This document shows positions 1 to 64,000 of a DNA stretch of 64,000 bases, piece after piece. The notes beneath the pieces are model-generated. The model had not been told where the DNA came from, ran no database searches, and saw only the letters and a list, made by a program, of their open reading frames with translations. Within the stretch, counting starts at the first letter, position 1. Each line of letters begins with the position of its first letter. Source of the DNA: Sedimentisphaerales bacterium (lineage in GTDB: Bacteria; Planctomycetota; Phycisphaerae; Sedimentisphaerales; Anaerobacaceae); contig OY970194.1 in NCBI GenBank assembly GCA_963708075.1, positions 6,112,001-6,176,000 on the forward strand, given 5' to 3'. A program made the position numbers and the translations under genes.

Positions 1-4
1 GGAA

Positions 5-418
5 TTGCAGGCACTGACGAAGCTGTCCGAGCTGCAGAGCCGGGCCTTCACGTCATACTGCGGGCTGCCAAAGGAGTACCCGCCCGCCGAGACCACCCAG
101 GAGATCCTGTCGCAGTCGAGTTGGGAGCTGGCGGGGACGGCGGTGGCTCAGTCGAGTGATCGGCCGGATCCCTGGCAGGTCGCGGACTCCATGGTGGAAC
201 TGGGCATCGGCATCTGCGCCCTGCTCGGCGGCGTCGCCGGCACCCGGGCCGTGCGATTCCTCCGTGAGACTCGCACGAAGTCCCAGGCCCTCAGGGAGAT
301 CGTGCAGGGCAACGAGCTGTTCAAGAAGCACAACGAGGATCAGACCCAGGCCTTCAAAGCCGCCCACCAGCTTCAGTCCCCCGAAACGCGCCAGCTCGTC
401 ACCGCGATGAAAGGATAG
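5..418 (+). CDS. Hypothetical protein with one hydrophobic segment, probably 5'-truncated by the window edge
   Basis: Open frame from the window start; hydrophobic stretch LGIGICALLGGVAG; 7 bp upstream of the phage-like replication gene. Confidence 0.6.
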   Translation: MQALTKLSELQSRAFTSYCGLPKEYPPAETTQEILSQSSWELAGTAVAQSSDRPDPWQVADSMVELGIGICALLGGVAGTRAVRFLRETRTKSQALREIVQGNELFKKHNEDQTQAFKAAHQLQSPETRQLVTAMKG

Positions 419-425
419 CGACGCC

Positions 426-1160
426 ATGGCCGAAGGCTTCATCATGCTGCGTCGTACACCCGAGACATTCGAGTTGCTACGGGACCGAAACGCCTTCGTG
501 CTCCTGACCGTGATCGCCTTGCGAGCTCAGCGGACAAACGGGTTCAACATTCGTGGTCTCCAGCCGGGCCAGGCCCTGCTTGGCGACCACGAATGTTATG
601 GGCTGAGTCTGCAACAATACCGCAGCGCGAAGCGGCGCCTCCAACGGTGGCGCTTCGCCGACTTCCAATCAACAAACAGGGGAACGCTGGCAACGCTCCT
701 GGATACAAGGATTTATGATATCCACAAAGACCGGGAGCAACAAGCCTGCAACAGGCCGGCGACAGACCGTGCGCAGGCGACCGACCAACGGCCAACCACT
801 ACCAATAAAGATGAGAAGAAAAGAACTGAGAAGAAGCATCCCGACAACTCTGACGAGTTGCGGCTCGCCCAGTTTCTGCTGGATTCGATCCGCCAGAGGA
901 AAGCGGATATGCGATCCCCGGATCTACAGGCCTGGGCTGTGGAGATCGGCCGCATGATTCGGCTGGACCACCGCGAGCCACAGCGCATCGAGGCGGTCAT
1001 CCGCTGGTGCCGGAAGGACCCCTTCTGGTGGAAGAACATTCTCAGTGCCCGCAAACTACGGGAGCACTTCGACAGGCTTGAGATCGAGATGGGCGGACAA
1101 TCGGCCCGCGAGAGCACGCGGGACCGGATCACCCGCCTGGAACAGGAGGCACCGCTGTGA
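426..1160 (+). CDS. Phage-type replication initiator (O-like / replisome organiser)
   Basis: C-terminal motif FWWKNILSARKLREHFDRL typical of phage replication proteins; N-terminal domain followed by a Q/T/N-rich linker. Confidence 0.7.
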   Translation: MAEGFIMLRRTPETFELLRDRNAFVLLTVIALRAQRTNGFNIRGLQPGQALLGDHECYGLSLQQYRSAKRRLQRWRFADFQSTNRGTLATLLDTRIYDIHKDREQQACNRPATDRAQATDQRPTTTNKDEKKRTEKKHPDNSDELRLAQFLLDSIRQRKADMRSPDLQAWAVEIGRMIRLDHREPQRIEAVIRWCRKDPFWWKNILSARKLREHFDRLEIEMGGQSARESTRDRITRLEQEAPL

Positions 1161-1762
1161 ACCGTGACGAGCGTCTGCGATTCATCGACCATGAACTGAA
1201 GGGCCTGTGGCCCGATTGGGAGCCCACAGACGCGGAGCTTCGGCTATGGATGGGCATACTGACCGATCGCCCCTATGACCCGGCACGCCGGGTGCTGCAG
1301 GAGTGCTTCTGCGGCCCCGCGGGCCACTATCGCCGCCCCAAACCCGCGGCCTTCATGGAAGCGCTCAAAGCTCTGTCTGCATGCGGCCCCATGGCCCGGA
1401 CGGCCCCGCAGGATACGGAGCCCGGTGTCTTCATTGAGTGCATGGAGCCGCCGGAGGGCCAGCCGCACCTGCTTGGCATGCGGCAACCTGTGATTGTCCT
1501 GCCCGTCTCGCGGCGGGATGATGCGGACTACGTTCAGGCCTGTGCCGAATCCCTGCGCAAGCAAGCCCAGGAGCACGACGGCGGTCAATGGATCACCATC
1601 CGGCCCAGGCCGTCGACCGACGATACTCTCCGCGGACCACCCGCCCGACAGGCGGCTTGCGACCAGATCCTCGCCGGCCCCGATACCCCGGGCCGCCGCT
1701 ATCTCCTCCGACGCCAGGAGGCGGGGAGTTTCAAACTCGTCCCAGACACAAAAGCACCATGA
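1157..1762 (+). CDS. Putative phage helicase loader/inhibitor (G39P- or P-like N-terminus)
   Basis: GTGA overlap with the replication gene; pattern WPDW...LWMGILTDRPYD...PKPA; typical position after an initiator. Confidence 0.5.
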   Translation: MNRDERLRFIDHELKGLWPDWEPTDAELRLWMGILTDRPYDPARRVLQECFCGPAGHYRRPKPAAFMEALKALSACGPMARTAPQDTEPGVFIECMEPPEGQPHLLGMRQPVIVLPVSRRDDADYVQACAESLRKQAQEHDGGQWITIRPRPSTDDTLRGPPARQAACDQILAGPDTPGRRYLLRRQEAGSFKLVPDTKAP

Positions 1763-1853
1763 TTCGGGAATCTCAGCCTGGCCCGGGTCCGGGCATTATG
1801 CCGTCGCCGTTGACGGCACCAAGAGCCACACAGGACCACATCCCCGACCGGGG

Positions 1854-2252
1854 GGGTGTGGTCGGAATTCGGTGGCGGCGTGTAGCCGCCGTGTGCGGAC
1901 TGCGCCTCTTTCGTCCCTTACGGGACTGGCTTTTGTCCTCGGCCCCGGTTCCCCAGCGATAAATCGCTGGGCTATTCTCTATCGCCCTGCGGGCTTGAAC
2001 TGCGCCCGGACGGGTTGATCATTATCCCGCAGGCGTTGCGGCTATTGGCTATCGCCCTGCGGGCTTGGACTTCGCTCCAGTCCTCTTGCGTCGGCCCGTC
2101 CGCCCCACGGGGGCGATCGACACTAGCCCACCGTTTCAACGGTGGGTACGATAGTCAATCCTATCTCAAAGCCCCGTAGGGGCGAAAGAAGACTGGGCTG
2201 CGCTCTTGTGTCGGGTGCAATCCGAATCCGCCACCGAATGCCGACCGCACCT
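1854..2252. mobile_element. MITE copy 1 (399 bp)
   Basis: 25-bp TIRs (GGGTGTGGTCGGAATTCGGTGGCGG at 1854-1878; 22/25 inverse match at 2228-2252); 8-bp direct repeat GACCGGGG at 1846-1853 and 2253-2260; near-identical inverted copy at 4100-4428. Confidence 0.85.
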
Positions 2253-2395
2253 GACCGGGGCCCGCCGGGTGTTGGGCCTTGCGTTCGGGGGGGGAAGTAC
2301 GGTAGAATAGACAAGGTAGCTTCTGAGGGATCGGTCGGTTGGGAGTCAGGAGGGGCTCCACCCTGTTGCATGGTGAAAGTTGAGAGGGTGACTTC

Positions 2396-3862
2396 GTGTT
2401 TGAACAGTCATTTTCCGGTGGATTGGGGCGTGCGATTTCACTGTGGCTTGTGATTCACGCGTTCAGTCTCACGGCCTGGGCCGCCTATGGCGGGGGTAGC
2501 GGCACACGGGAAGATCCATACCTGATCTTCACGGCCGCCCAGTTGAATGCGATCGGTGCACAGCCCCAGGATTGGAGCGGCCACTTCAAATTGATGGCCG
2601 ACATTGACCTGAGCGGCTATCGGGGGACCGAGTTCAAGACGATTGGCACGCCGGAGGATGGGCCGTTCACGGGCACCTTCGATGGCAATTACAAGACGAT
2701 ATCCAATTTTCAGTGGTCGTCCGAATGGGCGTGGTACGTTGGCCTCTTTGGCATCGTGCAGGGCGAACAGGCCGCGATCACGAATCTGACTCTGGTGAAC
2801 CCCAGCGTCGCGATGGACATCGGCTCGTATGCCGCCGCATTGGTGGGATTCGTCCGCACGGCAACGATCGCGAACTGTCACGTTCGCGGCGGCACGATCT
2901 CAGGCGACGACTGTGTCGGCGGCCTCGTGGGCAGGAGAGACGGGGGCACAATCGCGGACTGCACAGTCCGGGCCACGGTGAGCGGGGCCGTCCGTGTTGG
3001 CGGCCTGGCCGGCTACTGCTATTGGGGGCTGACCGAACGTTGCACTGTGGCAGGTCAGGTGACGGGGCGCTCCGAGTCCGGGTGCTGGGCCGCCGGCGGC
3101 CTTATTGGCAAGAGTGAGAATGGGAGCGTGGCGGACTGTGGTGCACGCGGCTCAGTCAAGGGCTACCGGAGCGTTGGCGGCCTGATTGGCCAGAACGCCA
3201 TCACGGGTATTCGCCGCTGCTGGACCGATGGTGTGGTATCCGGCGAGCAGGATATCGGCGGGTTGAGCGGGCGAAACGACGGCGGAAAGATCAGCGACTG
3301 CTACTCCCTGGCCGATGTTTTCGGCGGTGTCTTCGTCGGGGGACTGGTGGGTCAGAACGGACCATCGTGTGACTGTATAGTGCATGAGGATGGCGTCATT
3401 GAGCGATGCTTTGCGGCCGGCGCGGTTTCGGGCACGTCAGATGTCGGCGGCCTGGTCGCCGTGAACAAGACGGGTTACATCACGGATTCCTTCTGGGACG
3501 TGCAAACCACCGGTTGCCAGACCAGCGCCGGCGGCAGTGAAAAGACGACAATGCAGATGCAGAGTCTCTCTACGTACATCCAGGCCGGCTGGGACCTCGA
3601 CGGAGAGGAACAGAACGGAACGGAGGACATCTGGTGTCTGCCTGCTCTCGGGAGTTATCCCCGGCTTGCCTGGCAGACTGCCGAGGGCGACGTCAACGGC
3701 GATGGCAACGTGGATTTCCGCGACTTTGGTATCTTTGCACTGCGGTGGCGGCAGATAGACAACGGCTTCTGGTCACGCGGAACCTTCCTGACGGCGGACG
3801 GCATCATCGACTTCGACGATCTCAGTGTCTTGGCCCACGCCTGGCTGACCGGCGGTAAATAG
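2396..3862 (+). CDS. Secreted GLUG-motif repeat protein with C-terminal dockerin/EF-hand-like domain
   Basis: Signal peptide; GGSGTREDPYLI; repeated VGGLVG/IGGLSG motifs; GDVNGDGNVDFRDF. Confidence 0.85.
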   Translation: MFEQSFSGGLGRAISLWLVIHAFSLTAWAAYGGGSGTREDPYLIFTAAQLNAIGAQPQDWSGHFKLMADIDLSGYRGTEFKTIGTPEDGPFTGTFDGNYKTISNFQWSSEWAWYVGLFGIVQGEQAAITNLTLVNPSVAMDIGSYAAALVGFVRTATIANCHVRGGTISGDDCVGGLVGRRDGGTIADCTVRATVSGAVRVGGLAGYCYWGLTERCTVAGQVTGRSESGCWAAGGLIGKSENGSVADCGARGSVKGYRSVGGLIGQNAITGIRRCWTDGVVSGEQDIGGLSGRNDGGKISDCYSLADVFGGVFVGGLVGQNGPSCDCIVHEDGVIERCFAAGAVSGTSDVGGLVAVNKTGYITDSFWDVQTTGCQTSAGGSEKTTMQMQSLSTYIQAGWDLDGEEQNGTEDIWCLPALGSYPRLAWQTAEGDVNGDGNVDFRDFGIFALRWRQIDNGFWSRGTFLTADGIIDFDDLSVLAHAWLTGGK

Positions 3863-4099
3863 CGTCGCAAGGTAACCAGGAAGGTCCCGGCGCCGCCCAG
3901 CCGTGCCTGTTCGTCAAGTGTATCAAGCCCCGCCCGGGATACTCGCCCTGCACACGCATGCCTGAGTGCCGTAACTCCTGTTTACACAAGTAGTAACGTC
4001 GTTTTCAGGCTTCAGGGACTGTGTTTCTGACGGGGTCCAAGGCTATCCCACGGGTCAGCGGGGCGATATGGGAGGTCGTGGCAGATGCCGGGATGAAGG

Positions 4100-4428
4100 G
4101 GGTGCGGTCGGCATACGGTGGCGGATTCGGATTCCACCTGACACAAGAGCGCAGCCCAGTCTTCTTTCGCCCCTACGGGGCTTTGAGATAGGATTGACTA
4201 TCGTACCCACCGTTGAAACGGTGGGCTAGTGTCGATCGCCCCCGTGGGGCGGACGAGCCGACGCAAGAGGACTGAAGCGAAGTCCAAGCCCGCAGGGCGA
4301 TAGAGAATAGCCCAGCGATTGATCGCTGGGGAACCGGGGCCGAGGACAAAAGCCAGTCCCGTAAGGGACGAAAGAGGCGCAGTCCGCACACGGCGGCTAC
4401 ACGCCGCCACCGAATTCCGACCACACCC
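4100..4428. mobile_element. MITE copy 2 (329 bp), inverted relative to copy 1
   Basis: 25-bp TIRs (22/25); 8-bp direct repeat GATGAAGG at 4092-4099 and 4429-4436. Confidence 0.85.
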
Positions 4429-4463
4429 GATGAAGGTCCTGTAAGGTTTTATGTACTTTCATG

Positions 4464-4492
4464 TTGACTTTGGTGTGCAAATTGGGTAATAT
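4464..4492 (+). promoter_or_regulatory. Sigma70-like promoter of the PEP-CTERM gene
   Basis: TTGACT-N17-TAATAT. Confidence 0.55.
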
Positions 4493-4563
4493 AGGTGGAC
4501 TGGTGAATCTGGTTCAGGGCATTTGCCCTATTGTCGTGAGCCCTATCAGGGATAGAGCCATTC

Positions 4564-5277
4564 GTGAGGAGGACTACGGTGAAGACTTTGAAGTTCAGTC
4601 AAATAGTATTGTGCGGCATGGTTTTACTGTCCTTGAACAGCCTGGCGGGTGCAAGTGTGACACTCTACGCGGGACTTCCGTACCTGTCAGCAGCCGACAG
4701 CCCGTTCACCGGAGCGGGACTGGGGTACTTCTACCTCGAAGATTTTGAGGATGGACTTCTGAACACGCCCGGAGTCACCGCCTCTGCGGGAATTTCGACC
4801 AAGCCGACCTTTCCGGCCCTCTATACGGACTCGGTCGATGGTGACGACGGCGCTATCGACGGCAGCGGTCAGGGCGGCAACTCCTGGTTCTTCACCAACG
4901 GCGCCACGGGCGTCACGTTCACATTCGACGCCATGGTGCTCGGCTCGCTGCCGACTCAGGTCGGCATCGTCTGGACGGACGGCTCGGACCCCATCCAATT
5001 CGAGTTCTTCGACGGGGCCTCCAATCTGATCGCATGGGGCAGTGTGGTGGCGCCGGCCGACGGCAACTGGGAAGGCGGCACCGCCGAAGACCGCTTCTTC
5101 GGCCTGGACAATCCGATTGGCATTGGGTCCGTCCACATTTGGAGCGGCGCGGGCGCCGGCATTGAAGTGGATCATCTCCAGTACGGCGGAACCCCGATCC
5201 CGGCGCCGGGTGCACTGCTCCTGTGCGGCATCGGCGCAGGTGTCATCGGCTGGATACGAAGAAACAGGATGCTGTAA
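4564..5277 (+). CDS. PEP-CTERM-type (PAP variant) sorted surface protein
   Basis: Signal peptide; C-terminal IPAPGALLLCGIGAGVIGWIRRNR (PxP motif, TM helix, basic tail). Confidence 0.85.
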   Translation: MRRTTVKTLKFSQIVLCGMVLLSLNSLAGASVTLYAGLPYLSAADSPFTGAGLGYFYLEDFEDGLLNTPGVTASAGISTKPTFPALYTDSVDGDDGAIDGSGQGGNSWFFTNGATGVTFTFDAMVLGSLPTQVGIVWTDGSDPIQFEFFDGASNLIAWGSVVAPADGNWEGGTAEDRFFGLDNPIGIGSVHIWSGAGAGIEVDHLQYGGTPIPAPGALLLCGIGAGVIGWIRRNRML

Positions 5278-5329
5278 TCAGTCGCAGATCCGTCCCAGCC
5301 AAACCGCCGGCTGAAGACAACGCAAGTAC

Positions 5330-5360
5330 AAGGGCCGAGTTCAAAAGCTCGGCCCTTTCT
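5330..5360. terminator. Hairpin terminator between convergent genes
   Basis: AGGGCCGAG-ttcaaaag-CTCGGCCCT followed by TTCT. Confidence 0.6.
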
Positions 5361-5401
5361 ATTGGCACCCAGCGAGACGGCACGGATTCGAACTGCGCCG
5401 A

Positions 5402-6013
5402 TCACTGCCTGGATGGCGGTTTGAGGTTGCGGAGGAATTCGAGGGCTTTCTGAGTGTCTCGCGAGGCATCGACGTTGGTGTCTTTGTAGAGGACCTTGCC
5501 GTCCTGGCCCAGGATAAAGGTCCAGCGGGCGAAGGTGTGGGGCCGCTTGAGGGTGACTTCTTTATCGGCGATGGTGGTCTTGAATGATCCGCCCTTGCTG
5601 ATCGGGACGCCGAACCGGCGGGCGATGCAGCCGTTCACATCGGACAGCAGCGTGAAGTTCAGGTTGTGGGCATCCCGGAATACCTTGAGATTGTTCACGG
5701 GATCGGCGCTGATGCCGATGACTTCGACATCGAGCCCGCTCAGGTCCGCCGCCTGGTCGCGATAGCCGCACGCCTGCTTCGTGCACCCGCCCGTCATCGC
5801 CGCCGGATAGAAGTACACGACCACGTACTTGCCATGACCGACGTGCTCCTCGGTCTGCCACAAATCGCCCGCGTGGGTGTTCGCGTTGAACTCGGGTGCC
5901 TTGTCCCCGACGGCAAGCACCGGCGACTGTCCCTCCGTCTCACCCGAGGCGACCCCGAGGCCGACAAATAAGCACAAAGCACAGCAGATGACACAGCATG
6001 AGATGCGACGCAT
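5402..6013 (-). CDS. Peroxiredoxin (BCP/PrxQ-like) with signal peptide
   Basis: YFYPAAMTGGCTKQAC (PxxxTxxC) motif; VGDKAPEF. Confidence 0.88.
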   Translation of the reverse strand: MRRISCCVICCALCLFVGLGVASGETEGQSPVLAVGDKAPEFNANTHAGDLWQTEEHVGHGKYVVVYFYPAAMTGGCTKQACGYRDQAADLSGLDVEVIGISADPVNNLKVFRDAHNLNFTLLSDVNGCIARRFGVPISKGGSFKTTIADKEVTLKRPHTFARWTFILGQDGKVLYKDTNVDASRDTQKALEFLRNLKPPSRQ

Positions 6014-6159
6014 GGCACGAATCTCCTATTCACACGGACCCATGGACTGCGACTGCCGGCAGTCCCATCTGCCTGGAGTACGCATCGGATTGCTCGTGGT
6101 TCGCGGGGGACGGCTTGAGTCTGTATGCGGCGGCGCCCGTGAGAAACAAAGCCAAAAGT

Positions 6160-6201
6160 CAAGCACCGCCTGAGGCCTCCGCTGGGCTCAGGCGGTGCTT
6201 G
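6160..6201 (-). terminator. Strong hairpin after the M56 gene, probable terminator
   Basis: 15-bp stem CAAGCACCGCCTGAG / CTCAGGCGGTGCTTG; short T tract follows on the minus strand. Confidence 0.55.
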
Positions 6202-6223
6202 GGTATTGAGACTGGGGGTCGGG

Positions 6224-8779
6224 CTAGCGCGGCCGCATAGACGGGGTGGGCGGCGCCGGCGGGGCGATCACGATGGTGACGTCCTCGATCTGGCGTTCGG
6301 CTCCGGTGTCGAGGCCCGTCGAGAGAATGTTCTGATCCTTGTAGAAAATCGACTGGACCACCATGTCGCTGGCCTTGGGCATGAAACGCAGGACCACTTG
6401 GCCGGGGAGCATGCCCTCAATGACGAACGTGCCGGGGGTGGGGAAGTCCATGTACTCTTCCTCGTAATCGCCGGCGCCGGCGTTGAAGGTGGGGTCGGCC
6501 CTGTTTTCGGTAGCCGTATAGCGATTGGCCTTGCCGGACCAGGATTGATATTCGGGAGTGGGATAGCCGAAGCGGTACCCCAGGCCGTACGCCGGCTCGC
6601 CCATCTGGATTTCCTTGCCGGCCGTATCCACGAGCTTGCCGCGAATCGTGACGCCAGGCTTCAGCGAAAGGTCCAGGCGGCTCTCCTTCGTCTGGCTGCT
6701 GATCGTCAGGGGCTGCCTGTGCTTGACGAATCCGAACGGTTTGGCATCCACGTGGACCAGGAAGTCGCCGGGAGCCAGGGTGTCGATGCGGTAGTGCCCC
6801 TGGGCGTCGGTGTAGGTCGTGATGTGGTCAAAGAGCATATCCTTGTGATGCACGACGACCAGGGCCTTCTCGATGGGACTGCCCGTGACCCGGTCGATGA
6901 CCGTGCCCTCCAGGACGTACTCGCCGTGCTTCTGCAGGTGGATGTCCACGTTGTCGGCGGACTTCCCTTTCTCCAGGAGCACTTTCTGCGCCTTGCTCCT
7001 GTCGAGAGTACCAGGATAGTAGCACGGCGGATAGTAGTCGTCCCTGTCCTCGGACCGGATCTCCTGCGCCATGACATAGAATGGGCCTGTGTCCAGCCTG
7101 TCCAGCACATACGAGCCGTCGGCCTTCACCGGCTCCCGGGCGGCAATCTCAAAGGTGGCTCCGATGCTGTCAGGGGCGTCCTTCTGTTGCCACGCCACGA
7201 CCCAGAGCTTCACGTTGCTCAGGGGCTGTCCATTTTCGTCGAGAACGAGGCCCGAAATGTTGGCGGCGGGTTCGGGCTTGAGCACGATGTTGGTTCTCTG
7301 CTCGCCTTCCTTGAGCGTGAAGGACGGGCGCTGGGCTGTCGACCCTTCCGGATCATAGGCGAAGTCCTGGTAGCCGGCGGTGTTGACCGTTCTCAGGCCA
7401 TAGGTGCCGGCGGCGATATCCTTGAACAGGAACGACCCATCGCTCGCCACGCGGATGAAGATGGCGTCAAAGGTGTCGTTGCTGAACAGGTAAACCGTGG
7501 CGTGATCGACGGGCTCGCCGCTGTCGGCCGAGATCACCCGTCCGCTGAGGGAGCAGTCTCCGTTCGGTCGTCGCTCCCCGGGTCCGAGGTGCTCTTCCTG
7601 CGGACGGAAGGACGTGTCGTTGACATCTGTGGAAACGGCGCCGGCCAGCATCACGGCCGTCGCCGGCACAGGGGAAACACTGGGGTTCGGCCGAGCGCTC
7701 AGGCGGATCGTGCCCAGCGCTATGAAGCACAGCAGGAAGCTCACCGCGCACGTCCAGGCGGATCGGCGCGTCATGCGGGTGATGCGGTTATGCTGCGGGT
7801 CGAGCAGGCTGCGGACTCTCGACAGCAGTCCGCCCTCAAACAAGGCTACGGTCGGTAGATGGCTCGTCTTCATAAGAATTCGCTCCCCAATGTCTGAAAG
7901 CAATTGCATGTAGTCGTCGACGGAAATGCCTCGGGCAAGGACCCAGTTGTCGCAGATCCGCTCTCGCTCGTGGGTCAGTTGCCGGCTGGCGAGCCAGATG
8001 AGCGAGTGGAAGAAGAACACCGATTCGAGCAGCCGCTGGAAGAGATTCACCCAGCAGTCGCCCCGGTCGATGTGCGCCAGCTCGTGAGTCAGGACCATGC
8101 GCAGGTCCTTCGAGGAGGCGTCCTGATACATTCGCTGAGGCAGCAGGATGACCGGGCGCAACATTCCGAAGCACACGGGCCCGGGCAGTCGCTCTGTCAG
8201 CCGGATTTCAAGCCTGCGGCCGGACAAGTCCCCGGCAAGCTCGCGCGGCTCGACAAGCGTTGCCGAGCGGCAGATCCTTCGGAGCCGATACCCTCCGACG
8301 GCTAACCGGATGAGCATGATCGCGAATCCGGCAAGCCACACGCCGGCGACCGCGACTTTCCAGGAAATCATGTTCGCCCACGGAGCGGAATAATGGGGCG
8401 ATGTACCCTTGCCTGGTGCACCGGACTGCTCCCGCGTCACAGGCACGACAGCAGTCTCCGGCCCAGGCTGTGACGCGACCGGTGCCTCACTTGCCTTCGG
8501 GGGCTGTGCTGGCGTTTGCGGCAGGGGGGGAGCCTCGCTCACGTGGACGCGTGCGGGCAGGACCGGCAGCATCAGCTTGGGGCCGTGCAGCCAGATCGCC
8601 GGCAGCGCGACCGTGCCGATCAGACAGTAGAGCCAGACCATGTGGCGATAGACGGGGGCCCGCAGGCGGGTGGCCCGGAGCGTGAGCCACGCCAGCGGCA
8701 CGAGGATGGCGGCGGCGATCGATCCGATGAGCAGGTAACGCACCGCCGCATCCGCTGAGGTACTGACGATCTCATTCAT
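6224..8779 (-). CDS. BlaR1/MecR1-like M56 peptidase with carboxypeptidase-regulatory-like extracellular repeats
   Basis: TM segments; HELAH zincin motif; ERERICD; repeated xSGRV-D..GxP / TDAQGHY beta-sandwich motifs; overlaps the blaI-like gene. Confidence 0.88.
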   Translation of the reverse strand: MNEIVSTSADAAVRYLLIGSIAAAILVPLAWLTLRATRLRAPVYRHMVWLYCLIGTVALPAIWLHGPKLMLPVLPARVHVSEAPPLPQTPAQPPKASEAPVASQPGPETAVVPVTREQSGAPGKGTSPHYSAPWANMISWKVAVAGVWLAGFAIMLIRLAVGGYRLRRICRSATLVEPRELAGDLSGRRLEIRLTERLPGPVCFGMLRPVILLPQRMYQDASSKDLRMVLTHELAHIDRGDCWVNLFQRLLESVFFFHSLIWLASRQLTHERERICDNWVLARGISVDDYMQLLSDIGERILMKTSHLPTVALFEGGLLSRVRSLLDPQHNRITRMTRRSAWTCAVSFLLCFIALGTIRLSARPNPSVSPVPATAVMLAGAVSTDVNDTSFRPQEEHLGPGERRPNGDCSLSGRVISADSGEPVDHATVYLFSNDTFDAIFIRVASDGSFLFKDIAAGTYGLRTVNTAGYQDFAYDPEGSTAQRPSFTLKEGEQRTNIVLKPEPAANISGLVLDENGQPLSNVKLWVVAWQQKDAPDSIGATFEIAAREPVKADGSYVLDRLDTGPFYVMAQEIRSEDRDDYYPPCYYPGTLDRSKAQKVLLEKGKSADNVDIHLQKHGEYVLEGTVIDRVTGSPIEKALVVVHHKDMLFDHITTYTDAQGHYRIDTLAPGDFLVHVDAKPFGFVKHRQPLTISSQTKESRLDLSLKPGVTIRGKLVDTAGKEIQMGEPAYGLGYRFGYPTPEYQSWSGKANRYTATENRADPTFNAGAGDYEEEYMDFPTPGTFVIEGMLPGQVVLRFMPKASDMVVQSIFYKDQNILSTGLDTGAERQIEDVTIVIAPPAPPTPSMRPR

Positions 8780-9164
8780 CTTGCCTTTTCCTTTCCGCTA
8801 TCAGTTTCCGAATCTCTCGCAATTCATCTTCGGTGATGTGATTCTGCTCCACGAGGCTGCTGACGAGCAGGGACGGCGAGCCCTCGAAGACGCGTTCGAG
8901 GAGGTCGCCGAGCATGCTGTGTCGGGCCTGCTCCCGGCTGATCGTGGCTCGGTACACAAAGGTGCGGTCCGCCACGTCGTGCTCCAGGTAGCCCTTGGCC
9001 TCGAGCTTTCGCATCATGGTCAGGATAGTGCTGTAGGCTGGCTTGCGGCCGCGGGTGAGGGCTTCCTTGACGTCGTGAACGGTCGCCGTGCCCTTGTTCC
9101 AGACGACACTCATGATCTGCAGCTCCAGGCGGCCCAAACGAATCTCTGACGCCTTCTTCGACAT
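8772..9164 (-). CDS. BlaI/MecI/CopY family repressor
   Basis: LGRLELQIMSVVW...TVHDV...AYSTILTMMRKLEAKGYL...FVY. Confidence 0.93.
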   Translation of the reverse strand: MSKKASEIRLGRLELQIMSVVWNKGTATVHDVKEALTRGRKPAYSTILTMMRKLEAKGYLEHDVADRTFVYRATISREQARHSMLGDLLERVFEGSPSLLVSSLVEQNHITEDELREIRKLIAERKRQDE

Positions 9165-9189
9165 GAAACGACTCCTTCAATCGCTTTGC

Positions 9190-9229
9190 ATTATGATAGT
9201 AATATTACCACGGTAATAGACAAGGTCAA
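9190..9229 (-). promoter_or_regulatory. Promoter of the blaI-blaR-like operon with two abutting operator palindromes
   Basis: ATTATGATAGTAAT (9190-9203) + ATTACCACGGTAAT (9204-9217); minus strand TTGACC-N16-TAATAT with TGn extension. Confidence 0.7.
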
Positions 9230-9297
9230 CAAGAAAAATCCCCAGAAGCGAAATATTTTTTCCGAGGCGTCTGACGGGTGCAAACCGCCGGGATTTC

Positions 9298-9375
9298 GGG
9301 TGCCATGTCCACGCCCCGTGGACATGCTCCGTCGATCGGGCAAGGCATGCTTACGCGAGCGTAAGCATGGCACCC
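9298..9375. repeat. REP-like palindromic doublet (GGGTGCCATG family)
   Basis: Ends GGGTGCCATG / CATGGCACCC with two internal hairpins; related copy at 41491-41562. Confidence 0.75.
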
Positions 9376-9437
9376 AGCCCACGAGGTGCGACCACGCGGA
9401 CTGTGCCGTGCTCCTGCCGGCGGTCTTCACAGCCACC

Positions 9438-10098
9438 CTATTGTTTACCCATTGAATTGATGAACGTATCCGCCTCGGCAATGGACGCATCCATTTCCTT
9501 GATCAAGGATGCCACATTGGACTCGATGGAAACGAGCTCACCCTGGAGCGAGGCGACGGCCTGGGCGTTCAAATTGTGCTTGAGGAACAGAACCTGGTCA
9601 CGGAACGCCGAAAGGACCGGGTCGATTTTACGCTCCGCCTGTTTCATGGCGCCGATGAGCTGGTTGTATCGAGCTTGCGTCTGTTTGAGGCTCTGCTCGC
9701 TGCTGCGGCGAAGATCCTTGTTCGTGTACTGGCCCAGCTCCGACTGCCACTCGGCGAACAGGTCCTTGGCGACGTTTTCCACGTCGCTGATGCGTGACGA
9801 GAACCGCTTTCGCCTCGCTTCTGTCCAGCTCCGACTTCAACTGATTGTACTTGCTCTGCAGTTCACTGGAGGGAACCTTGACAATGGAGCTGAACTTCTC
9901 GAAAGCGGTTTGAAACTGCTGCTTGGCATCCTCCTGCGCGTCGCGAGCATTCTCCACGCGACTCACCAGGATGTCCCTTTTGTGCTTTCCGAAGGTCTCC
10001 ATCGTCTTGTAGTAAGCACGCTCGCAGCCTGCGGAGAGCGCTATGAGACATGCTGTCTCGACAAAGAGAGAAATCCGGTACAGCAATGGCTTTATCAT
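9438..10098 (-). CDS. DUF2959-family lipoprotein with a +1 frameshift at ~9802 (probable sequencing error)
   Basis: LSAGC lipobox; YYKTMETFGKHKRDILVSRVE; second frame continues RISDVENVAKDLFAEW...LFLKHNLNAQA. Confidence 0.8.
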
Positions 10099-10270
10099 CG
10101 TCTCTACTCCTCTCAGGAACGGACTCACATCTTCTGCTCAGCCTGTCTCGTACGACGCCGGCAATACCCTGCCTCACTATGGTACAGCCTGCCCGCCACG
10201 CTCGCAACTACCTGGTTCGTGGCACGAAGATGGCGTGTGCGACCACATTTCGTGGGGGAGTGACGCCCAT

Positions 10271-10367
10271 TTGTCATGCTGAACGAAGTGAAGCATCTGG
10301 GCAGCGACCGTGACCAATGCTTGTTCCCGCGCTCAGCCCAGATCCTTCGCTACGCTCAGGATGACAA
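10271..10367. repeat. Palindromic intergenic element (GTCATGCTGA...TCAGGATGAC family)
   Basis: TTGTCATGCTGAACGAAGTGAAGCATCTGG ... CCAGATCCTTCGCTACGCTCAGGATGACAA. Confidence 0.7.
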
Positions 10368-10398
10368 GACTCGTAGGGTTCTCAACCCGCTCGCCAAT

Positions 10399-11619
10399 CT
10401 ACCGGGCCGGCGCCGGGACATTGGCAGGCTGGTCTTCGAAGATCTTGCGGTACACGTGGCAGTAGGGGGTTTTGCCGGTCGTGTTGTAGTAGTCCTGGTG
10501 GTAGTCCTCGGCGGGCCAGAATTTGCCGGCCTTGGTGATCTGCGTCTTCACGCTGAAACCTTTCTTCCGCAACTGCTTGACGAGGTCCTGGGCGATCTGC
10601 TTCTGCTCATCGTCAAGATAGAAGATGGCCGAGCGGTACTGCGTGCCGATGTCCGGGCCCTGGCGGTTCAACTGCGTGAAGTCGTGCGTCTCGAAGAAGA
10701 GCCTGGCCAGTTGCTCGTAGCTGGTCTTCGAAGGGTCGAAGATCACTTCGACTGTCTCGGCATGGCCGGTCCGGCCGGTGCTGACCTGCTTGTAGGTCGG
10801 GTTCTCCGTCCGCCCGCCCGTGTAGCCCACGGTCGTGGAGATCACGCCGGGGGCCCGTTGCATGTAGTACTCCGTGCCCCAGAAGCAGCCGGAGGCGAAG
10901 AGAGCCCGGCCTTGCGATTGGGGATTGGGAATTGCGGATTGCGGATTCGAGGCGGGCACCGCTGCGGCCTGCGCCATTGCCTTCTGCATTCGCTGCTCGG
11001 CGGGGATGAAGTCCATCGAGATCGAGTTCACGCAGTAGCGGGCGTTCTTAGGCGTGAGGCGTTCGCCGCGGAACAGGTGTCCCAGGTGAGCGCCGCAGTT
11101 GGTGCAGAGAATCTCGGTCCGCCTGCCGTCGCGGTCGCGCTGGCGTTTGACCGCCCCGGGGATCTGGTCGTCGAAACTCGGCCAGCCGCAATCCGAGCGG
11201 AACTTGCTCGATGATTCGAACAACTCGGCCCCGCACCGCGCGCAGGTGTAGACGCCCTTCTCGAAATGCTGATAGTATTTGCCGGAAAATGGCGGCTCGG
11301 TGCCTTTACGGACGATTACCTGTTCTTCTTGAGGTGTGAGTTTCTTCATCTTTGCGTAACTCTCCTGCCCTCTGTAAAGGGTCGTATCGTCGATGGCGAT
11401 ATTCGAGGTGGGGCTGCTGCCTGCCGCGGCCATCGCGATGATTGCGGCGAGATAGTCATCGAGGATCACTCCCCCGGTGGCTTGTGGCATGGCGCTGGTC
11501 GGTCGTGCGGCCGGCAAGGCGGTTCCCATCGTCAGCACAACTCCTGCCAGGGCGGCCGCGAAGGCCATGCCCTCTCTCGTACGTGGATGCCTGTTGCGAC
11601 GCATGATTAAGCCTTTCAC
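10399..11619 (-). CDS. msrAB: Bifunctional methionine sulfoxide reductase (MsrB-MsrA order) with N-terminal export signal
   Basis: MsrB GWPSF and RYCVNS; MsrA GCFWG, GHAE and AEDYHQDY. Confidence 0.92.
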   Translation of the reverse strand: MKGLIMRRNRHPRTREGMAFAAALAGVVLTMGTALPAARPTSAMPQATGGVILDDYLAAIIAMAAAGSSPTSNIAIDDTTLYRGQESYAKMKKLTPQEEQVIVRKGTEPPFSGKYYQHFEKGVYTCARCGAELFESSSKFRSDCGWPSFDDQIPGAVKRQRDRDGRRTEILCTNCGAHLGHLFRGERLTPKNARYCVNSISMDFIPAEQRMQKAMAQAAAVPASNPQSAIPNPQSQGRALFASGCFWGTEYYMQRAPGVISTTVGYTGGRTENPTYKQVSTGRTGHAETVEVIFDPSKTSYEQLARLFFETHDFTQLNRQGPDIGTQYRSAIFYLDDEQKQIAQDLVKQLRKKGFSVKTQITKAGKFWPAEDYHQDYYNTTGKTPYCHVYRKIFEDQPANVPAPAR

Positions 11620-11802
11620 ATTACTGCATCAACGCTAAAGGTTTATACAGCCGGTGCAAGGCAATTGTTTGATCGATCTGCTGTCGTCGAACAGTTGGCG
11701 CGGATGAAGCATCGCCGGTAGAATAGCTTAAACAGTTGCAGGCGGCTTTCGGGCGTCGCGGCTGCCGGAAGATATAGGAAAAACCTTAAGGGAGGCTGGT
11801 CT

Positions 11803-12993
11803 ATGAATCCTCACGTGCATCCCATGTATCGGCGCGAGTTCCTGGAGAAATTGGGAATGGCCTCGCTGGGAGCGGTCGCCGCAAGTGGTCTGGCCGTACG
11901 TGCAGTCGGGGCGCAGGAACAGGGGCAGAAGAAGTGGGAACCCGTCTCCGACCGCAAGGTGCGCGTGGGGATCGTCGGCTACGGCGTGTGCCAGTTCGGG
12001 GCAGCGTTCGGCTTCCAGGACCACCCGAATGTCGAGATCGTCGCCGTGAGCGACCTGATCCCGCAACGGTGCAAGGGCCTGATGGAGGCCTGCCGCTGCT
12101 CCAAGTCGTATGAGTCCCTGGAGGAGTTGGTGAAAGACCCGAAGATCGAGGCGGTGTTCGTGGCGACCGACGCGGCCAGTCACGCGCGACATTGCATGGA
12201 GGTCCTCGATCACGGCAAGCACGTGATGACCGCTGTGCCGGCGGTGCTCGGATCCATTGAAGACGCCGAGAAGCTTTTGGAGACCGTCAAGAAGACCGGA
12301 CTCAAGTACATGATGGCCGAGACAAGCTGCTACCGCGAGGATTGCTGCGCCATGCGGCAGATTTATCGCGCGGGCGGGTTCGGCAGGCTCGTGTACTCCG
12401 AGGGCGAGTACTATCACTTCAGCCCGACGCCCATCGATTCGTTCAAGGGCTGGCGGATCGGCCTGCCGCCCATGTGGTATCCCACGCACTCGACGGCCTA
12501 TTACGTCGGCGTCACCGGCAAGCGGCTCACCTCCGTCTCCGCCATCGGCTTCAACGCCGGATACCCTGAGTGCCGGCCTGATGCGAACAAGTACGGAAAC
12601 CCGTTTACCGATGAGGTCGCCCTGTTCGAGACGAGCGAGGGCGGCTCGTCCCGCATGCTCATGTGCAAGGGCGTCCAGGGGGCCATCGTCGAGACCGGCA
12701 GGGTCTTCGGCGAGAAAGGCTGGATGAATGAGATGAAGTACCAGGGCGTGATGAAGCAGTTGCCCGACCTGGACCGTCCGGCGCTTCCGCCCGGCATGCC
12801 CGCCGGCGGACACGGCGGCTCCCACGGGCCCCTGGCCAACGAGTTCGTCTCAGCGATCCTCGAGAACCGTGACCCGTTGGTGAACATCTACGAAGCCCTG
12901 GCGATGACTGTCCCCGGCGTCGTCGCCCACCAGTCCGCCCTCAAAGGCGGCGAGCGCCTCAAGGTCCCACAGTTCGACCCGCCCAAGGCGTGA
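11803..12993 (+). CDS. Gfo/Idh/MocA oxidoreductase with Tat signal
   Basis: YRREFL; VRVGIVGYG; GHGGSH; SD GGAGG upstream. Confidence 0.88.
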   Translation: MNPHVHPMYRREFLEKLGMASLGAVAASGLAVRAVGAQEQGQKKWEPVSDRKVRVGIVGYGVCQFGAAFGFQDHPNVEIVAVSDLIPQRCKGLMEACRCSKSYESLEELVKDPKIEAVFVATDAASHARHCMEVLDHGKHVMTAVPAVLGSIEDAEKLLETVKKTGLKYMMAETSCYREDCCAMRQIYRAGGFGRLVYSEGEYYHFSPTPIDSFKGWRIGLPPMWYPTHSTAYYVGVTGKRLTSVSAIGFNAGYPECRPDANKYGNPFTDEVALFETSEGGSSRMLMCKGVQGAIVETGRVFGEKGWMNEMKYQGVMKQLPDLDRPALPPGMPAGGHGGSHGPLANEFVSAILENRDPLVNIYEALAMTVPGVVAHQSALKGGERLKVPQFDPPKA

Positions 12994-13004
12994 AGCCCGC
13001 AGGG

Positions 13005-13042
13005 ATAAGACCCATAGGACGAGTAGGACCCATGGGACCTAT
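13005..13042. repeat. Degenerate 9-bp tandem repeat (ATAGGACCC-like, 4 units)
   Basis: ATAAGACCC ATAGGACGA GTAGGACCC ATGGGACCT. Confidence 0.6.
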
Positions 13043-13064
13043 ATTGGCCGCTCGTTTCAGGCGG

Positions 13065-15137
13065 TCATCGGGCTGTGGCGACGGCATCAGGGACTGCGAT
13101 GAAGAATATGCTGCCTCTGCCCGGGGCGCTTTTGATTTTCATTCGACCGCCGAGCAGCTCGGCACGCTCGCGGATGGTCAACAACCCGGAACCGGCTGTC
13201 TCCGCAAGCGACGCCACATCGAATCCCCGGCCCTTGTCGGAAAGGATCAGCCATAATTCATCACGCACTCGCTGCAATCGCAGCCTGACCTCCCGCACTT
13301 GCGCATGCTTGACGGCGTTGAACAGGATCTCTCTCGCCGCCCTGTACACGAAACTCCTTACCGCTTCGGAATCTGAGTCGGTGCGGCCGCGGATTTCTAC
13401 GCGGACCGTCAGCCCGTGCTTACTTTCCATCTGACCCGCCAGCCAATCGAAGATGGCGTCCAGTCTGCCACTGTATAGCAGGGGCGGCCCCAGCTCGTGT
13501 GACAGGCTTCGCGATTTCTCGATCGCGTCCTTGAGCATCTGTTTGGTTTGCTCCAGGATCTCCTGAGCCTCCTCGTCGCTCTCAATCCGGCCGGCGAGGA
13601 TGCCCAGGTGGAATTTTGCCGCCGCGAGGATCTGTTGCAGGTCGTCGTGGAGAAACTCGGCCAGCCGCCTTCGTTCACACTCTTCCGCCTGTGAGAGCTC
13701 CAGCGTCAGTTTCTGAAGCTGGCCGGCGCGGTGCGTCAGCTCCTCCATCGCCGCTTGCAGCCGGTCAACCGTTTGGTTCAACTGCGTGGTTCGCGCCTGT
13801 ACTTGCTCCTCCAGTCGCTCATTCGCCTGTTGCAGCATGGTTTCCATCTGTTTTCGCTGCGTGATGTCCACACCGATCCCTCCGACGAATTTCCTGCCGG
13901 AGGCGTCGTCGAAGGGGAACTTGAAGTTCCACCAGCAGCATCGCCGGCCGTCGGGAGAAGGACTCTCTTCCACGACCTCAAGAGGTCGGCCGGTGCTGAG
14001 TACCTCCAGATCATTTTTGCGGAACTCGTTTGCCACCTCTTGCGGCCAAAGCTCAAGATCCGTCTTTCCACGCCAATCTTCGAGCCGCACGCCGAAACGT
14101 CTCTCGTAGGCTTCGCTGAGGTATACGTATCGGCCTTTCACATCCTTCATCCACGCAATGGCCGGGGAGTTGTTCATGAACGCCTGGAATCGCTCTTCGC
14201 TCTCATGCAGCGCTTCGGCGGCCCGCCTGCGCTCCGTCACGTCGCGAACGATCGCAAGCGCTACAGGACGGTCGCCAAATTGGACGAGGCTTGCATTGAT
14301 TTCGACAGGGATGCGCCGGCCATCCTTTGCGACGCCAGTGATCTCAAACGAAATCCTGCCCGACTGTCGGACCTTTCCAATGAGTTCCAGAATCCTCTCT
14401 CTTGTGCCATCCTCTACAAGATCAAACAGAGATAATTTCAGAAACTCCTCGCGTGCATAGCCCAACATCCGGCAGACGCCATCGTTCACATCGATGAATC
14501 TTCCCTTCCGCGATGAGACAGGCAATTCATAGAGCGCGATACCGTCGAGGGCGCATTCCCAAAGGCTCTTGTATCGTTCTTCGCTTTCCCGCAGCGTTTT
14601 TTCGCTGTAGAGCCGGCCGAACAACGATTCGATTTCGTGCACCAGGACCCAGAGACCTTGAATATCCGCTCTTTCAGGCGGCTCGACCCGGAGGGAGGCG
14701 ACGTTGAGGAAGCCAAAGAGAATTCCGCTCGCCCGCAATGGAAAAGAGAACGCATGCTGTATCCCATGCTTGTGGAAGAGTTCCCGCATGACCGAAGAGA
14801 TCTCGGCCAGCTCGATGGGTTCTCGTTGGCCGAGCAGAGTTTGGACTGGTGGGGGCCTCAGCGACATGTGCGTCACTTCGCGGATGAATGCCTCCGGCAG
14901 ACCCCGGTGATGGCGGAGCACGGCGACATCGCCCTCCACCCAGTAGACGCCACCTCCATCCATCTGCGTGACATCCAGCGCGGCGTCGAGCAAAGGCTCG
15001 AGTGCTTCATCGAGTGTCGCGCACCGGCTGATCGAAAGGATGGCATTGAGCAATCGCTCATTCAAGGCGGCTGGATTCAACTGCGCAAGTGTCCGATCCC
15101 CCTCATCGGTCTTTTCCGGCCTCCGTTCCCTGGCCAT
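13065..15137 (-). CDS. GAF-PAS-PAS sensor histidine kinase (HisKA_3 type)
   Basis: ERRRLAEFLHDDLQQ; EILFNAVKHA; DKGRGF; two PAS/PAC units; start chosen after an AGGGGG SD. Confidence 0.88.
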   Translation of the reverse strand: MARERRPEKTDEGDRTLAQLNPAALNERLLNAILSISRCATLDEALEPLLDAALDVTQMDGGGVYWVEGDVAVLRHHRGLPEAFIREVTHMSLRPPPVQTLLGQREPIELAEISSVMRELFHKHGIQHAFSFPLRASGILFGFLNVASLRVEPPERADIQGLWVLVHEIESLFGRLYSEKTLRESEERYKSLWECALDGIALYELPVSSRKGRFIDVNDGVCRMLGYAREEFLKLSLFDLVEDGTRERILELIGKVRQSGRISFEITGVAKDGRRIPVEINASLVQFGDRPVALAIVRDVTERRRAAEALHESEERFQAFMNNSPAIAWMKDVKGRYVYLSEAYERRFGVRLEDWRGKTDLELWPQEVANEFRKNDLEVLSTGRPLEVVEESPSPDGRRCCWWNFKFPFDDASGRKFVGGIGVDITQRKQMETMLQQANERLEEQVQARTTQLNQTVDRLQAAMEELTHRAGQLQKLTLELSQAEECERRRLAEFLHDDLQQILAAAKFHLGILAGRIESDEEAQEILEQTKQMLKDAIEKSRSLSHELGPPLLYSGRLDAIFDWLAGQMESKHGLTVRVEIRGRTDSDSEAVRSFVYRAAREILFNAVKHAQVREVRLRLQRVRDELWLILSDKGRGFDVASLAETAGSGLLTIRERAELLGGRMKIKSAPGRGSIFFIAVPDAVATAR

Positions 15138-15285
15138 GGTGTACCCCCTGCGGTTGGTTCTGCGTCGAACGGACTCCTCGGCGTCGTAGAGCCCGTCAGG
15201 ACAAATCATATCCGGTACTATGCAGATTGTACATAGCCGAATTTGCACAATCTGCAAGATTTTGTTTTGCCGGGGGTACTTGTGG

Positions 15286-16446
15286 CTATCGGTCGATTAT
15301 TCCGGCTGTGCTGCCGCTGGCCTGGGATTCAAGGGCGGCGGTGAAGAGCTTGTGCCAGGTGACGCTTTCTTCGGGCGTGGCGCAGCCTGCGAATCGGGCG
15401 AGCGGCTTGCCCATGTCGAGCTCATAGAGGAACGCTGCCCACATCTGAAGGATCGCGTCGCAGACGCCGAACTGAAATATGTCGCCCGTGATCGATGGGA
15501 ACGTTACTTCGTGACCCATGTCGATCCGCCGCCACGCCTGCTCGCCGCCGACCTCATATTCGAGCAGTTCCAGTGCGTTGGCGTCCTTGAGGCTGTATTT
15601 GACGCTCGCCCGGGTCCCGTAAATCTCGATATACCAGTTGTTCTTCTCGCCCGGCGAGATGCGATCGATCCGCAGGCTGAAAGGAAAGTCGCTTTTCGAC
15701 GCCGGGTCCTCGGCCTCGCACAGCAGCGTCGCGTTGTCCCATGTCTCGCACGGGACCATTCCTCCCCGGCCGTCCGGCCTCTCGCGCACGATGTTGGACA
15801 GGACCGCCCGCACGTTTCGCGGCAGCCAGCCGGCCCGCAGAGGGATGGTGCACGGGTGCGGCCCGAGATCGCCCATAACGCCGTACTGCCCGTTGTACTC
15901 GACCATGCGTTTCCAGTTGATGGGCTTCTGCGGATTCAGGTCGCTGCTGTGCAGGAAGCCCGCATTGACCTCGATGATCCGGCCGAACGCCCCCGCGTCG
16001 ATCATCCGGCCAATCCGCTGGACCGCGGGAAAGAAGACAAACTGCGACGCGCACCGGACGAAGCATTTGGGATGCCTGCGGACTGCGGCCAGAATCGCAT
16101 CGTTGGCTCTCAGGTCGATGCCGAAGGGTTTCTCGCCCATCAGGTGCTTGCCCGCCTCCAGGGCGGCGATGAAGAATTCCTCATGCAAATTGTGTGGCAC
16201 GGCGATGTACACCGCCTCGATCTCGGGATTCTTCAACAGCTCGCGATAGTCATTCGTGACCTGCCGGATAGTCGGGACATGCTGTTTGAACCAGTCGACT
16301 TTTGGCGTCACAAGCGTGCGGTTGCAGATGGCCACGATCTCCGGCCGAACCGTCATCTCCGGCAGGTGCAGCCATCGCGCCGCCGCACTGGCAAACTCCC
16401 GCCCCATCATTCCACAGCCAATGATCCCAAACCGAACCGTCCGCAT
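15286..16446 (-). CDS. Gfo/Idh/MocA oxidoreductase
   Basis: VRFGIIGCG; GKHLMGEKP; GVMGDLGPH. Confidence 0.88.
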   Translation of the reverse strand: MRTVRFGIIGCGMMGREFASAAARWLHLPEMTVRPEIVAICNRTLVTPKVDWFKQHVPTIRQVTNDYRELLKNPEIEAVYIAVPHNLHEEFFIAALEAGKHLMGEKPFGIDLRANDAILAAVRRHPKCFVRCASQFVFFPAVQRIGRMIDAGAFGRIIEVNAGFLHSSDLNPQKPINWKRMVEYNGQYGVMGDLGPHPCTIPLRAGWLPRNVRAVLSNIVRERPDGRGGMVPCETWDNATLLCEAEDPASKSDFPFSLRIDRISPGEKNNWYIEIYGTRASVKYSLKDANALELLEYEVGGEQAWRRIDMGHEVTFPSITGDIFQFGVCDAILQMWAAFLYELDMGKPLARFAGCATPEESVTWHKLFTAALESQASGSTAGIIDR

Positions 16447-16498
16447 ATCCAGCCTCCACTTACTTAGCGTGTGACCATCCACGGCAAAATGCATCACC

Positions 16499-16699
16499 TC
16501 ATTCGGTGATCTCTCGCTCCAGGAGCATGTTCAGGCCGCCTTTCCAGGACGCCAGCGCTCGAAGACTGACTTCTCCATACAAGCGGTTGAGACGCCAGCC
16601 CTCACTGCCGAACCGATTCAGGGTGTCGAGTATTTGCCCTTCATTCGGCTTGCCGGTTTCGAGTTTCAGATAATGAATCTTGTACTCGTACTTCTTCAT
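16499..16699 (-). CDS. DUF4177-like small protein
   Basis: MKKYEYK...LNRFGSEGWRL...LLERE; SD AAGGAG. Confidence 0.75.
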   Translation of the reverse strand: MKKYEYKIHYLKLETGKPNEGQILDTLNRFGSEGWRLNRLYGEVSLRALASWKGGLNMLLEREITE

Positions 16700-16935
16700 T
16701 GGGGTCTCCTTCACCAACCAGGAAGATCGTAGCACGACAAGCTTGACGAGGCGGGCATGCGGATGAATCCCCCGCCGCCTGAACTACGTCATCTTGGTAA
16801 ATCGCCGGCTTGCCCCCTGCAAATACTAACTTGTCACATTTTAGTATTGGATCAGTATATGGTCGAGCTACCCAGGCCAGTCCGATAAGAAAGGCATTCC
16901 CGGCATAAGAGCGAGATCGGTCTTTTGGCATATCC

Positions 16936-18291
16936 TCAGATCGTTCGGAGGAGATGGGCGGCGGCCTTGGTGCCTCGGATGAAACTGTCGAGGCTGAAAT
17001 GCTCGTTGGGTCCGTGCGGCCGGTCGCTGTCGAGGCCGAAGCCCATCAGGATCACCGGGCAGCCGAGTTGCTCCACGAAGGTGTTGACCACGGGGATCGA
17101 GCCGCCGCAGCGAATGAACACCGCGTCGTGACCGAACCCGCGGCGCAGGGCTTCCTGCGAGGCGCGGATGATCGGATTGTTCACGTCGAACAGCACCGGC
17201 GGGCTGGCTCCGAATTGCGTGAGCTCCAGGCGAACGGTGTCCGGGCAGACGGACCGGATATGCTCGAAGACCACGTCCCGGATTCGGTCGGGGTCCTGGT
17301 GGGGGACGAGTCGGACACTGAGCTTGGCCGTGGCGGAGGCAGGGATGATCGTCTTGGATCGCTGGCCCTGGTAGCCGCCGAAGATGCCGTTGATCTCGAA
17401 GGTGGGCCGGGCCCAGAGCCGCTCCAACGCGCTGTAGCCGGGTTCGCCGTGCAGGCTGGGGATGCTCAACTCGCGGGCAAGGCCCTCCTCATCGAAATTG
17501 AGTTTGCGGAAGCCCTCGCGTTCCCAGTCCTCCAGGGGCGCGACATCATCGTAAAAATGCGGGATCAGGACCTTACCGTCCCGCGAGACGCATTGGGCCA
17601 GGATCTGGGCGACGACCATGGCGGGATTGGCGATGGCGCCGCCGTAGGCGCCGGAATGGACGTCTGTCGATGGGCCCTTCACGGTGAATTCAAAGGCGAC
17701 AATGCCGCGAAGACCATAGGTAATCGCGGGGGTGTTCTTGTCGTACATGGTTGTGTCGGAGACGACGATGGCATCGGGCTTCAGCTCGGCCCTGGCCTGC
17801 TTGACGTAGCGGCCCAGGGCATCGCCGCCGGACTCCTCCTCGCCCTCGAGCAGGAAGATAACCTCGCAGGGAAGCTGTCCCTCGGTCTTGATCAGGCTCT
17901 CGACGGCCTTGACATGGGTGAAGACCTGTCCCTTGTCGTCAGTGGCCCCGCGGCCGTACAGGGTGTCGCCCTTGACCGTCGGCTCGAAGGGCGGCGTCTC
18001 CCACTGATCGATCGGATCCTCCGGCTGGACATCATAATGCCCGTAGATCATCACGCGGCGCGGGCTCTTGCCCTTCTTGGACGCCCGCACGATCGGCTGG
18101 CCGCCGATGTCCACCAGTTGCGCCTCGAAGCCCAGGCCCTTGAGATGGTCCCTCAGCCATTCGGCGCAGGCCCGCGTGTCCCCGTCATGGTCGCGCTGCG
18201 CGCTGACCGAGGGGAACCGCATCCACTGCTTGAGCTCTTCGATAAAGCGACCGCGATTCGCGTCGATGTAGCTCTCAATTCGATCCGTCAT
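16936..18291 (-). CDS. M20 family dipeptidase
   Basis: YGHYDVQP; GRGATDDKG; EGEEE; HGPNE. Confidence 0.92.
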   Translation of the reverse strand: MTDRIESYIDANRGRFIEELKQWMRFPSVSAQRDHDGDTRACAEWLRDHLKGLGFEAQLVDIGGQPIVRASKKGKSPRRVMIYGHYDVQPEDPIDQWETPPFEPTVKGDTLYGRGATDDKGQVFTHVKAVESLIKTEGQLPCEVIFLLEGEEESGGDALGRYVKQARAELKPDAIVVSDTTMYDKNTPAITYGLRGIVAFEFTVKGPSTDVHSGAYGGAIANPAMVVAQILAQCVSRDGKVLIPHFYDDVAPLEDWEREGFRKLNFDEEGLARELSIPSLHGEPGYSALERLWARPTFEINGIFGGYQGQRSKTIIPASATAKLSVRLVPHQDPDRIRDVVFEHIRSVCPDTVRLELTQFGASPPVLFDVNNPIIRASQEALRRGFGHDAVFIRCGGSIPVVNTFVEQLGCPVILMGFGLDSDRPHGPNEHFSLDSFIRGTKAAAHLLRTI

Positions 18292-18467
18292 TCTCCTGTA
18301 TCCTCCCAGTCAAAGCGGATGCATTCACACTCATATCAGTTCAATCGAAGCGCTATTCTACCCTGAGCATGCATAATTCGGCTACAGGGAAATGCTTAGT
18401 ACTCCGATTGTCCGAGGGACTTATACCCCTGCTTGTCTGAATCATGCAAAGGTGTAGGACGCGCGAG

Positions 18468-20447
18468 CTATTGGCTGCTGCGACCGGGGCGACTGGCACG
18501 GTAGGCCCAGAGGGCGATCGCCAAGAGGACAATCAGGCCGATCCAGGCGCCGCTGGTTCCAATCCACGTGCGCAGCGTCGGCAGGAATGAGGCTGCTTTC
18601 TGCTGCCAGAGGCTCGTGAGCGGAAGCTCCAATCCTCGGCTCTTCATGAGCACGACGGGGATTGCGACGATAATGCCCATTAAGGCCTCGCCGGTGATCA
18701 AGCCGGAGGCGAAAAGCACGCTTCTTTGCTCGGAATCTTCCTGCGCCTCCTTGCTTGCCCGCAATCTGACGAGAGCTCGCTTGACGATTGTCGCGATAGC
18801 GCCGCCGATGAAGATCGTCACCGATTGAGAAAATGGCAGGTAAAAACCGATGGCCACCGCAAGGACCGGTGTGCGGAAGGTGCTGCCTTTGCGTTCGAGG
18901 ATCGCGTTGAGGACGATCAGACTGACGGCGACCCCCATACCGATAAAGATGAACGTCCAGGGCAGCCCGCCTTGAAAGACGCCCTTGGCGACGGCGGCCA
19001 TGACGTTGGCCTGTGGCGCGGGCAGCGGTCTGGCTGCCGGAGCGGCCTGGCCCGCAAAGCCGTAAGCGTGCTGCAACAGCGTGAGCACCGGGGCGATCAC
19101 GGCGGCGCCCGTGAGGGTGCCGATGCCCAGCATGACCTGCTGCTTCCAAGGCGTGGCGCCGACGATGTAGCCGGTCTTGAGGTCCTGCAGATTGTCCCCC
19201 GCAATGGAGGCGGCGCAACAGACCACGGCGCCGATTACAATGGCCGCCGCCGGACCGATGGGCGCCCCCTTGCCGATCAGGAGCATCAGGAAAAAGGCGG
19301 AGAACACGATGGTGGTAATCGTGACGCCGGAGATCGGGTTGTTGCTCGATCCAACAAGGCCCGCCATGTACCCGGCCACGGCGGAGAAGGCAAACCCGGC
19401 GATGAGCATGAGCACGGCCATCGCTATGGACACGGGCAGTCTCTGAACAAAGGCGTGGTACACGAAGAATAGCGGAATCACCGACAGGACCATCAGGATG
19501 AGAATCCATTTCATGGGCAGGTCGCGCTCTGTGCGTGGGATTTCCGTTACGGCCTGGCCGGCGCCATCGACCGTGCGATACGCCTGCAGGCCGCTGGTGA
19601 CGCCCTTGAGGAGGGTCTTTCGCATCTTGAAGACAGTCCACAGGCCGCCAACGAGCATGGCGCCCACGCCGATGTATCGCGTCTGGTCCCTCCAGATCTG
19701 ATCCGCCCAGGCGGCCACGGAGAGATCCTCGGGCTTGGGGTGGAAGTGCGAATAGATGGGGATGGCGATCAGCCAGTTGCAGGCGCCGCCGAGGAACATC
19801 AGGATGCCGATATTGAGCCCGACGATCAGGCCGACAGCGAGCAGGGCCGGACTGAGCGTCACGCCAAACGCCGTGACACTCGAGCCGATGGCCCGGCTGA
19901 CCTGGAGTCTCTCGGGCCACAGGCCCACGAGGTCGCCGAACACCTTGAATAATCCGCCGGCCAGGCCGGTGCGGACGATCTGGCGAAGGCCCTCCGGACC
20001 CATCTGGCCGCTCTCCAGGACCTTGGCCGTGGCGATGCCCTCGGGGAACTGCAGCTCGCTTCCCACGATGAAACTTCGCCGCAGCGGGATGGTGAAGAGC
20101 ACGCCGAGCACGCCGCCGAAGCCGGCGATGATCGTGACCCACTTGTAGTCGAACGTCTGCCAGGTCCCCAGCAGAATCAGGGCCGGCAGCGTGAAGATAC
20201 AGCCGGCGGCGATGGCTTCGCCGGCGCTGGCGCAGGTCTGCACGATGTTGTTTTCGAGGATGTTGTTGCGTTTGAAGAACCGCAGGACGCCCATGGAGAT
20301 GACCGCCGCGGGGATCGTGGCCGATACCGTCATGCCGGCAAACAGGCCTAGGTAGGCGTTGGCCGCCGCCAGGATCGCCGCCAGCAGCATGCCCAGGATC
20401 ACGCCTTTGATTGTGATTTCGGGAAGTGAGTTGTTCAGTCTATCCAT
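18468..20447 (-). CDS. OPT family oligopeptide transporter
   Basis: ANAYLGLFAG; ENNIVQT; LQFPEG; DNLQDLKTG; many TM helices. Confidence 0.92.
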   Translation of the reverse strand: MDRLNNSLPEITIKGVILGMLLAAILAAANAYLGLFAGMTVSATIPAAVISMGVLRFFKRNNILENNIVQTCASAGEAIAAGCIFTLPALILLGTWQTFDYKWVTIIAGFGGVLGVLFTIPLRRSFIVGSELQFPEGIATAKVLESGQMGPEGLRQIVRTGLAGGLFKVFGDLVGLWPERLQVSRAIGSSVTAFGVTLSPALLAVGLIVGLNIGILMFLGGACNWLIAIPIYSHFHPKPEDLSVAAWADQIWRDQTRYIGVGAMLVGGLWTVFKMRKTLLKGVTSGLQAYRTVDGAGQAVTEIPRTERDLPMKWILILMVLSVIPLFFVYHAFVQRLPVSIAMAVLMLIAGFAFSAVAGYMAGLVGSSNNPISGVTITTIVFSAFFLMLLIGKGAPIGPAAAIVIGAVVCCAASIAGDNLQDLKTGYIVGATPWKQQVMLGIGTLTGAAVIAPVLTLLQHAYGFAGQAAPAARPLPAPQANVMAAVAKGVFQGGLPWTFIFIGMGVAVSLIVLNAILERKGSTFRTPVLAVAIGFYLPFSQSVTIFIGGAIATIVKRALVRLRASKEAQEDSEQRSVLFASGLITGEALMGIIVAIPVVLMKSRGLELPLTSLWQQKAASFLPTLRTWIGTSGAWIGLIVLLAIALWAYRASRPGRSSQ

Positions 20448-20498
20448 TCTGTATCGATCTCCTTAACCTTTTGGCCTGTCAATTCGGCGTGCTCATTG

Positions 20499-22178
20499 TC
20501 ACTTCACGAACTGTTGCACGAAGTACTTGGCTGTGAGCGGCTCGCTGGTGGCGCGTTCGATCATCTTGTTCCACGGGTAGAGGTTGCCGGCGTGGAAGAC
20601 GTTCTCTCTCAAGAATTGGCCGGCCTTTTCCTGGCCGATGTAGCTGACGTTCTTGTCCGACTTGAGGGCGAGCACCTTCGAGACGACGTGGTGGTGCAGT
20701 TGCGAGGCCAGCATTTCGCCGAGCATGTAGTTGTGGTAGTAGCATGGGGCGGCGGAGAAGTGAATCTTGGCGGCCCAGTCCGGATCGGTCCGGCCGGCCG
20801 GCCGTTTCACAAGCTGGTACTTCTCGACGAGGCTCCACCACAGGGCCGTCAGGTCCTGGTCGGGATTGGCGTACAGTCCTTTCTCGAAGTTGTACATGAC
20901 CATGGCCCAGCGGGCGAAGATGAGCTGCTTGAGCTGGGCGTACTTGCCGCTGACCTTCTCGATTTCGGCTTGCTGGGCCTTGGACAGGCCGAGCGTCTGC
21001 TGCATCCAGGCGGGATTGCGGCTGAGCCGGCCGAAGAACATGGCCATTGCCTCGGTCGTGAAGGCATGGGCCGGAGAGCGGAGCAGGTACGGCGTACTGT
21101 AATCGAGGTACTTGTCGTACACGCCGTGGCCCAGCTCGTGCAGGATCGTCTCCATCCAGTATTCATCGTTCTTGAGATTGCACAGGACTCGCACGTCGCC
21201 CTCGCGGTCGATGTGCGTGCAAAACGCGTGGGGGTTCTTGCCCTCTTTCTCATAAAGGTCACTATTGGCCAGGATCGCCTCGACCGGCAGGCCGATGCCC
21301 GCGTAGAAGCCTTCGGCCAGCTTCTTGACGTCCTTGTCCTTATAGTAGGTGTCGAGGTCGAGGTCATAGACCATCGGCGTCTCCTGGAAGAACGGGTCAT
21401 GGTAGTGCCAGGGCATCAGCTTGTCGGGCTTGATGCCATACTTCCTGGCCAGCGTGCGGTCCAGGTCAGCCTTCAACGCGGCGAAGGGCTTGTTGGTCAG
21501 CTCGTACAACTCGTTGAAGATCTTGTCCAACTCTTTGACATCCTGCTCGCCGGTGGCCAGGGCCATCGTGTGGTAGTTGTCGAAGCCGAGCTTGCGAGCG
21601 GCCTCATTGCGCAGCTTGACCAGCCGGACCAGGTCCGCCGCGACGACCTGCCCGACCTGCTTGCTCGCCAGCCACGCCTTCTCCCGTTTGGCGGAATCCG
21701 TCTCGCTCTTGAGGATGCCCTTGATCTCGTTGTCGGTGACTTTCTTGCCGTCGATGGAACCGCGGGACGTGCTGAAGTTCTTCTCGATCTGCGTGCCCAG
21801 CTCGACGATCTGCTTGAGCAGGTCCGGCTCGATCTGGTTCGACAGGTAGGCGTTGTAGAGCACCGTCAACTGCCGGGCGAGCAGGGGGTCGGCGATCTGA
21901 CCCGATTCTTTGAACCCCTTGAGCGACGCGAACTCACTCGGGTTGCTGTACACCTGGCGAAGCTGCAGGGTCAGCTCGCTGTTGCGGTCGTACGCCTTCG
22001 GGTCGCCCGTGACCGCCGCATCCCACCAAGCCAGGTTCATCTGCTTTTCCATGGGCTTGATCTTCTCGACGTGTGCGGTGATGAAGTCCTTCAATTGAGT
22101 CTCCTTCTCATTCAGAGCATACCCCTGCGTGGTCAGTCCCATCGCAAGCAATCCCATCGCTACGTACCAGTTTCTCAT
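20499..22178 (-). CDS. Secreted M2/M3-clan zinc metallopeptidase
   Basis: Signal peptide; HELGH; TEAMA; WAAKIH...YYHNY. Confidence 0.85.
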   Translation of the reverse strand: MRNWYVAMGLLAMGLTTQGYALNEKETQLKDFITAHVEKIKPMEKQMNLAWWDAAVTGDPKAYDRNSELTLQLRQVYSNPSEFASLKGFKESGQIADPLLARQLTVLYNAYLSNQIEPDLLKQIVELGTQIEKNFSTSRGSIDGKKVTDNEIKGILKSETDSAKREKAWLASKQVGQVVAADLVRLVKLRNEAARKLGFDNYHTMALATGEQDVKELDKIFNELYELTNKPFAALKADLDRTLARKYGIKPDKLMPWHYHDPFFQETPMVYDLDLDTYYKDKDVKKLAEGFYAGIGLPVEAILANSDLYEKEGKNPHAFCTHIDREGDVRVLCNLKNDEYWMETILHELGHGVYDKYLDYSTPYLLRSPAHAFTTEAMAMFFGRLSRNPAWMQQTLGLSKAQQAEIEKVSGKYAQLKQLIFARWAMVMYNFEKGLYANPDQDLTALWWSLVEKYQLVKRPAGRTDPDWAAKIHFSAAPCYYHNYMLGEMLASQLHHHVVSKVLALKSDKNVSYIGQEKAGQFLRENVFHAGNLYPWNKMIERATSEPLTAKYFVQQFVK

Positions 22179-22246
22179 TTTGTCGCACTCCCTAAAGCCG
22201 ACTTGCTATTCCCATACTCTGCGCCCCGGTCAAGGCGACGAACAAT

Positions 22247-22338
22247 GGGTGGCAGCGGCAAGCGAAGCCTGCGGAGCTTGCCGATGGTCCTTGCATACAC
22301 AGACGCCATCGGCAAGCTGGCGCTTGCCGCTGCCACCC
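22247..22338. repeat. REP-like palindromic doublet (GGGTGGCAGCGGCAAG family)
   Basis: Terminal inverted repeat GGGTGGCAGCGGCAAG / CTTGCCGCTGCCACCC; second copy at 33896-33979. Confidence 0.8.
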
Positions 22339-22392
22339 GCCACAAGTTCAAGATGCGCAGTACTAGCCATTGTCTTCATTCTGCCGGCCAGA

Positions 22393-25300
22393 TCAGTTCG
22401 CATCGGCCGAGCGATTTGGATACGCCGGCTTCTTGGGCCTCTTTGGCGGCTCCTTGTCCAGCAGCTTGAGAGCCACGCTGATTCCTCTCTCGAGTTGCGG
22501 GTCGTGTCCGGCCACCAGCTCATGCGGAGCGTTCTCGACCTCGTAGTCGGGATCGACGCCGTAGCCCTCGACCGTCCAGCCGTTGTCATTGTATATGCCG
22601 AACGTCGGGGCTGAGACGAAGCCGCCATCGATCAGTTGCGGATTGCCGCTGATGCCGATCAGGCCGCCCCAGGTCCGCGTGCCCACCAGCGGCCCGAGCC
22701 CGGCCTCACGGAAGTAATATGGGAACGCGTCACCGCCCGAGCCGGACCAGCCGTTGATGAGCATCACTTTCGGCCCGGTATGCGAAACCGATGGTGTCTG
22801 CCAATCCCTGTGGTCACGCCGGGCCCAGTAGTTGTAGGTCGGGCGCCGGAGCAACTCGACGAACCGATCGGGGATCTGGCCGCCGCTGTTGAATCGCTCG
22901 TCGATGATGAGGGCGTCCTTGCCCCATTGGGGTGTGAACTGCCGGACAAGCTCATTCTGGCCGTTCCTGCCTGTGTCCGGCACGTAGATGTACCCGACGC
23001 GGCCTTGTGTGGCCTCCTCGACCTTCCTGCGATTGCCCTCGATCCAGGCGAGGTTGCGGAGGCGAAATTCGCTCGACATCGGCTGGACCAGGACATCATT
23101 CGTATCGTTCACGTCCGCCGTGTGGCTGATCGTCAGCCGCACCGTCTCGTCGGCGAGACCCTGGAACGCGGCCCAGGGGTCCATGGCGGTGTCCACCCGC
23201 CGGCCGTTGACGGCCAGCAGGTAGTCGCCCTCGCGCACATCCACGCCGGGGCAGCATAACGGCGAGCGGACTTCAGCATCCCACGCAGCACCCCTGTAGA
23301 TCTTGCTGATACGATAGGCATTGGCCTTCTTATCCGGCTCGAAGTCGCAGCCGAGCAGGCCGACGGCCAGGCGTGACGGCTGTTCCATGTCGCCGCCACG
23401 GACGTAGGTGTGCGAGCAGTTCAACTCTGCGATCATCTCGCCGATCACATAGTTGAGATCTTCCCGGTCCACGATGTAGGGCAGCAGGGCGGCATAGCGG
23501 TCCCTGGTCGCGTTCCAATCGACGCCGTGCATGCCGGGATCGTAGAAGTAGTCCCGCTGAATTCGCCAGGCCTCCGCGAACATCTGCCGCCATTCCTCCT
23601 GTGGATTGATCCAGGCTTTGAGGTCGCCCGAGGCGATCTTGCCGTCGCCGACTTTCTTGTTCTCGGCGATATCGATGATGCCGTATGTGGACCGGCTCTC
23701 GTAGAGGACCTTCTTGCCATCGGCGGATACCTCATAGTTGCCGATGCCGTCGATAACCGTCTTCTCCTCGCGTTCCTTCAGGTCGTAGTAGAGCAGCTTG
23801 CCCGACGGCTCACCCGGCTTGCCCGCTCCTTCCGGCAGCCGTCGCAGGAATAGCAGCTTGCCTTCGACGCTGTGTAGTGCCCCGATTCGGCCCGCCTGGA
23901 TGGGCAGCTCGACGACACGGCCTTCAAAACCATCAAAGTCGATCTTGACCGGCTCGACCTTTTTCTCCGCCTTTTCATCCTTCTCACTGTCTTTCTTCTT
24001 CTCCTCAGGCGCGTTCGGATCGGCCTTCTTTTCCTCGTCCTTTTCGTCCTTCTGGTCCTTTTTATCCTTGTCCTTCTTGCCTTCCTCCTCATCGCTGCGA
24101 GGCGCCAGCGGCGACTCGATGTCCTTTTGCAGCGTCACGGCGTACACCCGCGTCGAATTCGGGTAGATCCACGTCGCGTCCATGTCGCCATAAACGGGAT
24201 TGAACGCCCGGTTGGAGCGGAAGAACAGGTATTTGCCGCCGGCGTCGAAAACAGGACCCGTGTTGTCGTAGAAGTCGCTGGTGACCTGCCGGACCGTGCC
24301 CTCGTTGACATCATAGACTGCGATGTTGCCGTTGCGGTTGGCCCCGCGTTTGGAGTAGGTGAGCCAGCGGCTGTCGGGCGACCAGCCGTAGGATTCCATT
24401 TCTTCCCACTCATCCTTGTCGACGAACTTGATTTCACCGCTGTCGATCTCGACGAGGAACAGGCTGCCTGTCTTATCGCTGAAGGCGACCTGTTTACTGT
24501 CGGGGGACCAGATGGGCAGGTAGCGGAAGGCCGTGCCACCTTGCGTGATCTGCTTCTCCTGACCCTTGCCGTCGCCCGGGCGGATGTACAGCTCGTACTC
24601 GCCGGTTTTATCGGAGAAGTACGCGATGTGCTTGCCATCCGGCGACCAGGTTGGGTATCGCTCCGCGATGCCCGAGGTATTGGTCAGGTTGCGCACGCTG
24701 CCGTGTTTCTCGGGCACGGTGAACAGCTCGCCCCGAGCCTCGAAAATCGCCCGTTTGCCGCTGGGGGAGAGTAAGCAGCTCTCGATGCGATCTGAGACGC
24801 TCTTGAGCACCGGGCGCGTCTGCGGCAGGTCGCAGGGAACGCGGATCTTCAACGGCTGCGATTTCTCCGTGGCCAGGTCCAGCAGGTGCAGCGCGCCGCC
24901 GTTCTCGAAGACGATCGCATCAGGCCCAATGCTTGGCCACTTCACGTCGTAGTCCGTGAAATTCGTGACCTGCCGGGTCTTTCTCGTCTTGAGATCATAC
25001 GCCCAGAGGTTGAGCCTCTTGTGCCCATCCCGGTCGGACATGAAGTAGATCGTATCTCCGTGCCACATCGGCACGGCGTCGGTGCCCGCGAAGTCCGTGA
25101 TTTTCTCCGAGGTATTGTTGACGAAGTCATAGAGCCACAGATCGCTGGCCATGCCGCCCTGGTAGCGCTTCCACGTGCGGAACTCGCAGGAGATGAATTG
25201 GAAGGCCATGCGCGTGCCGTCGGGGCTGAAGCTTGCCAGTTCGGCGTAGGGCAGGGGCAGCGTCTGCGGCAGGCCGCCCTCCACCGGTTGCTTGAAGAAC

Positions 25301-25728
25301 CGATTGAATCGCATCGACGGGCTGGCCATCGTGGACCGGTAGAGGATGTCCTTGCCGTCCGGATACCATTCCACGACCATGTCCGTATCGGGATGGTGGG
25401 TCAGCCGGCTGGGTGCGCCGCCCTGGGCCGAGATGGTGTAGATGTCCGTATTGCCGTCATAGTTGCCGCTGAAGGCGATGAGCGAGCCGTCCGGCGAGAA
25501 CTTCGGGAGCATTTCCTGCCCCTTGGGCGAGCTGAGCCGCCGGGCTGTGCCGCCTTGTTTCGCGACGATCCACAAGTCGCCCGCATAGACGAAGACGATC
25601 TCGTCCTTGCTGACATCCGGGAACCGCAGCATTCTCGCGTCCGGCGTGTGGATCGGGTCCTGCGGCTGGCCGGCAAATCCTGCGGCCGAGAATAGAATTG
25701 TCGCGATCAGGATCGGCGCATACTTCAT
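22393..25728 (-). CDS. Tricorn protease (S41) with PD40 propellers and PDZ domain
   Basis: IVFVYAGDLW; PD40 repeats; ELNCSH; SGSGGDAFP; GTRTWGG. Confidence 0.93.
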   Translation of the reverse strand: MKYAPILIATILFSAAGFAGQPQDPIHTPDARMLRFPDVSKDEIVFVYAGDLWIVAKQGGTARRLSSPKGQEMLPKFSPDGSLIAFSGNYDGNTDIYTISAQGGAPSRLTHHPDTDMVVEWYPDGKDILYRSTMASPSMRFNRFFKQPVEGGLPQTLPLPYAELASFSPDGTRMAFQFISCEFRTWKRYQGGMASDLWLYDFVNNTSEKITDFAGTDAVPMWHGDTIYFMSDRDGHKRLNLWAYDLKTRKTRQVTNFTDYDVKWPSIGPDAIVFENGGALHLLDLATEKSQPLKIRVPCDLPQTRPVLKSVSDRIESCLLSPSGKRAIFEARGELFTVPEKHGSVRNLTNTSGIAERYPTWSPDGKHIAYFSDKTGEYELYIRPGDGKGQEKQITQGGTAFRYLPIWSPDSKQVAFSDKTGSLFLVEIDSGEIKFVDKDEWEEMESYGWSPDSRWLTYSKRGANRNGNIAVYDVNEGTVRQVTSDFYDNTGPVFDAGGKYLFFRSNRAFNPVYGDMDATWIYPNSTRVYAVTLQKDIESPLAPRSDEEEGKKDKDKKDQKDEKDEEKKADPNAPEEKKKDSEKDEKAEKKVEPVKIDFDGFEGRVVELPIQAGRIGALHSVEGKLLFLRRLPEGAGKPGEPSGKLLYYDLKEREEKTVIDGIGNYEVSADGKKVLYESRSTYGIIDIAENKKVGDGKIASGDLKAWINPQEEWRQMFAEAWRIQRDYFYDPGMHGVDWNATRDRYAALLPYIVDREDLNYVIGEMIAELNCSHTYVRGGDMEQPSRLAVGLLGCDFEPDKKANAYRISKIYRGAAWDAEVRSPLCCPGVDVREGDYLLAVNGRRVDTAMDPWAAFQGLADETVRLTISHTADVNDTNDVLVQPMSSEFRLRNLAWIEGNRRKVEEATQGRVGYIYVPDTGRNGQNELVRQFTPQWGKDALIIDERFNSGGQIPDRFVELLRRPTYNYWARRDHRDWQTPSVSHTGPKVMLINGWSGSGGDAFPYYFREAGLGPLVGTRTWGGLIGISGNPQLIDGGFVSAPTFGIYNDNGWTVEGYGVDPDYEVENAPHELVAGHDPQLERGISVALKLLDKEPPKRPKKPAYPNRSADAN

Positions 25729-25921
25729 TGCATCTCCTTGCCCCTCACGGCGTATGCCTGTATTCCTTTACGTCCGCCAGATACTATCACCTCCCCGTCG
25801 CCAAGGCAAGGCCGCTGCCCGACCACTTGGGGGTAGCATCGGGATTTGTTTGATGCTTGTGGGCGGTACGGGTATTATGGCCGGCAATTGGTTAGGGGGA
25901 CGGCCTGCTCGATGAGCAAGG

Positions 25922-27292
25922 ATGGTACAGGAGCAACACGGAACGAACATGGCCCGACGCGAATACGTGACCGCACCGCTGCCCACGAAAAAGATGCCGC
26001 CCGGCATCCCGTACATCTTCGTCAACGAAGCGGCGGAACGTTTTGCCTTCTACGGCATGACTTCGATCCTCGTGGTCTTCATGACATCCTTCCTGAGGGG
26101 CCCGGCCGGCGTCCTCAGCGACGAGCAGGCGACGGAGTGGTTTCACTGGTTCACTTCCGCCGCGTATTTTCTGCCCTTCGTGGGGGCATTGATCTCCGAT
26201 ATCTGGCTGGCTAAGTACAGGACCATCATTTACTTTTCGCTGGCCTACTGCGTCGGGCTGATCGCGATGACTGTGGACGATACGCGTCTGGGCCTTGGGC
26301 TGGGCCTGATCCTGACGGCGGTTGGCTCGGGGATCATCAAGCCCTGTGTCGCCGCGAATGTGGGCGACCAGTTCGGGGAGATGAATAAGCACCTGCTATC
26401 CAAGTTCTACGGATGGTTCTACTTTGCCATTAATCTCGGCGCCGCCATTTCCATGTTCCTGTGCCCGTGGCTGCTGCATCGGTCCGGCCCGTTCGCGGCA
26501 TTCGGCGTCCCGGCGGCCCTCATGATCGTGGCCACAGTCGCTTACTGGACGGGCCGAAGGAAGCTCGTCCACATTCCGCCCGCCGGCTCGCGATTCCTCA
26601 GACAGACCTTCAGTAGCGAAGGGCTCAGGGTGATCGGCAGGCTCTCGCTGATTTATGTGTTCATTCTGATGTTCTGGGCCCTGTACAACCAGTCGCAATC
26701 GGCCTGGGTCCTGCAGGCCCGGAGCATGAACCTGCGATGGCTCGGGTTCACCTGGTTGCCCGAGTGGCCGCAGGCGATCAACGCCGTACTGGTCATGGCC
26801 ATGATTCCCCTGTTCTCCTACGCGATCTATCCGGCCATCGAGAAGGTCGTGCCTCTCACCTCGCTCCGAAAAATTGCCATCGGCCTGTTCGTCACCGCCT
26901 TGTCGTTCGTCGTCTCCGCATGGATCGAGATGCGGATCGCCGGCGGGTTCAAGCCGAGTCTCGGCTGGCAGGGCCTCGCTTATGTGTTTCTGACGGCCGC
27001 CGAGATCATGGTCTCGATCACCGCCCTGGAGTTCTCCTATACCCAGGCGCCGAAGGAGATGAAGTCGCTCGTTCAGGCGATCTTCCTCCTGTCCATTTCC
27101 CTGGGCAACGCGTTCACCGCTGTCGTCAACTGGTTCATCCGCAACGAGGACGGCACGAGCAAACTCTCGGGGCCGGGCTACTACTGGTTCTTTGTGATCG
27201 CGATGCTTGCCGCGGCGGTGCTCTTCATCCCGGTCGCGCGGTGGTACCGGCCGCGAGACTACATCCAGGACGAAGCCCCCGTCGAAACGTGA
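25922..27292 (+). CDS. POT/PTR family proton-dependent peptide transporter (start may be 25949)
   Basis: EAAERFAFYG (ExxERF); GSGIIKP; FYFAINLG; EFSYTQAP. Confidence 0.92.
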   Translation: MVQEQHGTNMARREYVTAPLPTKKMPPGIPYIFVNEAAERFAFYGMTSILVVFMTSFLRGPAGVLSDEQATEWFHWFTSAAYFLPFVGALISDIWLAKYRTIIYFSLAYCVGLIAMTVDDTRLGLGLGLILTAVGSGIIKPCVAANVGDQFGEMNKHLLSKFYGWFYFAINLGAAISMFLCPWLLHRSGPFAAFGVPAALMIVATVAYWTGRRKLVHIPPAGSRFLRQTFSSEGLRVIGRLSLIYVFILMFWALYNQSQSAWVLQARSMNLRWLGFTWLPEWPQAINAVLVMAMIPLFSYAIYPAIEKVVPLTSLRKIAIGLFVTALSFVVSAWIEMRIAGGFKPSLGWQGLAYVFLTAAEIMVSITALEFSYTQAPKEMKSLVQAIFLLSISLGNAFTAVVNWFIRNEDGTSKLSGPGYYWFFVIAMLAAAVLFIPVARWYRPRDYIQDEAPVET

Positions 27293-27303
27293 TTTCGCAA
27301 CTT

Positions 27304-27389
27304 TGCAGGCTGTGCTGTGCACACCATTTGTCTTTGCATTGGCGGTTCGGGTGTTAGCGCAAAGATCAGTGTGCACAGCACGGCCTGCA
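27304..27389. repeat. REP-like inverted doublet
   Basis: TGCAGGCTGTGCTGTGCACAC ... GTGTGCACAGCACGGCCTGCA. Confidence 0.65.
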
Positions 27390-27534
27390 GACACGCCTTT
27401 GTCACAATCCTCCCGTGTATGCGGCATGCAAGATCGGACGAGTTTTTGCGTTGCCGGTTGGACCCTATTGCAGTAAGACTATAGGGCACGTGACGACCAG
27501 GGTACATTCTCTCTGCGTTTTGGAGTCCTGAACG

Positions 27535-28866
27535 ATGGCAGATAGGTTACGGGCGTCGAAATACCTCGCGTGGCTCTCAGTCCTTCTGGCGGTGACAGCG
27601 ATTGTGATGCTTGTGATGGGCTACCGGTCCGAGGTCGGGCCATTTGTGGTGGGGGCGCTGGCATCACTTGCGTTGTTCTGCATGGGCCACCATTTCCTGA
27701 AGAGCTATGCTTTTACGGTCTGGGTCTTCGCATTCGTTGCCGCCTCGATGTTCTATCCTCAAGGCTTCACGGTGTGGGGCTCGTATGAATTGAAGAGTCT
27801 GATAAGCCCGTTGATTCAGATTATCATGTTCGGCATGGGCACGACCCTGAGCCTGGCCGACTTCACGCGGGTCCTCAAGATGCCCTGGCCGGTCTTCATC
27901 GGCTTCTTCCTGCAATTCACGATCATGCCTCTGGTTGGTTTCACGCTGGCCAAGGCTTTCGGTTTCAGCAATGAAATCGCGGCCGGTGTCGTCTTGATCG
28001 GCTGCTGTCCGAGCGGCGTCGCCTCGAATGTGATGGCCTATCTGGCGGGCGGGGACGTCGCGCTATCGGTGACGATCACCTCGTTCACTACCCTGGCCGC
28101 ACCGATCATGACGCCGCTCTGGATGAAGGTCCTGGCCGGCGCGTTCGTCGAGGTCCAATTCCTGAAGATGATGTTCGACATCATCAACGTTATTATCGTC
28201 CCGATCATCGCGGGCGTGGTCGCCCATCGTATCTTGTACAGCCGGCAGCAGGTCTTCAGGCAGAGCTGGACCTTGGCTCTCATGGCGGCGGCTGGGCTCC
28301 TGCTGGCCATCGCCATCCAAGGTTTCGTCCCGGCGACCCTGGTCCAGTATGGTGGCGCCTCCTTTCAGAAGGGTGGTCTCGTCGTGGGCCTGCTGCTCAT
28401 CGCGATTGTGACCTTGGTGAAACTTGTGGTCAGCGTGTGGCTCAGGGCCTCCGAGCGGTGGATGGACAAGGCCCTGCCCATTGTCTCCATGGTGGCGATC
28501 TGCTGCATCATCGCGATCATCACGGCCCAGTCTCGAAACGACCTGCTGACCGTGGGACCCTGGCTGATTGGATCGTCGATGATCCACAACTTCCTCGGTT
28601 ATCTGATGGCGTACTGGCTCGCGCGGGCGATTCGCTTGAACGAAAGCGCGTGCCGGACCGTGGCGTTCGAGGTCGGCATGCAGAATGGTGGAATGGCCTC
28701 CTTCTTAGCCATGAACGTGCTCAAGAGCCCGCAGGCCGCCTTGGCCTCGGCCATCTTCGGGCCCTGGCAGAATATCTCCGGGTCCATCCTGGCCACGTAC
28801 TGGCACCGCAAGCCTGTGAAAGAAACAAAGCCAATTGCGGATTTCGGATTGCAGACGGCGGATTAG
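27535..28866 (+). CDS. Bile acid:sodium symporter (BASS) family transporter
   Basis: IMFGMG; QFTIMP; CPSGVASNV; FEVGMQN. Confidence 0.9.
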   Translation: MADRLRASKYLAWLSVLLAVTAIVMLVMGYRSEVGPFVVGALASLALFCMGHHFLKSYAFTVWVFAFVAASMFYPQGFTVWGSYELKSLISPLIQIIMFGMGTTLSLADFTRVLKMPWPVFIGFFLQFTIMPLVGFTLAKAFGFSNEIAAGVVLIGCCPSGVASNVMAYLAGGDVALSVTITSFTTLAAPIMTPLWMKVLAGAFVEVQFLKMMFDIINVIIVPIIAGVVAHRILYSRQQVFRQSWTLALMAAAGLLLAIAIQGFVPATLVQYGGASFQKGGLVVGLLLIAIVTLVKLVVSVWLRASERWMDKALPIVSMVAICCIIAIITAQSRNDLLTVGPWLIGSSMIHNFLGYLMAYWLARAIRLNESACRTVAFEVGMQNGGMASFLAMNVLKSPQAALASAIFGPWQNISGSILATYWHRKPVKETKPIADFGLQTAD

Positions 28867-28908
28867 CGTCGTAAGCGAATCCGCAATCTGAAATCATCAA
28901 TCCGCAAT
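28834..28908. repeat. Inverted heptamer-repeat hairpin (ATTGCGG / CCGCAAT)
   Basis: ATTGCGG ATTTCGG ATTGCAG ACGGCGG ATT - 13 nt - AAT CCGCAAT CTGAAAT CATCAAT CCGCAAT. Confidence 0.75.
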
Positions 28909-28925
28909 CAAGGTGGGAGCATCTG

Positions 28926-30263
28926 ATGAATCGACGTGATATGGTGAAGGGGTTTGGGTTCGGGGCCGCGGCGGGTATGCTGGGTTTTTTGCGGCCGACG
29001 AATGACGCCGCCGTCGCTCAGACGTATTCGAAGGCGACGCAGGGACTACCGCCTCTGAAGATCGCGAATATCAAGGCGGTTCTGACTGCGCCGGAGCGGA
29101 TTCGGCTGTGCGTGGTGAAGGTCGAGACGAGCGAGCCAGGACTTTACGGACTTGGATGCGCCACGTTCAATCAGCGGCCGCTCACCGTTGCCGCGGCGGT
29201 CAACGAGTATCTCGCCCCGTTCGCCAAGGGCCGGGATGTCGATAACATCGAGGACCTCTGGCAGAACGCATACACGAGTTCCTACTGGCGCAACGGACCT
29301 GTGCTGAACAACGCGCTGAGTGGCTTGGACCAGGCTCTGTGGGACATCAAGGGCAAGCGGGCCAATATGCCCGTTTATCAACTGCTCGGGGGCAAGTGCC
29401 GCTTTGCAGTTGATTGTTACACGCATTGCGGCGGCAGCGATCTCAAGCAGATCGAAGAGAGCGTGAAAAAGGCGATGGAGCGAGGTTTCCGACACATCCG
29501 CATCCAGCGGGGCGGCTATGGCTCGCCGCAACTGTCGAAGAAGGCCGACTACAAAGATGCGGGATTCGGGCTGCCTGTCGATTCAAACATGGCAGTCCGG
29601 CCGTACGTCGAGGCGACCGTCGAAATGTTCGACCACATCCGCAACGTGGTTGGCAAAGAGGTCGAGCTGCTCCACGACATCCACGAGCGAATCCCGCCCA
29701 TCGACGCGATCAACCTTTGTAAGCGGCTGGAACCATATCACCCATTCTTCATCGAGGACCCATTCTCGCCCGAGGACATCGGCTACTTCAAGATGCTCCG
29801 CCAGCAGACGAGCGTGCCCATCGCGATGGGAGAGTTGTTCAACAGCCCGCACGAATGGGTCGGCCTGATCTCCGAGCGGCTGATCGATTTCATCCGCGTG
29901 CACATCTCGCAGGTCGGCGGCCTGAGTGTCGCCCGCAAGATCGCAACGCTGGGCGAGTGGTTCAACGTTCGCAGCGCCTGGCACGGTCCGGGCGATGTCT
30001 CGCCCGTCGGCCACGCCGCCAATGCCCACCTGGACCTGGCCATCTGGAACTTTGGCATCCAGGAGAGCGTCACGTTCAACGAGAGAACCCAGGAGGTCTT
30101 CCCCGGCTGCCCCACGATGGAGAACGGCTATATGCGCGTCAACGAAGCCCCCGGCTTTGGTGTCGATCTCAACGAGGAACTGGCCGCCAAGTACCCGCTT
30201 CCCGAAAGGCCCGGCTACTGGGACCCCGTCCGAAGACCCGACGGCACCGCCGTGAGGCCGTGA
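28926..30263 (+). CDS. Enolase-superfamily sugar-acid dehydratase (RspA/ManD-like) with Tat signal
   Basis: MNRRDMVKG; YWRNGPV; LHDIHER; FIEDP; MGELF; WHGPGD. Confidence 0.88.
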   Translation: MNRRDMVKGFGFGAAAGMLGFLRPTNDAAVAQTYSKATQGLPPLKIANIKAVLTAPERIRLCVVKVETSEPGLYGLGCATFNQRPLTVAAAVNEYLAPFAKGRDVDNIEDLWQNAYTSSYWRNGPVLNNALSGLDQALWDIKGKRANMPVYQLLGGKCRFAVDCYTHCGGSDLKQIEESVKKAMERGFRHIRIQRGGYGSPQLSKKADYKDAGFGLPVDSNMAVRPYVEATVEMFDHIRNVVGKEVELLHDIHERIPPIDAINLCKRLEPYHPFFIEDPFSPEDIGYFKMLRQQTSVPIAMGELFNSPHEWVGLISERLIDFIRVHISQVGGLSVARKIATLGEWFNVRSAWHGPGDVSPVGHAANAHLDLAIWNFGIQESVTFNERTQEVFPGCPTMENGYMRVNEAPGFGVDLNEELAAKYPLPERPGYWDPVRRPDGTAVRP

Positions 30264-30304
30264 CCGAGGCAAGCATGCGGGGTGGGGCTCGCCCCACCAG
30301 AGCC

Positions 30305-32800
30305 CTACCACAAGTCCCTCCGGGTCGCGGGCTTTGGAAGGCCCGCGGCGAGGGCTTTCTCGCAGAGTCTGTCGCCCAGCGGCGTGGGGGAGTGGTGGAA
30401 GATCGCCTGGACGACATTTTCGTAGCTGTTCAGCGCCGCCAGAGCTTGCGACCATTCCTGCGGGTGCTCCGTATGGATGGATTCGGCTAGATCGAGGCAG
30501 ATGGCATAGTAAGCGGCACGGGCTGATTGCTGCTTTGAAGCCGGGTGCGTGATGTTTTCCTTGATTTCGCGTTGGAGCTTCTCTCTCAGGACGGCTGCCT
30601 GTCCGTCGGGGCTTTCCATGGGCTGAATACACTTTGGTTTCTGCGTGCTGATTCGGTAGACGGTTCGGCCGTCTTTCGTCCGTCGTTCACCGCCTTGTTC
30701 GACGATGACTCTCCCGGCCAGGTCGATCAGGCGGTCGGCGAAACTCGTGATCGTCTCGTCGGCGGGCATGTTCTCACGGGTGGTGTTCTTGTAGCGGTCC
30801 ACGATCTGCCAGCCTTGGGCCAACATCCAGCGGTAGCCCTTGATCACCCCGAGGATCGTGCCGGCGGTGGCGGCGTTGCAGTCGGCGTCCCAGCCAAAGT
30901 TGAACGCCGTGATCAGCGTTTTGACGAAATCGCCCTGGCCATAGAGCAGGGCGGCGATGATGGAGCCGGTGTTCAGCTCGTGGCCGTTGCGGTCGCGCAT
31001 CTCACCGTTGTGCTTGCTGTACTTCTGTTTCAAGAATTGTCGCGTTGTGCGCCAGTCGTCGGGGTGCTCCTTGTGCCAGCGGCGCACGTCTTTGATGATC
31101 TGGCAGATTTGGCTATTGGGGTCGATGGCCGAAAGGCCGGCGTCGAGGATGGCGTTCACATCATCCTCGACAAAGGCCGTGGCGATCATGCCGGTGAACA
31201 ATTGCGTGGTCTGGGCAGGCTCGCCGTCGATGGTGACACGGGTGTAGTTCAGGCCGATCTCTGCAGCCTTCTGCGGCATGGCCGGAGCGATCAGGCCGAA
31301 CGTCTCGCAGATGAACTGGCCGGAGATATTGAAATCCGCCCAGGGGTTGAAGACAGCCATCCCCGTCAGCGGCGGCTCGATCCCCAGGTCCATTAACTGC
31401 CGGGCGTAGAGATTCGAGCACCAGATGCGCGTGTTGATCCGTTCCCGCCACAACCGACAGATCCGCTGCGGCGGCAGGAGCAGACAGTTCTCATCCTGCA
31501 TCACCTTGATATAGACCCACTCGAAGTCCGTGTCGTCATCGGTCCACGCCCCTTGCGGCAACGAGGGAGTGTAGGTTGTGACATTGCCCGGCTCGGCGAT
31601 GTACTTCATCTCGTGGGGCAGGCCGTTGAGATTGCCGAGGATTTGTCCCAGCAGCCCGCCCCGAATCTTGTCCCGCAGCACCTCAGCGGGGATGTCCGCC
31701 GTCCGCTGAATACGCTTGTTGGCCTCGGCAATGGCCTTGAGCTGGTACGAGCGAGCGTTATCGGCACGCACACTCCATTGTGGTTGCCCCTTGTAGTCAA
31801 AGACCCACAGGGCGGCCAGCGGGACCTGCGCGTCTTCGATCACCCGCAGGAGGGTCTGGAACTGCTCCGCTGACTCAGAGGCCTGAATGCCGAACTCGCC
31901 GACAAACAAAGGCTTTCCGGCTCGTTTCGCTGCCTTCCGAGCCTCCGCGAGACGATCCGCCGCATCGTCGTACACGTGCACGCTGATCGTGTCCACGGGA
32001 TCGGGATTGTCGTCCCGGAGCATCTCGGCGAATTGCTCGGGGGAGTCCTTCGTCCACGTGCCCTCGTGCATCTGATGCCACGCGGAGGGTCGGGGAATCG
32101 AGTTGCCGGTGGAGATCATGCGATGCGGATCGTGCTTGCGGACCTCGCGTGCGAACTCGCGGAACGCCGTGCGGACCATCTCGTGCGTGAGGATGTCGCG
32201 GTCGCTGCGCGTGGCCGGTGTTCCAAGCTGCGGCAAGGTGGGCGGCAGATGCTCCTTTGCGTTCGGCAGGTCTGCGTCCAGGTTGTACTCGTTGCCGAAC
32301 TCCCATGCCCAGATCGCGGGCGAATTCAGGTACCGAGTCACAACCTCGCGGGTGTAGGTACGCATGAACTCGTGCGTTTTGCTGTTGGGATTGCCCCATT
32401 GATCGCAGGGCTCGTGCACCAGATCGGGGACGGCCGGCAGGTACCAGAACAAGCTGGGGATCAGGCCGGCGCCATGCTTTTCCGCCGAGCGAACGACGCC
32501 GTCCAGCAGCTCGAAGTACTTCGCCCTGTCCTTCAGGTACAGACTCATCTCGGCCGGCCAGAAACCTGTGCACATGAACCGGGCGAAGGGAATCCCATTG
32601 TCGGCGAGAATTCGAAAGCCGGCATCATACGACGTGTCATTGGGATCGTGGAGTGTGCGGGAGAAGGCGTCGAAGTAGTTGACGCCGATCGCGCGGCAGG
32701 GGGCTCCGTTCTTGAGCAATACTCCGTCGCGAACGCTCAGGCCCGGTGCGCCGGCGACGATTGCCGCGATCAAGCTGCACAACCATGGTGAAGCTGCCAT
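30305..32800 (-). CDS. Secreted GH5-like glycoside hydrolase fused to an ADP-ribosylglycohydrolase-like domain
   Basis: WEFGNE and VGEFG (clan GH-A catalytic motifs); DKIRGGLLGQILG, TDDDT, DADCNAATAG. Confidence 0.8.
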   Translation of the reverse strand: MAASPWLCSLIAAIVAGAPGLSVRDGVLLKNGAPCRAIGVNYFDAFSRTLHDPNDTSYDAGFRILADNGIPFARFMCTGFWPAEMSLYLKDRAKYFELLDGVVRSAEKHGAGLIPSLFWYLPAVPDLVHEPCDQWGNPNSKTHEFMRTYTREVVTRYLNSPAIWAWEFGNEYNLDADLPNAKEHLPPTLPQLGTPATRSDRDILTHEMVRTAFREFAREVRKHDPHRMISTGNSIPRPSAWHQMHEGTWTKDSPEQFAEMLRDDNPDPVDTISVHVYDDAADRLAEARKAAKRAGKPLFVGEFGIQASESAEQFQTLLRVIEDAQVPLAALWVFDYKGQPQWSVRADNARSYQLKAIAEANKRIQRTADIPAEVLRDKIRGGLLGQILGNLNGLPHEMKYIAEPGNVTTYTPSLPQGAWTDDDTDFEWVYIKVMQDENCLLLPPQRICRLWRERINTRIWCSNLYARQLMDLGIEPPLTGMAVFNPWADFNISGQFICETFGLIAPAMPQKAAEIGLNYTRVTIDGEPAQTTQLFTGMIATAFVEDDVNAILDAGLSAIDPNSQICQIIKDVRRWHKEHPDDWRTTRQFLKQKYSKHNGEMRDRNGHELNTGSIIAALLYGQGDFVKTLITAFNFGWDADCNAATAGTILGVIKGYRWMLAQGWQIVDRYKNTTRENMPADETITSFADRLIDLAGRVIVEQGGERRTKDGRTVYRISTQKPKCIQPMESPDGQAAVLREKLQREIKENITHPASKQQSARAAYYAICLDLAESIHTEHPQEWSQALAALNSYENVVQAIFHHSPTPLGDRLCEKALAAGLPKPATRRDLW

Positions 32801-32953
32801 GAGTACGAATCTCCTACTAAACTACGCGGACATGATAGCGGGACCAGTCCCATCTTGTCACGGTGGCTGATTCATTCCGTGCAGAAATTCCTGCATTGAC
32901 ATCAGGACTCGTTGTTGCTGAAGTACAGGCAGATTGCAGATGGAGTGACCTCT

Positions 32954-33853
32954 ATGAAGTACAGGCGACTGGGAAAGACCGGGTTGCAGGTGTCCGTGGT
33001 CGGGGTGGGGACATGGCAGCTCGGAGGCGAGTGGGGCAAGGAGTTCGAGCAGAGAGAGGTGAACGCGATCCTCTCGAAAGCGGCCGAGCTTGGGATCAAC
33101 CTGATCGACACGGCTGAGTGCTACGGGGATCATCTGGCGGAAAGACTCATCGGCAGGGCGATCCGGGGCCACCGTGAGAAGTGGATCATCGCCACCAAAT
33201 TCGGCCACAGGTTCAGTGGCCCCTTTCAACGGGACGACGTGTACGAGCCGGCACAGGTGCAGGACCAGTTGGCCCGATCGCTGGAGGCGCTACAGACGGA
33301 CTACATCGATCTGTACCAGTTCCACAGCGGCACGGACCCGATGTTCGACATGCCGGGACTGTGGGAGACATTGCGAGGCTTCGTCGACGCCGGGACCGTT
33401 CGGCACCTCGGTATCTCCGTCAGCAGCAAACGCGCCAGCCTTTACCAGGTGAACACCGCCTCGCAGGTCGGCGCCGAGGCCATCCAAGTCGTCTACAATC
33501 GTGTCAATCGCAGCGCCGAGCATGAGATTCTCCCGTCCTGCCGGCGACAGGACCTCGGCGTGCTGGCGCGGGTGCCGCTGGCCAGCGGATTCCTCAGCGG
33601 CAAGTACACGAAGGCTACCCGATTTCCGGCCACTGATGTCCGGACCGCCTGGCAGAGTGAGGAAGAGAGACGCAAGCTCATCGAGGAGGCTGAACAGATC
33701 AGGAAGATGGAAGTCCCCCAGGGCGCCCCCATGGCCCAGTGGGCCCTCGCCTGGTGCCTGCGAAACCCGGCCGTCTCCTGCGTCATCCCCGGCTGCAAGA
33801 ACGTCGAGCAGGTAGAGTCGAACGCCTTGGCTGCCGACCTGTTGCCCGGTTAA
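32954..33853 (+). CDS. Aldo/keto reductase
   Basis: YRRLGKTGLQVS; DTAECYG; IATKFG; DYIDLYQFH; PLASG. Confidence 0.92.
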   Translation: MKYRRLGKTGLQVSVVGVGTWQLGGEWGKEFEQREVNAILSKAAELGINLIDTAECYGDHLAERLIGRAIRGHREKWIIATKFGHRFSGPFQRDDVYEPAQVQDQLARSLEALQTDYIDLYQFHSGTDPMFDMPGLWETLRGFVDAGTVRHLGISVSSKRASLYQVNTASQVGAEAIQVVYNRVNRSAEHEILPSCRRQDLGVLARVPLASGFLSGKYTKATRFPATDVRTAWQSEEERRKLIEEAEQIRKMEVPQGAPMAQWALAWCLRNPAVSCVIPGCKNVEQVESNALAADLLPG

Positions 33854-33895
33854 CAGAGGTCGCAAAAGAGTCCCTCGTGGCGTGTTGTATGTATC

Positions 33896-33979
33896 CGGGT
33901 GGCAGCGGCAAGGGCCGAAGGCTTTGCCGATGGCGGATGGGCAAACCATCGGTAAGCCGGCGCTTGCCGCTGCCACCCG
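33896..33979. repeat. REP-like palindromic doublet (GGGTGGCAGCGGCAAG family), copy 2
   Basis: Same termini as 22247-22338; lies between convergent genes. Confidence 0.8.
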
Positions 33980-34000
33980 TTGAAAGCTGAAATGCACAAT

Positions 34001-36309
34001 CTACTTGGCGGCTTCGATCAGCCTTTTGCACAGGGCAACGTGCTCTTCGAGCGTCTTGGCAAGTTCCTCGTTGCCCTGGCTGTGGGCGAGGGCAAGGGCC
34101 TTTTCCTCGTGCTGCAGGGCCTCGCGGAACTTGCGGCTCTTGAGATAGCTCGTGGCGAACAGATGGTGCAGTGCGGCCGATGTGTCCACCCGGGGATTGA
34201 GGCTGACGGCCTTCTTGTAGAAGGCGAGGGCCTCATCGGTCCGGCCGAGGTCAGCCAGAGTGACGGCCAGCCGATAGTGCACTTCCGGATGGCTGGGGCT
34301 GCGGCGCAGGGCGTCCAACAGCGGGGCCTCCGCCTGCTTGGATTGGCCCGCCGCGATCAACGCTTCCGCAAGGCTGAGCCGCATCCGCACCGGCTCGTAC
34401 TGGTCGTCAAAACCATTTGGTGCTCGCTGGATCGACTCCGACAAAAGGCGAATAGCGTCGCCCAGTTTGCCCTGGTGCATGTACGCCATGCCGAGATCGT
34501 ACTGGATCCGCGGCTCCTGGGCGTCGAGCTTCGACGCTTTGAGCAGGTGGGTCATTCCCTCGTCGAATCTGCCCTTGACCTGGTAGAGGAGGAATCCGAG
34601 CTTATGGTGGGCCGTGACGTTGTCGGGATTCAGCTCCAGCGCCTTGTTGTACTCCGCGATAGCATTGTCCGCGTCCCCCTGATTGAAGAACTCGTTGCCT
34701 GCCCGGACGAAGGAATAGTCGTTGAGAAACTGCTCGTGGATTTTCACAATGGCGGTGGGCTGGGTATTGACGAATTCGGGGATATTCGCGGCCCGGTCGG
34801 CGCGGTCAAATGGGCCAGCAGAACCGCCGGAGAGCTCTCGCCATTTTCGTCGATGTGCGTAAGGCACAGTTGCGTGTAATCCGAGTACGCCTTGGAGCTG
34901 AAGACGAGCCATTTGCCATTTGGCGACCAGCTATGCCAGGAGTTCATCCGGCGGGTATTGGCGTGGAGCCTGCGGGCTTGGCCGCCCTCGGCGGGGATGA
35001 TGTATAGCTCACTGTCCGGCTGGAGCAGCATGTAGCTTCTGGCCTTGCAGAACACGATCCATCGGCCATCCGGCGAGTATCGTGGAAAGAAGTTGCTGAC
35101 GCCATTGTTCGATGCGCCTTTGATCGGCTCGGGCGTCCCTCCCTGGCCATCATTGAACGGGAGCCTGTAGAGGTCGAACAGGAACGGCTTGCCGTCCTCG
35201 ACAAATTCCTTGCATTCTTCGCGAGTCAGCAGGACTTTGCCTTGGCCCTGGGTATCCTTGAGGTCGTACGCCCGGGCCCGGGCAAAGACGATATACTTGC
35301 CGTCGGGGCTCCAGGTGGGATTGCTCTGGACGAACTCGGAGTTATCGGCGCCGGGCAGGGCGCGGAAGTCGCCCGTCTGCCTGTCGTACAGACACAGGAT
35401 GCCCTTGAGTGGGAAGAACAGTTGTGAGAAGGCCAGCGCCGGCTGGGGGACGAAGACGGATTTGTCTTTCACGGTGCTCAGGACGTACCGGCCGTCGGGC
35501 GAAATTTGTGACAACAGGCCGAACGTCTGCTCGCCGTCCTCTTTGCGATAATCGTTCCACGTGATGACGTCGCTGGTGGCGAGCGTCATTTGCGGCCGAA
35601 CCCGCGTGATCACATACGAGCCTTTGCTGTTGGCGTAGTCCACGTCCATCGCGAGGACGCTGCCGTCCCGGTTGAACGAGTGGCAATTGCCGCACACGGG
35701 CAGGTTCTGCAGTACGATCGGCGGCGGCTGCGGCGACGAGATCGCCCCAAATCGCCAGCGGATCAGCGACGGGTCCTTCACCGCGTCGACAAAGGGCAGG
35801 TTCACCTCGCGATAAAACAGCGGGGCGCCCACTTCATCCCTCGATGTCCGGATGGACAGGCGGGCGCCGGTGAGGATCTTCGGGGACGCATCGGCGGCTA
35901 CGCCAAGGATCGCGACACGGGCGTCCTGTTCCAGGGAACCATTTTTGATGGTCTCCCAATCCTGCGGCGAGGGCGTCCATTGTGGCTCGCGCGTCAGGAA
36001 ACTCATCGCCGACGCTCCATTGCCGAGTTCGATCCGGACGAGCCATGCGGAACATTTGGGATTGGCGTCGGTCCACCAGAACGTGGGCGGCACGATCTCC
36101 GGCGGAAACAGCGTCCCGTCGCCGGGATAGCTGATCGTAATGCCGGCGTAGTTCGCGTCCGCCCGATAGCCGGCGAGGACATCCTCAGCACGAATCGTGT
36201 CATGGCGAATAGCAATGAGTGCGATTGCCGCAATGATGACGACTGCGGCTGTGACAACTACACCTGCAAGGGCTTGCTTACTCATGACGGACTTTCTCGA
36301 TCGGGCCAT
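34001..36309 (-). CDS. TolB/PD40 beta-propeller + TPR protein with CxxCH motif; -1 frameshift at ~34799
   Basis: CGNCH; xSPDG repeats; continuation DRAANIPEF plus TPR repeats in another frame. Confidence 0.8.
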
Positions 36310-36397
36310 CCATCCCCGAGCTCATGCACGTCAGCATTGCCGTTCAGGCACCGTGGCGTCTTGGATGTTATCGGCCAAGCTCCGAAAAAAGTCCACG

Positions 36398-36436
36398 AAA
36401 AAAAGGAGCCTGTCCATGGGTACGGACAGGCTCCTT
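36398..36436 (-). terminator. Intrinsic terminator
   Basis: GGAGCCTGTCC-N8-GGACAGGCTCC followed by T7 on the minus strand. Confidence 0.85.
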
Positions 36437-36515
36437 GACTAAAATCTACTATGGTGCGACTGAGCCGATTCTTGGACCAGCCTGATCGCACTTACGGGCG
36501 AATCATTATTCGCCC

Positions 36516-39500
36516 CTACTTACCCGCAAGCGTCATGATCTCGGCCGCGGACAGAACTGTGTCATAGATCCGGACATCATCGAGCGCGCCGTTGAACGCG
36601 TTGCCCCCGTTCGGATCGTCGGAGCCGAAGTGCAGGGCTGCCTCCGTGTCCAGACCGAACGAGAAGCCACCGTTGCCGGTTTCTGCGCCATTGATGTAGA
36701 ACCTTGCGGTCGTCCCGTCGAAGGCCACAGCGACGTGGGTCCACACACCTACCGGTAGTGTGGCGCCGCCGCTGCCCGGGTAGCTGTCGTAGCGGGCGAA
36801 CCCGATCGTACCGCTATCCCGGTTGACCTCGAGATGCCACATCATGTCGTCCAGGGCCCAGCCGTCACGCTTGCCGATCAGACCCTGCCACTGGTCGCTG
36901 GCGCCATCCCACTTTGCCCACAAAGCAACGGTGAGCTTACCTGTTGCGGCCGAGGGGTTGAATGTGCCCAGCTCGACGTTCTGGTGGCCGCCGGTCCCAT
37001 CGAAGAGCATGCCCTGGCCCAGACCCGTCGGGCCGGCTACATACTTGGCTGGGAAGTTCGGGTCGCCGGCCAGCGTGCCGTCATGCCCGTTGCCGGTGCT
37101 GTCCGTCAGATTGCCATCGAGCTTGTAATGTGCGACCAGGCCCACCGGCTTCATGCCGATCCGGATATCGTCGATGAGCAGCATTCCAGCCGCTTTCGAC
37201 ACGGCCGTCCTGCTCCCGACGCCGATGGCCATCTTCGTGACAGCGGCCATATCCACGCCGGTGAAGTCCGCCATCGAGATCGTCCACTCGGTCCACGCCT
37301 CCGTCGTAAAAATGGCGGGATTGTTGTACGCCACAGTAATGGTCTTGCCGGCGCTATCCTCTATCCTGATATACAGGGCGTCGGCCACGTTACCGGCCTT
37401 GCCATAGACGTAGAGGTTCATTGCGTTGAAGCTGTTGACCGTCCAGTTCTGCGGCTGGGCCCACGTGCGCGTGGCCTCGGAGTATCCGGCAGTCTGGTTG
37501 TCGTAGTACAGGGGCATAGCCTGGCTGCCGCTGTGGACCGTCGCGGTCTCTATGATCGTCGGGTGCCCGCTGCCTGGCGTCCAGACATCGTGCCCGACGG
37601 CAGCGTCGCTGCCGTTGCCTTTATTGCCGCCCGGGAAGAACTCGTCTTCCGAGAAGCCGTAGCCGTCGGTCCAGATCTGGAACACACGGTTGGGCGAATC
37701 CTCGCCGTAGCTCTCGAAATCATCCACGACGAGGAAGTTGCCGGTCGTGAAGTCCCAAACCGGCCCGGCCCACGGGCTGTCCGGATTGGCATCGTTGACG
37801 GCGTCTATCCGCCAGAAGTACTGGGTGTTGAACTTCAGGAGATTGGGGTCGAAGCTGGTCCCATCGAGCGAGACGAAAAGCACGGCCGGGTCGCTGTCGC
37901 CTTCGGCGGCCGCCACCGCGGCGCGTGATGTGCCCAGATACAGGCTATGGGATTTCGCCTGCGCGCTGCGCTCCAATTGAGCAGGGTCTCGACGTTGATA
38001 TCCTTGGCCCCGCTTGTCGGCTGCGGATTCAGCGGGATGCCGCCGCCGGACAGCTTCATGTTGTCGATGTAGAACCACACCGTGCCGGCGTAGTCGGCAC
38101 TGTTCGCGTTGACGACCACTTGGAGCTCGAGATAGGTGACCTTGTCGAAGTTGGCGTTGATCTGGCTGATTACCTGGCTGTAGTCCCAGGTAACCGAGTC
38201 CGTCCTGTCGCCGTCGTTCTGCGTCCAGCCCGCCCGGTAGCCCAAGTCCCGATACCCACCGTCAAAGCCGGGCACCGCTGCGGCGTCGGTGTTGACGATG
38301 AAGTGCGTGCCATTCCAGGGGGGAATGTCGTCTACCGACCAATCCGCAACCAGGTGCGTGATATCGGCAGTAATCTTGGTGTTCGCGCGGAAGGCCGCCA
38401 AAATGTCCGCATTGTTCGGATCGAGGAGGTTCATCGTGAGGACGCCGGCCCAGGCACCAGTTTCGACCCAGATGTCGGCGCTGTAGTTGTCGAGGGTCAC
38501 GCCGTTGTGGTCGTTGAAAAGTACGTCGGCGCCGCCGCCCGCAACCCAGCGATCCATGTCCTGCTCCCAGTTGCCGAGGATGAAGTCGGTGCTCTTGCCC
38601 GTGTCAATCACGGGGCTGACGATTTGGATGTTGTCGATGTAGAACCTGGCCACGGAGGCTGGGTCCACGTTCGAGATCAGCAGGAACTCGAACCACCCGA
38701 TGGTGTCGTCCGCTCCGGCGATCTTGGTCGTCGCATCATCAGAAAGCACCCACTCGTATGTATGGGGCAGTCCGTCGCGCAGGATATCCTTACTGCCGAG
38801 GTCGATCCAGCCGACGTTTGCCGTTGAGTTGATGACCATCCCAACCTGCATCCAGGTCGTGGTCATGTCGGCCGAAAATGCCGTCACGTCCGCCGTGACC
38901 TTCACGCCCTTCGTTGCCAGCACTACGAGATGGGGCTTCGCGTCTACCTTGGTGAGTTGTTGCCATCCGCCGGGACCATCGACCTGCATAGCCTGGGTGC
39001 CCGCTGTCGCGCCGGTGGTGCCCACCGCGACTGTGCCGGCGGTCCAGGTATCTGTGTACCAGCCGCCAAGACCGCCTTCAAAGCTGCTTACCAGGATGCT
39101 CGCACTCGGCGCCTCGGAGGACACCTGGATGTTGTCGATGTAGAACTTGGTCACCGAGGCGCTGTCCAGGTTCGTCACCACCACCAGCTCGAAATACGAG
39201 ATGTTGTTGTCCGCTGCGGCTATCTTGGCCGTCAGTGCATCCGAAAGCACCCACGTGTACGTATGGGGCTGCCCGTCGCGTATGACATCCTGAGCGCCGA
39301 GCGAGTTCCAGCCGACGTTGTTGTTGGCGCCGTTGTCATTGTTGCTCTGGGCGTTGATGACCATTTCGACCTGCATCCACGCGGTGGTCATGTCAGCCGC
39401 AACCGCCGTCACATCCGCCGTGATCTTCACGCCCTTGGTTGCCAGTGTTGCGCGATGGGCTTTCGCGTCCAGCAGGGCATCTATGTGCCATTCGCCGGGA

Positions 39501-39694
39501 CCATCGACCTGCAGCGCCTGGGCGCCCACTGTCGCACCGGTTGCGCTGAACGAAAGTGTCATACCATCCCCTGCCCGCCAGTTGTCGAGGTTGCCTTCAA
39601 AGTCGCCCACCACATCACCGTAGCTGGTGGAAACGAGGGCGACCGCCAGGACGGCCATCAGGCCAATCCCATACGTAAATTTTTGTCGCATCAT
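36516..39694 (-). CDS. Large secreted protein: three repeated CBM-like domains and a C-terminal LamG-like jellyroll; -1 frameshift at ~37966
   Basis: Signal peptide; repeats ending FYIDN; YFWRID...GPVWDFT; VVDDFESY; WTHVAVAFDG...FNGALDDVRIY. Confidence 0.8.
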
Positions 39695-40015
39695 GATTTA
39701 CCCTCTCTTAAGACTATCCACTGAAATATCGTGATTACGCACAGAACTGACCTTCTACAACCTCCTTTCCCATGGAGCCCCGTCTACCGCGCAGACTCCT
39801 CACAAGTATATCCCCGCATCGGTTTTTCACCGCTTGCGAAAGAATTCTCAGGCCGCTCACATTAGAAGAAATGCGACCGACGAAATGATTGCGCTACCAA
39901 AGACCGCGTTACAAATCACACACTCCTGTCCACCCTACGAATAGGCCCCAATTCCCTTCGCCTGCATGATCCATCTCTAAATGAAATAGACGTTCATGCG
40001 CTTTTCCTTATTGCA

Positions 40016-40045
40016 ATCATAGCAGATACGGCTTCCCGATGTCAA
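40016..40045 (-). promoter_or_regulatory. Sigma70-like promoter
   Basis: TTGACA-N18-TATGAT with TGn extension, ~320 bp upstream of the ATG at 39694. Confidence 0.55.
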
Positions 40046-40145
40046 GCCTGATTGCACAATCGCCTCAACAAATAGGGCACAAGCTCGTCACGATCGGCGA
40101 GCACGTCCGGCAGGGGGATTCCACAGGCGCAGTTCGCGTGGACAG

Positions 40146-40173
40146 GTAGAGACGCAAGGTTTTGCGTCTCTAC
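40146..40173. repeat. GTAG-type REP palindrome
   Basis: GTAGAGACGCAA-GGTT-TTGCGTCTCTAC; overlaps the stop codon of the adjacent minus-strand gene. Confidence 0.75.
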
Positions 40174-41328
40174 GCGGGTCCTTGCCAGGTCTGGCCGAGG
40201 GAATCCGCCAACGGCCAGAAATTCTCATGACTGCCGATCATCTGGACGCCGCGGAGTGCGCCGTTTTCCAGAAGGATGGAGCGATAGACGCATTTCCCGT
40301 CGTCCGACAGGACTTTCTCCTCAAGCTCGTCACCTACAGGCCGGCCGACGGAGTGGAACTCGATATCGGAGTGCTTGAAGGAAAGGGGCGAGAACCGGCT
40401 CGGGGACATAGTTCAGCGGCCTGTCTTGCAGGAAGGCGAGGGCGTTGTCCGCAGCGCTGCGGCCGTGCTGATGTGCCCGTAGGACCGTGGCCGTCCGCAG
40501 GTGATCACGCTGGGCGATATCGCCGCACGCGAAAATCCCAGGCACGGAAGTGCGCAGGTATTCATCGACCACAATCCCCTTGTCGGTTTTTATCGCGGCT
40601 TGTTGGAATAGTGCCAGTTTTCGTGTGGCTCCTACTGTGGTCAGGACCAGATCGCAAGGCAGCTCGGCGGCATCGTCCAGCATGACGCTCAGCCGGCCGT
40701 TCTTCCTCGACATCGCTACGGCGTACCGCCCGGTCAACAGGCGGATGCCTTTTTCCTGCAACCATCGCCCCAGAACGGCAGTGGCCCTGGGGCTGAATTG
40801 CAGCGCCATGGGGCGGTCCATCTTTTCCACGACCGTGACCTCGACCCCGGCCTCGCGGGCGTACAGGGCCGACTCGATCCCGCTGATGCCGCCGCCGAGG
40901 ATAACGAGGTCGCGGGTGGAGCCCAGACGCTCCCGGATGGCCATACTCGCCCCCGCACTCCAAAGGGGGATGACATCGTTGGGGAATTCCTGGATGAACG
41001 CCAAAAGGACGGGACTGGCCCCGGCCGCGATGATCAGGGCGTCAAACAGCTCTTCCTTTCCGCCGGCCGTGATGGCCTTGGCGTGAACATCGATGTGGAT
41101 CACTGGGGCGTTCAGCCGCAGATCGACGCCGTTTTCGTGGTACCACTTCTGCGGCCGCAATTGTATCCCCTCCATCTCGACCCGCCCGAACGCCAGCGCC
41201 ACCACCCGCGGTCGAAAATACGGATACACCGCCTCCTGCGAAAACAGCACCACCTCGGCCCCCCGGCTCTGCGCATGCCGCGCCACCTCCACCCCCGCAT
41301 GTCCCGCCCCAACAATCCCAATCCGCAT
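40170..41328 (-). CDS. FAD-dependent pyridine nucleotide oxidoreductase (NirB/rubredoxin reductase-like); +1 frameshift at ~40393
   Basis: IVGAGHAG; ILGGGISGIE; TSVPGIFACGD; C-terminal domain in a second frame. Confidence 0.82.
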
Positions 41329-41396
41329 CGAAATTCCCTTCGATTCAAGTCAACTGTTCTGAGCCCATCTATCCGGTCGAGCAACAGCCCTCCGTC

Positions 41397-41470
41397 ATGT
41401 CATTCCCGCGAAGGCGGGAATCCAGACACGCACCGAAGGTCCTGGACCCCCGCCTGCGCGGGGGTGACAT
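41397..41470. repeat. GTCATTCCCGCG-type palindromic element (dRS3/RPE-like)
   Basis: ATGTCATTCCCGCGAAGGCGGGAATCCAG ... CTGGACCCCCGCCTGCGCGGGGGTGACAT. Confidence 0.75.
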
Positions 41471-41490
41471 ACTGTGGGCTACTCCAACAT

Positions 41491-41562
41491 CACGTCCGCG
41501 CTCGCGTGGACATGCCCGGTCCAGGGAGAGAACATGCTTACGCGAGCGTAAGAATGGCACCC
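41491..41562. repeat. Degenerate copy of the GGGTGCCATG REP-like doublet
   Basis: CATGCTTACGCGAGCGTAAG identical to the 9298-9375 element; ends TGGCACCC. Confidence 0.7.
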
Positions 41563-41683
41563 GTCCATTTTACGCTCTCAAGTACCCAGAAACGATCTGA
41601 AATGCAAGCAGCCAGATGGGATACGCGGGGCGTCGCGCAGTGTGCGTTGCAGTCTCACGCCTGAAGACCCGCTCCGTCACAGG

Positions 41684-43021
41684 CTATCTCTTGGGCAAGG
41701 CGGGAGGTGGTGGGGTCGGAGCGGGGTGGGTGTCCTTCAACCAGTGACTCGCCATGATCGCCCAATCCGCAAAATCCACCCGGCAGTCACCGTTAATGTC
41801 ACCGGGGATCATCGTCTCACAGATTGGCTCGCCGAAGTAAGATTTGCTCGCCTCCGGCGTTCCACCATACACGCCCAAATTGATCCGCCCGCTGTTCGGG
41901 AACGGTTCCACGCCGAGGGGACTGGCTGGATCACCGGCGTCAATGGCGGGACTTGTTACATCGTCCTTGACCCAACTCCTGCTGACCGGGTCCCAGCGTC
42001 CAGCCTGGCTCTTCAAGTGGTAATCACCTTGGACCCAGAAGTCATCGGTTAGGTCATCCGGCGTGCCGTTCGGGTCCCAGTAGTCGGCGCGGGCAAAGAG
42101 CTGATCAAGCGGTGGACACTCAACACCCTTGGGTTTGCATGACGAGGAGGCGATGCCCACGAGACTGTATGCGATCCGGCAGTATATGGACGGGTCCCTT
42201 GCATATTGCGGCTGCGGAGAGCCAATATCAATATTAGCGTTTTCGCACACGATGGAATTGCGCATTGTCAGCAAACCCGAACCAAATATCCCACCAAATG
42301 TCGGCGCGGAGTTCCCTGAGATCGTGCAGTTCACTATGGTGATGGGTCCACACGCCAAGGCCCCGCCGGTCCCGGTTGTACGATTGCCCGTGATCAGGCA
42401 ATTGGTGAGCGTCGCAGGTGACGCCCTGATCAATACTCCCCCTCCCGTTCCCGAGATTCCCTTGGCCGCCATGTCCGGAGAAGGGGCCATGTTGCCGGAA
42501 ATGACACAATTCGCGATAACCACTTCAGAACAGTCCCGGCATGCAATCCCACCACCCATTCGGGCGTTATTGCCGACAATTATGCAATTCACGATGCGTG
42601 GACTGCCACCGTAACAGTATATTCCACCCCCCTCCACGGCGCCATAAGCCCCTGTTATCGTAAAGCCTTCAAGGGTACGTGTGGGACTCTTGGCATCATC
42701 CCCAAAGAGGACGAAGCCCTGGCGACGTTGGGACGGGTTGCCACCGCAGTTGATGATACAGCTTTGAGGACCTCTCTCGCTCTTGATCGTGATGGCCTTT
42801 GCGTAAACACGGATGTCCCGGTTACCGTCGTCGGTGCAGGTGCCGGGGGCGACGAGGACTACGTCGCCGTCGTTGGCGTCATCGATGGCGGCTTGGATGG
42901 TTGGGTAATCCGCCGGGCCGTTGTTGTTCACGGTGATGGTTCTGGCGAATGTGGCTGCGGTGAGGCTCAGGGCCAGGGCGAACACACTTTCCGCAAATCC
43001 CGGGGTCTTGTTTCGCTCCAT
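41684..43021 (-). CDS. Secreted right-handed beta-helix protein with C-terminal dockerin-like domain
   Basis: YPTIQAAID; GGGI / NCxIxGN repeats; DYHLKSQAGRW; GDINGDCRVDFAD. Confidence 0.85.
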   Translation of the reverse strand: MERNKTPGFAESVFALALSLTAATFARTITVNNNGPADYPTIQAAIDDANDGDVVLVAPGTCTDDGNRDIRVYAKAITIKSERGPQSCIINCGGNPSQRRQGFVLFGDDAKSPTRTLEGFTITGAYGAVEGGGIYCYGGSPRIVNCIIVGNNARMGGGIACRDCSEVVIANCVISGNMAPSPDMAAKGISGTGGGVLIRASPATLTNCLITGNRTTGTGGALACGPITIVNCTISGNSAPTFGGIFGSGLLTMRNSIVCENANIDIGSPQPQYARDPSIYCRIAYSLVGIASSSCKPKGVECPPLDQLFARADYWDPNGTPDDLTDDFWVQGDYHLKSQAGRWDPVSRSWVKDDVTSPAIDAGDPASPLGVEPFPNSGRINLGVYGGTPEASKSYFGEPICETMIPGDINGDCRVDFADWAIMASHWLKDTHPAPTPPPPALPKR

Positions 43022-43326
43022 GTTTCTGCCTCCTTCATGTGAATAGATGATTCCAACGACTCATGATGCCGCACCCCCAGGTACAGACAATCAGCGCGGA
43101 CGGTAATTCGCTGTACGAAGGTGGGCGAATATGAAAGAGGCTACAAAAATATGATGACGACCAGGAATATGATAGTGTTCCCGGCCCGCCTTCGTGTGTC
43201 AGTTGTTACCAGTATCTTACAGCTTCCGCCGCGGGCGTGCAAGGATATTCGCGTGTATGCCGGCCGGTTGATAGAATGAAGCCTAGGTTTTCATTCGGGG
43301 AAAAGGCGACTCGCTTGGGAGTTGTT

Positions 43327-44460
43327 ATGGGGAATCGCGAACCCGTGCAGAGCAGGGGGGTGTCCCGTGCAGGGGGCCTCATTACCCGGCGGCGGGTGGT
43401 TGCGGCGGCGTACCTCCTCACCTTGGTAGCAATAGGCCTGCTGTCTGTGTACCTGTTGCGGCTTGGGCCAAGCGCAAACTCATGGCTTGGAGCGATTGAC
43501 GCCGCCCACGCCGTGCCGGAGGAACAGAACGCTGCCAGGGACTATGCGCTGCTTGCCTCAAACGACACGGGAACCTTCCTCGACCCGCAACTTCTGGCGC
43601 AGAACGTCCGGACGGCGACGCTGGAAAAGCCCTGGCGAAGTGCCGATTTTCCCGAAGCCGCCACGTGGGTCCGGGAACGCCAGGCGATCATCGACACGCT
43701 GCTGCAGGCCGCCCGAAAGCCCAAGTGTTGGTTCCCGCTTGCCGATGGGTACAGGCGGAGTGGGGGACGATTCCATGTGGGCTACTACGGAACGCTTCTT
43801 CTGCTGCGGGCCGTCAATAATGATCTCGCCGAGGGACGCACGGAGGCGGGCATGGAGAAGCTGCTGTGCGTCCTTCAAATGGCGGAACACTTTCGCTCCC
43901 AGATGGATTTACGGGATCGCTACACCGGGATGTCCGTTGCATCGGAAGGGCTGAAGCGATTGAACAGACTGCTCGTCACCGAGGAGGTGCCGCAGGAGTG
44001 GCTGGCGAGGTTCGAAGCGGCCTTGCCGCCGGTAAGGGACGTGCGGGATAAGGAACTCCGGCAGTTGCAGGAGATCGAAGAGCTGCGCGTGCGCACATAC
44101 CTGCCTTTTCGCGAACGGCTCCTGCGCGTATTCACGGCCGGTTCGTCCGCCCGGTACATGCGGCAGACAACTGCCGCCCATCTCGCCGAGTTCCGGGCCG
44201 CACGAATTCTCCTGGCGCTTCGCCGTCACAAGGAGCGGACCGGCGCCTGGCCCGCGACACTTGCCGAGATCGAGGGACAAATCCCGCGTGAGGCGTTGAT
44301 CGATCCTCTCACCAGGAAACCGTTCATCTACCGCCCAACCGGGGACAGCCTGATCCTGTACAACGTCGGGCCGAACAGGATCGCTGAGGGCGGCGAGTCC
44401 GGCGACGATTACCGTTTCTGGCCGCCGTCGGGTCGTTGGGCCGGCAGTGTGAAGTACTAA
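43327..44460 (+). CDS. Membrane-anchored hypothetical protein with GspG-like C-terminal motif
   Basis: TM helix; LALRRHKERTGAWPATL...DPLT...LYNVGPN...DD. Confidence 0.65.
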   Translation: MGNREPVQSRGVSRAGGLITRRRVVAAAYLLTLVAIGLLSVYLLRLGPSANSWLGAIDAAHAVPEEQNAARDYALLASNDTGTFLDPQLLAQNVRTATLEKPWRSADFPEAATWVRERQAIIDTLLQAARKPKCWFPLADGYRRSGGRFHVGYYGTLLLLRAVNNDLAEGRTEAGMEKLLCVLQMAEHFRSQMDLRDRYTGMSVASEGLKRLNRLLVTEEVPQEWLARFEAALPPVRDVRDKELRQLQEIEELRVRTYLPFRERLLRVFTAGSSARYMRQTTAAHLAEFRAARILLALRRHKERTGAWPATLAEIEGQIPREALIDPLTRKPFIYRPTGDSLILYNVGPNRIAEGGESGDDYRFWPPSGRWAGSVKY

Positions 44461-44467
44461 TGCATCA

Positions 44468-46601
44468 CTAATCAGCGGCAATCGTCGCGTCGGTGATCTC
44501 GAAGGCCCAGGCGTGCTCGCAGGGAGGGGACTTCCGGATGCTCTGCTGGATCGTGATGAACAGGCCGCTATCACCAACCTTCCATTCCACTGCGACCGCG
44601 GAGCCGAGCAGACGGACGGATTTGGCGCTTCGGACCGGCGGAATCTGGATTCGTTCCGGGGGCGCTGTCTGTCCTTCTTCGGCGAGGTAGATCGCATAGG
44701 CGGTATTTGCCTTATGGGTCAGGCACACCTGGCCGACCTTGTACGGTGGCACAGGGCGCGTGCCGTAAATCGCGTTGCCGTTGACCTGCATCCACTTGCC
44801 GATCTCCTTCATGCGCTGCACGGCGGGCTCAGGCAGCTCGCCGTTGGGGTCTGGGCCGACGTTGAGCAGGAAATTGCCGCCCTTGGCCACGATGTTGACG
44901 AGCAGGTGGATGAGCTGTCGCGTGGATTTGTAGTTGTCGTCGGGCTTGTACGACCACTGCGTGGCCATGGTCATGCAGGTCTCCCAGATATAGGGCTGGG
45001 CCTTCTCGGGCACCTCCTGCTCCGGCGTGACATAATTCTCGTACCGGCCGCCGACCGTGCGATCGACGACGATCAGGCCGGGCTGGTGACTCCTGGCCAT
45101 CGTGGCCAGCTTTGGCATGTTGATATCCTGTTGGGGCGGACGGACCTGGCCGCCGTCGAGCCACAGGATGTCCACCGGGCCGTAGTTCGTCATCAGCTCT
45201 TCGACGATGTTGTGCGTAAAACCGACGAAGGTAGCCCACTTCTCCGGGTACTTGCTCGTATCGTAGTTGACGTTGCGGTCAGGGTGCGGCCAGTCGGGCG
45301 ACCAGTAGCCCGGATGGTGCCAGTCGGATTTGGAGTAGTACGCGCCGATGCCGAACCCTTCCGCGCGGAACGTGTCAAAGACGGCCTTGACCACGTCGGC
45401 CTTCGGATTCGTGTGGAACGGGCAGGATGGATCGGTCGTGCGATAGTCCGTCTGCTTCGTGTCGAACATGCAGAAGCCGTCGTGGTGCTTCGTCGTGAAG
45501 ACGACATACTTCATGCCGGCCTCTTTCGCGGCGGTCACCCATTTGCCTGGGTCAAAACGCTGCGGGTTGAAGGTCGTGTTGAGGGCCACATAATCGCGGA
45601 AGAACCATTTGAAGTCCTTGTCCCTTTCGGTCCAGGCCTTGAGGTCGTCCGGCCGGGCCCACTTGTCCGCCTCCACCAGCGGCCACGACTCGATGCAACC
45701 CCACTGGCTGTAGATGCCCCAGTGCATCATGAACCCGAACTTCCAGTCCTGGAAACGATCAAGCTTGTCCAGCACGAGCGGATCGGTTCTCCTGGTCCTG
45801 CGGCGATTGCTTGTCGCGCGGAGGGTAGGAGAGGTAGCTCGCGAGGATGCGGCCGAGGATCTGCTCGCCTCGCTCGTTGGCGTGCACGGGGTCGCGCTTG
45901 AACCAGTCGAGGTCTTTTCCGCATTGCCGGATGTACTGGCCCCAGGCAGCCTCAATGTCGAGGAACGCCGCACCCATTTCCTGGGCCAGATCCTCCAGGC
46001 CCTTGCGATATTCCGTATATTGGTTCGGATCGCTGATCGTCTGCCACGACCGCTCGTTGCGTGGATCGGTCTGCCCGAAAGCGCCCGTCATGAGCAGGAT
46101 GTCGGCCTGCGTGGTGCCACGGATCTGCCGGATCACTTCACGGATGGAGCTGATATCGTTCCGATGGCTAATGCCGCCGATGATGACCAGGTCGGGCCTG
46201 TGGTCGAGCACGTACTCCTTCACCCGGCCGGGCTCCTTGTACCACCAGCAGCCGGTGGACCCGCGCACGGAGGCGACCTTCTCGATCCAGCAGGTGGGAT
46301 GGCGTCGCTCCACCAGGAGATTCCAGCACGAGCGGCTGGTGTCATTGACAATGCTGTCGCCAAGCATGACGACGCGAAGTGTCCCGCCGCCGAGCAACCG
46401 CTCTTTCGTTCTGGGCAGGCGCTCCCAGCGGTCCGTGGGCGGCGTGTACTGCACCGGGGGCATCTCCGCATACGTCTTTTGAATCTCCTCCAGGGTCCGC
46501 TCGTTGCCGCGAATGATGTATGCGTCGCCGGCCGCCGCGACGAGCGATGTCAGGAAAAGGGTAAACGTCACTGCCAATGAAGCACACGATGTCGGAGTCA
46601 C
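44468..46601 (-). CDS. SGNH hydrolase fused to GH29 alpha-L-fucosidase; +1 frameshift at ~45787
   Basis: GDSI...DPVHAN; HWGIYS, TTKHHDGF, LWLDG, NFLLNVGP; removing one base gives a continuous QDQETDPLVLDK junction. Confidence 0.8.
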
Positions 46602-46780
46602 TTGTTCTCTCCTGCTGACTTGCGATGCAAAGACCGTTCGTACCGATAAAACCCCGCAATATCCATCATCATATGTGCTGACCGGCAAACACGCAATTGC
46701 GATGTTGCCGCCTGTGCGTACAATCAGGCAGGGATGCAGTATCTTGTGTCTCCATCAGGCGCGTTGCTGGGGGGTAGCAT

Positions 46781-47963
46781 ATGAACAGGGCCACGTCTAT
46801 TGGCGTTCTTGTCGTGTGTGTTTGCGCATTGCCGGCGTCGTGCCAGGATCGTCAGGCCGATCGTGCCGTCGATCCGGCGATCCAGGTGCGGGAGGGCTTC
46901 CGATTGAGCATGGCCATGGCGGACATCGAGAGGGCCCGGTTCATGGCGTTCGGCCCGGATGGCACGTTGTTCATCTCTCTGCCCGACGCCGGGCAGATCA
47001 AGGCGTGCCGGGATGAAAACGGCGACGGGTTCTATGAGAAGATGGCGATATTCGTGAAGGACCATCGGACCGTTCAGGGGTTGTTCTGGCACGACGGTTG
47101 GCTGTGGTTCTCGGAGAGCGGTGCCATTTTCAAGGCCCGCGACACAAATGGCGATGGCGTCGCGGACGAACAGCAAGCGGTGATCCCGGAGGGCCAACTC
47201 CCGAAGGGCGGGCACTGGTGGCGCTCGATCCTCATTCACAACGGCCGGCTGTACACCAGTATCGGCGACAGCGGCAATATCACCGACGAAACCGGCACCG
47301 ACAGACAGAAGATCTGGACGTACAGCCTCGACGGCAAGGATAAGAAGCTGTTCATCTCCGGCATCCGCAACACGGAGAAACTCGTGGTCCGGCCGGGCAC
47401 GGACGAGATCTGGGGCATGGACCACGGCAGCGACTGGTTCGGCCGTGAGATCGAGGGCGAGAACAACCCGCACGGCCAGCCCATCACCGACCTGAACCCG
47501 CCGGACGAGATGAACCTTTACATCGAAGGCGGCTTCTACGGTCATCCTTTCGTCGTCGGCAACAAGGTCCCCCGCTACGAGTACATGAAGCGGCCCGACA
47601 TCGTCGAACTGGCCGCAGGAACCATTCCGCCCGCCTGGTCCACCGGCGCCCACTGGGCTCCCAACGCCATGACGTTCTACACGGGCAAGCAGTTCCCGGA
47701 GGAATATCGCGGCGACGCGCTTCGTTGCCTACCACGGCTCATGGAACCGTCAGCGACGCGCGGGCTATTGCGTCACGCGCGTCCTGTTCGACCAGGGCCG
47801 ACCCTACGGCGAGTTGACCTATGTGAACTTCCTGACGAGCCAGGGGAAGGTCCTCGGCCGGCCGGTGGACGTCGTCGTCGCTCCCGACGGCTCGCTGTTG
47901 ATCAGCGACGACGAAAGGGGACGTATCTACCGCCTGAGCTACACGGGGAAACGGACGCCATAG
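46781..47963 (+). CDS. PQQ-dependent sugar dehydrogenase (glucose/sorbosone family); +1 frameshift at ~47720
   Basis: GIRN; PPDEMN; AHWAP; next frame FVAYHGSWNR...GRPVDV...DGSLLISDD...IYR ending at TAG 47961-47963. Confidence 0.82.
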
Positions 47964-48086
47964 GAAAAGGCCGCAGCCACGGGGGCATTGTACTTTTTCC
48001 CAACCTGCTCACCGCGGCTGTGATTAAGACAGAATACGCCCGGACTACAGGTTCCGAAGAGCTGTTCCTGACCGCTACCCTGTTTG

Positions 48087-48815
48087 TCACAGGACTTGGA
48101 CGACGGCGAAGATGAGGAGGAAACCGGCGAGAGTGGACAGGAGCGAGACCAGGGGTGGATTCTTCTCGTGGGCCTCCGGCAGCAGGTCGCTGGCGCCAAG
48201 GTAGAGGAAGCCGCCGGCGAAGAAGGGCAGCAGGTACACGAGATACCACTGTGGAGGGGCGACGAACAGGGTGGTGGTTGCGCCGAGCACCGGCGCGACG
48301 GCGTCGACGATCAGCATCCGCAGGGAGGAGCGCAGGGAGTTGCCGGCATCGAGCATCACCGTCACGGTGTTCATCCCGTCGGAGAAATCGTGCGTGATGA
48401 CGGCCAGGGCGACGAGCAGCCCGGCCTGCACGTCCACCTGGAAACCTAAGCCGATGGCGAAGCCGTCCATGAAGCTGTGGATGGACAACTCCGATGCGCC
48501 GTACCAGCCCGCCTGTGGATGGCGGACATTGCGGCACTGGCCGCCCTCGCAGATCCGGTGCACCGAGATGTAGCGGTCCAGGGTGAGGAGGAACACGAAT
48601 CCCGCCGCCACGACGTACATGACGTGCCGGGGCGGGATATCCGCCTGTATGCCGAGCGTCAACGCCTCGGGCAGCAGGTCGAATAGAGGTACGGCAATCA
48701 GTACGCCTGCCACGAATGCCGCGAGAGCGCCAAACCGGCTCCGCAGTTTTGCCGCCGCCAAGCCGCCTGTCATCGTAGACACAAACGCCACAGCGCTGAA
48801 AATGACCGCATCCAT
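48087..48815 (-). CDS. ZIP family metal transporter
   Basis: LLPEA; HSFMDG; HDFSDG; AGGFLY. Confidence 0.9.
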   Translation of the reverse strand: MDAVIFSAVAFVSTMTGGLAAAKLRSRFGALAAFVAGVLIAVPLFDLLPEALTLGIQADIPPRHVMYVVAAGFVFLLTLDRYISVHRICEGGQCRNVRHPQAGWYGASELSIHSFMDGFAIGLGFQVDVQAGLLVALAVITHDFSDGMNTVTVMLDAGNSLRSSLRMLIVDAVAPVLGATTTLFVAPPQWYLVYLLPFFAGGFLYLGASDLLPEAHEKNPPLVSLLSTLAGFLLIFAVVQVL

Positions 48816-48843
48816 ACTCTACCCCATCCATACCCGTGCAACT

Positions 48844-48873
48844 GTACGGGCGGGCTTGAAACCCGCCCCCTAC
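48844..48873. repeat. GTAG-type REP palindrome
   Basis: Minus strand GTAGGGGGCGGGTTTCAAGCCCGCCCGTAC. Confidence 0.7.
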
Positions 48874-48875
48874 CA

Positions 48876-50996
48876 CTATTCCGTCCGCACCGCCTGGGGA
48901 CGGGGGCCGATCTTATCGAACGGGATCGGATCGAAGCCCAGTTTGAACGCGGGGGAATCGGCCTTGAGGCGGAAGTTGCCATTGGCGGCATCGACAAAGA
49001 GCGGGTCGGTGTCCGTCAGGTTGTCGCGGCTCTCGGCCATCTCGGGCTTGGCGCCCCAGGTGATATTCAGGAGCTTGCTGCCGACGCAGATGTTGCGGGC
49101 GACGAGGACATTGCCGGGCGGCACGCCGTCATCTTTGGCGTAGTATGGTTCCAGAGCCGCCAGCTCCGGGTATCGAGTGCTGTAGGGCGGCTGCTTCCAG
49201 TTCATTTCTTCCAGCCGCTGCTTCATTGTTTTGTAGACCATATCGTGCCAGACGGGGGCGGTGCTCAGGCCTCGACCGTCCAGCTCGACCGCCGGGTCAC
49301 AATCGACGAAGATATTGTTTTCGACGCGGAAGTCCCTTCCGCCGCCGAGGAAGACGGCCCGGTGCAGCTTCCACAGCACGTTGCCGTAGATGAGCGTGCC
49401 GCTGACGCAATCGTCCATGTAGATGCCCATGGAGCCCATGCCGACGCCGCCGGTGTGGTGAATGAAGTTGTGGCGGATGATATTGCCGCGATAGGTGTAG
49501 TCCCGGCCGGTGTAGATCGCGCCCACATCGCCTGTTTCGAGACAGACGTGGTGAATCTCGTTGCGCTCGATCACGTGCTCATTGCCGTTGAAGAGGATCG
49601 CGCAGTGCGGATGGTCGTGAATCAGATTGTTGGAGGCGCGAACGCCGACGCCGGCGATCAGGATGGCCGGGGCGTAGCAGCGCGACCACCGTGCGATGTG
49701 ATGAATGTGATTGTTCTCTACGATGTGCCCGGCAGCGGCCAGGCTCTTGCGGTCGCCGCCGCTGACGGAGACGCCGCCGTCGCCGGTTTCGTAGATGGTG
49801 CAGCCATCGACGACGTGATTTGTGCCTTCATCGATGACGACGCCATAGTTGCCGAGATCGCCGAGGGTGCAGCCCACGACGCGGTCATTGTCTCCGCCGG
49901 CGATTCGAACGCCGGTTCCCCGGGCGCATTCGATAGTCAGGCCCTGGATGGTGACGTGCGAGGCGCCGTTGACATGGATCATGGGACTCTCGACGATGGA
50001 GACCATAGCCCGGCCCTGCTCGATTGCCTGCGGGGGCCAGAAGTAGAGGATGCCGGAAGCACGGTCCAGGTACCACTCGCCCGGCTCGTCCAATTCCTCG
50101 AGGATATTGAGAAAGAAGAATCGTCCGCCGTGGCCGCCGGCGCGGAAGCCGTAGTGGCCGTAGGGCGGACTCGTCTTGATCAGCCGCTTGTCCAGGTCGA
50201 TGGAGGCGATGTGCTCATAGGAGTTCGCCCAGTCGTAGGCCCAGTAGCCGTGAATCCAGATGTCGCTGGTGTCACGCCACCGCGAGGGTCGGTCGCCCTC
50301 GTAGCTGAACCCGCCCTCCAGTTTGCCGAGCTTGCCCCCGTGCTCATCTCCGACGCCGTCCGGGTAGCCAACGATCTTCGTAAAGTCGGCGTTTGGCCAG
50401 CGGGCCAGAGTCATCGGCTTGCCTGCGAAGAACAGCTCCAGTCCGGCCGGTGTCACCGGGCGTCCGAAACCCCGGCTGCTCAACCGGCCGAAGTTCGTGA
50501 CCCCGAGGGCCTTCAAGTCCGCCTGCAGGATGTTGCCGTTGGCGGCCGGGTCGAGCCTGTTCAGAATGGCAGGGTTTTCGACCTTACGCCACATCCTGAT
50601 TTCCCGCCCCCCAATCAGCCGCACATTCTTCGTCTCCGACGCCCGATACACGACCGGCGATTCCGCCGTCCCCGAGTCCTCCGCCGTCAGTTCAAAGCTC
50701 TGCTCAAGGCAGTAGTCCCCCGGGCGAATCCACACGATAATACCGCCGACCGGCAAGCCTGCGGCCTTCTTCATCTCGCGGATCGCCTGCCGAGCCGCCC
50801 CGAGCGTAGCAAAGGGACCATCCGTCCGCCCCTCATTCAGCGAGTCCAACCTACCCGACCAGGAGTCATTTCCCTGCGGCGAAACATACAGGCTGACCGG
50901 TTCCGCCGGCGCGCGGCTGGTGTGCAGAAAGGTCAGAGCAAACAATGCCGCCACCAGCATCTTCATGCGCCGGACGTGCTTTGCGATCATCGCCAT
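48876..50996 (-). CDS. Secreted right-handed beta-helix (pectin-lyase fold) protein
   Basis: YVSPQGNDSWSG...GPFATL; LARWPN; ELDEPGEWY; DVGAIY; GIYMDD. Confidence 0.85.
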   Translation of the reverse strand: MAMIAKHVRRMKMLVAALFALTFLHTSRAPAEPVSLYVSPQGNDSWSGRLDSLNEGRTDGPFATLGAARQAIREMKKAAGLPVGGIIVWIRPGDYCLEQSFELTAEDSGTAESPVVYRASETKNVRLIGGREIRMWRKVENPAILNRLDPAANGNILQADLKALGVTNFGRLSSRGFGRPVTPAGLELFFAGKPMTLARWPNADFTKIVGYPDGVGDEHGGKLGKLEGGFSYEGDRPSRWRDTSDIWIHGYWAYDWANSYEHIASIDLDKRLIKTSPPYGHYGFRAGGHGGRFFFLNILEELDEPGEWYLDRASGILYFWPPQAIEQGRAMVSIVESPMIHVNGASHVTIQGLTIECARGTGVRIAGGDNDRVVGCTLGDLGNYGVVIDEGTNHVVDGCTIYETGDGGVSVSGGDRKSLAAAGHIVENNHIHHIARWSRCYAPAILIAGVGVRASNNLIHDHPHCAILFNGNEHVIERNEIHHVCLETGDVGAIYTGRDYTYRGNIIRHNFIHHTGGVGMGSMGIYMDDCVSGTLIYGNVLWKLHRAVFLGGGRDFRVENNIFVDCDPAVELDGRGLSTAPVWHDMVYKTMKQRLEEMNWKQPPYSTRYPELAALEPYYAKDDGVPPGNVLVARNICVGSKLLNITWGAKPEMAESRDNLTDTDPLFVDAANGNFRLKADSPAFKLGFDPIPFDKIGPRPQAVRTE

Positions 50997-51030
50997 ATTC
51001 CCCTTCCGTTCAAAATGAGATGCTGCTCCA

Positions 51031-52464
51031 CTACGTGTTTGCCGCCTGGCCTTTGGCCGGGTTGCCGCAGCACTTCTTGTACTTCTTGCCACTGCCGCAC
51101 GGGCAGGGCTCGTCACGGCCGATCTTCGGGGTGTGCTCCACGATGGGTGTCGTGGGGGTGAATGGGGACTCGTCCTCCTGATCGGGAGCCTCTTGCTCAA
51201 GAGATTCGAGGGATTGCAGGGCCTGCTTGTGCCAAAAACGCTGCAGGGCATCCGCATTCGTAATATCCACGCCGGCTTGTTCCGCCTTCATCGCCGTTCG
51301 TTTGGCCGGTCCCCAGTTGTCGGGATCCATGGCTGTAGCGACAATCTCCTCGGACCAGCCGTGCACCGCTTGTGCAAGGGCCGACGCATCTGCCAGTGCC
51401 CCTTCGGATCCCATCCACTCCAGAAACGCCTCGACTATCGGCGCGACCTTGGCGAAGAAACCCCGCTCTCCAGTGATTTTGCGTGGGAACATGTCCAAGA
51501 GCACGCTGTGCAGTACCTGTTCATCCAACTCATCCGGATCAACTCCCTCATACGTATCGGCGTATTCGAGGAGCCGGCTTGTGATAAATCCCGCTTCGTC
51601 GAAGAGACCTTCCGGCAGGTCTGTGGCCCACGCCGATTTCATAAACCGTCTGACCAGATTGCGAGGCTCCGTCGAATCGAAATTCGCCTCTTCGGCATCG
51701 CGCTCGGCGAACCAGTCCCTCATCATTTCCCAATGGTAATCGAGCCATTCGTGCACCGGTTCCTCCCACGACTCCGGCCACTCATCCCGGTCTGCTGAGC
51801 CGTTCAGCAGTTCCACCGCCTGCTCATAGTCCGCACGGGCGCCAAATGGGTCACTTTTTCTGCTCAGCCGCTTCAGCAACTCCGTGTACTCCGTGCGTCC
51901 GAGCAAACCGAGCGTGTGGGCCGCCTCCATTCCTTCGTCCACCTCGACTTCCCCGCGGTCGGCTCGCTCCAGCAGCCCGACACACGCTTGGACGGCCTGC
52001 TCGCGAAGGCCGGCATCATCCGTCTCGGCCGCCAGAGCAGTCAGATTCCACAGATGAATCCATGCGCCCCAAGGATCCGGCTCTGCGGCTATCATATCGA
52101 GAACGGTCGGCACGATGATTGGGCCCATCGACCCGCTCGCGGCGGCCAGGACTTCCATCATCGGATCGTCATCATCCCTGCCGGCCTCGGCAAGCTTCTT
52201 GACCAGGGATTCGCCGATTCTCCGACGCCGGTCCTCGTCGAGCTTCGGCGCGGCCAGAGCGAAGATCGCCGGCACGTACAAATCGGCGTAGCAGGTCTTG
52301 CCTCGCGAGGTTTCGCGTGCCTGCTCATATGTCTTGAAAAGCTCTTCCGGCAAGTCGGGCTCCGTGGCTACGGCGTCGGCAAAGGTCTCCAGCGCAGACC
52401 ACGGGATTTCTCCCTGTGTGTGCCACAACTCCGCCCACGGCAATTGCGAGAATCTGTCGTCCAC
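51031..52464 (-). CDS. SEC-C motif protein with helical-repeat N-terminus
   Basis: [20 protein letters not shown]. Confidence 0.85.
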
Positions 52465-52645
52465 GAACCCACTCCTTTCCAGTATCTCACCTCAATGGCG
52501 CGTACGAACTGGGCCGCAGGACTGTTCGGCAGGACTGCGGCATGGCTATCTTACCTGTTTCTCTCCCTGTGGCAAACAGCCGACTTTCCTGTATGATAAG
52601 CGTTTTGCATGGACTGTATGGATCTACTGCCCAAGGGGTATGCTG

Positions 52646-53371
52646 ATGCATTTGAAGAGTGTGACATTTCGTCCGGACCAGTATCCGACGCGGGAGCATT
52701 ATCCGTTTACGCTTGATGTCCTCTGCCGCACGAGCGGGCTTGCCTTCAATACGCCCGTGACACTGTTCGTCGGCGAGAACGGGACGGGCAAATCGACCCT
52801 GCTTCAGGCTCTGGCCCTGAAGGCGGGCATCTACATCTGGCAGGAGCGGAGCAGGACGCGGTTCGACGTCAACCCCTACGAGGAAACGCTGCATCGCTAC
52901 ATTTCCGTAGAGTGGACCGACGGCACTGTGCCGGGCTCGTTTTTCGGCTCGTCCGTCTTCCAGGATTTCGCTCGTATCCTCGACGAATGGGCCTCGACGG
53001 ACCCCGGCCTGCTCGACTACTTCGGCGGCAAGTCCCTCCTGACCCAGTCTCATGGCCAGTCGATCATGTCCTTCTTCAGGGCCCGCTACGCCATCAAGGG
53101 CCTCTACCTGCTCGATGAGCCGGAGACCTCGCTATCCCCCAAGAGCCAGATTGCCTTGCTCGATCTGTTGGCGAAGATGACCGCCGCCGGTCACGCGCAG
53201 TTCATCATCGCCACGCACTCGCCCATCCTCTTGTCCTGCCCCGGCGCCACGATCTACAGCTTCGACCAAGCCCTCATCGCCCCGATTGCCTACGAACAAA
53301 CCGACCACTACAGGCTCTACAAGGCCTTTATGGCTGATCCTTATGGTCATAAGCCGCTCCAGGCTTCGTGA
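52646..53371 (+). CDS. Predicted ABC-type ATPase (COG3910-like)
   Basis: GENGTGKST; QSHGQS; LLDEPE; IIATHSP. Confidence 0.88.
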   Translation: MHLKSVTFRPDQYPTREHYPFTLDVLCRTSGLAFNTPVTLFVGENGTGKSTLLQALALKAGIYIWQERSRTRFDVNPYEETLHRYISVEWTDGTVPGSFFGSSVFQDFARILDEWASTDPGLLDYFGGKSLLTQSHGQSIMSFFRARYAIKGLYLLDEPETSLSPKSQIALLDLLAKMTAAGHAQFIIATHSPILLSCPGATIYSFDQALIAPIAYEQTDHYRLYKAFMADPYGHKPLQAS

Positions 53372-53398
53372 CCGACACGTTGTCTGCTCCGCACAGAG

Positions 53399-54310
53399 CT
53401 ACTTGGGTTTGGCCAGTTCTGCGGCGATGAGGTCGATCTCCGCGTCGGTGATTTTGGATCTTGTGGTCTTGAGCATGTGGACGAAGTGGGGGATTTCGTT
53501 TTTGGGCTCGACGGGAAAGCCGATGTTGCCGAAACCAGGTTTGGTCGAGGTGATGAGAATCCGGCCGTCCCGGTCCAGGAACGCAAACCAGGGAAAGCAG
53601 CCCTCTTCCGTGGGCTTTCGAACTCTCTGCATCACATCCGTCGCCCTTTTCATTCGCTGCAGGTCGATCTTGACGACGACGTAATCCTTCCTCAGGATCG
53701 TCTCGATCCGGGGTTTGGCGAGAAACGCATCCATGCGCTGGGACCAGCCATTCGAGGGGGCGCCGATTCTAATGAAGACTCGCTTGTCGTCCCTCTTCGC
53801 CTGGGCAAGGGCCGAGGCGAACACGTCGTTTGCGTCCAATGGAGCGGCTTTCCACTTCTCCAGGAATGCCTTCACCTTTGCCGGATCGTGTTTGTCCCCT
53901 ATCTCCAATGAACCGGTTTCCTGCTCGGTCACTTTCTTGCCCGCCGAGTCGAGCACGGTCAGGTATGGATAGGCATTCGCCTTGATCTGCCACTTCTCGA
54001 TCGTGGGTTTGTCGGCCCGACTGTCGACCATCACCAATTCGTGTTCATCACGAAGCAACGTCTGGATTGCCTTATCCTTTTGAAAGAGGTCGTGAAGCTT
54101 ATCGCACCACCCGCACCAGTTGCCGCCAATCTTCAGGAGGACACGCTTGTTCTCCCGCTTGGCCGCAACCAGAGCCTGCTCGACTCGCTCCATGCCTTTG
54201 CCATCCTCCTGGTAGATCGGCTCGCGCTTTGGTTTCGCCTGCTCGCCGGCGGCAAAGGCCGGGATACACAGGAGCAACGCACCGAGGGATATCATTACGC
54301 TCCGATACAT
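53399..54310 (-). CDS. Exported tandem thioredoxin-fold protein
   Basis: Signal peptide; GGNWCGWC; second homologous domain reads GAPSNGWS. Confidence 0.82.
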   Translation of the reverse strand: MYRSVMISLGALLLCIPAFAAGEQAKPKREPIYQEDGKGMERVEQALVAAKRENKRVLLKIGGNWCGWCDKLHDLFQKDKAIQTLLRDEHELVMVDSRADKPTIEKWQIKANAYPYLTVLDSAGKKVTEQETGSLEIGDKHDPAKVKAFLEKWKAAPLDANDVFASALAQAKRDDKRVFIRIGAPSNGWSQRMDAFLAKPRIETILRKDYVVVKIDLQRMKRATDVMQRVRKPTEEGCFPWFAFLDRDGRILITSTKPGFGNIGFPVEPKNEIPHFVHMLKTTRSKITDAEIDLIAAELAKPK

Positions 54311-54611
54311 AGGTTCTCTCCTATTCCTCGTGTCTCCGGCATTTCCACGTCTCTTCGCTGGTGCTTTCGAGAATACCCCGGCGCGAGTGGCGAGTCAATT
54401 GCAATAGCAGAGCAATCGGGCCCTGGTCCTGTGGGCGTCTGTCTTTCCTATAGTGTATCTGTTCACAGCGAGAATGTCCTCGTGTAGCTTCGTCGCCCTG
54501 GGTTTCCTGCTACGGTTCTTTGAGGCAAAGGAGAGTCTCTTCGTCAAACGGAGATTTCGGCCGGAGAAACCACCGGCAACAGAATTGCCGACGGAGAAGT
54601 GACGCGTCTTC

Positions 54612-54800
54612 TTAGAATTCATCTCTGAGCCCGGCCATCCACTGGGGCCAGACCGGCTCAGGGGCCTTGATGTCAAATGAGCGGCGCCACTTGAGTTTCC
54701 AAAGCTGCGTGAGCGCGACTTTCCGGACGGACCGGTCGGCGAAGACACAGTACCGGGCTCCGCCGTGACGGTTGACGCACAAACGCTGCATCTCGTGCTG
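54612..54800 (-). pseudogene. Orphan C-terminal fragment of a prepilin H-X9-DG-type gene
   Basis: RLCVNRHGG...FADRSVRKVALTQLWKLKW...WPQWM aligns by eye with the C-terminus of 60475-61305. Confidence 0.7.
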
Positions 54801-54933
54801 ATTGACCGCCATCAGGATGGACATCAGCGGGGCGATCACGCACCGGCGCCCGTGCGCTGAGCCGAAGCAGCCGGACCTCTCCGCCGACGCGGGCAGAAAG
54901 GTCCGGCTGCTGACTTGAATTGACCAATCATCG

Positions 54934-57900
54934 TCACGGCTTGTTCACCGTGGTAGAAGTCTTCACGTTGGCGGCTGGATCGTATGAGAAGCTGCTGTGC
55001 GTAATATTGGTCACGGTGAAGATCATCGAGGTGCTGGTCTTGCTGTTGCTGCTGGCCAGGGTGATCTTCCCGTCGCTGCCGGTCATGCCTATGCTGACGC
55101 CCATTACGGCTCCACTCCACGTGCCGGTCACGGTCGCTCCGGAGACCGGCGCTCCGGACTGATCAACGACAGTCACCGTGACTGTCGCAGCCCATTGACT
55201 GCTGTTGCCTCGGACAGTCGCGGTCCCGTCGAGGCCACCCACGTGCATGGTCGGGACAGCGCCTTGTACGGTGACTGTGACCGTCGCCGTCACTCCGCCG
55301 GCGAGCGTGTAGGAGAAGGAATCACTTCCAGAGTAGCTCGCAGCCGGCGTGTACGTAATCGTCTCATTGGCATTCAATATGGGCGTGCCGTGGCCCGCAG
55401 CGCTCACGGAGACAACATCCAGGGCGCTGTCTACATCAGAGTCGTTGGCCAATACGTTGATGGTGACAGGGGTGTCCTGCGCCGTCGTTGCGATGTCATT
55501 CCCGGCGACCGGCAGGTCGTCCACCGGGTTGATGGTGACCGTGACGGTTGCCGTGTCTGTGCCGCCCCTGCCGTCGCCGGCCGTATACGTGAAGCTGTCC
55601 CCGCCGTTTGCGTTTGCATTCGGAGTGTACGTCACCGTAGTTCCATTGAAAGTCACCGCGCCCTTGGAAGCTGGCGTGACAGAAATGATCGACAGCGTAT
55701 CGCCATCGATGTCGATGTCGTTGCCCAACACCGAAATCACCACAGGCGCATCTTCATTCGTCGTGGCGCTGTCATCAGAGGCGCTGGGTGCGGTGTTGCT
55801 GCCGGCGGCGGCCCCTGTGATCACGATATCGTCGATCATGGCCATGTCGCTGCCGGCACTGCCATTGGTGCGGAAGCGGATCCTGAATGATGACGGCGCA
55901 GGCGATATGTCGTGGGAGAACTGCGCCCAACCCGTGGCGCCCGTCAACGTGTTCAACTGGTGCCACGTACTGCCATCATGAGACCATTCGACGTAGAGGT
56001 ACTCGCTCCCCGCCTTCAGGCCGGCGGTTCTGGCCCAATATGTAAACGTGGCGTCCGTCGCACCGCCGGTGTTGATAGTGGTCGCTACCGAGGCAGCCCT
56101 CTTCAGGAGGGCACCGTAGGTCCCGCTGTGAGCAGACGTGGTCTCCACCGTGGCCTGTCCGCTGGTGACCCATCCCCCGGCGGTGAATCCGCCGCTCTCA
56201 AAACCTTCGCTGAAGAGCGAGGGGACTTCGACCGTGATGACGACCTCGTCGGTATCGGACAAGCCGCTGCCGTCGGTGACCGTCAGAGTCACACTGTAAA
56301 CGCCCGGAGCGAGGAAGGGCACATCCTGCGCCACTGCCGCGTTCGCGATCTCAACTGTGCCAATGGTCCAGAGGTATGAGACAATCGAGGCGGCGGGGGA
56401 GGAGGCTGAGCCATTGAGCGTGACCAACTCCGTGCCGTCCCCATCATTGTCAACCACCGTCTGATCGACGCCGGCATTAGCTACGGGGGGAACATCGCCG
56501 GTGGGGACGAAAGTGACGATCAACTCCGGGCGATAGGCTGCGGTGCCGTACTCGGCCGACGCGATATGCCACCCGTCGGTGCCGTTGGGCAGCACGGCCC
56601 AACCGTTGTTCACCATCGCACCACTGACCCAGCTTTGCACGGTGCCCGTAACGTTCAGGTCCACGTATCCCACGCTGTTCGTGCCGACGCTCGCATCAGC
56701 GATGGACATCGCTTCCACCCCATCGGCCGTGACGCCGTTGGTCAGCGAGTTCCATGTGGACGTGTCGGACCAGGACTGCAGCATAGCGTGAAAATGACCG
56801 CCGTTTCCGGTGTCCAGCGAGTTCAGACGCAGTGTGGCGGAACTGACACCGGCGCCCGGCGGAATCTGATCCGCGGCCTCGCCGATAATGCTGTCGAAGC
56901 GCAGCAGCACCTGAGAGACCCCGCCCAACGAACTTGCAGTATCGACGTTGAGGCTGGATTCGCTGCTGTAGGGGGTGTCCGCCGTGCCGGAAACGATCAT
57001 GGTGTCGCTCGTGCCGGCATAGCCGCTGAGGCCCTGCTGGAAGTGAAGCGTCTGCGGGGCCACGATAAACGTGTCGATCCGAACGGTCAGGATTGTATCG
57101 GGCATCGGGTTGCCGAGGATATCGCTGATGCCGCGCACCGTGATCGCGTACGTGCCGTTTCCGAAGACGGCGCCTGCCGGTTCGAGCGTGATAATACCGG
57201 CGCTCGCACCGTAGGCAAATGTGTAATCGGTGCCTGAAGTCAGGCTCTCTATCGAAACGGTCTCCGGCCCGAGCGGCGGGTCATTATCAATACCTTCAAA
57301 GTCGGTGAGTTGTATCTGGAAGCTGGGCTGGGTCGTGTTGACGGTGACCTGGTCGTCAGCCGGATTGAGATCGGCCGGACCGTTGTCCAGCGGGACCGCC
57401 AGGTCGGCGCGGGGAGGACCATCGGGGCCATCGCTCGTGATGAAAACCGGAGAGGAAAACGCCTCATCCCCATCCGTCTGAGTGACCTTGCAGTAGAGGT
57501 AGTCGCCTTTTTGTGTAAACAGTTCGCAGGTGACGGTGGGGAAAGTGGCGCCCGACAGGTACTCTGTGTGCACAATGTAGCCATTCCGAATGATCTCAAC
57601 CTGGGTGAAGCCTTCCGCGTCGCGGTCTGCGGCTTTCACTACGACCTGATTCGAACCGCCTGCAGCCCCCGAGCCCATCTCGTGGCCGTCGACCTGGAAG
57701 GACAGTTCGAGGTTCTCGTCGAGCGTCGAGTAGAAACACTGGGTGCTCAGGGCATCGTTGATCGCCTGGCGGTTATTGGAACCGGATATGACGGCCAGCC
57801 GGTAGTTGCCCTCACCCCAGGTGCCGTCATGATTGTCCTCTGAGCCGCCGGCGCCAATGAACCAGCCTTCGAGCAGCGCTTCATCGTAATGCCCGGACCG

Positions 57901-58473
57901 GTCTCTGCTGTCGCTCGTATACCCGCTGTTGTAGTAGAGAACGCCATCCCTGTTCCACAATTCCATCCCGACGATGCGGGCCGAGTACGCGCCGGTGAAA
58001 TGCTCGAACTCAGTTCCGGAATCGTAGCGGCCGGGATGATTCAAGAACGCCACGCCGCCGTACGTATTCAGCCAACTCATGAACTCGCTGAATGTATCCG
58101 TCGTGCTGTTGTTGGCTGAAGTGAACGTGACGGGGTTGATGACGGCGACGTGACCGTACGTGCCGGAGGTCCATTCGAATCCATAGAAGGCGCTGAAGAA
58201 ATCCGGATCATCCGCTGCATCCGCAGCCGCTTTCATCCGTGCAAACTCATCTACGGTCAACTGCTCACCGTGATCGGCCAGGCCAAAGAAATCCAGTCCG
58301 GCCGCCCTGGCATCAATGTAGGCCTGCTCGGGTGTACCGACGGCGCCTGAAAGCTCACTATGGTTGTGCAGGTGGCCGAAGTAGATATTCGGAGTGCCGA
58401 TCAGAGACTCCCCTTGTGACACTCCCGATGCGACCGACAGGCAAAGCGCAAGAACGTGAAGCCGACGTCCCAT
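54934..58473 (-). CDS. Secreted modular protein: PHP-family metallohydrolase, DNRLRE-like, PKD and Ig/cadherin-like repeats
   Basis: HLHNHS, ADH, GFEW, NHP, EDNH; LLRFD...RPELIVT; PVANAG; NTAPSASDD / YTPNANANGGDSFTY. Confidence 0.8.
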   Translation of the reverse strand: MGRRLHVLALCLSVASGVSQGESLIGTPNIYFGHLHNHSELSGAVGTPEQAYIDARAAGLDFFGLADHGEQLTVDEFARMKAAADAADDPDFFSAFYGFEWTSGTYGHVAVINPVTFTSANNSTTDTFSEFMSWLNTYGGVAFLNHPGRYDSGTEFEHFTGAYSARIVGMELWNRDGVLYYNSGYTSDSRDRSGHYDEALLEGWFIGAGGSEDNHDGTWGEGNYRLAVISGSNNRQAINDALSTQCFYSTLDENLELSFQVDGHEMGSGAAGGSNQVVVKAADRDAEGFTQVEIIRNGYIVHTEYLSGATFPTVTCELFTQKGDYLYCKVTQTDGDEAFSSPVFITSDGPDGPPRADLAVPLDNGPADLNPADDQVTVNTTQPSFQIQLTDFEGIDNDPPLGPETVSIESLTSGTDYTFAYGASAGIITLEPAGAVFGNGTYAITVRGISDILGNPMPDTILTVRIDTFIVAPQTLHFQQGLSGYAGTSDTMIVSGTADTPYSSESSLNVDTASSLGGVSQVLLRFDSIIGEAADQIPPGAGVSSATLRLNSLDTGNGGHFHAMLQSWSDTSTWNSLTNGVTADGVEAMSIADASVGTNSVGYVDLNVTGTVQSWVSGAMVNNGWAVLPNGTDGWHIASAEYGTAAYRPELIVTFVPTGDVPPVANAGVDQTVVDNDGDGTELVTLNGSASSPAASIVSYLWTIGTVEIANAAVAQDVPFLAPGVYSVTLTVTDGSGLSDTDEVVITVEVPSLFSEGFESGGFTAGGWVTSGQATVETTSAHSGTYGALLKRAASVATTINTGGATDATFTYWARTAGLKAGSEYLYVEWSHDGSTWHQLNTLTGATGWAQFSHDISPAPSSFRIRFRTNGSAGSDMAMIDDIVITGAAAGSNTAPSASDDSATTNEDAPVVISVLGNDIDIDGDTLSIISVTPASKGAVTFNGTTVTYTPNANANGGDSFTYTAGDGRGGTDTATVTVTINPVDDLPVAGNDIATTAQDTPVTINVLANDSDVDSALDVVSVSAAGHGTPILNANETITYTPAASYSGSDSFSYTLAGGVTATVTVTVQGAVPTMHVGGLDGTATVRGNSSQWAATVTVTVVDQSGAPVSGATVTGTWSGAVMGVSIGMTGSDGKITLASSNSKTSTSMIFTVTNITHSSFSYDPAANVKTSTTVNKP

Positions 58474-58868
58474 GATGACCCCTTTCACCGTTGTGGTGTA
58501 TGCAAACCGCCCGCCCGGGTGACATTTACCGAAACAACACCTCCTCACCAATGGCTGTGAGTCGTATCACCCAATGTCGCTCCTTCTTCGCGGGTCCTTT
58601 CGAAACCCTTACCCTTACAGGGTATTATACCACGACTCTCCCCGTCAACCAGCAATTTTAATGGGAAATGTCCTTCTCTTCCTGCCAACAGTGCGGGTTG
58701 CGGGCTTCTGCCGGTGTGGGGCCGCCTTCCTGGGATTGCATAATCTTATCTACTTGACACCCGGGACTTCAGACTTGAGACTTCCCTGATACTCTTATAG
58801 ATGCCCTGCGAACGCGAGGTGCGTTGTTGCGGGTGACAGTGACGGATGCATTCTGAAGGGGAACAACG

Positions 58869-59375
58869 ATGCGGATTGGGATTATTTCGGACACACACGA
58901 CAATCGGCGAAACGTCATGCAGGCAATTGAGATTTTCCGCACGACCGGCGTACAGTATATTCTACATGCGGGGGACATCGTGGCGCCGTTCACGACGAAG
59001 GCATTCGGCGAGCTGCGCAGCGCGAAATTCATCGCGGTCTTTGGAAATAACGACGGCGAGAAGCTCCTGCTGAAGCGCACCGTCGAGGACTTCGGAGGCG
59101 AGATTCACGAGTACTGCTACAAAGGCGAGCTGGACGGCCGGAAGATCTGCATGATGCACACGGACCACTTGGCCGAGGACGCGGTCAAGAGCCAGTTGTA
59201 CGATCTGGTCATCTACGGCCACACGCACCACCCGGACATCCGCCGGGAGGGCAGGACCCTGGTCGTCAATCCCGGCGAAGCGACAGACTGGCTCACCGGC
59301 TCCGGTCATCTGGTGATTGTGGACCTGAAAGACATGACCCATAGGGTCGAGCCGCTGGAGTGGTGGGTAGTATAG
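58869..59375 (+). CDS. Metallophosphoesterase (YfcE/MJ0936 family)
   Basis: ISDTH; HAGD; GNND; GHTH; NPG. Confidence 0.92.
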   Translation: MRIGIISDTHDNRRNVMQAIEIFRTTGVQYILHAGDIVAPFTTKAFGELRSAKFIAVFGNNDGEKLLLKRTVEDFGGEIHEYCYKGELDGRKICMMHTDHLAEDAVKSQLYDLVIYGHTHHPDIRREGRTLVVNPGEATDWLTGSGHLVIVDLKDMTHRVEPLEWWVV

Positions 59376-59438
59376 TTGCGGATTGCGGATCGGTGTGTGG
59401 GCACTCAATCCGCAATCCGCAATCGTCAATCCGCAATC
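59376..59438. repeat. Inverted heptamer-repeat hairpin between convergent stop codons
   Basis: TTGCGGATTGCGGAT ... AATCCGC AATCCGC AATCGTC AATCCGC AATC. Confidence 0.78.
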
Positions 59439-59440
59439 GG

Positions 59441-60325
59441 TCAGCGGATCAATTTCTTGAAGTTCTTAAGGGACAGGTCGACAGCGGTCAGAGGGTCAAG
59501 ACCTTCCTTCTCTTCCTCGATGATGTACCACCTGGTGCCGCCTTTGCGGCAGAGTTGCAGGACCTCGGCCCAGGGGATGTCGCCTTCACCGATCAAGGCC
59601 TTCGGGTTCGTCTTGGAGTGTTCCTTGAGGTGGATCGTCGTGGCCCGGCCGGGATAGCGCTTCAGGTACACGAGCGGATCGCCGCCGCCGTCGAGGGCAT
59701 TGCCCGTGTCGAACTGCATGATGACGTCCTTGGTGGTGTTACTGGCAAGGAGGTCCCAGCCCGTTGTGCCATCGACGGGGGCGAAATCGTGAGCATGGTT
59801 GTGATAGCCGACCTGCATGCCGTGCGGCTTGACCTTCACGGCCAGCTCGTTGAATCGTTTGGCGTAGTCGAGCCAGCCCTGCTTGGGATTATCTTCCTTC
59901 GGCTGAAGCCACGGGCAAATCAGGTACTTGTTGCCGATTGTCTTGTTGAAGGCGATGGTGTCGGCGAGCTTGTTGTCGGCGAGGTCTGCCCACTGCGTAT
60001 GCGAGCCGCAGCAGACGATGCCGTTGTCGTCGAGGATCTTGCGGATGTCCTTGGCCGAATGGCCGTACCAGCCGGCGAACTCGACGCCCTCGTAGCCCAT
60101 CTTCGCCACCTTCGCGACCGTGCCGGACAGGTCCTTCTCCGCAGCGACACGGACGGAGTAAAGCTGCAGGCCGACAGGAATGACGCCTCTCTTGGGTGCG
60201 GCGGTTGTCTTGGTTCGCTCCTTCATACAGCCAGACCCCATAATGCCCGCGGCGGCCAGTGACGCTACGGTGGTTGCCAGGAAATCCCGACGTGACACGC
60301 TTGGATGGTTCGTCCCTGCTTTCAT
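59441..60325 (-). CDS. Sugar phosphate isomerase/epimerase (AP endonuclease 2 TIM barrel) with Tat signal
   Basis: SRRDFL; GLQLYSVR; YHNH; DTGN; HLKE. Confidence 0.9.
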   Translation of the reverse strand: MKAGTNHPSVSRRDFLATTVASLAAAGIMGSGCMKERTKTTAAPKRGVIPVGLQLYSVRVAAEKDLSGTVAKVAKMGYEGVEFAGWYGHSAKDIRKILDDNGIVCCGSHTQWADLADNKLADTIAFNKTIGNKYLICPWLQPKEDNPKQGWLDYAKRFNELAVKVKPHGMQVGYHNHAHDFAPVDGTTGWDLLASNTTKDVIMQFDTGNALDGGGDPLVYLKRYPGRATTIHLKEHSKTNPKALIGEGDIPWAEVLQLCRKGGTRWYIIEEEKEGLDPLTAVDLSLKNFKKLIR

Positions 60326-60474
60326 GCTCCTTACCTCATCTCATCTCGTGGATGATCCGGTTTCGGCGGCGGATCCTTCGCCTCAACTGCCAAAGCTGAA
60401 CGGGCGTGATTCTATCCGGCGTGTGTCCCGCGGTCAAGTGGAATCGGCAAGGCCGTGTCCCGGGTGCGGGAGTC

Positions 60475-61305
60475 TCAGTAGTCTTTGAACCTGCGCATCC
60501 AGTCGGGCCAGCGGTCGCCGGTGACGCCACCGGCGCGGGTCCACTGGCCTCGGGCGTTGAAATCAGGACTCCAGTCGAGGGTCCAGAGCTCTTTGATGCC
60601 GACTTTGCGGACGGACCAGTCCATGAAGAGGGTGTTGACGAATCCGCCGTGACGCGGGATGCAGAAAGGCCTGATGCTGTTGCTGTTGCTGATATTGGGA
60701 TTTGTGGCGGCCTCGGTCTCGGTCTGTGGCGGGATGTCGTTATGGGTCGGATAGCCTGCCCACAGGGCGCCATCCAGCATGATCGGCACGTGGTTGCCGC
60801 CTCTCTTGTAGATGCTCGACCATCGCTTCTGCTTCGGTGGAGGCGTTGCCCCGTGGCCTTCGCCGCCATCGTAAGCGGGAGTAAAACCGTTGACCGCATA
60901 GCTGCCGGCGCGGTACGGGTGTTTCGGGCAGTACCAAGCCAGGTACGTGCCGCCGGCCCCCGTTCGGCTTGTCTTCCGCGTGGCCACCGGGCAGAACTCC
61001 TCGAAAGTGAAATTGTCAAGGTAATAGGCAAACTGCTGTGTCCGGCAGTAGTCCAAGGCATCGCGGTCGCGGAGGCGGCCCTCGTTGCTCTCGCCCAGCG
61101 TCGCGAACAGCATGCCCCACTGGTGCAGGTTCGCCGCGCAGACCGTTGCCTTTGCCTGTTTGCGCACGTTCTGCAGGACGGGCATGAGGATCGCCATCAG
61201 CAGCGCGATGACGGCAATGACGACGAGCAACTCGATGAGTGTGAACGCGCGGCGGCGGGCCCCGCCCCGCAAATGAGAAGTCCGACCCGTTCGACTCTCT
61301 GTCAT
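60475..61305 (-). CDS. Prepilin-type N-terminal cleavage/methylation protein with H-X9-DG-like C-terminal motif
   Basis: AFTLIELLVVIAVIALLMAILMP; RHGGFVNTLFMDW. Confidence 0.88.
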   Translation of the reverse strand: MTESRTGRTSHLRGGARRRAFTLIELLVVIAVIALLMAILMPVLQNVRKQAKATVCAANLHQWGMLFATLGESNEGRLRDRDALDYCRTQQFAYYLDNFTFEEFCPVATRKTSRTGAGGTYLAWYCPKHPYRAGSYAVNGFTPAYDGGEGHGATPPPKQKRWSSIYKRGGNHVPIMLDGALWAGYPTHNDIPPQTETEAATNPNISNSNSIRPFCIPRHGGFVNTLFMDWSVRKVGIKELWTLDWSPDFNARGQWTRAGGVTGDRWPDWMRRFKDY

Positions 61306-61442
61306 ATCTGTCCCTGTCAAGGTAGATCCATTATACCGCACAGGTTCTCGCCTGTGCAATCAAAACACTCCGCGTACACAAGCCGCGATTTCCTTTTCAT
61401 CTCGTACTTGGTAGACTACCGTGAGATAGATGGGGGTTCTGG

Positions 61443-62135
61443 ATGGCGTTTGCATACGAACGGGAAATGGCGGCACCGGCGAGCGCGTGGCTAGCTGCAC
61501 AGGAGCTGATGGTCAAGCGGGAGTTCCCGACGCCGTGGGGCGTCTGTGATCTTGTCGGCTGCTCGCTGAACGAGCTCAAGGTGCGAAAAAGATTGCTCCT
61601 GGGCCAGCGCAAAGCGCTGCGCTCGCAACTGCGGGTGCATGTGCTCTCGCTGATTCCCGACCGCAGCGAGGGACGGTCCATTAGCCTTGATGACCTGCAT
61701 CGCTGCTTCGGCGGCCACCTGGATCGCGGCCGGATCGAGGAGGAAATTGAGAAGCTTATCGAGGATCGCTTCGTGGAGCAGGTCGATGGGCAAACCTACT
61801 CCAGGCATAATCGCTGGGTACCTCTGCACAAGAGACTAATCGCGGTCGAGCTCAAGCTCACCCGCACGGACGATGTCTTCGTCCAGGCCGTCAACAATCT
61901 TGGGTTCGCGGATGAATCGTACGTGGCGCTGCCGGCCGACCGGGCCCGGCGGCTGGCAAAAAGTCAATCGAGAGCGGCATTCACCGCAAAAGGGATTGGC
62001 CTGCTGGCGGTCGGCCCCGATAGCTGCCGGGCGATTCTCAAAGCCAGGCCGATGCGCCGGCACGCGAACAGTCCCATCCAGCACTACTGCGTCGAGCGGT
62101 TCTGGCAACCGTACCTCAGGGGCGGCCGCCCCTGA
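61443..62135 (+). CDS. PD-(D/E)XK nuclease-like protein with probable inserted winged helix
   Basis: REF....GVCDLV; IAVELKL; QA...FADESYVA. Confidence 0.65.
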   Translation: MAFAYEREMAAPASAWLAAQELMVKREFPTPWGVCDLVGCSLNELKVRKRLLLGQRKALRSQLRVHVLSLIPDRSEGRSISLDDLHRCFGGHLDRGRIEEEIEKLIEDRFVEQVDGQTYSRHNRWVPLHKRLIAVELKLTRTDDVFVQAVNNLGFADESYVALPADRARRLAKSQSRAAFTAKGIGLLAVGPDSCRAILKARPMRRHANSPIQHYCVERFWQPYLRGGRP

Positions 62136-62169
62136 CGAATGCGGAATTCGGAATGCGGAGTGCGGAATA
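62128..62169. repeat. Left heptamer arm of the four-helix-bundle cassette
   Basis: GCCCCTGAC GAATGCG GAATTCG GAATGCG GAGTGCG GAATA; inverse of 62578-62619 (39/42). Confidence 0.88.
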
Positions 62170-62172
62170 GGA

Positions 62173-62532
62173 CTACTTGCGCCCGTGGGTTCGTGCCGTC
62201 TTGATCGACGTGACGACCATGGCGAGAATCTCGTCGGCCTCACTCATCAGGCTCGACATGCGACTGGCCTTCATGATGCCGGCCTCAACAAGCAGCTCCA
62301 TCCAATAGGCGGACTCATCGCATTCCTCTTCGACAATGCCCATCTTCGCGACGAAATCGGCAGGCGACTTTGGGCGGCAAGCGGCGCGATAGTTCGCACC
62401 AACCGACGTACCGCAACGAAGCAACTGCCCGCCAATGACATCCGCCGCTCGCGATCGAGGTAATGCCTCGACAAGCCGGATGGTTCGTAGAGCAAACGCC
62501 TTTGTACGCTTTCTGAGTTCATTATTGTCCAT
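62173..62532 (-). CDS. Four helix bundle protein (TIGR02436 / 23S rRNA IVP-like family)
   Basis: LRKRTKAFALR...QLLRCGTSVGANYRAACR..S..DFVAK..IVEEECDES.YWMELL. Confidence 0.92.
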   Translation of the reverse strand: MDNNELRKRTKAFALRTIRLVEALPRSRAADVIGGQLLRCGTSVGANYRAACRPKSPADFVAKMGIVEEECDESAYWMELLVEAGIMKASRMSSLMSEADEILAMVVTSIKTARTHGRK

Positions 62533-62577
62533 GCACGGCATGGTGTGCAGGATTCGTCCCTTCCGCAAGTGTTCCCG

Positions 62578-62619
62578 TATTCCGCACTCCGTATTCCGAG
62601 TTCCGCATTCGTCAGAGGC
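62578..62619. repeat. Right heptamer arm of the four-helix-bundle cassette
   Basis: TATTCCGCACTCCGTATTCCGAGTTCCGCATTCGTCAGAGGC. Confidence 0.88.
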
Positions 62620-63901
62620 TCATGAGCATGAGTTGCTCGGCAACTTTGCCGGGCTCGCGGACGCTGACGGAGCCGTTGGCCGACAAGACTCCCTTAGGCA
62701 TCTGAGGCAGGCGTCGGCCGAGGACGTATGCCTGCGAGAGGTCCTCGTACAGCCGCAAGGCCCGCTCCGTTGGCAGCGTCATGGCAAGCGTGTCGAGCCA
62801 CTCCTTGTAGAAGGCGGCAAGCTGGTCTTTGGCGACATCCTTGTTGGCCAGCACGGGAAGCTGGTCGAGCAGTTGCCGCAGACTCGGGTACATGCTGTCC
62901 GTGGGGGGCAGGTCGGCCAGGGCCTGTTCGAGCCACTCCCTCATCTCCGGGCTGGCAACGGCCATTCTCCTCAGCGGTGGGATCGCCAGTTTCGGGCGGC
63001 CCTTCTGGATAGGGCTCATTGGCGTGTAATACGTGTAGCTTGTTCCGATGCCCAGCGCAGGATGCTGGCACAGGCCGCGAACCCACAGCACGATGTTCAT
63101 GCCCCAGTACGGCCCCGCAATTACGGGCGCGTCCCTGGGGAGCTGCTCCCTGAGACCTTCGTGAAACGCGAGCAGGGCGGAGTACCGTTCGGTGAAGTTC
63201 TCGCTGAGGTTGTGGTCTGAGAGCGTGATGTCCACGACCCACATGCCATCGGCGCGGGCCAACTGGCAGTCGTGCATGGCCGCCTGTAGCTTGTCGTCAC
63301 GCTGAGGTTTACGGCGGAGAATGGTCGAGCTCGTGAAGACCACCGGAAGAATCAGTTTGACGTCGGGCTTCATCCTGTCCTTCCAGAGCCCCGCGGCCTC
63401 GGCGAGCATGCGGTTGATCTTGTTTCTGCTGCCGCCCGGCGGAATCGGCAACTGCGGCACCGAAATCCAGAGGGGCTTGTGCTCCATGCACGCATCGAGG
63501 TTCTCCGCGACGAACGCATTCAACTCATCCGCGTGCTGTTTGACCCAGTACTTCGGGTCCGTCAAGACTCGATACCCGGTGAATCGGCCGAACTGTCCGT
63601 ACCATCGCTTCCAGAGCTCGTATTTCCAGTCATCCTGCTTTGCCCCTTGCTCATCCAGCGGCCACCGGGCTTCAACGGTTTCCGGCGGCTCCGTGCCGAT
63701 ATCCATGGGCCAGGTGGTCCCGAGGATACAGTCGTAGGCGTCCACCGTCGCGTCCACCCACAGGGGAGTCCCCGGCTCGAGCAGCGGCACTGTCGCGGCG
63801 ATGGTTTCCAGCGGGACCCGCATGCAATGTGCGTCGGCGAAGTACTTCCTGGCGATCGCGCTGTCGCCCTCATTATTGATGAAAGGTATGTAATCCGCCA
63901 T
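62612..63901 (-). CDS. Hypothetical protein, possibly a TIM barrel related to beta-family/sce7725/TGT-like proteins
   Basis: Long ORF with alternating beta/alpha pattern (LWVD, ISVP, ILPV, DGMWVV, VIAGPYWG); convergent with the nuclease-like gene; family call is inference. Confidence 0.5.
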   Translation of the reverse strand: MADYIPFINNEGDSAIARKYFADAHCMRVPLETIAATVPLLEPGTPLWVDATVDAYDCILGTTWPMDIGTEPPETVEARWPLDEQGAKQDDWKYELWKRWYGQFGRFTGYRVLTDPKYWVKQHADELNAFVAENLDACMEHKPLWISVPQLPIPPGGSRNKINRMLAEAAGLWKDRMKPDVKLILPVVFTSSTILRRKPQRDDKLQAAMHDCQLARADGMWVVDITLSDHNLSENFTERYSALLAFHEGLREQLPRDAPVIAGPYWGMNIVLWVRGLCQHPALGIGTSYTYYTPMSPIQKGRPKLAIPPLRRMAVASPEMREWLEQALADLPPTDSMYPSLRQLLDQLPVLANKDVAKDQLAAFYKEWLDTLAMTLPTERALRLYEDLSQAYVLGRRLPQMPKGVLSANGSVSVREPGKVAEQLMLMSL

Positions 63902-64000
63902 CGCCGCACCCCCCATTGGACTGTGTCGAGTCTATTCACCCCATACAGGCGTTTCCTCGTCTACGCTCTTATGTACGCAGCATTCCGGGGAGGTGTGCAG

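Follow-up and report, generated by a model that had tools for sequence, protein, structure and literature searches.

In this study, we show that the gap between two convergent genes, A and B, in the window (the whole stretch of 64,000 nucleotides of contig OY970194.1 from a Sedimentisphaerales bacterium that was analysed) is filled by a 496 bp insert, which carries a single gene, H, for a four-helix-bundle protein between inverted arms of tandem heptamers. The insertion and its limits, the occurrence of the cassette in both orientations, purifying selection on H, the presence of related genes at many sites, gene-less hairpins with the same units and a coupling between arm type and protein subfamily are documented below. 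We think it on balance probable that the cassette is a selfish element, in which H would bind its own arms and would aid an external enzyme in copying arm-bounded units to gene ends. The best reading is that of a REPtron-like selfish cassette, which would be the general form of the ORF-bearing rRNA intervening sequences (IVSs). New at this site are an empty allele resolved to the base, a flip whose direction can be polarised and a promoter pattern, and the cassette bears on the spread of IVSs, on the role of the protein family and on the excess of 7-base repeats in bacteria.

Results

Gene A (61443..62135, plus strand) encodes 230 aa and gene B (62612..63901, minus strand) encodes 429 aa from an ATG at 63901. 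Profile searches (E 0.001) gave zero family matches for both; gene A produced weak leads only (PADLOC, E 0.034; MmcB-like, 0.75), and for gene B a single-sequence structure prediction reached a pLDDT of 36 and the matches in the Atlas were unnamed clusters only. The inserted segment spans 62116..62611, with a joint that slides by 4 letters (TCAG). The current C-terminus of gene A, ..LRGGRP*, falls within the insert; gene A homologues terminate in ..RGS* or ..KGN* and overlap gene B. It had been proposed from the sequence that removal of the 496 bp would rejoin gene A in frame, and this was reproduced exactly, with the rejoined protein ending in ...QPYLRGS*. The original target site (62612..62625, plus strand) is a 14 bp overlap, which comprises the stop codon of gene B (62612-62614, minus strand) and the ancestral stop codon of gene A (62623-62625).

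The predicted empty allele was recovered in other genomes, as all 18 of the distinct, more distant A/B loci are without H and the two stop codons overlap by 14 bp in 13 of them (the remaining five overlap by 17, 20, 20, 23 and 139 bp). These loci were counted after the removal of two duplicate pairs, and the count leaves out L004 (gene B alone), L007 and L193 (gene A but no gene B in the locus) and five weak matches to A. In addition, run X1 contains a contig of 262 nt in which 62115 is joined to 62612, with exactly 496 bases skipped and 4 letters ambiguous; this is a single contig of depth 2, matched at permissive likeness, and it derives from a relative, since it is ~83% and ~95% identical on its two sides. 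The same run also contains contigs identical to the window's H. The initial annotation had claimed a unit that inserts at gene ends and leaves its pre-insertion site recoverable; the X1 joint and the empty A/B loci bear out a real insertion, which lies immediately beyond a stop codon. Because several distant A/B pairs carry TCAGAGGC at the corresponding position, the octamer on the B side is ancestral host sequence. The A-H-B arrangement itself was also found in two metagenome loci, L047 and L048, and three filled alleles are therefore known including the window.

The A-side arm (62128..62169, plus strand) consists of an octamer followed by the units GAATGCG, GAATTCG, GAATGCG, GAGTGCG and GAATA (heptamer part 62137-62169), and the B-side arm (62578..62619, minus strand) of a heptamer part (62578-62610) and the host octamer. 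The 42 bp inverted repeat described earlier (62128-62169 / 62578-62619) was confirmed with its 3 mismatches (C62131:A62616, T62147:G62600 and G62155:T62592), the arms being 93% complementary. The suggestion that G-U wobble pairs in the arms are a sign of selection on RNA is rejected, because these wobble pairs exist on the plus strand only and are mismatches on the minus strand, on which H lies. On that strand the outer C:A becomes the wobble and the two inner pairs are mismatches, and an inner arm mismatch in L048 is a wobble on neither strand. The 492 nt unit has a folding energy of -232 kcal/mol (z -7.8), and 0 of 100 shuffles were equally stable. No Rfam match was found in 61300-64000, and the cassette sits between two protein genes, not in an rRNA helix.

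At its start, the insert repeats the target octamer almost exactly and in direct orientation; four bases later the octamer recurs, inverted and again imperfect, and this second copy lengthens the A-side arm and supplies the new stop codon of gene A at 62133-62135. This junction hairpin (62116..62135) has an 8 bp stem and a 4 nt loop, and the stem is retained in 3/3 filled alleles; the loop (GGCC in the window and L047, GGTT in L048) and the B-side octamer drift. The octamer direct repeat noted earlier, TCAGGGGC at 62116-62123 and TCAGAGGC at 62612-62619, is present but is not a general feature of such loci, as a 7/8 direct repeat was found at the arm ends of 5/68 loci, two of these being this site, compared with 8.8% in a swapped-flank control. 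A regular target-site duplication across the 68 loci was not above this control, and older inserts may have lost theirs. Likewise, the perfect 20 bp palindrome at 62116-62135 is real but not general: a comparable junction hairpin was seen only at this site and at 3 unrelated loci of the 68, and perfect 20 bp palindromes number 31 genome-wide. An arm extension of at least 6 bases into host DNA was detected at 1/68 loci, with crude boundaries. The junction anatomy, with its direct repeat and hairpin, is peculiar to this site.

Gene H (62173..62532, minus strand) encodes a protein of 119 aa that matches TIGR02436 with 86.7 bits (cut-off 24) and PF05635 with 62.1 bits (cut-off 33.8). Structure prediction gave four helices with a pLDDT of 95, and the model matches the folds of 2RLD (TM 0.87), 2GSC (TM 0.83) and DGR Avd; the relation to Avd that had been pointed out is supported by this last match (TM 0.76). 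Among the three filled alleles the dN/dS of H is 0.07-0.12, similar to that of its neighbours, which indicates that H is under purifying selection. A leaderless sigma-70 promoter is predicted in front of H (62540..62568, minus strand), in which the -35 box TTGCGG (62563-62568), a spacer of 17 nt, the -10 box (62540-62545) and a further 7 nt lead to the ATG. The -10 box reads TATGAT in L047, TATCAT in L048 and CACCAT, a decayed form, in the window; the TTG of TTGCGG is an in-frame alternative start for H, and the leaderless pattern was not among the promoters that a consensus scan listed for L047. Among 104 homologous loci with usable starts, the -10 box was found in 11 and the -35 box as well in 9, several of which are the same site, and a ribosome-binding motif was present in 1/11 loci with the -10 box and 0/9 with both boxes, as opposed to 50/104 overall. 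On the basis of this pattern we predict that H has its own leaderless promoter in L047 and L048, which would have decayed in the window. If the promoter is correctly predicted, the H message would begin in the loop, and the long hairpin would form only in read-through transcripts.

With regard to orientation, H lies in L048 as in the window and is inverted between the arms in L047, in which the outer flanks are unmoved, the A-side arm has one additional unit and the arms are rearranged rather than cleanly exchanged. In L047, the two arms match exactly over at most 20 nt. Assemblers usually finish on word sizes longer than 20 nt, and for this reason the flip is unlikely to be a misassembly. By the dS of H the window is closer to L047 (0.40) than to L048 (0.84), and the window and L047 are sisters in the tree (support 98/60); the flip is therefore likely to be derived. 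Both orientations are found across lineages, the three filled alleles amounting to one flip, and a strand-change joint was seen in none of 4 contig sets, though contigs drop rare variants. We read the flip as a rare recombination between the arms rather than as a programmed switch. The inversion and the internal predicted promoter are both features that were absent from the initial annotation.

The genome holds six TIGR02436 matches, five full-length and the sixth partial. Heptamer arms, which had been anticipated at the other full-length members, are present there: inverted arms were identified by alignment at 4/5 members and by repeat count at the fifth, and each full-length member has its own heptamer. 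Among H homologues, arms were found at 50 of the 73 loci with enough flank (out of 83) and at 0/43 shifted flanks; mismatched arm pairs reach 93/300, because the clade shares one heptamer family. By their flanks, the 111 H-homologue loci (the window accounts for two of them) group into 65 clusters, of which 51 contain a single locus. Close relatives of H thus occupy many unrelated sites, some of them antisense within operons, and, of the loci with the promoter boxes, L007, L020 and L050 are antisense to flanking genes (L056 and L060, where the neighbours are unreadable, stand outside this tally). The empty site of L020 was not found among the 151 genomes searched. Viral contigs contained 3 distant H loci, and neither gene A nor the junction palindrome was found in these contigs.

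Heptamer arrays are also dispersed through the genome, which has 521 arrays of period 7 versus 36 of period 8. An inverted partner accompanies 110 of the heptamer arrays, and many are gene-less hairpins; where the loop is short, the G+T-rich arm comes first in 80/85. Hairpins also occur in frame inside coding genes, and at single junctions the bare state, a gene-less hairpin and the filled state have all been observed. A dGTPase-like gene has one loop in which 10/20 congeneric loci carry heptamer arms, of differing families, whereas the remaining 10 carry none. The order of units in the cassette arm occurs 8 times, its own occurrence included, compared with 1.5 times in shuffles (0/2000 reach 8), and its recurrence in dispersed arrays suggests that they were copied from one shared template. 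An upstream arm of the GATTGCG type was found at 62/81 loci in the window's clade and at 0/19 and 0/17 loci in two others, a pattern that was defined post hoc on the window's clade, in loci that as kin are not independent. Arm type tracks protein subfamily across sites, which plain co-inheritance could also yield. The H sites at SRP-RNA and at a murB-like gene are common to the genus, and the cassette has been resident at the present site long enough for dS values of 0.4-0.9; this long residence and the sites shared genus-wide indicate that movement is slow.

The main ORFs up to ~7 kb to each side of the cassette include no transposase or recombinase, in agreement with the earlier remark that no transposase is adjacent. 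The genome has 13 Y1 transposase matches, none bounded by heptamer arms, and a single RT match (C1:1191649), which is 4.9 Mb away and without heptamer-arm ends. As candidate partners, the Y1 transposases and the RT were rejected for want of heptamer-arm ends, and the search for a mobilising enzyme found none.

Discussion

The cassette is by its location not an rRNA IVS, yet it has the same build. In the IVS in helix 45 of the Coxiella burnetii 23S rRNA, S23p, a protein of the same family, is encoded in a loop closed by a long terminal stem (PMC4990558), which measures 28 bp compared with 42 bp here, the sizes being 428-444 nt and 496 nt (PMC4990558). In both cases tandem heptamers lie upstream of the ORF and no mobility enzyme is known, as far as the Coxiella IVS is described in that report (PMC4990558). 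Unlike the Coxiella IVS, the cassette lies between protein genes, has its own predicted promoter, occurs in both orientations and carries an H gene under purifying selection; S23p of Coxiella is, according to the same account, probably not made in vivo (PMC4990558).

A second likeness is to REPtrons and REPINs (BIMEs) with their TnpA-REP (RAYT) proteins, in which, as here, one gene lies between inverted cognate repeats, gene-less doublets are dispersed and several repeat families occur per genome (PMC6006769). However, H is not an HUH nuclease, its arms are built of tandem heptamers that lack a GTAG foot, and it is the gene-bearing unit itself that is found at new sites. Third, H has the same fold as Avd of DGRs (4DWL, 8UB7; TM 0.76, 13-15% identity), although in contrast to a DGR the cassette has no RT within ~7 kb and no sign of a DGR was found there. 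Avd has been described as pentameric, as binding an RNA stem-loop and as necessary for its RT (10.1101/2023.10.23.563531), and a pentameric nucleic-acid-binding ring is reported for Avd and for a Xanthomonas protein of the family. Given the REPtron-like layout, the lack of a nuclease in H and the binding of RNA by Avd on behalf of its RT, we favour H as an adaptor. Finally, the GGGAATC repeats of Xanthomonas (PMC4692102) and the TAACTGA repeats of Beggiatoaceae (PMC4679880) are, like those described here, intergenic 7-mer arrays near gene ends, and the Xanthomonas arrays are often inverted pairs, as here (PMC4692102). The descriptions of these repeats drawn upon here (PMC4692102; PMC4679880) connect them with neither a four-helix-bundle gene nor a mobile cassette, and a look-up of annotated Xanthomonas records yielded nothing. 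Among the literature matches listed, in which subscription journals are mostly uncovered, there was no account of the cassette outside rRNA.

For the present site, we propose that insertion after the stop codon of gene B would have duplicated 4-8 bp of the overlap, and that fold-back copying may then have given rise to the small hairpin with its inverted octamer, which would have been retained because gene A gained a new stop codon. The interior could subsequently have been inverted, with a shift of one unit, when the arms recombined in the ordinary way or served for template switching, and the flip would have been tolerated because H has its own putative leaderless promoter and lies between convergent genes. 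H would form an Avd-like ring and act as an adaptor rather than a catalyst, and the mobilising enzyme, helped by H, would be supplied from elsewhere.

A competing explanation, which we regard as unlikely but worth serious consideration, is that H regulates heptamer hairpins by binding their RNA and controls its own message via the arms, the cassette being moved only passively by gene transfer and illegitimate recombination and the dispersed hairpins serving as binding sites. Such a function would be consistent with purifying selection on H and its long residence, and with a regulatory role proposed for other heptamer arrays (PMC4679880). The strict polarity of the hairpins (80/85) and the finding that the arms remain complementary while the heptamer changes at one site also fit this explanation; it is harder to see, however, why binding sites should lie in frame within coding genes and be absent at 10/20 congeneric loci, or why close relatives of H should be found at many unrelated sites, some antisense in operons.

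It is also improbable that the arms are substrates of an HUH (Y1/RAYT-type) transposase, which would act from elsewhere on single-stranded DNA hairpins, with H as cargo and TCAG as the cut core. The genome has 13 Y1 matches, but zero Y1 genes have heptamer-arm boundaries, and although the joint is ambiguous by 4 letters, no common tetranucleotide was evident by eye at other arm ends. REP doublets are thought to move in this manner (PMC6006769) and the same gene ends attract REP-like inserts too; however, the arms lack a GTAG-type foot, and cargo status would leave their constant pairing with the H family unexplained. Lastly, a programmed invertible switch, in which the promoter would be turned against either gene A or gene B so as to govern both, is hardly credible, since, despite both orientations and an internal promoter pattern that would flip with the segment, there is no nearby recombinase, none of 4 runs gave a strand-change joint (rare variants being lost from contigs), the arms of L047 show rearrangement instead of a clean exchange and 18/18 more distant A/B pairs are without the cassette.

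The cassette is likely to be a member of a transposase-free element family, which would connect rRNA IVSs with the heptamer repeats of bacteria. We put forward more tentatively, as an extension that may well not hold, that four-helix-bundle proteins and heptamer arms make up a widespread class of transposase-free mobile elements, in which each subfamily would read its own 7-base word and, as Avd does in DGRs, recruit an external polymerase or RT that writes arm-bounded units at gene ends. This would explain the ORF-bearing rRNA IVSs and the bacterial excess of heptamers together. The present site offers one compact unit with empty, filled and flipped alleles at base level, and a single genome supplies protein/arm pairs of both the cognate and the non-cognate kind, so that direct tests of binding, processing and mobility are possible. 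In addition, the flip and the predicted promoter together suggest that such inserts could direct antisense transcription at either neighbour. As regards processing, excision by RNase III has been shown for the Coxiella IVS (PMC4990558); rnc is frameshifted in the present assembly, perhaps through an assembly error, and intact in 5/5 congeners.

Cassettes at other sites and arm polarity

Across the genus, old cassettes, in which a four-helix-bundle gene stands between inverted heptamer arms, have retained the complementarity of their arms while the heptamer word itself has drifted. This was seen at two shared sites, one lying between genes that we take, from their sequences, to be an SRP RNA-like gene and a dnaX-like gene (L026-L046), and the other between what are presumably murB-like and ddl-like genes (L022-L028, L041). 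One four-helix-bundle subfamily has the reversed arm polarity, with the A-rich arm upstream of the gene (L270-L286), an arrangement that recurs in many families of the phylum. In the contig set of run X3, one contig (record 19) covers the arm and the 3' end of the four-helix-bundle gene H (window 62138-62331) at 98% identity, and the 102 letters preceding the arm were not aligned to the window. Either this contig shows the cassette inserted elsewhere or its two parts were joined through the repeat.

Heptamer arrays without a four-helix-bundle gene

A heptamer hairpin that contains no gene lies in frame within a dGTPase-like gene (G000:C1:5775441, on the source genome's contig), and across congeners at least three distinct heptamer families occupy the same loop (L224, L227-L246). 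Judging from these sequences, the arms look as if they had been swapped or rewritten in place. A further array pair, located between metallophosphoesterase and sugar-isomerase-like genes (window 59360-59450), appears as spurious reading frames of the SAIRNPQ type. At G000:C1:5344274-5344720, heptamer arrays face outward on both sides of a putative RNA gene, which we assume to be that for RNase P RNA. In long intergenic mosaic tracts (for example G000:C1 238811-239400 and 6514373-6514950), the arrays alternate with a second abundant genome repeat, which has the core GCGAAACAAAGCCAAT.

Neighbouring genes, the RNase III gene and the RVT_1 match

The two neighbours of the H cassette, A and B, are convergent genes conserved as a pair (window 61443-63901; L002 1492-3647), and the pair is patchily distributed, with A present in 14 of the 401 genomes of the class. 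Gene A gives a weak match to MmcB and carries what we take to be a nuclease-like motif; in L002, an extra gene upstream of B presumably encodes an FRG-domain protein, as judged by its motif. The A/B pair is a candidate defence module.

The RNase III gene (G000:C1:6345025-6345661) is split in the assembly by a frameshift, either real or an assembly error, and is intact in all five congeners (5/5). The sole RVT_1 match in the genome is a 519 aa protein (G000:C1:1191244-1192818, L184), with heptamer arrays 1.3-1.6 kb downstream of its gene.

Gene ends that take heptamer inserts also receive unrelated REP-like hairpins and small genes (L206; L160-L181), and one insert among these loci, at an overlapping gene junction, has a 21-bp duplication on its flanks.
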